A stretch of 64,000 nt of DNA from Eledone cirrhosa (Eukaryota), in the NCBI GenBank assembly GCA_964016885.1, contig OZ024753.1, forward strand, positions 38,626,001-38,690,000, written 5' to 3'. Both the position numbers and the translations under genes were made by a program. Below the pieces are notes generated by a model. It did not search any database and was not told the origin of the DNA. It saw only the letters and a list, made by a program, of their open reading frames with translations. Below, in pieces: positions 1 to 64,000 of this stretch (position 1 is the first letter of the stretch; each line of letters begins with the position of its first letter).

Positions 1-175
1 CTCTGAGATGGAAATGTTTTTGAGTCCGCATGTTTGATGTGAAACATATGTGACGTTAATATACAATAAAACATTTTCAAGTGAAACTTCTTTATCTTAC
101 ACGTACATAATATATACACTCTGCTGTAGCATCAAGTGCTTATATCGATACAATCCTCAATAATCAACAATATTA
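1..175 (+). mobile_element. Partial pLTR-like island: 3' half of an HHR motif plus tail, cut by the window edge
   Basis: GAAA-catatg-TG at 40-51 (palindromic stem III as in other islands); tail ACTCtgctgtagcatcAAGTGCttatatc resembles the family A/E tails. No CUGANGA inside the window. Confidence 0.35.
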
Positions 176-231
176 CTGAACAACCCGGAATGGCAGTATC
201 AGTTACGGCCCTTGCCATTCTGAGTTCAAAT

Positions 232-310
<79 letters not shown>

Positions 311-317
<7 letters not shown>

Positions 318-440
318 TAAAATAACAGATTAAAGTTTAAGCAAAGAATCGCTGCTTTCACCCTTAACGGGATCTTCTGAAACTAAACTGAAATTGAAGA
401 CTAAAATTTGGATTTTAGTCTTCAATTTTATTATTATTAC

Positions 441-443
<3 letters not shown>
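311..443 (+). mobile_element. Family B mini-PLE island: inverted HHR segment plus 3' tail in (TA)n
   Basis: 311-390 is the reverse complement of ~14683-14759; 408-443 matches the forward tail at ~14813-14848; (TA)n on both sides. Confidence 0.75.
334..384 (-). ncRNA. Hammerhead-like motif with variant core CAGAAGA
   Basis: Minus strand: agttt CAGAAGA t-ccc gttaa ggg-t GAAA gca gcgattctt tgc TT aaact; stems I, II and III pair; U4 replaced by A. Confidence 0.45.
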
Positions 444-521
<78 letters not shown>

Positions 522-618
522 CTTGCTGTACCTGGCGACAAAATTATAATAGTTATTTGAGTCTCTTTCTATATAATATAAACACACAGACATACACACA
601 CACATATATATATTATAC

Positions 619-668
<50 letters not shown>

Positions 669-819
669 ATACACTCACTCCATACATTAATATATTATCT
701 AATATAAATATGATAGACATATATATATATACATATTTATATATGCATACTCATATACATGTATCTATATCTATCTATCTGACTATGTTTCACTCTTATA
801 TAAATGTCTCTCTCTCTCT

Positions 820-868
<49 letters not shown>

Positions 869-1552
869 GTATGTATATATATATATATATATATATATGT
901 ATCAATGAGCCCCATGATATTAAATCTAACGTATTTATAGCTCATAGATTACACTACACAAGTCTCCCTCCCTCCTTTCCTCCACATGATAGCTGAAATC
1001 ATGAACTAACAACTTTGATTCACATTCAACTAAACGGTGTTGGTGGTGATGGTGTTGTTGTTGTTGGTGCTGGTTCATCGTATTCCCCTCTTGAATATAT
1101 CTCTCGTAAACGTAGAGATCTATTAATTCATCTCTAATAGAGAATAGTAGCCTGCTGTTTGTATTAAATGTCAGACTTATGATGGTAGAGGAGTGAAGTG
1201 TGTATATTAGAAGAGCAGACACTTATAAAGAGTGGTATGTTTAAAATATTTATTTCTTGGCTGGAAATGATATTAACGCTGCAAATCTCTCTAACGTTCT
1301 GTGGTCGGTGTGGAAATATACATACAACAGTGTGACACCGAGATGAAGCAAATATTTTATTTTATTTTATTTTATTTTGTTATTTGAAGGCGTGCTGTTT
1401 ATTACAGCCAAATATATGCTATTTATTCCGTTATACTTGGAGACTGACTAAATTAGCAGGTGTACACACTGTCCACTGAAATTGTGTATGTGTGTGATTT
1501 TGTTTTTCAATGATGACATTGCTTGTGATACCATCCCTGTGACATGACGAGG

Positions 1553-1594
<42 letters not shown>

Positions 1595-1675
1595 GGAGAG
1601 AGAGAGAGAGAAAAGAGGTATTTACTGGTTGGTGTAAGGAGATAGTGAAATAGAGGAAAAACTCAATGAATGTCA

Positions 1676-1806
<131 letters not shown>

Positions 1807-1943
1807 GTCCGAGATAAAGGTAAAGAGAGACATAGTGAAATAAATAGAGTGAGATAAATATAGATAGATAGACAGATAGATAGATACACGCACATACATA
1901 CACACACACACACACATACACACACAGATACACAGAGTGAGAC

Positions 1944-1984
<41 letters not shown>

Positions 1985-2373
1985 GACAGAGAGAGACAGA
2001 GAGGAGTTCATAAGATTACCCATCTCACTTCTTCCTTCTCTTCAGGGGGAGGAAATAGATATTCACTAGGAGCGGAACAACAGAATTACTCTCGCAACAT
2101 CAAACTAGAGCAACCTATTGTTACACACCATTATGCCGAAAAATTAAGAAAGGTTAATGCGTAATCAATAACACCACCGCTGCCATATTTGCTATGGTAA
2201 ATATTTGATGGCGACCATAGTTTGGATGCGCGGACCCTTTCCTAAATGCTAAATGTATTTTCATCGTGGGTGCTATTCTTTCGGTTTTTGTTTTGATGTT
2301 TGCTGTGGTTGTGACTTTATGTATGTATGTATGTATGTATGTATGTATGTATGTATGTATGTATGTATGTATG

Positions 2374-2433
<60 letters not shown>

Positions 2434-2434
2434 A

Positions 2435-2494
<60 letters not shown>

Positions 2495-2680
2495 ACATAT
2501 ATGCATATATATATATATACATACATACATAGATACATGCATATATACATATATATATTTATATATATATATATGTATATATGTATATATGTATATATGT
2601 ATATATGTATGTATATATATACACATATATACATATGTATATACATATATATATACATATATATATATATACATATATAC

Positions 2681-2755
<75 letters not shown>

Positions 2756-2802
2756 CATATGTACATATGTATATATACATATGTATATATATATGTATAT
2801 AC

Positions 2803-2890
<88 letters not shown>

Positions 2891-3109
2891 GTGTGTGTAT
2901 GTGTTTTGTGTGTGTACTCATATATGTTTTCAACATCACTTTTTCGTATTTAGAGTGAGTAGATTTCCAGTGTGTGTGCAAGTTTAGTGACCTTATTAAG
3001 GTGTAGCTTGTAAAAAATATAATAAAATAATTAAAAAAAACAGTCTCTTGGTATTCATGAGGCTTAGTGTCTCCTAGAACAGGTTATTATTGTTTTTGGG
3101 GGGTGGCTG

Positions 3110-3360
3110 GTGATTGCTGGGAATAGTGGAATTGTCGAATAGTCAGAGCAGCGGACCAAATACTTCACGTCATACATTTCAGTTCCTTACGTTACGTGTT
3201 TAAATCCCGCCAAGGGGGCCAAGGGGCGAAGGTTAATTTGGCCTTTCGTTTTTCTGAGGTGGATAAATTAAAGTACTAGTCAACCACAAGGGCTGACGTA
3301 ATCGACTTTTCCCTCTCCCACTCTAAATTGCAGGCCTTGTGCCTAAATTAGAAGCTACTA
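3110..3360 (+). mobile_element. tRNA-derived SINE family 1, degenerate
   Basis: Diverged match to the 5814-5997 copy: tttaaatcccgcc, ttggcctttcgtttttctgaggtggataaattaaagtactag, ggccttgtgcctaaattagaa. Confidence 0.6.
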
Positions 3361-3549
3361 TTGTTTTTCTTAGTAATTGTTTAACAAATAGACTGAGCTC
3401 GTTAGCCTTTGTTGATAGTCTGTCTAAGACCAGGAACACTTTGATCGGGACTAGAGGGGATTCCTTAGTCACCTGGGTGAAAACCTTTCAAGTGGCCATT
3501 GGCTTCATTCTGAATGTTGAAGATTTTACAAACTCATCAACAAAAACAA

Positions 3550-3760
3550 TGGTTTCTGATTTAAGCACAAGGCCAACAATATTGGGAGTGGTGGAAAGTC
3601 GATTAAATTAAGCCCAGTGTATTACTGGTACCTTATTTTATCGACCCAGTAAGGATGAAAGGCAAAACTAATCTAACAGGAATTGAACTTAAAACGTAAA
3701 GGGCCATAACTATGTGCCACCATGCCTGTTGTCCAATGTTCTACCGTCCGATACTGCTCA
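3550..3760 (-). mobile_element. tRNA-derived SINE family 1, degenerate
   Basis: Reverse-complement motifs gtttctgatttaagcacaaggcc and actggtaccttattttatcgacccagtaaggatgaaaggcaaa. Confidence 0.6.
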
Positions 3761-3871
3761 TTTACCACCCCCCACATCAACAAAACTAATGATATTCAAA
3801 TATATTTACGTACGGCTGGTCTATAAGGAAAGTTCCCAAACTTTCTTACGCAAAAGTAGATTCTTACGTAT

Positions 3872-3902
<31 letters not shown>

Positions 3903-3984
3903 TATATATATGCACACGAGCATAAACAGGTACACACAAACACGTACACATACATGTATATAAATTTATAAATACATATATGCG

Positions 3985-4062
<78 letters not shown>

Positions 4063-4089
4063 CATATGTACACACACACATATGTATAT

Positions 4090-4177
<88 letters not shown>

Positions 4178-4364
4178 AAGCATTATAAATATTAGATCGC
4201 AGTCTAGACAGTATTTAAACATATCCTAACAACATTGTTTGTATAATAAAGACACAACTCTTCAATATTCGGCCAAGAATGACATTTCATGATTTCTCTT
4301 GAATCCTTTCAACTATTTTAGTTTCTATTTTAATACTGAAGACACAGTATACTTTACTGTGTGA

Positions 4365-4657
4365 GACGGACAAAACCTGACCGGAGAAAAAAACCCACCG
4401 GATAAAAACCTCACTAGACAAAACCACAAAAGAAAGTCCCATCTTACAAAACCCATCTAAACAAAAACGCCACCGAATACCCCCCAACCAACACACACAT
4501 CTCCACCGGATGAAAACGTCACTGGATAAAATACCTGAAGCAAAAACCCTACCGGACAAAAATCCCCCTACACAAAATACCCACTGGATAAAACCACTAC
4601 TGCCTCCCATAAAAGAAATCGATCCGTACAAAATACCAATAACACAAAATCTCTACT
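4365..4657 (+). repeat. Degenerate array of (c/a)(c/t)gga(c/t)aaaa motifs at ~17-20 bp spacing
   Basis: Repeated ggacaaaa/ggataaaa cores; a similar array lies at ~9880-9990. Confidence 0.5.
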
Positions 4658-4671
4658 ATATATATATATAT

Positions 4672-4723
4672 ATGCCATTTTTGTCCAGTAGAGATTTTGT
4701 GTTATTGGGATTTTGTACGGATC

Positions 4724-4772
<49 letters not shown>

Positions 4773-4819
4773 ATTTTTGTCCAGTAGAGATTTTGTGTTA
4801 TTGGGATTTTGTACGGATC

Positions 4820-4868
<49 letters not shown>

Positions 4869-4953
4869 ATTTTTGTCCAGTAGAGATTTTGTGTTATTGG
4901 GATTTTGTACGGATCGTTTTCTTTTATGGGAGGCGGTAGTGGTTTTATCCAGT
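4672..4953 (-). repeat. Inverted, triplicated copy of the adjacent flank separated by (TA)n
   Basis: Three copies of atgccatttttgtccagtagagattttgtgttattgggattttgtacggatcg; the last extends as the reverse complement of 4583-4657. Confidence 0.9.
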
Positions 4954-4954
4954 T

Positions 4955-4995
<41 letters not shown>

Positions 4996-5086
4996 AAACA
5001 TGAGAAGAAAGAAGAATACTGCGTGGTTGCACATGGGTTACATAGGATAAAAATAGTCCTTCGTCAGTGATTTTCCAACCATCATT

Positions 5087-5166
<80 letters not shown>

Positions 5167-5538
5167 AAAAGAGAAAACACAGGTAAGCATTAAGAGAAGG
5201 ATTTTATCCAGGTACGACCGTTTCAGTGGTAAGTGCAACCTTATATTGCTATACTGCAAATAGCAGCCACTCAATTATAATTGTTGTTCACAGTCCACAT
5301 TTTCAAAATAGTGCAATTTTCTGCTTCCCTAACTATATATATATATATATATATATACACACAGAGATAGAGATAGATAGAGAGGGGGGGGGGAGGAGAT
5401 AGATTGGGTGTTACAACTTTAAACTAGTGAGACCGTATTCAGATAAGTACTCGAAACATTGACAAGTAGAGTGTGTATGTATTGTGAAAAATGAGTGTCC
5501 AAAGGCTCAGCCGTGGATCACTAACTGTTAACTTTATC

Positions 5539-5578
<40 letters not shown>

Positions 5579-5619
5579 GATAAAGTTAAAACACTATGAC
5601 TTATTATATAAACAAATCA

Positions 5620-5810
5620 CTATCCAGACAGCCTCCAAAAGTAATGGTTGTATTTTAAAGGGTACGTCAAACCTATTTGTAAAACTGTTATATATTGTAT
5701 TTTGTCTGATGAAGGCATACCATAATTTAATGTGGTATCCTTGAAATATGTATAATGAAATAAATATGGTTTTATAAATATAGTTTCCATTTATTAATAT
5801 CGTATATATA
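5620..5810 (+). mobile_element. Family A mini-PLE (HHR-bearing pLTR-like) copy
   Basis: Homologous to 20577-20742, 21062-21345 and 24567-24700; ends at aatatcgtatata. Confidence 0.8.
5698..5762 (+). ncRNA. Minimal type I hammerhead ribozyme (family A)
   Basis: tattttgt CTGATGA agg-c-ataccata/tgtggtat-cct-t GAAA tatgta TA atgaaata. Confidence 0.7.
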
Positions 5811-5813
5811 TCT

Positions 5814-5997
5814 GGCGGTGGATTGGCAGTATCGGTAGAGGGTCGGACGCCATGCTTTCCAGCATAGTTACGTCCCTTTACGATCTGAGTTCAAATCCCG
5901 CCGAGGTTGACTTTGCCTTTCATCCTTACGGGGTCGATAAAATAAAGTACCAGTAATGCACTGGGTAATTGCTGGCCTTGTGCCAAAAGTAGAAACA
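5814..5997 (+). mobile_element. tRNA-derived SINE family 1, full length, with TSD
   Basis: A-box-like tggcagtatcgg, B-box gagttcaaatccc, central ctttgcctttcatccttacggggtcgataaaataaagtaccag (resembles the Meta-domain, from memory); TSD attaatatcgtatatat at 5793 and 5998. Confidence 0.85.
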
Positions 5998-6007
5998 ATT
6001 AATATCG

Positions 6008-6038
<31 letters not shown>

Positions 6039-6139
6039 AGCACTTTCCCTCGTGCTTTAAACCAACGTATATTTGTATACATACCTGGGTTTAAACCACG
6101 AGGAAAAGTGCTCAATACTAATGTGGAGATTATCATATA

Positions 6140-6325
6140 ATTGTTTCTACTTTAGGCACAAGGCCAGCAATTACCCAGTGCATTACTGGTACTATATTTT
6201 ATCGACCCCGTAAGGATGAAAGGCAAAGTCAACCTCGGCGGGATTTGAACTCAGATCGTAAAGGGACGTAACTATGCTGGAAAGCATGAGTCCGACCCTC
6301 TACCCATACTGCCAATCCACCGCCC
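6140..6325 (-). mobile_element. tRNA-derived SINE family 1, full length, with TSD
   Basis: Near-identical reverse complement of 5814-5997; TSD ttatcatataat at 6130 and 6326. Confidence 0.85.
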
Positions 6326-7210
6326 TTATCATATAATCTTATTACATTACTGATATTACTCTCTGATGCTACTCTGAGTTGCATATATATAAATAACGAG
6401 ATTCTACATAGTTTCTGTCTACCAAAAACATTAGTCAGCCAGAGGCTATAGTAACGGGGACTGAACTCATAACTGCATGGTTACGAAGTGAATTCATTAA
6501 CCACAGTGTCATGGCGGCATCTTGTTTTTTTTTTTTTTCCCCCACATAATTAACGGTGTAGAGAGGACCTAAATAAGGGAAGATTACTTCGATGAGAATC
6601 TAAGAAAATGAGTTCTTCAAGACGAAGAATTTTGAAGCGTGATTGGAGAAATGATAAATGGGGTGGAAGAAAGAAGTCACCCCCCAGAGAAGTTAGGTCA
6701 ACTTTTAGTAGTCTTCATGGAGTTTGTTTAATGAATTCAGGACAAGTTATTCAGTAAAAGTCGAACCCCTTGTTTATTTTAGCCGGGCCAATTGCCAAAT
6801 ATCTTCATCAAACAAAAATATTTGCCCTTCACTAGCAGTCCTTCTCGTTCTCGTAGCAGTATTTTACCACTCTGATGATATATTACATTTCTCTAAGCTT
6901 GACAATAAAAGATATTATTTGTTTAGTGGTTCAATATCATTTTCATATTATTTTATTTTTATTGTTATCGTCTTTTTTCTTTTTTTTTTTAATTTTCACA
7001 CCACACCACAACTGACCGTGTGTCTTGTAATCAATCCTTAAAATGGCGCCTATCATTCTTAAGTCAGGCTAAAGGGTTGAAATTACTCTATATATCTTTA
7101 TAACTTCATGAAAACAAGACAGAGAGAAACGGACAGATATAGAAAGATAGAGAAAAAGATAGATAGATAGGTAGAGAGAGAGAAACAGATAAGAGAAAGA
7201 GATAATAAGA

Positions 7211-7266
<56 letters not shown>

Positions 7267-7272
7267 ATAAGA

Positions 7273-7309
<37 letters not shown>

Positions 7310-7415
7310 AGAAAGACAGAGAAAGGAATATAGATAAAGTTGGATAGATGGAGAGGGAGAGAGAGAGAGGGAAAGATATATTTATATATATATATATAGA
7401 GAGAGAGAGAGAATG

Positions 7416-7512
<97 letters not shown>

Positions 7513-7967
7513 TAGATAATAGATAGATAGATAGATAGATCAATAGAGGGAGAGAGAGAGAGAGAGAGAGAGAGTGAGAGAGAGAGAGAGAGAGAGAGAA
7601 ACTACAACAGAAAACAAATAGCTTAAAGCAAATCTATGTCGGAGGGAAAGTGAACAAGTAGAAAAATCATTGTAAACTAACGGTGGTTCGTTATTTTATA
7701 TTTGTCAGCGTTAGAAGAGAATATTAAAAACAATGGATTTTTAAAAATAGATATCGAAAGTTACAAGAAATATATAACTTTAAAAAGTCAGTGTCAAGAA
7801 ATAAATTTACATCTTGGCAGTAAATAAACAGGAATGCAGTAAATACAGAATTAACATCAAAACGTATTGATTGGAAATAAATAAATGAAAAATTACAATT
7901 TCTTTCCGACAGTAATTAAATATAATCAAATAGTAATTAAATATAATATATATGCATGCATGCGCAC

Positions 7968-8115
<148 letters not shown>

Positions 8116-8237
8116 TTACATGTATTGTATATGCTACATACATACGTTCATGAATGTATATATATATATATATTCACGCAGATTTGTACACGTAAAAATA
8201 ATGCATTGCTCAGACAAGATGGGGGCTTATATATACA

Positions 8238-8383
<146 letters not shown>

Positions 8384-8412
8384 CATATATATATACATAT
8401 ATATATATATAC

Positions 8413-8462
<50 letters not shown>

Positions 8463-8463
8463 G

Positions 8464-8551
<88 letters not shown>

Positions 8552-8631
8552 AGCCCCCATCTTCTCTGAGCAATGCATTATTTTTATACATATATATCTA
8601 TACATATATATATCTATACATATATATATCT

Positions 8632-8674
<43 letters not shown>

Positions 8675-8680
8675 TATATG

Positions 8681-8714
<34 letters not shown>

Positions 8715-8746
8715 CATATATATATATATATGTATATATATATATG

Positions 8747-8778
<32 letters not shown>

Positions 8779-8918
8779 CATAAAAACAAATAACGAAACG
8801 AAATTAAATTTCGTTTCGTTTTAACTTAATTATATATACATATATATATACATATATATATATACATATATGTATGTATATATTTATGTGTATATATATA
8901 TATGTATATATATATATG

Positions 8919-9049
<131 letters not shown>

Positions 9050-9056
9050 TTATGTG

Positions 9057-9104
<48 letters not shown>

Positions 9105-9176
9105 AGCACACATATTGCCTGTTATATTACATGCATAACATTTTATTTGTATGAATATATGTATGTGAGTGTGTTT

Positions 9177-9218
<42 letters not shown>

Positions 9219-10474
9219 CCACACACACACATATATATTTGAGTTCAAACCCCGCCAAGGTTAGCTTTATCTTTCATCCTTAAGAGGTCGATAAAATAAA
9301 GTACCAGTAATGCACTGGGGTAGATTTAATCGACTTTCCCTACCCCCAAAATTGTTGGCCTTGTGCCTAAATTAGACACCAATATATATATGAAATAAAA
9401 ACTTGTCTCACACCTTATTTTAAGGTAAAACAAGGTGGTTTCCTGTTAGGGATCAAAGGTGTGCGGTCGAAGGTGAAGAAAGGAAATGTTGCACGTGCAA
9501 TATCTCTGTCACACCCCGTGTAAATTCGTTTAATGACCTCACTGATAAAACAATGACGTTATAGATACTGTCTGATAGTGTAGCTGATGAGGTCAACCCT
9601 GATAAAGCAGGAGGGCTCTTTCGAATAAGGAGCCACATGACAGACATGTTAAAGGGTTACTACGTTGTATCTGTTGCCCCAAAAGTTTACGAATGGTTCA
9701 GGTATACCTAATTTTAAATAGACACACAAGGTAGAAGCAATTGCGTTGGTAGAAGCAGAGGAAGTATTGTTAAATCGACGGATGCTTTACTTTTTAGATA
9801 GCTAACTTCCATTTTGCAAAGTTCAATTTTCTAGTTGAGCTAAATTGAAATTTTATGAGTGTTGTTTGGCGAGGATATGGATAAACCTTCCATGACAAAA
9901 GCCCCATAAGACAAAAAAAACAAAAAACCCACAGGACAAAAGCCAGAGCAGACTAAGATCCTACCGGAAAAATCCTCTTTCTCTCCTACCGAACAAACAC
10001 TCACATAGTAAAATCTAAAACAGTAAAAATAAACAACAAAGCCTCTTTATAGTAAGGTAGTATAGTTAATACGAATCATTGTGAAATATATAATAAAAGA
10101 CCGATATATTTAAAAAACCCGCTACAAGGCAGTAGAAATATATAGAGGTTAATAGCCCTGAAATATGTTGAAATATACTGGTTAAAACATTACTTTGTTT
10201 TGTTTTATTTGTCATCCTTTGGCCTTTGTATGTTGAACTAGCTTTTAGAAACTTATCAGTCTCATATATAGTATTTTAATAGCTAACATTATGAAATATA
10301 ATTTATTTACCTGAGGAAAATAAACTAAAACCTATATTCAAGTTACTCTACTACCCCAAGTATCGAGTACTCTGTCGAGAAATGGTCTTACCAGTTCCAA
10401 ACTGAATCTATCCTGATATATATATATATATATATAATATATAAGATCAAAAGATGGTTAAAGGAGTTCCATGT

Positions 10475-10543
10475 ATTTTATTATGCGCATTTCAAAAACA
10501 AACATCATCATGCAATAATATTTGTGTTTTCATCAGATAAAAC
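10475..10543 (-). ncRNA. Minimal type I hammerhead ribozyme (family E, intact arm)
   Basis: Minus strand: gttttat CTGATGA aaac-acaaatattatt/gatgatgtttgt-tttt GAAA tgcgca TA ataaaat. Confidence 0.75.
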
Positions 10544-10663
10544 AGGAGAACATGATATGAAGGCTAAAAAACACTTGTGGATAGTGCAGTTTTAAATCAA
10601 CATATGTTGATTTAAAACTGCACTATCCACAAGTGTTTTTTAGCCTTCATATCATGTTCTCCT

Positions 10664-10730
10664 GTTTTATCTGATGAAAACACAAATATTATTGCATGAT
10701 GATGTTTGTTTTTGAAATGCGCATAATATG
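10664..10730 (+). ncRNA. Hammerhead ribozyme (family E), stem I damaged by a local duplication
   Basis: CTGATGA 10671-10677, GAAA 10714-10717, tgcgcaTA; the 3' stem I strand is replaced by duplicated tgcgcataa(t/c)atggaat. Confidence 0.55.
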
Positions 10731-10986
10731 GAATTGCGCATAACATGGAATTCCTTTAACCATCTTTTGATCTTATATATTATGTATACTCCAGTCCTAC
10801 ACACTGTAGAGTGCTTCTTATCCGATATCTGCATTGCTTTATTGTACTACAATAAAACTCACCTCCTACATATATATATATATATATATAAATGAAGTGA
10901 TTCCGTCGGAAAAGTCCAAGAAAAAAGAGTGCTCTATGTAGGTAACAGAGCTTAATAGTTATGTATTAAACAACATAAGGCAATTA

Positions 10987-11047
10987 TTTCATTTACCAAT
11001 GGTTTCTTAAAAGCAAAAACATTTTGCTTTCAATCATCAGAATGAAA
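10987..11047 (-). ncRNA. Type I hammerhead ribozyme (family F)
   Basis: Reverse complement of the 11142-11202 motif. Confidence 0.8.
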
Positions 11048-11141
11048 AAATCCTGGCGTATTTATTGAGTTTGGATTTTAAAAAAACCCACAAAAAACCC
11101 AGGTTTTTAAAAATCCAAACTCAATAAATACGCCAGGATAT

Positions 11142-11202
11142 TTTCATTCTGATGATTGAAAGCAAAATGTTTTTGCTTTTAAGAAACCATTGGTAAATGA
11201 AA
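11142..11202 (+). ncRNA. Type I hammerhead ribozyme (family F)
   Basis: tttcatt CTGATGA ttgaaagcaaaa tgt ttttgcttttaa GAAA cca t tgg TA aatgaaa: 7-bp stem I, 12-bp stem II, canonical core. Confidence 0.8.
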
Positions 11203-11231
11203 TAATTGCCTTATATTGTTTATTACATAAC

Positions 11232-11312
<81 letters not shown>

Positions 11313-11461
11313 ATAGATATGTCTACACTCCGGAATGCAGAAGGATCAGGAACTGAGTTTCTTCAACTATTCTTCCATAACTCGTTGAGTAACCCCTCAC
11401 CGTACGTCAACTCTATCCAGTGTAGTAATTAACCATTACTGCATCCAGGATAATCTTATAC

Positions 11462-11490
<29 letters not shown>

Positions 11491-11496
<6 letters not shown>

Positions 11497-12182
11497 AGAT
11501 TTGAATGGATACAGTTTAGTTGAAAGGAATTTATTGACACGTGTTTCTATAACAGTTACATAACCTAAAACAGCTATCTACAAACTTTTAGTTATGCAGA
11601 CATTCAATATTTCAATGTTATTATTTACTGTCATTTCATCAGAATAATATTACTGAGGACCTATTTAGTTTTTATAGAGAATATTAGGAGGGAGGGGTGA
11701 AGTTGTTAGAAGAATAGTTGAAGGAGTGGTTTTTCGATAGCAGTGAGAATTCTTGGTGGCAGTGAGTAATTAGATTCCCATCTGATGGGAATCTAATTAC
11801 TCACTGCCACCAAGAATTCTCACTGCTATCGAAAAACCACTCCTTCAACTATTCTTCTAACAACTTCACCCCTCCCTCCTAATATTCTCTATAAAAACTA
11901 AATAGGTCCTCAGTAATATTATTCTGATGAAATGACAGTAAATAATAACATTGAAATATTGAATGTCTGCATAACTAAAAGTTTGTAGATAGCTGTTTTA
12001 GGTTATGTAACTGTTATAGAAACACGTGTCAATAAATTCCTTTCAACTAAACTGTATCCATTCAAATCTTTCTATTTTTCTCCGGATTACATTTGGAACT
12101 ACAACTGGAACCGTCGAGCAAACTCTACGTGAGCTGATAATCTACTGTGTGTAATATTTATATTACAACACAACGGAAAATA

Positions 12183-12186
<4 letters not shown>
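11491..12186 (+). mobile_element. Family G palindromic mini-PLE: 292-bp arms, 1-nt spacer, plus tail
   Basis: 11491-11782 and 11784-12075 are reverse complements (catc T gatg centre); tail 12076-12186; (TA)n on both sides. Confidence 0.9.
11915..12038 (+). ncRNA. Hammerhead ribozyme with a large branched stem II insertion (family G); mirror copy at 11528-11651 on the minus strand
   Basis: ttatt CTGATGA a-atgacagt ... actgttat-a GAAA cacgtg TC aataa; two internal hairpins inside stem II. Confidence 0.6.
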
Positions 12187-12260
<74 letters not shown>

Positions 12261-12794
12261 CTGACGTAACGGCCGCAGCTCAGCTCTCGGGGTCCTGAAT
12301 CTTTTCATATATATATCCAGGTCGATTTCATCAATTTTCCTCTTTCTATAATTCTACTTTATCTTGTACCTGAAATAGAAATCAATATTTTACTAGCAGG
12401 CTGTATCGTTGATTGAACATCAGAGTACTCATACCTGAAACATATGGAGGTCCATTTCATTCTATACTGGTGCCCATACCACTGAATAGAATGTGGGACC
12501 CGTTGGTCACTCAAACACTTGATGAGGCTGGTAGGATGATCAAAACTTTACCAGATATAACACTGCTTATTTAATTCTAACTAGATGTCCGTTAAAACGT
12601 ACACACACATACACATACACATACACACAAACACATGCACACATATACAGAGTCTATCAAGCAAAGAAAAGAAATGCGAACATTGTAAACCAGAAGTGCT
12701 AGTCTTGACATGACCTCTCCCAATTGAACTGTCATCCTGTATTTATGTCCAGTACGATAGGTTTATTCAAACATTGGTGTGTCATATATGATAG

Positions 12795-12945
12795 ACGGCG
12801 AATTGGCAGAGTCGTTAGGACGTCAGACAGAATTAGAATCCCATACAGTATTCGTTCCAGCTTTCTGAGCTCAAATCCTGTCGAGGAAAATTTGCCTTTC
12901 GTCCTTTCGAGGTCGATAAATAAAGTATCAGTCTATACTGGGGGT
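12795..12945 (+). mobile_element. tRNA-derived SINE family 1 variant with a different 3' tail
   Basis: ggcgaattggcagagtcgttag, gagctcaaatcctg, tttgcctttcgtcctttcgaggtcgataaataaagta; similar copy and tail at ~40155-40430. Confidence 0.65.
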
Positions 12946-13518
12946 AAATTCTTCCTTTATATATCTTTCTAGCTACCTTTCTCTCTTTTCCTCTATAGCT
13001 CTCTGGAAGAAATCGGCTGTGTCTCGACCTGGATAAAGAAATGTTCCACCATGTTTAAATGCTGTATATCTCGACAGTGTCCCTTCGATTCCATCAGGAA
13101 TGGGCCCTTGTGCCTCAATAAGAAATCAATATTTATCAATATTTATTCCATATATTAACCGTTTTCAAATCTATAGAAGATTCATTGATATAACCGACTG
13201 AATCAACATCTGTGAATGTTCGATACATTTTTTTTTATATCGACACTGCAGGGGTGAATCTCAAACTGAGAGCCCATATCATTAGAACTCACGACCCTAA
13301 AAGCTAACAACAACAACAACAAAAACCCCCAAAAAGCCAACAAAACAACAACAACAAAATGCCATAACCTAATCTAGTCCTTCGTGTGTTAAATATTCTA
13401 CCCCTACTGTCATTTGTGTAGATATAGTCAACATGAATGGACCTGTTAGTTTTATCTAAAGACATTTTTTTCAATTCCAACCCGCTCGTCCATTCAATCT
13501 ATCTTATTTCTCATTCTT

Positions 13519-13554
13519 TCTTCTGATGAAAGACTAGCGTCCAAAACGTTAAGA
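13519..13554 (+). ncRNA. Degenerate minimal hammerhead (G12 lost)
   Basis: tctt CTGATGA aa-gac tagc gtc-c AAAAcgTT aaga; stems I and II pair but GAAA is mutated. Confidence 0.35.
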
Positions 13555-13949
13555 CCCCTTTCCTGCTATTTCAAGCGTTAACCTAATATATTCCTTCCAT
13601 GTACTGTAGCGATTGTGTTGTTATTTCTGTTTAACTTTTACATACATATATTAACTGTAATATATATAACTTTCAATGTGTCTGTCTTACGAATTATCTC
13701 TGAATATATGTACCTGCATATATTTAGTTTTAATCTACGTTATCATTCTATTATCTATATTATCAAGAAATTTGATATACGTTCTACTAAAGTTAACCCA
13801 GAAAATATCACAGCAATAGACTCTGGCTGGTATCATCCCAATATCACAACCAGTGTATCAATGTCATTCATGTCTGCTGAAATTAACCATCTAACTGCAC
13901 GACTGCGGCTTGTCCACGTACTACACATACCTTCGAAAAGACCAGTGAA

Positions 13950-14330
13950 GTCCTCCTTCGAGAGGTAGCTAGAATGGGTGGAGTGCAGAAATCAATGAGG
14001 TCCTTTATTTGAGTGGTATAGGAGGCAATGAGACCCGCCTATGAGTGGTAACTAGAAGAAAGGGAATGTAAGAGGAAATCGGGCCCTTCTTTGAGTGGTA
14101 ACTAGAAGATGGATGGTATAGAGGACTGTGGGGCCCTCCTTTCAGTGGTAATCAGAAAAGGATGCAGGATACAGGATGCAGGTTACAGGATGCAGGATGC
14201 AATGAGGATCTCCGAGTGGTAACCAGAAAAGGGAGTGGCGGAGGTTATGAAGCCCTTTTTAAAGTGGTGATCAGAAGTTGGGTGATGTAGAAAACAAGGC
14301 AGGTCCACTATAATCTGGTTGAGTACTGTG
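13950..14330 (+). repeat. Degenerate ~50-bp minisatellite with core GAGTGGTAACTAGAAG
   Basis: Cores at ~13960, 14011, 14043, 14093, 14143, 14214 and 14262; one unit is lengthened by 7-mer caggat(g/a) repeats. Confidence 0.75.
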
Positions 14331-14580
14331 GAGGAAGACTTGTCACAAGTAGATAATTTCTGTTCTCGTCTACAGATCGGAGTTTTTAGACAATGTCTGG
14401 ATATTCCGACAAGGACCCCCGGCGTCTCAGTTCCAATGGAGTGGACCTTATCAACCCTCGGGAAAGCAACCCGAATTAGGTTAGATGTTGAAAAATATAT
14501 GAAAAATGAAAAAATAGCTTCACCTAAACAGACGACGCACACATACATATAATCATATAATTTCATATATATATATATAT

Positions 14581-14848
14581 TTGCCAGGGAACGTTTCCAC
14601 GAACCAAAGTATCGTCTTGCTGTCTTCCCCCGGTTGCAACGTTTTTTGAAATATTTACTTCTGTGTTCACGGATTGACTTTGTTAGTTTCAGAAGATCCC
14701 GTTAAGGGTGAAATCAGCGATTCTTTGCTTAAACTCTATTCTGTTATTTTAATAAATATTTGCTCTACGGTTCTCATATATTTGATATATATTTATCCTT
14801 ATCGAGCCCTCTTTGGATTTTAGTCTTCAAATTTATTATTATTACTAT
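14581..14848 (+). mobile_element. Family B mini-PLE, forward copy with HHR-like motif (14685-14735) and tail
   Basis: agttt CAGAAGA tcccgttaagggt GAAA tcagcgattctttgc TT aaact; GCTC 14762 ... GAGC 14804; TA-flanked; partial copies at ~30140-30195 and ~31098-31165. Confidence 0.7.
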
Positions 14849-14918
14849 ATATATATGTATGTATGTATGTATGTGTATGTATGTATGTGTATGTATGTAT
14901 ATATCTATGTGTGCATGT

Positions 14919-15482
14919 GTACAACCTGTCTCATGGTCGGGTCGTTGGCGACTAAACTGGCAACCCTACCAAGGTTTCTTGGTGAGGAGGGTGACTTTGG
15001 ACATCCTGCAGGACTAAAAACAAAACCTGTCAAAGGGCAAAGGAGCTCTTAAGAGTCAATGGCCATCCAAAATCGCCGGAAGAGATGACACCTTAACCTT
15101 TGTCAAGGCAGAATTATAGGAGAAGGAAAACTCTGATATAACACCTGCAACCCTGATGGTATCCAATGATGTTGACTTGTTTTTCTTTTTGGTAAATATC
15201 ATCTTGGTTAAGAGAGTGGGACTGGCTTTGTGCAGTGCCTTTGCTCACTATAAAAGCTTCACGGCACAGGCATTGCTTTGTATCTGGAGATCTCTCTTCA
15301 CCTTTCATCACATGGTACCATGGGCCCAGCACTGTCAATAATTGTCACAAGTGTAGTGTTTGTACCAGAGTTTTCAAGTCGCTGGCTGGACTAAACAGTC
15401 ACACTCGTTCAGCGCATCGGTAGGGGTTCTCCTACATGGATATAAAGTAGTGGCCGTACTCGAAAACGAGTTGGCAGCCACC
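14919..15482 (+). mobile_element. Non-autonomous RTE-type LINE derivative (5'UTR-like segment fused to a C2H2 zinc-finger 3' end)
   Basis: ggagaaggaaaactctgatat 5'UTR-like motif; C-terminal HKCSVCTRVFKSLAGLNSHTRSAHR*; 12-bp TSD atgtgtgcatgt at 14907 and 15483. Confidence 0.7.
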
Positions 15483-15499
15483 ATGTGTGCATGTATGTA

Positions 15500-15540
<41 letters not shown>

Positions 15541-15736
15541 GTGTGTGTGTGTAATGAATAAACAGAACAAAATGAATCCCAAAAATGAAAACATGAATAT
15601 ATATAAAAATAAACAAGACTCTAGTTAGACGTCGGGTTGGATTACGTATCATTAGTCTGTTCATATATTATATAGATTTTCATATTGGGATATATATATA
15701 TATATATACATATATGTATGTATGTATATATATATG

Positions 15737-15801
<65 letters not shown>

Positions 15802-15815
15802 ATATATATATATAT

Positions 15816-15863
<48 letters not shown>

Positions 15864-16022
15864 GTATATATATATAATATATATATGTATGTATATATAT
15901 ATATATATGTATGTATATGTATATATATATAGATGTATGTATATATATATATATATATATATACATATATATACATATATATATATACATATATATAAGT
16001 ATATATATATTTATATATACAC

Positions 16023-16053
<31 letters not shown>

Positions 16054-16107
16054 TATATATACGTGTGTGTGTGTGTATACATATATATATATATATGGAC
16101 TACTACA

Positions 16108-16144
<37 letters not shown>

Positions 16145-16216
16145 TTTTTATTATTGTTGTTATCGGCGGCAAACAAAGCAAAACAAATGAATCTGAGAGG
16201 GAGAGAGAGAGGGAGA

Positions 16217-16301
<85 letters not shown>

Positions 16302-16337
16302 CCCATGTGAATGTTTGTATGTGTATATATATATATT

Positions 16338-16387
<50 letters not shown>

Positions 16388-16679
16388 AATAATTATACCA
16401 AATATTATGTGTATGTTTATACATGTATGTCTGTGTATGTTTATGTATATACGTTTATGTTTGTGTAACTATGTGTTTATGAATGTGTGTATGTGTATAT
16501 ATATGTATGTGTGTGTGTGCGTATGTATGTGTGTGTGTATATTTATCTATAAACATGTACGTATGTGCCTGCATGTATGTGTATGTATATGCATGTACGT
16601 GTATATGTATGTGTGTGTATATGTATGTGGTGATGGCTATATTGATTCCTGAAGCGAGAAAAAGAGAAAAAAAAACAAC

Positions 16680-18085
16680 AACCAAAAAACGAAACCCCCC
16701 TCCCCCCATCACCGCCACCACCACTACCACCACCACTACTACTACCACCACCACCACCACCACCACCACCACCACCACCACCACCACCACCACCACCACC
16801 ACCACCACCACCATCATCACCACCATCATCTCCACTACCACTACCAACAAAACCAAACAGTCCCCTCCTCCCCAACCACCACCACCACCACCACCATCAC
16901 TATCAAAACCAACAACAAAACCAAACAGTCCCCCTCCCCAACCACCACCACCACCACCATCATCACCACCATCACCACCACCACCACCACCACCACCACC
17001 ACCACCACCACCACCACCACCACCACCACCACCACCACCATCATCACCACCATCATCTCCACTACCACTACCAACAAAACCAAACAGTCCCCTCCTCCCC
17101 AACCACCACCACCACCACCACCATCACTATCAAAACCAACAACAAAACCAAACAGTCCCCCTCCCCAACCACCACCACCACCACCATCACCACCACCACC
17201 ACCACCACCACCACCACCACCACCACCACCACCACCACCACCACCACCACCACCACCACCATCATCACCACCATCATCCCCACTACCACTACCAACAAAA
17301 CCCCCCCCAACCACCACCACCACCACCACGACCACCACCACCACCATCACTATCAAAACCAACAACAAAACCAAACAGTCCCCCTCCCCAACCACCACCA
17401 CCACCACCATCACCACCACCACCACCACCACCACCACCACCACCACCACCACCACCACCACCACCACCACCACCACCACCACCACCATCATCACCACCAT
17501 CATCTCCACTACCACTACCAACAAAACCAAACAGTCCCCTCCTCCCCAACCACCACCACCACCACCACCACCATCACTATCAAAACCAACAACAAAACCA
17601 AACAGTCCCCCTCCCCAACCACCACCACCACCACCATCATCACCACTACCACTACCAACAAAACCAAACAGTCCCCTCCCCCCAACCACCACCACCACCA
17701 CCACGACGACCACCACCACCACCATCACTATCAAAACCAACAACAAAACCAAACAGTCCCCCTCCCCAACCACCACCACCACCACCATCACCACCACCAT
17801 CATCCCCACTACCACTACCAACAAAACCAAACAGTCCCCTCCCCCCAACCACCACCACCACCACGACGACCACCACCACCACCACCATCACTATCAAAAC
17901 CAACAACAAAACCAAACAGTCCCCCTCCCCAACCACCACCACCACCACCATCACCACCACCATCATCCCCACTACCACTACCAACAAAACCAAACAGTCC
18001 CCTCCCCCCCAACCACCACCACCACCACCACCACGACCACCACCACCACCATCACTATCAAAACCAACAACAAAACCAAACAAAC
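16680..18085 (+). repeat. Compound (CCA)n minisatellite with two alternating linkers
   Basis: (cca)n runs alternate with ...ccactaccactaccaacaaaaccaaacagtcccctcctccccaa and tcactatcaaaaccaacaacaaaaccaaacagtccccctccccaa. Confidence 0.9.
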
Positions 18086-18384
18086 AAACAGAAAAAAATA
18101 GGAAAAGCTAAAGTAAAAGTGCTACCGTTAGTAACATTTGCTCTCTTCTTCAATGTATAATGAGACATCGGATGATTAAAAACCACAACTTGTGAATATT
18201 ACATGAGACAAGCACAATTCATCTTGTTCTGGGCTGAGGCTGACTGGAACATCAATAACAGGAGACGTGACGTGGAGGACGGTGCATCACCAAACAACAC
18301 AGTAATCCCGCAAAAAAAAAAAAAAAATAAATAATAATAATAATAATAATAATAAAGCAAAAAAATAAATAATGATAAAGCAAA

Positions 18385-18427
<43 letters not shown>

Positions 18428-18465
18428 TAATAATAAAGCAAAAAAGTAAATAATAATAAAGCAAA

Positions 18466-18535
<70 letters not shown>

Positions 18536-18629
18536 TAATGATGATGATGATGATAATATTACTAATAATAACAGTAGTAGCCCATGCGTACGACACACAC
18601 ACATACCTACCTACAATACATGGAGAAAT

Positions 18630-18669
<40 letters not shown>

Positions 18670-18864
18670 AGAAATACACACACAGAGCAACAAACACGGA
18701 TACACATACAAACGGACACACAGAGAAACTGACATAAACAAACACACACACAAACATACACACACAGAAACACAAGCACACACAAACATAGACCTAGAAT
18801 TCCAAAGCATACATGCACATCCATACATCAAGAATTCCAAAACACGCATATACATACAACTCAG

Positions 18865-18909
<45 letters not shown>

Positions 18910-19003
18910 AATATAACCATTGGTAGCAGATACATGTGAAGTTTATGAAACTTTGTTTAACCTATATATATATATACAGTATATATATATATATATATAT
19001 ACA

Positions 19004-19136
<133 letters not shown>

Positions 19137-19137
19137 C

Positions 19138-19174
<37 letters not shown>

Positions 19175-19494
19175 AATTAAACTGCAGTGATGCTGGGGGC
19201 ACCGACTTGACTGAGTCGATCATATCGACTCACAGTATATGGTCTTTCATATCTACTACATATTTTATCGATCTCATTTCTGGCGAACTTCTGATTTACT
19301 TCGAGGTCGCGACCACAGATTTGCCGTGTAAGAACCAGCTTCGATATTCTAATATGTTTGACATTCTCTGCTGAGAGACATCACAAGCTCATCAGGGGAT
19401 CTTCTCAAACCATGAGGATATTTAAAATGACCGCTACATACGATATTTTCAAAGGGTGGAAAATATATATAGGTTGTACATAGTTATATAATAT

Positions 19495-19668
19495 TTGGCA
19501 ATATCGGTAGAGGGCTGGACGCCATGCTTTCTAGCATAGTTACGTCCCTTTACGGTCTGAGTTTAAATCCTGTCGAGGTTAACTTTGCCTTTTATCCTTA
19601 CGGGTTCGATAAAATAAAGTACCAGTAATGTACTGGGTAATTGCTGGCCTTGTGCCAAAAGTAGAAAA
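19495..19668 (+). mobile_element. tRNA-derived SINE family 1
   Basis: Close match to 5822-5995. Confidence 0.8.
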
Positions 19669-19817
19669 AGTTATATAATAGATATGTGTGTGTACAAATA
19701 TAGGGTGTGCCCACCAAAATATATACACACTTTGATTACCTATACAGGCAATATTTATTAGAATGCTGTTGAAGTATGTATTCATATATACATAGTAAAT
19801 TGTTCACCCTCTCCACC

Positions 19818-19966
<149 letters not shown>

Positions 19967-20205
19967 ATTATCGAGAATCGCAACTTCGGCTCACGAAATA
20001 ACGAAAAACAATCTCCGAGATGTGTGGCAAAATGCTCAATGGTTCGGATGAACCAGAGCTATAACTAACGTTTAATACCAAACACACTGAGACGATGGTT
20101 AAACAATCATTCGCACCGCCAAAAAAAACGACCAAGTAATTCGGGTCAAACAAATAAAAATATACATGATTGAAAAATTATATATATATATTACATCATA
20201 GTAGG

Positions 20206-20375
20206 GAGTTAGTGCCCGGCGGCTGAGTTCTTGCCGTTTAGAAATGCTGTCAAAGCAGTAAGAGCTCAGTTGTCGGGCCCTAACTCTCAAATATATTTAT
20301 ACTCTACTATCCCAGATATCGAGTACTCTGCTGAATAAATAGTCTTACTACTTTAAAACTAGTAACCTGGATCTA
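20206..20375 (+). mobile_element. Family D-related island: short inverted arm plus tail
   Basis: Imperfect arms 20206-20234 and 20258-20286; tail actctactatcccagatatcgagtactc related to 10345-10417 and 28104-28177. Confidence 0.6.
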
Positions 20376-20391
20376 TAATATATATATATAT

Positions 20392-20828
20392 ATATACGAT
20401 ATTAAACAAATGGAAACTATATTTATAAAACCATATTTATTTCATTATACATATTTCAGGGATACCATATTAAAAATATGGCATGCCTTCGTCAGATAAA
20501 ATACAATATATAAACAGTTTTATAAATAATTTTGACGTACCATAATATAAGCAACCATTAAATTAGGAAGCTGCCTTGGTCGCTTATATTATGGTACGTC
20601 AAAATTATTTATAAAACTGTTTATATATTGTATTTTATCTGACGAAGGCATGCCATATTTTTAATATGGTATCCCTGAAATATGTATAATGAAATAAATA
20701 TGGTTTTATAAATATAGTTTCCATTTGTTTAATATCGTATATCTACTCCAAAAACTTGTCGAGTGCTTTATATCAGTTATAAAATATTTACTTGTTGTAA
20801 CCCAACAATTTTAAATAAAACTTTTGCA
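20392..20828 (+). mobile_element. Family A palindromic mini-PLE (166-bp arms, 19-nt spacer, plus tail)
   Basis: 20392-20557 and 20577-20742 are reverse complements; tail 20743-20828 with ACTC 20745 ... GAGT 20761; (TA)n on both sides. Confidence 0.9.
20631..20696 (+). ncRNA. Minimal type I hammerhead (family A); mirror copy at 20438-20503 on the minus strand
   Basis: tattttat CTGACGA agg-c-atgccatatt ttt aatatggtat-ccct GAAA tatgta TA atgaaata. Confidence 0.75.
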
Positions 20829-20845
20829 TATATATATATATATAT

Positions 20846-21045
20846 ATATACGATATTAACAAATGGAAACTATATTTATTAAACCATATTTATTTCATTA
20901 TATATATTTCAAGGACACCAAGTTAAATTATGGTGTGCTTTCATCAGACAAAATATAATATAGATCAGTTTTATAAATAAATATTGACATACCCTTAACA
21001 AATGCAACCATTACTGTTGGAAGCTCCCCGATAGTGGAGTTGCAC
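20846..21045 (-). mobile_element. Family A copy with HHR at 20891-20955
   Basis: Minus strand: tattttgt CTGATGA aagc-acacca taatttaact tggtgt-cctt GAAA tatata TA atgaaata. Confidence 0.75.
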
Positions 21046-21061
21046 ATATATATATATATAT

Positions 21062-23050
<1,989 letters not shown>

Positions 23051-23396
23051 CCTGAATCAAGCTTTGCCTATTGTTTTGGTGTTCTAGGGTCGATAAACTG
23101 AAACTACCAGTCAAGTGCGGGGTTGCTGTTATTTGAGGCCGCGTCTCTATACTATATTAGTAATCAATACATAGCATAAATACATAATTATATAATTATA
23201 TCATATATAATAGACACATAGAGACACACAAATACACACACACACACACACGCCCCTACACTCACATCAACTGTCACATATTAGCGAAGTAAATGCACGC
23301 AGATAAATTTACATATCCGGAGTGTGTACGAGTTAAATGCATCAATAAACAGCTTTAATATTATTATAATACCACCATCACACACACGCACACACG

Positions 23397-23495
<99 letters not shown>

Positions 23496-23603
23496 TCACC
23501 TTTTCATATCCCTCTCACTTTTTGTCTGTCTGTCTATCTCTCTGTCTCTCTTTCTTTCTCCTTCTCTCATACATAAATTTACGTGTACACGAAAACAGTT
23601 ATG

Positions 23604-23655
<52 letters not shown>

Positions 23656-23665
23656 TATCTGTGTG

Positions 23666-23794
<129 letters not shown>

Positions 23795-23869
23795 ATATAT
23801 ATCTATATATATCTGTATGTATGTATATATATATATATCTGTATGTATATATATATATATATCTGGGTG

Positions 23870-23907
<38 letters not shown>

Positions 23908-23921
23908 CATATATACATCTA

Positions 23922-23966
<45 letters not shown>

Positions 23967-24106
23967 TTATCTATATCTATATCTATATATATATATGTAT
24001 ATATGTATCTATCTATATATATCTATATCTATATATATATATATCTATATATATATACATATATGTATATATACATATATGTATATATACATATATGTAT
24101 ATATAC

Positions 24107-24506
24107 ATGGTGGCTGCCAACTCGTTTTCGAGTACGGCCACTACTTTATATCCATGTAGGAGAACCCCTACCGATGCGCTGAACGAATGACTTTTTAGTC
24201 CAGCCAGCGACTTGAAAACTCTGGTACAAACACTACACCTGTGACAATTATTGCCACATAGTGCTGGGCCCATGGTACCATGTGACGACAAGTGCAGAGA
24301 GATCGCCAGATATAAAGCAATGCCTGTGCCGTGAAGCTTTTATAGTGAGCAACGGCACTGCACAAAGCCAGTCCCACTCTCTTAACCAAGATGATATTTA
24401 CGAAAAACAAGAACAAGTCAACATCATTGGATACCATCAGAGTTGCAGGTGTTATATCAGAGTTTTCCTTCTCCTAGAATTCTGCCTTGACAAAGGCTAA
24501 GGGGTC

Positions 24507-24507
<1 letters not shown>
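24107..24507 (-). mobile_element. Second copy of the RTE-type non-autonomous derivative, 5'-truncated
   Basis: Reverse complement of ~15085-15485, including the [17 protein letters not shown] zinc finger. Confidence 0.75.
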
Positions 24508-24566
<59 letters not shown>

Positions 24567-24571
<5 letters not shown>

Positions 24572-24767
24572 ATTAAATAAATGGAAACTATATTTATAAA
24601 ACCATATTTATTTCATTATATATATTTCAGGGATATCATATTAACAATATGCTATGCCTTCCTCAGACAAAATACAATATAAACAGTTTTATAGATAAAT
24701 ACTTGTCGAGTGCTTTTATATCAGTTATAAATATTTACTAGTTGTAACCCAACAATTTAAATATAAC

Positions 24768-24771
<4 letters not shown>
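24567..24771 (+). mobile_element. Family A island: inverted HHR segment (24567-24700) joined to the forward tail (24701-24771)
   Basis: Minus HHR 24609-24674: tattttgt CTGAGGA aggcatagcatattgttaatatgatatccct GAAA tatata TA atgaaata; (TA)n on both sides. Confidence 0.8.
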
Positions 24772-24828
<57 letters not shown>

Positions 24829-24961
24829 CACATATGCGTACTACAGATATACATGTGTACATATAGGTAGTACATAATTTCTCCAGATGTTGCAGAAGAG
24901 CTGCCTTTCATTCAATCTCTCTCTCTCTCACCCTCTCTCTCTCTCTCTCTTTCTCTCTCTC

Positions 24962-25015
<54 letters not shown>

Positions 25016-25134
25016 TCTCTCTCAGGTGATTGACACAGAAAATCAAACATACTTACGTATGAACGTAATACCCTAACTTGACACCATTTACTTATTCATA
25101 GCTTGTCATAATAGAAGTGTTGTTTGTAATACAA

Positions 25135-25403
<269 letters not shown>

Positions 25404-25570
25404 CGTGTGGCTGTGTTGGTTAGAGAATTGGGTTCACAATCGTGAGGTTATGAGTTCGATTCCCGGACCCGAGTGATGCGTTCTTTATTTGACATTGTTC
25501 CTTCTACCTGGAGATAGTATCACCAATAGATAGTATCACCCATAGATAGTATCAGCAATTGGAAAGACCA

Positions 25571-25871
25571 ATGGAAACATTGTTTCCTTGGTCCGATTTG
25601 ACGAAAGTCGATCGAAAAAAAAATATATATATATTTCTGACGGATTTACTTCATTTATATATATATACAAAATGATGGAAACATTGTTTCCTTGGTCCGA
25701 TTTGACGAAAGTGGATCGAAAAAAAAAAATATATATATTTCTGACGGATTTACTTCAGTTATATATATATATATATATATATACAAAATGATGGAAACAT
25801 TGTTTCCTTGGTCCGATTTAACGAAAGTCGATCGAAAAAAAAAATATATATATTTCTGACGGATTTACTTC

Positions 25872-25902
<31 letters not shown>

Positions 25903-26203
25903 CAAAATGATGGAAACATTGCTTCCTTGGTCCGATTTGACGAAAGTCGATCGAAAAAAAAAATATATATATATTTCTGACGGATTTACTTCATTTATAT
26001 ATATTTACAAAATGATGGAAACATTGCTTCCTTGGTCCGATTTGACGAAAGTCGATCGAAAAAAAATATATATATATATTTCTGACGGATTTACTTCATT
26101 TATATATATTTACAAAATGATGGAAACATTGTTTCCTTGGTCCGATTTAACGAAAGTCGATCGAAAAAAAAATATATATATATATTTCTGACGGATTTAC
26201 TTC

Positions 26204-26234
<31 letters not shown>

Positions 26235-26240
26235 CAAAAT
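25571..26240 (+). repeat. Six-unit ~105-120 bp tandem repeat with internal (TA)n
   Basis: atggaaacattg(t/c)ttccttggtccgattt... starts at ~25571, 25675, 25791, 25910, 26015 and 26120. Confidence 0.9.
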
Positions 26241-26476
26241 GAACTTATTTTTTGGATATGTCAATATTTATAAAACAAGTTTTGTATTTTATCTGATTTT
26301 GGTACCCTTGAAATATATATAATAAAATAAATATGGTTCTATAAACATTGTTTCCATTTATTAATATCATTGATATATACAGGGTGCGGACGATATTTGT
26401 TCGCAATTTTCAACTGCTAATTTTATGCAAATTTTTTTTACTTCCGTTGTCACTCTTGTCTTCATAAAAACAGTGG

Positions 26477-26509
<33 letters not shown>

Positions 26510-26530
<21 letters not shown>

Positions 26531-26589
26531 TTGTATGTATTTGTATATGAGACTGTGTGCATATATATATGTGTGTATATGTGACTGCG

Positions 26590-26622
<33 letters not shown>

Positions 26623-26733
26623 ATGTGTGTGTGTGTATATGTGTGCGTGTGTGTTTGTATGTATTTGTATATGAGACTGTGTGCATATATATATGTGTGT
26701 ATATGTGACTGCGTATATATATATATATGTGTA

Positions 26734-26772
<39 letters not shown>

Positions 26773-26831
26773 TTGTATGTATTTGTATATGAGACTGTGT
26801 GCATATATATATGTGTGTATATGTGACTGCG

Positions 26832-26864
<33 letters not shown>

Positions 26865-26991
26865 TAGTATGTTTGTGTGTGTGTATATATGTGTGTGTGT
26901 GTTTGTATGTATTTGTATATGAGACTGTGTGCATATATATATGTGTGTATATGTGACTGCGTATATATATATATATATGTGTGTGTGTGTA

Positions 26992-27022
<31 letters not shown>

Positions 27023-27111
27023 TTGTATGTATTTGTATATGAGACTGTGTGCATATATATATGTGTGTATATGTGACTGCGTATATATATATATATATGT
27101 GTGTGTGTGTA

Positions 27112-27142
<31 letters not shown>

Positions 27143-27201
27143 TTGTATGTATTTGTATATGAGACTGTGTGCATATATATATGTGTGTATATGTGACTGC
27201 G

Positions 27202-27232
<31 letters not shown>

Positions 27233-27270
27233 TAGTATGTATGTGTGTGTGTATATGTGACTGCGTATAT
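26510..27270 (+). repeat. Six-unit ~120 bp tandem repeat built from (TG)n/(TA)n
   Basis: ttgtatgtatttgtatatgagactgtgtgcatatatatatgtgtgtatatgtgactgcg repeated six times. Confidence 0.9.
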
Positions 27271-27504
27271 ATATATATATATGTGTGCGTGTGTGTGTGT
27301 GTGAAAGTGTGTGTGAATGTTGGACATGTCAGTTCTGATGATAAGTGTCACTGTTGATCGAACATCAGAACTATCTACTAATCACCTAATCACCTATCGA
27401 TGAGTACCACTTTATCATATAACAATAAATATTGAATGATCTTCTATAGATGGACACAAACGGATTATCTATAAAGCAGTTATATATACATATATACATA
27501 TACA

Positions 27505-27640
27505 TAGAAATAGCCGTCGAAACGGCTTGAGCTCTGCCGTCGGGGTCATACTTTTTCCTATTTCCCACTCTACTACCCTAAGTATTGAGTACTCTGGTGC
27601 GTTATGGTCCATCTGGTTCCTTACCACAATTTCTTTGTTA
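27505..27640 (+). mobile_element. Family D forward fragment plus tail
   Basis: Matches 28045-28177; a tail-only copy lies at 58034-58108. Confidence 0.7.
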
Positions 27641-27923
27641 TATATATACATATATATATACTGTATATATGTATATATACAAATATATATATATATGTAT
27701 ATATATATATGTATATGTATGTATAACCACAGACCCTCCATCTCAACTCTACTTTTCAAAAGCAGAAGAACTGCGAAACCGGTAAAGGAACCAAATAAAT
27801 ATATATATTTAAAAGAAAATAAGACTCCATTTGCATTTTCGATTTCATCTTTTTTTCTTTATATGTGTATATATATATATATAAATGTATCTATATACAT
27901 ATATATATATATATGTGTGTATG

Positions 27924-27980
<57 letters not shown>

Positions 27981-27985
<5 letters not shown>

Positions 27986-28174
27986 AACGAGTAGGACCCC
28001 GACGGCTGAGCTCAAGCTGTTTCGACGGCTAATTCTGAGTCCAGAATTAGCCGTAGAAACGGCTTGAGCTCAGCCGTCGGGATCCTACTCGTTCCTATTA
28101 CCCACTCTACTACCCTAAGTATTGAGTACTTTGGTGCGTTATGGTCCACCTGGTTCCTTACCACATTTCCTTCG

Positions 28175-28177
<3 letters not shown>
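27981..28177 (+). mobile_element. Family D palindromic island (57-bp arms, 4-nt spacer, plus tail)
   Basis: 27981-28037 and 28042-28098 inverted; tail with ACTC 28104 ... GAGT 28124; (TA)n on both sides. HHR 5' core not included. Confidence 0.8.
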
Positions 28178-28223
<46 letters not shown>

Positions 28224-28932
28224 CATCATGTTTAATATAGAAATGGGTTTTACAGGACTAGCATTGTTTCATTCAAAAGAAATCATCAGGGAAGCCCTGG
28301 TGATTTCCAGGGTAACAAGACTCACTATTTAGCCTTAATCAAATTGTTTTTGTGTTGTGTGCTGTGTATTTGGGTGGCGCATGCATTATGTCCAGGTGTG
28401 TGTGTTTTTTTTGTATATATTTATTTGTTGAGGAGGTCACAGAATGTGTGACGAAAGAACTTTTACGAACTAACAAAAGATTAAGTGAAAATCATACGGT
28501 GTGTGTGTTTTTGTTGGCAATGCTGGTAACATATCCATCCTTGTAATAATCCATATAATAATAATATATACATAATATATGATAATATATGTGCATACAT
28601 TTAAATATATAGGCACACTAATACACATATATGCACACACATATACATATATGAGGACGTTATATATATATATTTAAAAAAAAAAATATTTATATAGATA
28701 TATATTTATATATATATATCATAAATATATATATATGTATAATATATACATATATTATATATTGTATATATTATATATTGTATATATATATATAAATATA
28801 TATATACAATATATACATATATATATACATATATATATAAAATATTTATATATATATATCATAAATATATATATATATATGTATAATATATACATATATT
28901 ATATATATATTATATATATATATATATACATG

Positions 28933-28968
<36 letters not shown>

Positions 28969-29102
28969 TATACACAATATATAATATATACAATATATAA
29001 TATATATATAATATATGTATATATTATACATATATATATATAATATATATATAATATATATATATATATTTATGATATATATAAATATATATATATAAAT
29101 AT

Positions 29103-29133
<31 letters not shown>

Positions 29134-29237
29134 GTATATATATATATTTATATATTTATATATATATATAGAGAGAGAGATTTATATATATATTACATAT
29201 ATATATATATTTATATATATATATGTATATATATATT

Positions 29238-29271
<34 letters not shown>

Positions 29272-29304
29272 TCTATATATATATATTACATATATATATA
29301 TATA

Positions 29305-29426
<122 letters not shown>

Positions 29427-29745
29427 GTAAATTTTGCAAGTAAATATATTTTTATATTCATGAAGCTGGTTGAGAAAATAACAGACGAACTAATCAGATT
29501 TTCACAGACTTATTTAGTTTTTTCAAATTACAACTGAGAGTGTATTAAAAATTGGCTTGTTAGAATTAGTTGTATACATATGACAGCATACGCTCATAAC
29601 ACCGCCGCACTGTCACGTGCATGTATATAATATATATATATAATTAGGCATATATATATATGTGTGTGTGTATATGCTTGTTTGTATCTGTATATTTATT
29701 TAAATATACAAACACACAGACTCGACCATATATATATATATGTAT

Positions 29746-29810
<65 letters not shown>

Positions 29811-29948
29811 TATATAAATCATGCATGCATTAATTTCAACAATGCTTATTAATAACTGCATTGTGTTTTTCCAGGGGCTGTGTTATGTTGAAAAATGAAA
29901 CTCATTTGCTCATTACATGAGAGTATCTTGGTCAGCTTGTGAACTTTG

Positions 29949-30041
<93 letters not shown>

Positions 30042-30194
30042 ATAATAATTGTTTCTACTTCAGGCACAAGGCCAGCAATTAACCAGTGCATTACTGGTAC
30101 TTTATAGTAATAATAATAAGTAATATATAGTAATAATAATAAGGGTGAAAGCAGCGATACTTTGCTTAAATTTTAATGTTATTTATATAAATAA

Positions 30195-30272
<78 letters not shown>

Positions 30273-30347
30273 ATATTATACTATATATATATATGTATAT
30301 ATATATAATATTATATTATATATATATGTATATATATATATATATAT

Positions 30348-30785
30348 ATCATCACCATCATCATCATCATCACCGTTTTACGTCCGTTCTTCCATGCTAG
30401 CATGGGTTAGACGGGTTGTCCTGTTGTGGGCAGTGTCTGGTCGGCTGACCATGTCTTGCTCATACAGGAACTGATTTGGCTTGATTTCTACAGCTGGATG
30501 CCCTTCCTAACACCAACCTCATTTACAGTGAGTGCTGGGTGCTTTTTCGTGGCGCGTACACGTCCACTTTACAGTGTGGGCTGGGTGCTTTTTTGCCGTG
30601 GCACCTCCACGACCAGCATGCGGTGGGGGGTGTGGGGGCATATTGTCTATATGCTTCAGCTTGTACCCATGGGAGGTCGGGTACTCTGTATTACTGCGTG
30701 ACGCCAGAGGTCACGGTCGTGTGTCATCGCCTTTGAGAGGTGTAATTGGGTAAGGTCGGCTTTTATCACCTCATCCCAGGTCATC
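30348..30785 (-). mobile_element. SINE family 2-related element with an RTE-like (GAT)n tail
   Basis: (cat)n then ccgttttacgtccg and ttctacagctggatgcccttcctaacaccaacc, shared with the 36723, 37131 and 41617 copies. Confidence 0.65.
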
Positions 30786-30807
30786 TTGGGTATATATATA
30801 TATATGT

Positions 30808-30867
<60 letters not shown>

Positions 30868-30880
30868 TATTATATTATAT

Positions 30881-30969
<89 letters not shown>

Positions 30970-30982
30970 TATTATATTATAT

Positions 30983-31049
<67 letters not shown>

Positions 31050-31281
31050 TATTATATTATATTATATTATATATATATATATATATATTAATAATAATAG
31101 GGGTGAAAGCAGCGATACTTTTCTTAAATTTTAATCTGTTATTTTTATAAATAAATAAATAAATAATACATATATATATATATATACATACATATATATA
31201 TATATTATATTATATTATATATATATATATATATATATGTGTATATATGTATATATATATATATATATATATAAATATACA

Positions 31282-31770
31282 CGAGGGTGGCTTGAAAGGT
31301 TCAAAAGATGACTGTGAATATGAAGGAGTGATGCTAGAACTGTGATATCTTGCATTCCATGAGAGTATCTTGGTCAGGTTATGATTTTATTTTCATCCAA
31401 CCGTCGTATTTCTGTAAATATGTGATAACTCCTGACATTTTTACATTAGATGATTCAGAAGTGATTACCTCCTCCCCTATCAAATATAGTTCCGTCATCC
31501 GAGGGATAGACATCAAGCAATCAAGCCATCTAGCGAACAAGTTAAAAATTGCGTGAAATTTAGTCAGATAATCTATCGCTTCAATCCTTCAAAATTATTG
31601 ACACACATCAAATTTGTTTTTCTATCAATGGAACTGTTCTAGTCTTCAGTAAAACCAATCATTTATGTATCGAAAAGCAAGATCGATCCAGCTATGGTTG
31701 GATTTGAACCTTATTTGGACATTCCATGAGAGTATCTTGATCAGCCTATGTAATTTTCAGTCAACCCTCG
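31282..31770. mobile_element. Mariner-type MITE remnant(s)
   Basis: Left end cgagggtggcttgaaaggttc; right ends ttttcatccaaccgtcg-TA (31406) and ttttcagtcaaccctcg-TA (31770); duplicated subterminal cattccatgagagtatcttg. Confidence 0.55.
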
Positions 31771-32243
31771 TATATGCTATGTTATGAAAACACGCCCACC
31801 ATAAGTATCAGTTTGCATGTGAGGTCGTCCCGCATGCACAAGTACCTACCCATGTGAATGGAGATATGTGTGACAATACAGGTAATCAAAGGAATCTGTG
31901 TGTTATGTTATGGACACACGTCCAAATAGCAGGTTACCTGCCCACTATCCATTATTCAAATCAATTATCTAATTATTTATTTTGATAATTCATTTTATTA
32001 CCTAGTCGTTTATCAGTTAATGTTATTAAATATTAACAGCACACGTCGACAGGTAAGGGCCTCGTGTCGCGGACGGGCCATAACCATCACACCTGTGATG
32101 AGAGGAAAAAAAGAAGACGACACAGCTGTGAACACAAGTGTATTCTTGATGTGACCTTAAGCAGACAGCCAGCACGTGGGAAGGTAGTTTTCTTGGTCCG
32201 ATCTGTCGAGCTGGTCTTTTCTTTTTTTTTCATTTTATACTCA

Positions 32244-32297
32244 TATATTGGGGCCACAGCTAATCAGTTTAAGACTAGATACAATTCCCATTTACAT
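32244..32297 (+). pseudogene. GIY-YIG endonuclease fragment of Penelope-like type
   Basis: Translates YIGATANQFKTRYNSHLH, fitting the YIGxT..FKxRY..H pattern; only 18 codons. Confidence 0.5.
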
Positions 32298-33490
32298 TGA
32301 CAATATAAGTTTAACGTGTCATTCAGTGCTCTCAGTCTCCTACACAAACAAAACACTTTATTCCACCTTGCTGCAGGCTACAGGCCACTCAGTTGGCACA
32401 CATTTGATTGTACACATAATTCAAAGTCACCCTCGTCACAAAGAGAGTCAGACTGAGTTTCCATGAGCTGTGTGTCCCCTCGATTTGATTGTATGCAGTC
32501 CCTGAAAAGAAACAATGCAGTTATTAATAAGAAAAGTTGAAATTAATGCATGCAAGATTTCACAGCTCTAGCATCACTCCTTTATAGCCAGAATTTATTT
32601 TAAGCTCATCTTCGTATGTCTGCTTGCATGTGTTGGGACTCTCACACACACACAGAAACGCACACACACACACACACATGCATATTCTAACACATATTCA
32701 CATGCAAATTCCTTCACACGCATATGCACAAACACACACTTATACACACACTCTTAAAAATAGTCCCACACAGACACTTTCTCGCACACATACAGAATTA
32801 CATTCATATGCATGCTCTAGCACACAAACACATAACTGCACATACGAACACACACATACGAACAACCTGCACTAACATATACACATACACACGCTAACAC
32901 ACACAGCTACTTCATACACAAATATTATAGCACATGCGCCCATACCTTCACACAGATAAAGACACAGAAACATACCAACACACACACATAGACATAAACA
33001 TAAACATGCATTAACAAAAATGCGCATACACACACACTAACACACACATATACACCCTATCACACACACACATACACACACCCTATCACACACACACACA
33101 CATACACACATACACACCCGCACAGACACAGACATACAGACAAGCCTGGTCAGCGTGCAAGAAGGACTGACCATTTGAAACATTTGAATCCTAAACAGAC
33201 GATAGAGGTCAGTGCATAGGTCACACGGCTGTTACAAAAGGCTTTGATATTCATAACAAAATAAATTAAATTAATTTCATATAAAAACATTTTAATAATA
33301 AAGTAAATCAGAAGTTGTGAATAATTGATAAAATTTACTTCTCCAAAATACAAGAATATCTCATTATTCCACACGAGATCACAGATAAAAAAACCTTTCG
33401 CCCAAAACTAACATAGCATGTATAAATACATGCCTATACCGACATATATGTATGCATGTTTGTATGTATGGTTTTCTATGTATATGTATA

Positions 33491-33537
<47 letters not shown>

Positions 33538-33623
33538 GTGTGTTTGTGTGTGTGTGTGTGAGTGTGTGTCTGTATACTCTTACAATCACGTAAATATAAT
33601 ATTTCTATACATATGTATACATG

Positions 33624-33667
<44 letters not shown>

Positions 33668-34020
33668 CATATGTGTTTGTGTGTGTGTGTGTGAGTGTGT
33701 GTCTGTATACTCTTACAATCACGTAAATATTATATTTCTATACATATGTATACATGCTTATATATATATATATATTTGACGGCCACAATTTCGATTTCCG
33801 ACAACCACACTCCATCCTTTTAGATATATCGAGCTATCTTGCATTATCACCCTTCCCCACTAGAACTCCACTAACCAACTTCGTCTCACTTTTTTTCTCC
33901 ATACAAATATGTTTGAGCGCATGCGTATTTCTATCTGTTTCTCAATGAATTTACATATATATATATACAACATATAGACAAAGGCATCTCTCCCTCCCCC
34001 ACCCCATATATATATTTGTG

Positions 34021-34080
<60 letters not shown>

Positions 34081-34202
34081 TATTGTTCTGAGTATATATA
34101 TATATATGTGTGTGTGTGTGTATTTATCTAAGAACGTATGTATAAATGCACGTCTGTCTGTCTGTGTGATGCTTATACGTACATATTTAGATACATACAC
34201 TC

Positions 34203-34327
<125 letters not shown>

Positions 34328-34332
34328 CACAC

Positions 34333-34410
<78 letters not shown>

Positions 34411-34492
34411 TACCATTAATACACGCAAAAACGGAATAATTTATAAAATAACTTTCTTATCAACGAGTCACAAGCGGGCAAGCGGCTGAATA

Positions 34493-34551
34493 AAGTTCTG
34501 AAGACTAATGTAATTTATAAATTCATATGCATACATGAAAGTTGTAAACTT
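34493..34551 (+). ncRNA. Candidate degenerate hammerhead (family K)
   Basis: aagtt CTGAAGA cta-atgta...tacat GAAA gttg TA aactt; outer pairing agcgggcaag (34473) with cttgcccgct (34595). Confidence 0.4.
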
Positions 34552-34724
34552 CATGTCTAACAGTTATATAGGGTATATACAACTGCCAAACTATCTTGCC
34601 CGCTGACCATGCATGTACCTAGCCTTATGAAATATTACAACATATTTTCTTACACAAAATTAGACTATAATTGACAAAAAAGAAAACATTATTAAACACC
34701 TATATATATTAAATGTTTATATAT

Positions 34725-34781
<57 letters not shown>

Positions 34782-34810
34782 GAGTATAATATATATATAT
34801 ATTATACTCA

Positions 34811-34865
<55 letters not shown>

Positions 34866-35109
34866 ATTTAATAACTAACGACCGTTTCATCCTAACACAA
34901 GGCGGATATTTGGAGGGGCTAGTATATATATGTATATACGTATATATATATACATATATAAAATATATATATATATACACATATACATATATATATATAT
35001 ATGTGTGTGTATGTATATGTGTGTGTAGTTAATAAATGAAACAAACAAAATACAGCAGGCAGTTTTTACACAGTTATATTAGCTTCACGCTTGGTGGAAG
35101 TGAAGGAGG

Positions 35110-35169
<60 letters not shown>

Positions 35170-35291
35170 CCTCCTTCACTTGCACCAAGCGTGAAGCTAA
35201 TATAACTATGTAAAAACTGCCTGCTGTATTTTGTTTGTTTCATTTATTAACTACACACACATATATATACATATGTATGTATATATATATA

Positions 35292-35388
<97 letters not shown>

Positions 35389-35537
35389 TTATTTATGTAT
35401 ATGTGTATATATATATATATATTTGATATATGAATATACATATATGTATATATATATATGTATATACATATATATACTAGCCCCTCCAAATGTTCCCGAA
35501 GCAAAGTTTTAGAACCTATATTTGTATTTAACTCTTG

Positions 35538-35592
35538 TAATAACTCTGAAGAAATCTGCCTTGTGTTAGGATGAAACGGTCGTTAGTTATTA
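35538..35592 (+). ncRNA. Minimal type I hammerhead (family L)
   Basis: taataact CTGAAGA aatctgccttgtgttaggat GAAA cggtcg TT agttatta: perfect 8-bp stem I. Confidence 0.65.
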
Positions 35593-35629
35593 AATGTTTG
35601 AAAGATTAAATACTCTTTTATTATTATCT

Positions 35630-35704
<75 letters not shown>

Positions 35705-36147
35705 GCGTGTGTGTGTGTGTGCATCCTTCTGAGTATAAATGTATAAAAGTGAGTTAGAGTCTGTTTGTGTGTGTGTGTCTGTCCAACATCATACCACCAT
35801 CACCCAACAACACATCATAACTTCAACAAACATACACAGACCTATATTTATATATACATATAGAGAGATAGATAGGTAAAGGGAGAGAGTGTGAAAGGGG
35901 TAATGAGTGAGAGAAAGAGTGACATTTAAATAGAGAGAGATGAAATCCAATGACTGCGTCTAGTTCTGTACTATGGCAGGTAATTTTCTATGAGGTACCT
36001 TCATGTGTAAATATATTTAATTACAGTAGATGGCCATCTTTAGAGACAACTATATCAAGCGTTAAACTAATATATACTATAATATCACAGTATTGTATTG
36101 ATCTTCCGAGTTATTTTTCCTTGTTGAATTTTCTCATACATATATAT

Positions 36148-36220
<73 letters not shown>

Positions 36221-36534
36221 TGTATATATATATATATATATATATATTTATGTATATGTATAGATATAAACTTAAGAAAATTAACAAAGAGAGGACAAGA
36301 ATACGAACGAAGACAAGGCAAATTTTTCATTGTGCAAACCTAAATATAAGCTATATATCATAACAATACATATATTTATGTGGGTTTCTTTTGATAAAAC
36401 ACAATAGTAACTTTTTTAAAGAAGGGTTTATGGTCATTTATATAAAATGTGGGAATACACTTGCATTGTAATAATGGGTTCAATAATAAAGCGAGCAGCT
36501 GCTAGTTTAAAGCTCGCTACAGGTTATTAAATTC

Positions 36535-37115
<581 letters not shown>

Positions 37116-37130
37116 GTATATATATATATA

Positions 37131-37513
37131 TGGAGGCACATGGCTTAGTGGTTAGAGCATTGGCCTTGCAATCGAGAGGTTGCGAGTTCAATTCTCAGAC
37201 CAGATGATGTGTTGTTTCCCTGAGCAAGAGACTTTATTTCACATTGCTCCAGTTTACTCAGCTGTAGAAATGAGATGATAGGGACTGGGATCCCTATCAT
37301 TTCACTGCAAAGTGGTCGTGGAGGTGCCACAGCAAAAAAGCATCCAGCCCACACTGTAAAAGTGGACGTGTAGGTGCCACGTAAAAAAAGCCCCCAGTAC
37401 TCACTGTAAATGAGGTTGGTGTTAGGAAGGGCATCCAGCTGTAGAAATCAAGCCAGAATCAGTTCCCATCCCACCCTTGCGAGCAGGGAAAAGCGGACAT
37501 AAAATGACGATGA

Positions 37514-37517
<4 letters not shown>
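37131..37517 (+). mobile_element. tRNA-derived SINE family 2, full length, with RTE-derived 3' tail
   Basis: A box tggcttagtggt, B box gagttcaattc; 3' end cccacccttgcgagcagggaaaagcggacataaaatgacgatgatg shared with the LINE at 45213-45575. Confidence 0.85.
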
Positions 37518-37589
<72 letters not shown>

Positions 37590-37685
37590 GTGTGTGTCTA
37601 TATATATATATATTTAGAGAATTTAATAAACCTGTAGCGAGCTCTAAACTACCAGCTGCTCGCTTTATTATTGAACCCATTATTA

Positions 37686-37749
<64 letters not shown>

Positions 37750-37949
37750 GTATATATATATATATGTATGTATATATATGTACATAAGGGAAAACCATTC
37801 ACGTATGATAATTGGCGCAACATATGTTAAAATATAATATATGCTGAATGGAAGTGCAACATGTGTAATTGTGTTCTTCTTAAACCTCTTGCTATGTAAC
37901 CGCCTCAAACCGACTTTGGTTCCATGATACAAACAATTGCTTATTTTAA

Positions 37950-38170
37950 CCCTTTAGCATTTACATTACTCTATATATACTATTGTATTTCCGCAGTAAA
38001 GGCTTTACTTCACATAAATATCTCACATAATATCAAATCTATGAGATTTTGATATTATCTATTTTGACAACAATACATTAACATAAGTATGAGCAGGCAG
38101 TTACAGATAGTTTGAAAAGATAGAGGTGTGAGAATTCTGGCCAGATATGGCAGGTTTAAATGCTAAAGTG
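37950..38170. mobile_element. piggyBac-type MITE
   Basis: TTAA-ccctttagcattta ... taaatgctaaagtg-TTAA; inverted homologue at 48444-48650. Confidence 0.65.
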
Positions 38171-41100
38171 TTAATGTTTTTTTTTATTTATATTTATTAA
38201 CACAGTCTTCTACCTTGTGTGTAACCGATCTGTTGGACTTCTACAAAGCGCTGAGAAGATAAGATAGAGTTAATATATAGAATGATGTGCTCATCCATCA
38301 AGATGTTATAAAATAGCTTATAAAATATGGTGAAGACCCTTAAAAACAGAAAAAGTTGTTGCTATCAGCCACTTTCAGGAATCGAACCCAATATCTCTCA
38401 GGTACCGGTTTTGTGCTTTTAACAATTAAATAGCTGAATATCAGCTTTCAGATGCCAACAAACATCGTATGTAAACAACATGTATATGAAGCCAATCTCT
38501 CAGACTTCTACAAAGCGCTGAGAGGGTAACTTAATTTTATAGAAGAATCATTCTTATGCACCAAACACTATTTTAGACCTTTTAACACCAAATCGCCTAA
38601 AACCGGTTTAATGATATTTAGTTATTTGATTTGAAGTGTTTATATCTATGTAAGAATATTTGTTAAATACCAGTCAAGCATTGGGGTCAATTTAATTGAC
38701 GTTGTCACCCTCCTAATTGCTGGTCTTATTCCTAAATTAGAAACCTTTATTATAGTGTTGTTTGTGTCACCTACTGTTCTTTGAACAACCGTAAACATCG
38801 CTTTTATGTTTTTGTTTGAAGCATTTTATCATTCATCTGTTCGGTGTGTGTGTGTGTGTGTGTGAGGGGGGGGGGGGGGGCAATCGCAGGTGTTGACAAT
38901 CGCAGCAGGTGCTGTAATAGACAAATATCGATTGATCCAATCAATTGTATGTACCACATCCTTCTATCGAATGTCTGTCTTTGTGACGCATGTATTGGAC
39001 GTATCATTGGAGTGTGAAGGCGTGTAGATTAATAGCAAGGGTGAAAGAATCAAGATCATGGGTTCGATACAGGACCGAGTGGTGAGTTGTGTTCTTGAAC
39101 AAGACACTTCATTCCATGTTGCTTTTCATAACAAAAAATGAGTGCCCTATCATTAATACCACCCAGAAACCTCCTATGAGATGAAATCTCCTAGTATGAG
39201 CTTGGCAACAAGATGATAGGACAGACAGGGAATCCTATCATTAAAACACCTGAGAAAACTCCCGTAGACACTTATCTAAGATGCTTATCTAAGATGCTAC
39301 ACATCTGATATTGAACGTCAAACCTGACGATTCCAAACCAAAGTTCTTAACCACACAGCCATGCCAACATGTATTTAGAATTACAATAATTATAAATTTG
39401 AATAATTCTATAAATCTTTAACCTGGAATCTAATTAACGATTAAAAGAAATCGAAAGAAAAACAATCACACACACAAAACATACACAAACACACACACAT
39501 ACATACTTATATATATATAAATGCACACAAACACACACATACTTATATATATAAATGCACACAAACACACAGATATAAATACACAAACTTACATACGGAC
39601 ACACGCTAACATAGGATAACATACAGAGACACACAGTATCACACATACACACATTCACTGTCATACACACATAGTTACACCCATGCTTGCATTCACATTC
39701 ACAGTTACCCATACACACATACACACACATATACACACACACATACATATACATATACACACATATACATATATACACACACATCTACATATACACACAC
39801 ATCTACATATACACACACACTAAAAAGAATAACAAAGAGCGTTTAAAACAAAATCATGAACTCTCCTTATTTATAAATTATGAATGTCTGAGTATGTTTA
39901 TAAATATTGGTAAATTCCTGTGGGTCACTGTGTCTGCGTGTGTTTCTGTGTATATATGTTGGTGTGTGTAATTGTGTGTGTATTCAGTGTGTGGATGTGT
40001 GTGTACGTTGGAGTGTGTTTGTGTGCGTCTATGTATGTAGAGGGTTCTATGTTGATGTGTGCGGCTCTATGTTGATGTGTGTATGTTGGTGTGTATATGT
40101 GTTTTTGAATTTTTTGTTAGTTTTGTATATGAGAGTGTATGACAGTATTTACCCAAACGTATATAAGCATATATAAGTTGACGAACTGGAAAAGTCGATA
40201 GAATGCTTTGTGGAATTCGTTCCAGTTCATTGCTCTCTGAGTTCAAATCCCACCGAAGTCAACTTTGCCTTTCATCCATTTGAGGTCGATAAATAAAGTA
40301 CCAGTCAAGTACTGGGGTAGATTCTTCCTTTATAATCTCTTTCTCACTTCCATTCTCTCACTCTTTATCTTTCTCTGGAAAAAAACTCTGCTATATTCAG
40401 ACCTGGAAAGGAGATGGGCTCAGCCAGGTTAAAAAATGTCCTACAAACGCTCTATGTCAATTCAGGGGCCCCTCAGACTCTCCCAAGAGTTACAGCACCT
40501 TGTAAGCATAAAGCATAAGGCATGTTGTTAGAAGGTTATTGGTTCCGGTTCTCTATGCTCTGAGTTCAGATACCGTTGAGATCAGTTTTGGTTTTCAGCT
40601 TTTCCAGGTTGAAAGATAAAGTTCCAATCCAGTACTAGGAACGATTCCGCCATCTTACCCTAACTCTGGAAGAATTCGGCTGTTGTGGACTTTGTGAACC
40701 ATGGATGAATGGGGGAATATATATATATACCCAACAACACCCAAACAAACAATACTGACCTAAGAGAAATATAAATAAATAAATAAATATATACTTTAAG
40801 ACACTCATGCTTCCCGAAATACGCCAAAACTACACCTGATGTACCCCTTCCATACACATGCACACATGTGTGTATCATGACTCGTGCACTGTTCATTTTA
40901 CTGATGTTTGTGCATTGCCCTATGTACTGTACATGCACTTTTTTGATGAGTTGTGGTGCACCTGGGCACTGTACACAGTATTTCATTATTGTTATTGTTA
41001 TTATATCATGACTCATACACTGTTCATTTTCCTGACATTTGTACATTATTCTATGTACTATACATGCACCTTTGATGAGTTGTAGTGCACCTGAGCACTG

Positions 41101-41509
41101 TACACAATAATTTCATTATTATTATTATTATCATTATTATTATACACAAGCACAATAACAACAAACACATATAAACACACACTAGTAAACTAAGATAGAA
41201 TACAATAACCAAAACACAGTCACCCAAACACGAACACACATCAAACACTATACACACACGCAAACACATGCGCAGAGAAGAAGACAAAAATAAATAAATA
41301 AATAAACAGATTAAATAAAGATGGCGTAGACATACAATACAACAGGAGGAAACATAATAGCACCACTGACAATGTTGCAGATGTGCAACGAAAGAACTTT
41401 GTTAGACTATATTATATCTGTATTATATTATATCTGTATTTTTGACCGTTGGTCAGTCAATGGTAAACATTGAGGACCGAATAAATTAACTGATATAAAA
41501 GATACAGAA

Positions 41510-41600
41510 GCAAAAACCAACCAAACAGTGAGTGTGTTCTGTTATTAATTCTGGCAATACTATTACAACAATATGACCCTCCCCAAGTATAACAATATAT
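41510..41600 (+). mobile_element. Family I island (3' end of the local PLE)
   Basis: ccaaacagtgagtgtgtt...aatatgaccctccccaagtataacaata matches 59910-59990; runs into (TA)n. Confidence 0.65.
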
Positions 41601-41616
41601 ATATATATATATATAT

Positions 41617-41967
41617 ATCATCATCATCATCATCATCATTTCATTTTACGTCCGCTTTTTCCCTGCTTGCAAGGGTGGGACGGGAACTGATTCTGGCTTG
41701 ATTTCTACAGCTGGATGCCCTTCCTAATGCCAACCTCATTTACAATGAGTGCTGGGTGCTTTTTTGCCGTGGCACCTCCACGACCACTTTGCAGTGGAAT
41801 GACAGGGACCTCAGTCCCTATCATCTCATTTCTACAGCTGAGTAAACTGGAGCAATGTGAAATAAAGTGTCTTGCTCAAAGAAACAACACATCACCCGGT
41901 CTGAGAATTGAACTCACAACCTTTCGATTGCAAGGCCAATGCTCTAACCACTAAGCCATGTGCCTCC
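41617..41967 (-). mobile_element. tRNA-derived SINE family 2, full length
   Basis: Reverse complement of 37131-37517, lacking one internal repeat. Confidence 0.85.
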
Positions 41968-41981
41968 ATATATATATATAT

Positions 41982-42349
41982 ATTTATTTAGGTTTGTTGG
42001 TTCACCACTGGATAGAACTGGTCATTCCGTATGGTCAATCTCGATGTAATATTATGGAGAGCACTCAACGTAATGCAACTCACCCGTCTTCGTTTGTGTA
42101 GTTGGTGGTGCGAGTACGGAGTTAATTATTATAAAATAACAGGAGGCTGGACTGGTGTAAATCCTTGAAAGGTTTATTATACTATGATAATTTCAATGAC
42201 CGGGTTCACTATGAATCCGGTGATATCATCAGGTATTCAAAATATAACAAAGGAATATAACAGATAAAATCCATGGGGCTGAAAATCAGATACAAGAGGA
42301 CGACCGACTATTTAGCAGCTTCTACCTCAGTCGGCCACCCTCAAGTCTT

Positions 42350-42350
<1 letters not shown>
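41982..42350 (-). mobile_element. Family J pLTR-like island with degenerate HHR (~42190-42240)
   Basis: Minus strand CTGATGA tatcaccggattcatagt GAAC ccgg TC (GAAA mutated), then a tail with actcc...ttgagtgc ending in (TA)n. Confidence 0.45.
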
Positions 42351-42390
<40 letters not shown>

Positions 42391-42537
42391 TTGTGAGTAT
42401 GTGTGTATGTGAGTCAGTGTGTGAATCTGTGTTTGTACACATATTTTATGTGTATGTATAAGGTAGTGTAATGTGGTTGGTGTTAGGAAGGGCATCCAGC
42501 CGTAGAAAACCTGCCAGATAGTCCTATATGAGCGATA

Positions 42538-42580
<43 letters not shown>

Positions 42581-42584
42581 ATAT

Positions 42585-42617
<33 letters not shown>

Positions 42618-42700
42618 ATATATATATATATACATATATATACATATATTATATATATATATATATACACATATATTATATATATATATAAATATATATG

Positions 42701-42806
<106 letters not shown>

Positions 42807-42864
42807 ATTATGATCATTGTTATTTATATGTATATATGTATATATATATGTGTGTATATATATA

Positions 42865-42903
<39 letters not shown>

Positions 42904-42929
42904 GAGAGGTACGCACACATATATATATG

Positions 42930-42960
<31 letters not shown>

Positions 42961-43397
42961 GTGTGTGCGTACCTCTCATTATATATATATATATATATAC
43001 ATATATATAATATATATCATATATATATATATATACACACATATATATATATACATATATACATACAAATAACAATGATCATAATATTAAGAATAAGAAT
43101 AATAACACAACAATAATCAGAATAATAATAAAGATGGTAATTAAAGAACACAATGGTAATATATTCAAATAATTTTGTTGGAAAATCATCAAAGAAACTT
43201 TGGGGATTTTTTTTCAACATTGTTTCCTTCAGTTTTGTCAATGATATAAGAAAAGAAAGAAATGGACTTTAAGAATTGGTTATAATGATAAAATGAAATG
43301 AAATAAACAATATAGATATATAAATAAGAGGAATAAATAATATATATATATATATATATACATATATACTGTATATATATATATATATATACATATA

Positions 43398-43436
<39 letters not shown>

Positions 43437-43996
43437 TACATATATACTGTATATATATATATATATATATACACATATATACATATATACTGTATATATA
43501 TATATACATATATACTGTATATATATATATATATATACACATATATACTGTATATATATATATATATATATACACATATATACTGTATATATATATATAT
43601 ATACACATATATACTGTATATATATATACTGTATATACATAGTTATATATATATATATACTGTATATATATACTGTATATATATATATACTGTATATATA
43701 CAGATATATATATATATACTGTATATATATATATATATACTGTATATATATACAGATATATTTAAGAATAAACGTATATAAATTAACAATAAATTCAACA
43801 AAATGAAAGCAGAAGAAGAAGAAGAAGAAGAAGAAGAAGAAGAAGAAGAAGAAGAAGAATGAAAAAAGAAACAAAGACAAAAACAAAACAATAGAATAGA
43901 AATAGTAAAAACATAAATTATCAAATAATGTTGTTTTCAATATATATTGGGAATTATTATAGTGCCAGGGTGGTGTTGTAGGAAAGTAGACAGACA

Positions 43997-44067
<71 letters not shown>

Positions 44068-44168
44068 TGTATATATACACGTGTATATATACACGTGTAT
44101 ATATACACGTGTATATATATATACACAGTGTATATATACACATGTGTATATATATATACACATGTATG

Positions 44169-44318
<150 letters not shown>

Positions 44319-44509
44319 ATTCTGTAAAGCTGGCAATAGAGTATAACAGATATTCACAACAAACTGCGACCCTGTAGTATTATGTAGTGAGACTGTGTAA
44401 ATCTGTGAGTTAGAGATAGAAAGGTTTATGTTTTATGAGAAAAAGAATGAAATGTATTTTTATATATATATATAATATGTACATATGTATGAACAATTGT
44501 GCTTACATA

Positions 44510-44555
<46 letters not shown>

Positions 44556-44614
44556 CATATGTATATGAAAAAGATTTACATGTATATAGAGGTGAATATA
44601 TATGTATCTCTCTC

Positions 44615-44745
<131 letters not shown>

Positions 44746-45212
44746 GTGCAAATATATAATCATATAATATTTAAAGCTAGATTGGAATTAAAGAAAATCA
44801 GAAAAAAATGCCAATATCGACCATAAAGCAACAACAACCATAACAGCATTAGCAACAACAACAATACAACAATGACAACAACAATGACAACTACTACAAC
44901 AAATACAAAAGAGAAGAAATGATTAAGTGAAAAGACAGGATGTGGTACGGATTGGAGAAAATATTTAAATACAGAGAGAAATAAATGAATTAAAAATTGA
45001 TTAATATAGTATTGAATATTGTTGTATAATATATAACATTGGTCAACAGCCAAAGTGGTTCCTACATATGAATATGTGCTTCTTACTAATTTTCTAGCAC
45101 TGAATTCAGTTTCGACACTAATTTTTTGCTATTGGACCAGGATTTCTGTATATTGGATTGGAAATATCTTCTGTGTACAGTTTCTATCCCTTTTTAAACT
45201 TTTTGAATGACC

Positions 45213-45575
45213 AAGCATAGATGAGTTGAGAGAGAAACTGTGTATAAGAGGGATAAGTTGTAGTGTGCGGGAGAGAAGACTGTGTTGGTATGGACATGTG
45301 ATGTGCATGGAGGATGACCGCTGAGTAAAGAAGTGCCAAGAAATCCCAGTAGAAGGAAGATGCAGTAGAGGAAGAGCATGAAAAAGATGGGCAGAGGTGG
45401 TGAGAGCTGAAGCTCAGATTGCTGAATCTCATGGAGGAGATGACGAAGGACCGTGACAAATGGAGAGATGCTGTGCTGAATAAGACCCATCCCACCCTTG
45501 CAAGCAGGGAAAAGCAGACATAAAATGATGATGATGATGATGATGATGACGATGATGATGATGATGATGATGATG
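45213..45575 (+). mobile_element. RTE-clade LINE 3' fragment nested in the transposon
   Basis: Translates ...RERRLCWYGHVMCMEDDR*VKKCQEIPVEGRCSRGRA*KRW...DRDKWR; (GAT)n tail. Confidence 0.85.
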
Positions 45576-45632
45576 AGGCATGTATATATACTAACTAGTG
45601 ATTTATTTTGCTTTATTGGTTTTAACAATACT

Positions 45633-47302
45633 TCATATATTGAGAAAACCTTTTCTTGATTTCACTTCTACGCTTGTTCTGCAGGTTGTCCTCACATTGC
45701 AGTGTCCAGCTGTAGTGTCCAGCTGCAGTGTCCAGCTGTAGTGTCCAAACATATTCGGAATGAACCGGTCCTGATACCTGCTCTCCATTATCGCAATGTC
45801 TTGATGAAACCTTTCTCCATGTTCATCAATGATGTCTCCTAGGTTATCCGGGAAGAAATCCAGATGAGAATGGAAGAAATGAAGCTTGAAGGGCAGTCGT
45901 GGACCCAGAGCTCGATAATTTTGTATCATGGTTTCAACAGTTTCTTCATAGTTGTCTGCACGGTGATTTCCAAGAAAGTTCTGTGTCACATCAACAAATG
46001 ATTTCCATGCAGCAGTCTGGAAATGGTTTAGTGTTTTAGCAAACTCCCTATCATTAACCAGCATATGAATCTGAGCACCATTCAAAACCCCTGCTTTTAA
46101 TGTTGCTCCAGATACCACACCAGCCAACTTCTTACTCAAGTACTGAAACCCACTTCCTGTATGATCCATGCCTTTTATGAAATTTTTTACCAAGCCTAAT
46201 TTGAGATGTAATGGAGGCAGGAATACTTTTTCTGACTCTATTAGTGGTTTGTACTGGCACTTGAACCTGCCTGTAACATTCTTTGGTCTTGCTGGCCACT
46301 TTTTAAAGTAGTGCTCCACATCTGCTCTAGTATTCTACAAACACAGAAAGCACATATGCTTTGTGTAACCAGTCTGAGGACCTAGAGTAAGACTAATTAC
46401 TTTGAGATCCCCACATATTTTCCACTGGTACTTTTGGTACTCAATAGAGGAAAGCAAAATTTTCATTGTTTCATAATGTTCAGCCATATTTGTTGCAGGA
46501 GGAAGCTGATTTCCTATATGTAGGAGGATGGCTTTTAGAGTATTTTTGCCTGAATCAATGAAAAGCCTCCAATCAACTGAATCAGATTTGCAGAGTTGTT
46601 GCATGAGAGACTCTGCATCATGACAATAGCAAAAATTATTTTCCATTTTGAAAAAAGCAGAAAGTTGTTCATGCTGATGATGAGCAGTTGTGATGCTAAC
46701 GCCGGGTTCCAAGCAGGTTACGCTGCTTCAGTCTTGATCCCAGTACCTCTACCTTTTCTTTAGACAAATCTAGGTCCCTAATAAGATCATGAAGAACTCC
46801 CTGGTTAAATGATATAGGTTGAGTTGGCTCTGGTTAGTTTTGATAGTCATGATCCATAGAGCTGCTACTGGAATCAGAATACATGCTTAGCTCGAGTTCA
46901 GCAGGTGGAACTGGAACTGGTTTTTTTTTTGCTGTGTATTACTGGTCAGATTGTTGAAGGGATATTGGGGTATTGTATTGTAGTTCGTGTCTTGACAGTT
47001 ATTCCTTTGGTGTTTGTAAGGCAGAAGTAACAGTATATTATTATACTTTCTGGGTTCTTGCCACACCATTGGTATGGCAAAAGACAAACCAGAGCTTCGC
47101 TTTCCAATCAACCATTAACTCAGGTGATTGACACTATATGAGGTGCCCGTTTCTTGTCTTGGTCTCCTAATGGGATTTTAAAGTTGGCTTTGTAGTTTAA
47201 TCAAACTGCTTTGGTGATAGGTTTCTTAATGCTTTCTGGAGTGAAGAGTCCACAAATATAACAAAATTGGTTGGGATCATTTACACATTTGCAGCGTTCC
47301 AT
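45633..47302 (-). pseudogene. Transposase pseudogene (Chapaev3-like)
   Basis: MERCKCVNDPNQFCYICG, FAIPMVWQEP, WRLFIDS, WKICGDLKV, GYTKHMCFLCL, PPLHLKLGLVKNF, HSHLDFFPDNLG..DEHGERFHQDI; stops and frameshifts. Confidence 0.85.
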
Positions 47303-47876
47303 CTTTTCCAATAGAGTCAGTGATTGTGAATTATTACAATAACAGCATTGGTTAGTTGTAACTGACTGATCTGAAATAAAAGAAAATCAAAAATTGGTTA
47401 ACCATAAGCAAATATAATGGATGTAACATGGAGAAAATAATATGAGCTGCCTAATATGAGTCACAGAAACTGTTATGTTGGTTCTTAAAAACTAAATCCG
47501 ATGCGGCTTAACTGTTGTCATATTTGGATTCAGCACCTTTGATTACCCAGAACTCAGACCAGATCAGACCAGAACCATGAACAAAATATTTTTTAGTTGA
47601 CCAGTGTAATTAACAGAAGATAAAAATATGCTATATAACAGTTTAACAAATACAAGAATAAGGATATACATACAGATATACATATATTATAGAGTAAATG
47701 TATATATATACATATAGTATATATATACATATAGTATATATATATATATATATATATAGTATATATATATACATATAGTATATATATATACATATATATA
47801 TATCAGTTATAAAAATATTTGCTTGTTGTATCCCAACAAATTAAATTTAACTTCTACATATATATATATATATATA

Positions 47877-48040
47877 TATTGTTATATTTGGGGAGGGTCC
47901 TATTGTTATAATATTGCAAGAAATAATAACAGAACACACTCACTGTTTGGTTTGGGTTATTATATTATAATAATATGACCTTCATATTATTATAATATGA
48001 CCCTCCCCAAATATAACAATATTTGTTTCAACACACAATT
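47877..48040 (+). mobile_element. Family I island: inverted segment plus forward 3' end
   Basis: 47877-47957 is the reverse complement of the 59910-59992 type sequence; forward copy ~47985-48038. Confidence 0.7.
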
Positions 48041-48053
48041 TCACACACACACT

Positions 48054-48100
<47 letters not shown>

Positions 48101-48282
48101 GTATAAATACATATACATACACATATGAAACAAACCCCTTAACCTCACAGTCATAACTGTGCCCAATGATCAGAAGGCTAAGATTAAAAATTTCTTCTAA
48201 ACATTTGTCAAATCTTTCTAAGAAAAAAAGCCAAAAAAACAGGAAGCCCTTAAGAACATTTTAAAATTCGAAACACATACAT

Positions 48283-48350
48283 ATACCTGCAGACAAAACC
48301 AAACATCTATACAACATTGACATTCCCAGTTACAATGTACTTCTTAAAAA
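48283..48350 (+). pseudogene. Penelope-like RT N-terminal fragment
   Basis: Translates IPADKTKHLYNIDIPSYNVLLKN, matching the ADKT..Y.....Y..LL pre-RT motif of PLEs. Confidence 0.5.
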
Positions 48351-48443
48351 TGAACAACATAGGAATAATTTAAAAGTAAAACAAATTCTAACACAATGAA
48401 GACCAACAAAATATAAATGTGTATTGTAACACTCCCAGCTTAA

Positions 48444-48650
48444 CCTTTTAATGTTCAAACAGGTCAAAACTGGCCAGATTTCTCAACCTCTTTCTGTTGA
48501 AACTGGCTGTAACCGGTTGCTCAAACTGATGTTAAGGTATTGTTCTCAAAATGAATAATATCAAAATTTCATAGATTCGATATTATGTGAGGTAAAGTGT
48601 TTACCTTGAAAATGCAATAGTATATATAGATTAATGTAAATGTTAAAGGG
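48444..48650. mobile_element. piggyBac-type MITE, second copy
   Basis: TTAA-ccttttaatgttca ... taaatgttaaaggg-TTAA. Confidence 0.6.
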
Positions 48651-49465
48651 TTAAAGTAAACTGATACAGTTTTATGTTTGACTAAGCGTAAACCATATGT
48701 ATAGAATCATTAACCCTGCAAAGAATAAATTAAATTAAAATTAGTGAATATATATTTGGTTTCTTTATTTTAAAATGTAATTACTTTACATTTATGGAAT
48801 AATAGCGCCTTGCCTCCATAGTATAGATGATAAACTGTTGAAGAAATTGGACAATAATGGTTTCTAGCATTGGTACAAGACCAACAAATTTGTGTTATGA
48901 GGAAAGTAAATAATATCGACTCCAGTACTTAACTGGTACTTTATTTTATTGACCTCGGCGTGGGACTTGAACACAGAATGTAAGAAAAAATAAATTGAAA
49001 ATATACTACTAAATGTTTGTTGTACGCTCTAAAGTCACGGTTAGGAAAGTAAATGATAATAAAAATTTTTGATTTAGGCATAGGGCCTACAATTTTGTGG
49101 GGAAGGAAAAGTCAATCAAATCAACTCCAATGTGTTACTGGTACTTTATTTTATTGACCCTGCAAGGATGAAAGGCAAACTTGACCTTGGTGCAGGATTT
49201 AATACTAATGCGACTATTAGGAAACTAAACAATACTAATAATTGTTGCTACTTTTGGCACAAGGCCAGCAATTACCCCAGTGCATTACGGGTACTTTATT
49301 TTATCAATCCCGTAAGGATGAAATGGAAAGTTAACCTCGGTGGGATGTTTTCTAATTTTTGGTACAAGGTCAGCAGATTTCAGAGTAGGGAAAAGGCATC
49401 ATCCTCATCATCAGTATCAGTGTTATTATCAGAATATATTTGTAATATAACATACAAGCATAGTA

Positions 49466-49733
49466 ACATCATCATCATCATCATCATCATCATTTTATGT
49501 AACGCTTTTTCCTGCTTGCAAGGGTGGGACGGGTCTCATTCAGCATCTCTCCACTTGTCATCTTTTCCGTGAGCTTCACCAATCTGAGGTCCGCTCTCAC
49601 CACCTCCGGCCATGTTTTTCATGGTCTTCCTCTACTGCGTCTTCCTTCTACTAGCACTTCTTTACCCAGCGGTCATCCTCCATGTGCATCACATGTCCAT
49701 ACCGTTGCAGTCTTCTCTCCTGCACACTATAAC
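49466..49733 (-). mobile_element. RTE LINE 3' fragment
   Basis: Reverse complement of the 45255-45540 type sequence with a (cat)n tail. Confidence 0.8.
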
Positions 49734-49734
49734 T

Positions 49735-51823
49735 GTTTGTTTATTTCCACTGGATTTGTCTTAAACTGGTTAAAATGTTTAGGGAATTATTGGCTTATTA
49801 ATGATTTGACTCCTACTGATTTTTTGGACAGATCCTGTTTATGTCTTTGTTACTCTGTTGGTGAATAATGGAGACAGATTCTTAGCTATAATATTATCAT
49901 GTTTAGGGCGGTGGATTGGCAGTATCAAAAGAGAGTCGGACACCATGCTTTGCAGCATAGGGTCATGCCCTTTACAGTCTGAGTTCAAATCCCGCCGGCG
50001 TTAACTTTGCCTTTCATCCTTACGAGGTCGATTAAATAAAGTACTAGTAATGCACTGGGGTAATTGCTGGCCTTGTGCCAATAGTAGAAACAATAATATT
50101 ATCATGTTTAGTCCTATCTAAGCTATTCTATGATTTGCTCCTGTACAATGGGCAAATTCCTTTCATGTCTATTTCTATGAGGGTCTTATATTTCTCCATG
50201 GCTTCTTTGTATACTCTGATTCTGTCTCTTTGATTGTAGCCAGAGAACTTCATGCGATTGATGAAATGTTTGATGTGTCTTTCCAGTTAGGTCGCTCATG
50301 GGGGACATATTCTTCATCACTCTTACCAAACCTGCGATCAGAATATTAAAATTAGCACTATTGGATATTGCCGAATTTTTTAGTATAACGTATTTGGAGA
50401 TCATGGGTTTAGTATAATGTGAGTGGAGAATTTGGGCCCTCTCGTTTATAGTGTTTAACCAGAGTTCAGTGTCTAATACTGGTAATCTATTGTTAGGGTG
50501 TTAAGAAGGGTAGTCAATAGTTACAGTTATGCTCTAGTGTATGGCGTTAGCAATCTGTTGGATGCTCTCCATTGTGTTATTTTTGAGTTCAGGTTTATTG
50601 GTACTCTCTTGTAGGGGTGTTCTTATTATTATATTGATATCGTCTACGTAATGAGAGTACACGACGAGGGTTATGGAGTTATCTTATAGGAGTTCTCTGA
50701 GTTTCTTAACCACCATACCATAAATAGTTTGGCAACGTTGGAAGTTATGCAGAGATTATGGTGGTGGTGGGGGGGGGGGGGGTCTACCTCTTATAGGTCT
50801 ACTGGGGCAGAAACAGCTAAGGTCATGATTATCTAGGTACTCAATGTCATAAGTAAGTCTAAGTAGGAGGCCCAGTACATCCATGTCAACGTTGCAGAAC
50901 TCCACTTCACTCTCACTGATTATTTCCACACATTTTTCCACAGCAAAATCAATGTCAATGGATGGGTACAGAGATATTACATCCATACTGCCTATCATGC
51001 AGTTTGTTAAGTTTTCGTTGTTGTTGCATTCATTGATTCTACTAAGGAAGTCCTCTGTGCTGTCACATATATCTGGGGACATCTTAATTATGGGGCATAT
51101 AATCATAGAGCGGAAGTAGGGGATCCTGTAGTTACTGGCAATATTAGCTCCTCATATAGGTCTTGTTGGTGGTCCTGTCATAGGGTCGTTAGTTGTTTTA
51201 TGGTCTTTGCGGAGTCCATATAAGGGTGGTATGTCATACTTGGTTTTAGGATGTTGGTCCACATCATCATGTGAGCATTGAGGATCTTTTCTCTCTCCTC
51301 ATGTGTCTGTGGTGTTGTTTCGCTAGTGTTGATGATGTGGGGTAGCATAGCCTTGATGTAATTCGGCATGCTGTCTATTGACATCCTACTGGATTTGTCT
51401 TTAAGTAGACACATTACCTCACCATCCTTAGTGGCCACATGAGGCTAAGTAGGCCTTCTGAAGGTTTTCTTCCAAGTTGTTGAATTTCTGGTCTGTTTTG
51501 TCTCCTAGTGTTTGTTCTACTACTTGTCTAAGTTTATTCCTATCTATAGTAAACACTGCCTCTGTTTGGTCTTCTATTTGTTGTGGTATAAAAACCCTTT
51601 TAATAAATGGTAATTTAGTAGGGTATATTTACTTAATCTTGTATGTTTTGTAAGCTGGGTTGAAGAACAGGTTTTCTAAGGGGTTGTCATTAAATCTACC
51701 GTTATAATTGTGGGTACTATTATTATTATTATAGTTGTTATTGTTTTCCCTACTGTTAACGTTGTTATTGTTATTTCTGTTATGGTTGGTACATGAATTG
51801 TTGTTATTATTATAGTTATTGTT
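49735..51823 (-). pseudogene. Penelope-like reverse transcriptase pseudogene, left copy
   Basis: KDKSSR, STEDFLSRI, SMDVISLYPSID (motif A), VYSHYVDDI (motif C), DYPS..PNNRLPVLDTELW, HYTKPM, MKFSGY...GICPLYR; motif B' deleted; frameshifts. Confidence 0.8.
49907..50092 (+). mobile_element. SINE family 1 inserted in the PLE
   Basis: Full length; 19-bp TSD ataatattatcatgtttag at 49888 and 50093. Confidence 0.9.
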
Positions 51824-51963
51824 TCCAGCATAGTTACGTCCCTTTACGACCTGAGTTCAAATCCCGCTGAGGTTGACTTTGCTTTTCATCCTTACAGGGT
51901 CGATAAAATAAAGTACCAGTAATGCACTGGATAATTGCTGGCCTTGTGCCTAAAGTAGAAACA
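51824..51963 (+). mobile_element. 5'-truncated SINE family 1 with TSD
   Basis: TSD attattatagttattgtt at 51806 and 51964; the same insertion is mirrored at 58203-58342. Confidence 0.85.
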
Positions 51964-53465
51964 ATTATTATAGTTATTGTTGTTATATATATGCATGAGG
52001 CTAAGTAGGCCTTCTGTAGGTTTTCTTCCAAGTTGTTGAATTTCTGCTGTTTTGTCTCTTAGTGTTTGTTCTACTACTTGTCTAAGTTTATTCCTATCTA
52101 TAGTAAACACTGCCTCTGTTTGTCATCTATTTGTTGTGGTATAAAACCACACATAAATATATATATATACATATAAATACATTATGTCATTTGTATGTTA
52201 AAATAATAAAATAAAATTATTTCTGCAGTGTCAGCTCGATATTGAACCTCTCACTTCGTTACGAAAGAATGAGTACCCATTACTCCTACCAACGAAGCAA
52301 CCAGAGAATTTACTGAAAACTTTATATATTTATATATTTAAAGTAATAAAACCTTTAATTTATTTATTTAATTATAAATACGGAAAGTGGAGCAATAGAA
52401 GATAAGTAAAACTTCAAAACAATAATAATACCCGACATAGTTTTGAGAATAATAGTGTAAAATTAAAATTGACACCGGTTTCGGAATTTCACGTTACCCT
52501 TGACCTCTCGCTCCCACGGACATTTTTGAGATTAAAGAGAGGTGGGAGAGTAAATTAATTGTTTTATTTATATATCAAACAAGGAACAAGATGCCGGGAA
52601 AGAAATTAAAAAATTTGCTATGGTTAACAAAATAAAATTGAGCCATTACCCCTCCCATGATGCAACAGTGGAGGTAAATACTTTGACGATTTAGCGACAT
52701 CAGTTCCCAAAATTTCACCGAGCCGAAATCTCAAGAACGATAACTCCGTTTTTACTTAATCGCAAAAATCGGTGCAAAAAAGTTTCACATTTGTATGAAC
52801 CTATGTATCTCTCTCTCTCTCTGTATATGTTTATATATATATATACATTTCAGTTATAAATATTTACTAGTTGTAACCCAACAATTTTAAATATAACTTT
52901 CCATATATATATATATATATAAAGGGTAAACAAGGTTCAATGAATAAATCAAAGAATGAGTTTTACAATAGATTCCTCTGTATTATATGTAGGTTTTTTT
53001 TTCATCTTTCAATATTAAGGTATATAAATATTGAGTTTTGTCATATTACTCGCTACCATGACTGAATCTTAACCATCTACTATGTCAGGGTATGTCATGC
53101 ATCATCTTATTTTATCTTAATTATATATATAAAGAGAGCGAGAGAGAGAGAGAGAGAGAGAGCAGTGGCCCTCCGTCGGTTACGACGACGAGAATTCCTG
53201 TTTTTATTACTAAGAAATAAAATTTGACTAACAGAAAGGCATGAACGACACCAGATCTTTTTTTATAACCTACCCAGGGTTGTTTTGAAGCTGTAACCTG
53301 AGTTTCATTTCTTTCTGTGTGTGTGTGTGTGTGTGCCCTAAAATAGTCCCTTATTCCTATATTAGAGTGTGTGCCTGTGTAATATTAGAATCTATTAGAC
53401 TTTCATCACATACGTGTCTCTCTATGTCAATCAAATTACCTACTTACAATGGTTGGCGTTATATG

Positions 53466-53529
<64 letters not shown>

Positions 53530-53533
<4 letters not shown>

Positions 53534-53860
53534 AAATAAACATCAAGCAATTACAGGTAACATATTAAAAATTAACGAGAACCTTAAATACCTTGCAATA
53601 CTGATTAATCTCCTTTCATTAAAGAAATATATTTCACCATTAATAGGCAAATCACAGATCTTAAATTCCGGATCATCTCAAAGGAGGATGTTTAACTATT
53701 TGTGATTAAACACGAAGAACAAATCTGGAAATGACGAAAAGCAAGTGTGGTTTAAAAAAAAAATACACATCGCCCCGCTGTGAACCCAGTGACGTTAATG
53801 GGATTATCGACAGCTAGAAATAGCAGCCCTTTTAATTGTTTGATGTGTTTATTTTATTTT
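53530..53860. mobile_element. ~330-bp MITE-like module Z with ~20-bp terminal inverted repeats in TA
   Basis: aataaacatcaagcaatta ... taattgtttgatgtgtttatt; inverted homologue at 56521-56880. Confidence 0.55.
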
Positions 53861-53994
53861 ATATATATATTATGTTAATCGATTTTTAATTTAATGTTAA
53901 TAAATGTTCAGATTTATCTATTAGAATCTTTGAGCTTATTCTACAGGTGGTATTGCACATGTTTCTCAGACATGACCTCATTAATTTAATTTTG

Positions 53995-54079
<85 letters not shown>

Positions 54080-55430
54080 TAAAATACATGATAAACACAA
54101 AACGTGTTTGCATTGCAACAGATAGTCAGGTATTAATGAAATAAACTAATTAAAGTGAATACAATTTGTCTGTCTCGATATATATATATACATACGTCAA
54201 CTTTACAGACACATATATGTGAATAAGAATCGTAATAGACTAATTAATAAACTTTGCCTACTGAAACATTTTTCACCTATTTTTGCGAATGAAACTCTGG
54301 ATTACAGGTTCAAATCAACCCTGGGCAGGTGAGCAACATCGTAAAAAAGGTTTTGGTGCCGTTTATGCCTTTCTTAGTCAATAATATAAACATTAATTCT
54401 CATCGTCGTAACCGACGGAGTGCCACTGCTCTCTCTCTCTTTATATATATATATATATATATATAAACGGAAAAAATGAAACGAAATTTCATTTCCCACT
54501 CTTAGTACGGCTGTTACTTAAATATAAGTATGTACACGTACATACATATATGTGTACAGACGTACAGTAGTATGTATAAATATAAACACAAATGCACACA
54601 TATATATATGTACGTATGGATTCACCGAACATTTATTATAATGCTCGGTGTGTTTGTAAACAAACATCCCGTATTAAGCCGTAGTGTCTAGCAACCATCG
54701 TATATATATATATATGTTAAGTAATTATATGTGTTCGGATATATATCAAATACAGAGAGAGATACATATAAACTACACAAAAGACTGAAACTTTTTTGCA
54801 CCGATTTTTGCGATTAAGTAAAAACGGAGTTATCGTTCTTGAGATTTCGGCTTGGAGAAATTTGGGGAACTGATGTCGCTAAATCGTCAAAGTATTTACC
54901 TCCACTGTTGCATCATGGGAGGAGTAAAGGCTCAATTTTATTTTGTAAACGACAGCAACTTTTTAAATTTCTTTCCCAGTATCTTGTTCCTTATTTGATA
55001 TAAGTAAATAAATAAAACAATTAATTTACTCCCCTCCTCCCTTTAATCTGAAAATCATATTACCGTGGGGGCGAAGGGTTTAACGTAAAGCCCCCACGGT
55101 AATTTGATGTTCAGATTAAAGAGAGGTGGGGGGAGTAAATTAATCTTTATATTTATTTACTTATATCAAACAAGGAACAAGATGCCGGCAAAGAAATTTT
55201 AAAATTTGCTATGGTTAAAATAAAATTGAGCCTTTACCCCTCCCATGATGCAACAGTGGAGGTAAATACTTTGACGATTTAGCGACATCAATTCCCCAAA
55301 TTTCTCCGAGTCGAAATCTCAAGAACGATAACTCCGTTTTTACTTAATCGCAAAAATCGGTGCAAAAACGTTTCAGATTTATATCTCTCTCTCTGTATTT
55401 GATATATAAATTACTTAACTTAACATATAT

Positions 55431-55483
<53 letters not shown>

Positions 55484-55795
55484 AGTGGCACTCCGTCGGT
55501 TACGACGAAGAGAATTCCTGTTTATATTATTGACTAAGAAATACATGAACGACACCAAGAACTCCGTTTTTACTTAATCGCAAAAAAATGTTTCAGTAGG
55601 GAAAGTGTGTACGAGTATGATTGTATGAACATATATTTATATGTATCTCTCTCTCTATTTGATATATATATATATAAATATAGTTTCCATTTATTAATAT
55701 ATTGTATATTTACTCCACTTATCGTTGAGTGCTTTATATTAGTTATAACAATTTTTAAGCTTGTTGAATCCTAACAAATTAAATATAACCTCTGC

Positions 55796-55830
<35 letters not shown>

Positions 55831-55831
55831 A

Positions 55832-56300
55832 GTGCGAGCCCTCGGAGTGCTACCGGCAACAAGTAACCCAGTACAGCCTGATCTCATGGTCGGGTCGTCG
55901 GCGACTAAACCGGCAACCCCATCAAGCTTCCACCAAGCAAGCTTGGTGGGGTTGCCGGTTTAGTCGCCGACGACCCGATATTTGGATACCCTACAGGATG
56001 AAATACAAGATCAGGCAAAGGGCGGAGGAACTCAGCAGAGGCAACGTCCATCCAAATAGTACTTTTTCTTTCTCCCCCCCACCTCCATCACCTTGGAGTG
56101 AAAGACCCCCGTTATTGTCACACCTTTCTAGGAGTGGGAAACTGAAAAAAAACAACAAAAAAACTTGTGGCTTCGGAAGCCTCCGATGATGTTGACCAGT
56201 TCTCCTTTTCGAGTAGTGTTTTCGATGCTCAGAGAGTGGGATTAGTCGAGTGCAAATTATTTCTCAACTTAAAAAACCTTCAAAGCTCAGGCATTGCTTG
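55832..56300 (+). mobile_element. RTE-type 5'UTR-like segment related to 14919-15280, with an internal 40-bp fold-back
   Basis: Shares tctcatggtcgggtcgt(c/t)ggcgactaaac, caaagggc, gatgttgac, agagagtggga and caggcattgctt with the 14919 element. Confidence 0.6.
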
Positions 56301-56876
56301 TTCAGGATATATTACAGGTTCGTGTAGCTGGCTGTATACTAAGAGTGCACCAATCTCTATAACCTGACAAGCTATTGCAAAGCCCTTAGCAGAGTTTTCA
56401 GCCATCATATATATATATATATAACCAAAATTAAATTAAGGATGTCATGTCAGAGAAATATGCGCCATACCACCTGTAGAATAAGCTCAAAGATTCTAAG
56501 AGATAATATATATATATATAAAATAAAGACATCAAACAATTAAAGGGGCTGCTATTTCTAGCTGCCGATAATCCTATTAACGTCACTGGGTTCACGGCGG
56601 TGCAATGTGTATTTAAAAAAAAAACCACACGTGACTTTCGTCACCTCCAGATTTGTTTTCCGTGTTTAATCACAAATAATCCCTTTGCCGATCATCTGGA
56701 ATCTAAGATCTGTGATTTGCCGATCAATATTTCTTAATGAAATATACAAAAGAGATTAATCATTATTGTAAGGTATCTATATCTGAAGTTCTCGTTAATT
56801 TTTATTGTTACTTACGTAACTATGTGTGTTTACACTCTTTACAAATTATCCCCTGTAATTGTTTGATGTGTTTATT

Positions 56877-56925
<49 letters not shown>

Positions 56926-57228
56926 TTATATATATGTTAATCTATTTTAATTTAATGTTATATATATATAGATTCTAATATTACGCACAGACACACACAC
57001 ACACACTCGGTCTAACAAACACACACATACACACAGAAATGAAAATCGGATTACAGGTTCAAATCAACATTGTAAAAAAGCAACATTGTAAAAAGAGCAA
57101 CATTGTAAAAAAAAATCTGGCGTCGTTCATGACCTACTTAGTGCTGTTAGTCAAATTTTATTTCATAGTAATAAAAACAGGAATTCACCTCGTCGTAACC
57201 GACGGAGTGCCACTGCTCTCTCTCTCTC

Positions 57229-57286
<58 letters not shown>

Positions 57287-58109
57287 AAGTAATTATATAT
57301 ATATATAGAGAGAGAGAGAAAGAGACACATATAAATATGATACAATAACACAAAAAACTTTCCCTACTGAAACTTTTTTGCACCAATTTTTGCGATTAAG
57401 TAAAAACGGAGTTATCGTTCTTGAGATTTCGGCTCGGAGAAATTTGGGGAACTGATGTCGCTAAATCGTCAAAGTATTTACCTCCACTGTTGCATCATGG
57501 GAGGGGTAATGGCTCAATTTTATTTTGTTAACCACAGCAAATTTTTTTAATTTCTTTCCCAGCATCTTGTTCCTTGTTTGATATAAGTAAATAAATAAAA
57601 CAATTAATTTATACCTCTCCTCTCTTTAATCTGAACATAAAATGTCCGTGGGAGCGAGAGGACAAGGGTTACGTAAAATCCCGAAACCGGTGTAAATTTT
57701 AATTTTACACTATTATTCTCTAAACAATGTCGAATATTATGATTGTTTTGAAGTTTTATTTATCTTTTATCGCTGTACTTTTCGTATTTATAATTAAATA
57801 AATAAATTTAAGGTTTTAATACTTTGAAATTATAAAATTTACAGCAAATTCTCTTGTAACTTCGTTGGTAGGAGTAATGGGTATTCATTCTTTCGTAACG
57901 AGGTGAGAGGTGCAATATCGAGCTGGCACTGCAGAAATAATTTTATTTTATTATTTTAACATACAAATGACATAATGTATATATATATTTATATAATTTA
58001 ATATATTTATATATATATATATATATATATATCCACTCTACTACCCTAAGTATTCAGTAGTGTGGTACGTTATGGGCCACCTGGTTCCTTACCACATTTC
58101 CTTCGTTCC

Positions 58110-58183
<74 letters not shown>

Positions 58184-58202
58184 CAACAATAACTATAATA
58201 AT

Positions 58203-58342
58203 TGTTTCTACTTTAGGCACAAGGCCAGCAATTATTCAGTGCATTACTGGTACTTTATTTTATCGACCCCGTAAGGATGAAAGGCGAAGTCAACCTCAGC
58301 GGGATTTGAACTCAGATCGTAAAGGGACGTAACTATGCTGGA
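58203..58342 (-). mobile_element. 5'-truncated SINE family 1, mirror of 51824-51963
   Basis: Same truncation point and same TSD (aacaataactataataat at 58185 and 58343). Confidence 0.85.
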
Positions 58343-60045
58343 AACAATAACTATAATAATAACAACAATTCATGTACCAACCATAACAGAAATAACAATA
58401 ACAACGTTAACAGTAGGGAAAACAATAACAACTATAATAATAATAATAATAGTACCCACAATTATAACGGTAGATTTAATGACAACCCCTTAGAAAACCT
58501 GTTCTTCAACCCAGCTTACAAAACATACAAGATTAAGTAAATATACCCTACTAAATTACCATTTATTAAAAGCGTTTTTATACCACAACAAATAGAAGAC
58601 CAAACAGAGGCAGTGTTTACTATAGATAGGAATAAACTTAGACAAGTAGTAGAACAAACACTAGGAGACAAAACAGACCAGAAATTCAACAACTTGGAAG
58701 AAAACCTTCAGAAGGCCTACTTAGCCTCATGTGGCCACTAAGGATGGTGAGGTAATGTGTCTACTTAAAGACAAATCCAGTAGGATGTCAATAGACAGCA
58801 TGCCGAACTACATCAAGGCTATGCTACCCCACATCATCAACACGAGCGAAACAATACCACAGACACATAAGGAGAGAGAAAAGATCCTCAATGCTCACAT
58901 GATGATATGGATTAACATCCTAAAACCAAGTATGACATACCACCCTTATATGGACTCCGCAAAGACCATAAAACAACTAACGACCCTATGACAGGACCAC
59001 CAACAAGACCTATATGAGGAGCTAATATTGCCAGTAACTACAGGATCCCCTACTTCCTCTCTATGATTATATGCCCCATAATTAAGATGTCCCCAGATAT
59101 ATGTGACAGCACAGAGGACTTCCTTAGTAGAATCAATGAATGCAACAACAACGAAAACTTAACAAACTGCATGATAGGCAGTATGGATATAATATCCCTG
59201 TACCCATCCATTGACATTGATTTTGCTGTAGAAAAATGTGTGGAAATAATCAGTGAGAGTGAAGTGGAGTTCTGCAACGTTGACATGGATGTACTGGGCC
59301 TCCTACTTAGACTTACTTATGCCACTGAATATTTAGTTAATTATGACCTCAGCAGTTTCTGCCCCAGTAGACCTATAAGAGGTAGACCCTCCCACTATAA
59401 CCTCAATGGCTCAAAGTACTCCCATAGGAAGATGGAAACAATGATCAGGTGAGAAAAATGGTCGCACATTCCATAGGGGCTAGTATTAAAACTTCCCTAA
59501 AGGGCCACATGTTTAAATTTAATGAGAAAATCTACACCCAGAATGAGGCAACAGCCATTGGCGTCATCATAGCTGGCAATGTTGCCAACTTATTTATGGT
59601 ATGGTGGGAAAGGAGACTCAGAGAACTCCTATAAGATAACTCCAAAACCCTCGTCGTGTACTCTCATTACGTAGACAATATCAATATCATAATAAGAACC
59701 CCTCCCCACAAAAGAGTACCTATCAACCTGAACTAGATAGTAACGCAATAGAGAGCATCCAGCAGATAGCTAACTCCATACACCAGAGCATAACTGTAAC
59801 TATTGACTACCCTTCCAAACACCCTAACAATAGACTACCACTATTAGACACGGAACTCTGGTTAAACACTATAAACGTGAGGTCCCAAATTCATCCAGTG
59901 AAAACCAATCCAAACCAAACAGTGAGTGTGTTTTATTATTACTATTCCTGCCAATATTATAACAATATGACCTTCCCCAAATATAACAATATTTGTTTCA
60001 ACACACAACTCCATATCTCCATATCAAAAACCTTTCAAAACAAAT
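58343..60045 (+). pseudogene. Penelope-like reverse transcriptase pseudogene, right copy, with 3' end
   Basis: SMDIISLYPSID, FKFNEKIYTQNEATAIGVIIAGNVANLFMVWW (motif B'), VYSHYVDNI (catalytic D lost), DYPSKHPNNRLPLLDTELW; deletion at ~59892 joins the family I tail. Confidence 0.8.
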
Positions 60046-60048
60046 ATA

Positions 60049-60098
<50 letters not shown>

Positions 60099-60351
60099 AA
60101 TCTTTTAAAATCTTTTATGTAGTTTTGGAGAAATCTGGCTGAACATGTATTGAAGAAAATGAAAGCAAGAGAAGGATGATACATAACAGAACTAACAGAG
60201 AACAGATGTAACTGTAACTCAGCAGATAGCATTGGACAATGAAACAAATAAATTTATGAAAAGACATCTGAAATAAATAGTTGTGTGTATATATATATAT
60301 ATATATATATGTATAAATAAATATAAAAATATTATAAATATAAATATATAT

Positions 60352-60382
<31 letters not shown>

Positions 60383-60434
60383 ATTATATATATATATATA
60401 AATAAATATAAAAATATTATAAATATAAATATAT

Positions 60435-60465
<31 letters not shown>

Positions 60466-60489
60466 ATTATATATATATATATATATATA

Positions 60490-60526
<37 letters not shown>

Positions 60527-60762
60527 TTGTGATTTTTGTCTATCATCAATAAATGGAATGACCATCAACATGAGATATGTTATTTTTTGTTATTTATTTG
60601 ATATTACCTTTGTTGGTGTTGGTGTTGTTGTAGCTTTTTTTTTGTATTATTATCGCTATTATATAAACATGCAGACACAAACGTAAATAAATGAGAAAAC
60701 AAAGAAATGTATATCTATAATATGCATATGTGAATATATATATATGTATATATATATTTACA

Positions 60763-60804
<42 letters not shown>

Positions 60805-60938
60805 TATAAATATATGTATATACACAGATATATATATATATATATATGAATAAATATTTGTGTATATACATATATATGTATATAAATAAATGTAAATATA
60901 TATATATATATATAATAGGGTGTTAGCACTAACATAGC

Positions 60939-60989
<51 letters not shown>

Positions 60990-61393
60990 ACATATTGACT
61001 CGCAGTACTGGAGAGGGCTGATTATATAAAATGACAAGACAATCCCCATAAAATTTTATGTTTTTTGTTCTGTGTGTAAGGACGAGAAGAACACGCCCAT
61101 GTATTACAAAGATAAAATATACACAAAAAACTGTCCCGTGTCTGAAGTTTTTTTCTCTCTAAAGAGTACAATAGATTTCTCTATTTGACTTTAGCTTAAG
61201 GCATCATTTAAGATAGATATTTTTACAAATAGTTTGTGTGGATGGCTGCGATGGACGCGAGGTAAATTACTACACAATCACTGCAAACCATAGTGTTGAA
61301 TGTTGAACAATAGGTACAAAGGGAGTAATTATGGTTTGAAGGATCTGTTATTGGAAGTAGTTATTTCTCTCAGTCTGCTTGTCTGTCTGTCTG

Positions 61394-61447
<54 letters not shown>

Positions 61448-61522
61448 TTATATTTATATATATATTTATTTATATTTATATATATATATATTTATATATT
61501 TATATATATTTATATATATATA

Positions 61523-61572
<50 letters not shown>

Positions 61573-61630
61573 TATATATTTATATATATATATTTATATA
61601 TATATATATTTATATATATATTTATATATA

Positions 61631-61700
<70 letters not shown>

Positions 61701-63050
61701 CATATGCTTTCTTAGATATATGCATCGGTGTGAGAATGAATGAATGCTAGAGAGAACGTAAGACAATGAAAGCAAGAAATACAGAATGCATACAAACTTA
61801 CACACATGCACACACATACTCTTATATATAGAGATATATACACACATATACACTAGGAGTTTGTATGTGTATATGCTTTGTGTGTGTACATATATGACCA
61901 CTATGAGGTTAACATCTCGAAGGCAATGCCTTCTGTCAACAAAGAATCCTAAATAAGTACAAACTATGCCAGGGATAAAAGAGATATAATGATAGAAGAC
62001 TCTAATAACCCAAAGATGAGACAGGGAAATGAAAAGAATCGAGTGTATTGTGTCTTAGAGAAATTAAGACATAATCAGTAGCTGACACTAAAATTCCATC
62101 ATTGCACTAAAGCAAAAACACTATATAATAGATGAAGATGTGCCTGGGGGGTTAATAAGTTTGTCTCACAATCGCGAAGTACCAGGTTCGATCCCAGAGA
62201 GAGGCATATATTTCAGGCAAGTTGTCTTTACCAAAGCCTCAGGTCAACCCAAGCATTGTGAGTGACATTGTGTAGACAGAATCTGTGTAGAAGCCTGAAA
62301 TATTGATGCCAGCTGTAACTGAAATGTGTAGGTTGAGTGTGGTGCTAAACACACACTCAGTGTCACACTAAAGTGTGGGTCTAAACACTGAGTGTGGGTC
62401 TAAACACACACACACATCACATATTTGGTTTGTACCATTGAAGGAGCCATCTTCCTTTTATTTGTTCTACCTACGAATGTTATTTTTGACAGTCTAATCT
62501 TGACACATTCTGTATGATACTGATTCAGTTTGGGAATTACATTATGTCTATGGAATACTGAACCACAGATATGTCAATTCTCCCCGTGCGACAGCGATAT
62601 CTCCCACCCATTTTAGAGTGGGTGAGAGATGTTTTCTCTTGTGAAAAAATGGGTATAGCATGTAAAATCTCTCCATTTTGGGTCACTTTTTTTCATGGTA
62701 CTCTTCGTTTATGTTTTTAGAGGTTGGCCAGTCTATTATTCTATCAGCATATATTTATTTACCACACCACCATACACACAGGAATTGTTATTTGTGTTTT
62801 GAAATTCAACAAAGGTTCTTACATAGAATTATAATGAAAGATTTTTAGATAATTATAAACATTCTATTAGTCAAAGTATGATGGTACTCCCTGTTTGGGT
62901 TTTTAGAGGTTGGCAGATCTGGAACCACTTAGACATTAAATCACCATTAGCATATTCAAATACTCAAACAACTGATGGCTCATCGTCGAAACTGACGTAA
63001 GATCCTCCACCCCACCACTGCAATGTGCAGTGTATTATTAAATCTGATTG

Positions 63051-63307
63051 CAGGGTGGATTGGCAGTATTGGTAGAGGGTTGGACCCCATGCTTTGCAGC
63101 AAAAAGTTACGGCCCTTTATGGTCAGAGTTCAAATCCTGAGTTCAAATATACTGATAGAATAATAGACTGGCCAACCTCTAAAAACATAAATGAGGAGTA
63201 CCATGAAAAAAAGTGACCCAAATGCCTTTCATCCTTAAGGGGTCAATAAAATAAAGTACCAGTAATGCACTGGGATAATTGCTGGCCTTGTGCCAAAAGT
63301 AGAAACA
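63051..63307 (+). mobile_element. SINE family 1 carrying an internal templated insertion
   Basis: 17-bp TSD attattaaatctgattg at 63034 and 63308; foreign insert 63145-63222. Confidence 0.85.
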
Positions 63308-63721
63308 ATTATTAAATCTGATTGTATGGTAAATGTTTCAGATATATAAATATCTCAGTGCCAGCAATATGACACAAACTGCTTGTCCACTAGACATTTC
63401 TGTTAACTACCCTATCCTATTGGACTTCTATCCTCCTCAAATATACTCCCTACTCTTGCAGACAAATAAACAAACATACATCAATTTATATTCAGTTATG
63501 AGGTTCACCATGGACACTCTTATTTAGTTTTTTCCTTCACTTATCCTCTTAATTCCATGTTAAGTACCAGGGAAGAGAGTGAGGGGGGGGGGGGCTATAA
63601 GAGTGATTTACAATGAGTGAGTGAGTAAAAGAAATAGATAAATAGATTGACAGATAGAAACAGGAGTAGATAGATATACAGACAGACACAGACACATACA
63701 CACATATATGTATATATACAT

Positions 63722-63749
<28 letters not shown>

Positions 63750-63753
<4 letters not shown>

Positions 63754-64000
63754 TATTATTATGTAATAAACAACATAAGGCAATTATTCCATTTACCAGT
63801 GGTTTCTTAAAAGCAAAAGGTTTTGCTTTCAATCCTCAGAATGAAAAATCCTGGTTTGTTTATTGAATATGGATCTAAAAAAAAAACAAAAAAAAAAAAC
63901 TTTCTGTTGCCTACATAGAGCACTCTTTTTTCCTGTTGCCTACATAGAGCACTCTTTTTTCCTGTTGCCTACATAGAGCACTCTTTTTTCCTGGACTTTT
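63750..64000 (+). mobile_element. Family F island: inverted HHR segment plus tail with a triplicated 29-mer
   Basis: Homologous to 10891-11085; ctgttgcctacatagagcactcttttttc three times from 63904. Confidence 0.8.
63787..63846 (-). ncRNA. Type I hammerhead ribozyme (family F)
   Basis: Minus strand: tttcatt CTGAGGA ttgaaagcaaaa cc ttttgcttttaa GAAA cca c tgg TA aatggaa. Confidence 0.75.

Follow-up and report, generated by a model that had tools for sequence, protein, structure and literature searches.

Palindromic islands with predicted hammerhead motifs inside TA microsatellites of Eledone cirrhosa: likely passengers of Penelope-like retrotransposons

Introduction

How does one microsatellite come to hold several unlike sequence islands end to end, and what are these islands? 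We asked this of a train in a 64,000-nucleotide stretch of Eledone cirrhosa DNA (assembly GCA_964016885.1, contig OZ024753.1, positions 38,626,001 to 38,690,000 of the forward strand), here called the window; coordinates below are positions in it. A first-pass annotation made from the letters had described, at 10345..12310, at least five different islands separated by (TA)n, and had proposed that each split a TA tract which then regrows and offers new targets. Distinct islands with TA spacers are indeed present there in the sequence. The islands are separate copies of short repeats, most with a predicted hammerhead ribozyme, inside TA microsatellites. In our judgement these repeats, each made of an inverted arm, a direct arm and a tail, were probably put into TA from a non-coding RNA by a reverse transcriptase-endonuclease of Neptune type.

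Results

Parts of the train

The train (10344-12307) consists of six pieces: a tail-only copy of family D, an E copy (+), an F copy (-), an orphan island, a G copy (+) and a D-like fragment. Its parts and spacers are as follows.

10344..10416, plus strand: tail-only (5'-truncated) copy of family D, with matches at 20300, 27567, 28104 and 58035
10417..10440, no strand: TA spacer, seen in the sequence
10441..10603, minus strand: family E inverted arm, predicted type I hammerhead with core at 10536 and cut after 10482
10604..10775, plus strand: family E direct arm, predicted hammerhead (core at 10671) that a 17-nt duplication at the cut site disturbs
10776..10869, plus strand: family E tail, 94 nt, with a hairpin at its start; attributed to E from its position and on the analogy of H1 and F
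10870..10891, no strand: TA spacer; the E and F tails on its two sides stand tail to tail
10892..10955, minus strand: family F tail, 64 nt; the same tail occurs with the F arm at 63757-64000
10956..11094, minus strand: family F direct arm, predicted hammerhead with core at 11040 and cut after 10994
11095..11234, plus strand: family F inverted arm, predicted hammerhead with core at 11149
11235..11309, no strand: TA spacer, (TA)37 to (TA)37.5
11310..11464, plus strand: orphan island, probably just the tail of a copy whose family is unseen
11465..11493 (about), no strand: TA spacer, (TA)14 to (TA)14.5
11493..11783, minus strand: family G inverted arm, 290 of 290 aligned bases the same as in the direct arm
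11784..12073, plus strand: family G direct arm, doubtful as a hammerhead ribozyme, with the core and stem II at 11924 and a weak stem I
12074..12185, plus strand: family G tail, 112 nt, assigned by position only
12186..12259, no strand: TA spacer, (TA)37
12260..12307, plus strand: fragment like the D arm end, 90% over 20 nt to 27993-28012

The first-pass list was right about the islands and the (TA)n, left the E, F and G tails unassigned and omitted the sixth piece (12260-12307). The three palindromes are far beyond chance. Their computed extents are 10429-10788 (E), 10956-11233 (F) and 11491-12075 (G), and arm against arm we count 160 matches, 2 mismatches and one indel in E, 127 matches and 6 mismatches in F (centre loop counted in) and 290 matches without a mismatch in G. 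Arm divergence is unfit as a clock because the arms may come from different templates. Comparison of the window with itself shows that the tails are parts of the palindromes and form one kind of insertion with them, laid out as (TA)n, inverted 5'-truncated arm, direct arm, one-sided tail and (TA)n. Since D copies with palindrome plus tail exist at 20198 and 27981, 10344-10416 is a tail-only copy. The units measure 135-400 nt and the tails 64-112 nt, and the longest stop-free frames in the islands have 29-59 codons. Coding tails were considered and rejected: by eye, the position of the frame against the tail hairpin differs between families, and the open frames are short.

No second copy of the orphan island was found across the 64-kb window, nor any other copy of the G tail within it. 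The orphan island shares 15 identical nt with the G arm (shuffle p 0.007); as a homologue of the G tail it was rejected, that similarity not being significant (p 0.15). The fragment at 12260-12307 also matches 27490-27547 (E-value 1.4e-6), partly through TA. Left of the train, 10030-10231 belongs to a further repeat family (summed depth ~3 x 10^4 in read run X1), other copies of which run into an inverted repeat of 10110-10140; the arm here is cut at 10231, and the hammerhead scan gave no match to this family.

Copies elsewhere in the window

A second train had been claimed at 20206-21345; it is real and begins slightly earlier. It and two informative single copies are listed here.

20198..21345, plus strand: second train, with D palindrome and tail (20198-20371), H1 palindrome and tail (20397-20828) and H1 pair and tail (20851-21345)
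24568..24771, plus strand: H1 copy, no palindrome, a 130-nt inverted arm joined directly to a truncated tail
63757..64000, plus strand: F copy, inverted arm followed by the tail start in three repeats; truncated by the end of the window

The H1 alignment (11 segments from 9 places) has two fixed 3' ends, one at the arm end and one at the tail end, and 5' ends that vary. H1 copies take the form of palindrome plus tail, inverted arm plus truncated tail (one copy), tail only or arm only. The H1 pair at 20851-21345 has (TA)9 at its centre and arms (20851-21240) with 137 matches and 32 mismatches, and may represent two events. The longest copies of F, H1 and D begin at like places, and the triple repeat of the F tail start lies at 63903-64000. 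Head-to-tail units and direct partial tandems of pLTRs were sought in the window and none was found; window copies are single or head to head. Together, the E, F, G, D and H1 families occupy 4293 of the 64000 bases (6.7%) of the window, which was chosen for them.

Several neighbouring features deserve mention in their own right. At 5630-6324 a SINE-like element comes after an H1 arm end, with the arm-end sequence repeated behind the element like a target-site duplication; next stand TA, a small palindrome and an inverted copy of the SINE-like element, giving in all an imperfect palindrome of 510 bp. The motif CACTATC lies 15-20 nt from the 5' start in E (10602-10630) and in the two longest H1 copies (21025-21050, minus strand, and 5610-5635); it is possibly a promoter or start signal. 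Tandem units of 105-119 nt with TA between them occupy 25656-26215, and their 3' end resembles the F tail end by eye. A 670-bp imperfect palindrome (87%) at 54740-55408, without a match in the hammerhead scan and with related copies at 52180-52787 and 57368-57977, is possibly a DNA transposon. On the minus strand at 45633-46727 stand two adjoining open frames of 233 and 130 amino acids that have no Pfam match and that resemble a broken transposase-type gene.

Predicted hammerhead ribozymes

A scan of the window for type I minimal hammerheads gave 12 matches, against a mean of 0.04 and a maximum of 1 in 50 shuffles. Nine are clean, lie in E, F and H1 and have a short palindromic stem III; the remaining three (two in G, one in H1) are doubtful. 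G has the core and stem II with a weak stem I, and the D family has no canonical core. To judge by their sequence, the E, F and H1 motifs would be active ribozymes, with the predicted cut site inside the unit, 38-49 nt before the arm end. The hammerheads of metazoan Penelope-like elements (PLEs) are described as being of the type I minimal form (PMC4209133, PMC6765202, PMC6466107).

The predicted fold of an E dimer is a double hammerhead with intermolecular stems I and III, and several minimum-energy folds of monomers or dimers (F, most H1) differ from the hammerhead fold. Full palindromic transcripts are predicted to fold as long hairpins, and such a hairpin would mask the predicted ribozyme. 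Three common E variants in helices (10503, 10519 and 10543) swap G-U and A-U with pairing kept, in our own reading of the fold, and the E core has no variant at 5% or more among those listed in run X1. Rfam at the gathering score returned nothing in the whole window; a search with one H1 unit found no hammerhead at E-values up to 10, and the matches listed below threshold are microRNA-type and other hairpin noise. The E/H1 hammerhead pattern matched neither viral nor metagenome contigs (0 in each).

Two further observations concern the E motif. The 17-nt duplication in the direct arm (10714-10752) sits at the predicted cut site. In the inverted arm, position 10483, which faces hammerhead U16.1, reads A>G in 23 contigs of run X6, another sample, which make up 16% of the summed depth there, versus 0.008% in X1; this is at most a hint of A-to-I editing of the hairpin or of enrichment of ribozyme-dead copies.

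Read contigs covering E and D

Contigs of 4 of 14 runs were aligned to 9400-10645, with F, G and the orphan island lying outside that stretch. In run X1, which may come from the source sample, the depth is 3 on the unique flank and 5-9 x 10^4 on the D tail, where 68 contigs extend upstream from 10344 with a consensus that by eye resembles the D arm end. Over E the summed depth in X1 (which, as throughout, is not a copy number) falls from 1.6 million at the arm 3' end to 0.73 million at the 5' end (~45%), the gradient that 5' truncation of a retrocopy gives. Among the 13 of 33 E joints listed, one side varies over 10473-10570 and the other falls at 10601-10604 in 11; a fixed 5' end of the E unit is thus likely, although it is partly reference-dependent, since 10 of these 13 joints miss intervening letters and the aligned stretch ended at 10645. 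A rare longer form extends upstream of this 5' end in at least six X1 contigs and one X5 contig. E is also present, without the unique flank, in runs of organisms B and C; X4, X5 and X6 have no flank coverage, so that they showed no empty allele. At all 10 of the listed variable sites the two E arms agree in their allele, which is consistent with one template or one source.

Neptune-type elements as candidate partners

The window itself holds two decayed copies of one PLE family.

50107..51983, minus strand: decayed Neptune-type PLE reverse transcriptase (RT) remnant; candidate partner class, without a sequence link to the islands
58183..59897, plus strand: the family's other decayed copy, 96.9% over 1211 nt

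Both are 72-77% identical or similar to Octopus vulgaris proteins, and their relatives read as an RT, a CxxC-type cysteine linker and, at the C-terminus, a GIY-YIG domain, which is the Neptune layout (PMC8557442); the assignment to Neptune rests on reading the sequences of these relatives, as Pfam did not recognise the RT fragments and gave a weak RVT_1 match on 1 of 6 relatives. The remnants were not seen to carry island arms. Beside the first one, 51994-52146 is a partial tandem duplicate (96%) of part of it (51438-51593), as expected of PLE partial tandems.

Among 15 Neptune-type loci from metagenomes, two have a minimal hammerhead downstream of the ORF, followed in one by (TA)9, and in a third a hammerhead-like core precedes (TA)38. 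The scan found no hammerhead in the remaining 12, some of which end too early to show one, and one of the 15 has a direct pLTR repeat. The hammerhead stands ~130-140 nt behind the ORF. The likeness of islands to these foreign 3' ends is weak, 1 of 15 comparisons reaching p 0.002 with the shared core included. A tblastn search of the islands with 23 PLE-type proteins gave nothing better than an E-value of 5.8, and an ORF for a PLE RT with GIY-YIG was sought in the islands and is absent. Because they have no such ORF, the islands are not autonomous PLEs; with units of 135-400 nt, no long ORFs and apparently fixed 5' ends they are likely non-autonomous, and likely passengers of Penelope-like retrotransposons.

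Could the islands nevertheless be nothing but the ends (pLTRs) of ordinary autonomous PLEs that suffered heavy 5' truncation, without any short RNA of their own? Strong 5' truncation is a known trait of PLE insertions (PMC8557442), a hammerhead ~130-140 nt behind a Neptune-type ORF would hide that ORF in short arms, and a few E contigs do extend upstream, with the same sequence in two organisms. The depth of E, however, stays at ~45% up to the 5' end, and there the contigs that run on number at least six in X1, against 68 for the much rarer D tail. The like starting places of the longest F, H1 and D copies also argue against truncated ends, as do the lack of any better protein match in the search above and the 29-59-codon stop-free frames, and we consider this explanation unlikely.

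A proposed model of insertion by double priming

For the passenger reading, we infer an RNA intermediate, a partner of the Neptune clade and double priming. A master copy would make an RNA of 135-400 nt that spans an uncut hammerhead. A PLE protein would bind this RNA, probably at the tail hairpin, and nick both strands of (TA)n; one nick would prime reverse transcription at the tail end and the other at the boundary of arm and tail. The two cDNAs, each full or 5'-truncated, would then be joined at their 5' ends, and the outcome would be a palindrome tailed on one side, an arm fused to a tail, or just a tail. As TA would be kept on both sides, the tract would still be a target and trains could build up. 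A PLE protein is reported to cut and extend both strands of AT-rich DNA and to use uncut RNA, with two RT start sites defining the PLE tail (PMC11167929), and the inverted 5'-truncated copy, the one-sided tail and the (TA)n bias belong to the described anatomy of PLEs (PMC8557442).

Double priming explains the palindromes with one-sided tails, the variable centres and the inverted arms that hold sequence missing from the direct part. The key to the mechanism is the H1 copy at 24568-24771. The arms of one insertion are near-identical in E, G and the first H1 pair, so that a palindrome might also be imagined to form by snap-back of a single cDNA of the same elements onto itself. Yet the inverted arm at 24568-24771, like that at 63757-64000, holds hammerhead sequence missing from the direct part, and because it does, snap-back could not have copied it without a later deletion. 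This makes snap-back very improbable.

Insertion into TA tracts and independence of the pieces

The claim that the pieces are insertions into TA was borne out by the flanks. Of 19 uncut copies, 16 adjoin a TA run of at least 8 nt at their 3' end, against a background of 1563 of 53620 non-TA positions (2.9%), a contrast that is inflated as the copies were delimited by eye, partly using TA runs. Neighbour pairs less than 100 nt apart number 7 among 20 copies, versus 1.6-1.9 expected on existing TA tracts (p 1e-4 to 9e-4), in a test biased by the definition of the families from the trains themselves. Regrowth of the TA tracts, which the first-pass annotation had ascribed to slippage, may have occurred in that way and, as also suggested there, might have inflated the genome. 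A plant precedent is MuTAnT, with ~15 TA units per flank reported at occupied sites versus 9 at empty ones (PMC4486113).

Flanks of this kind, together with the hairpin shape, would suit TA-targeting miniature DNA transposons, either MITEs or foldback elements; such elements exist in plants, MuTAnT being an example (PMC4486113). Terminal inverted repeats at both ends of a fixed structure were not found in the window copies, whose tails are asymmetric, whose centres vary and which are truncated. The one-sided tail, the variable centres, the 5'-truncation gradient, the tail-only copies and the hammerhead motifs largely refute this alternative, which keeps hardly any probability.

Recurrence of the whole train as one unit was looked for in the window and not seen, and each match between the train and the rest of the window stays within a single family. 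Copies of D and F stand elsewhere in the window apart from their train neighbours, and the centres of the other E copies differ and their 5' truncation is graded; we conclude that the train is a set of independent insertions and not one unit. Read contigs place D and E in other contexts genome-wide. That the train is instead a composite or duplicated unit, or that its palindromes are assembly artefacts, might be suspected from the perfect 290-bp mirror of G, which lies outside the read-contig alignment, and from the lack of another window copy of G and the orphan island, but is negligibly probable given that D and F recur with other neighbours, that one X1 contig crosses the E centre and that E occurs in runs of two other organisms.

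Discussion

The first-pass reading of the islands as insertions into TA has held; it had missed the hammerheads, the link between tails and palindromes and the retroelement nature of the islands. The islands are real and largely explained by known PLE biology. With EN+ PLEs (Neptune, Penelope/Poseidon), as described in PMC8557442, PMC11167929 and PMC4209133, they share the inverted, 5'-truncated copy placed head to head, the one-sided tail, the type I minimal hammerhead with palindromic stem III and the (TA)n or AT-rich targets. They differ from those descriptions in that they lack an ORF, have units of 135-400 nt whose 5' end is apparently fixed and were not seen to form a pLTR pair in partial tandem, and their tails, at 64-112 nt, exceed the 30-40 nt reported there for PLEs.

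Non-autonomous PLE derivatives have already been described, among them MRC1 (PMC8557442) and the non-LTR retrozymes (bioRxiv 10.64898/2026.07.22.740005). The latter are likewise short and non-coding, carry a type I hammerhead and are proposed to be non-autonomous derivatives of PLEs. In that account, however, retrozymes form head-to-tail tandem arrays, whereas the islands are dispersed, stand head to head and have the cut site inside the unit; being scattered and head to head, they fall outside that definition of a retrozyme. The non-autonomous elements of the Chlamys group, such as MRC1, are also short PLE passengers, of a clade with a microsatellite bias, but they are algal, often head to tail and for the most part without a canonical hammerhead in the description given (PMC8557442). 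MuTAnT likewise inserts into (TA)n and has long TA runs on both flanks; it is a DNA transposon, and the account of it in PMC4486113 describes no hammerhead, tail or truncation gradient as far as we could see.

In cephalopod genomes, PLEs are reported to make up 6.83% of that of O. vulgaris, which also has 893 recently active unclassified SINE families (PMC13282606); the supplement of that report does not mention hammerheads or palindromes, and none was seen in its main text. For the giant squid genome 235 hammerhead matches are given, unlinked to elements (PMC6962438). In the literature searched, hammerhead elements that are palindromic and dispersed were nowhere described for octopus; repeat libraries (Repbase, Dfam, the Zenodo library of PMC13282606) may contain them. 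The islands would easily be misfiled as MITEs, unclassified SINEs or microRNA hairpins.

What is new here is the short head-to-head form, its abundance and a possible role as a source of double-stranded RNA (dsRNA). Nature has here provided a very large collection of copies from which to study how the inverted copy and the tail arise, the step of PLE transposition that is understood least. The anatomy of these copies agrees with in vitro work in which both strands of the target were cut and then extended, from two start sites (PMC11167929). In octopus, near-perfect dsRNA loci and hyper-editing are both reported to reach exceptionally high shares; the same source ascribes the frog dsRNA case in part to a palindromic repeat and, as far as we could see, gives none for octopus (PMC5625713). 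The island palindromes would supply ready-made double-stranded RNA and are a concrete candidate for the source in octopus. More speculatively, octopods may carry very abundant, unrecognised, Penelope-driven short retroelements whose normal product, made by two-strand TA priming, would be a near-perfect hairpin of 130-290 bp. Each insertion would then multiply its own target, and the hairpins might mask their own ribozyme and be a main source of the unusually high dsRNA potential and A-to-I hyper-editing reported in octopus.
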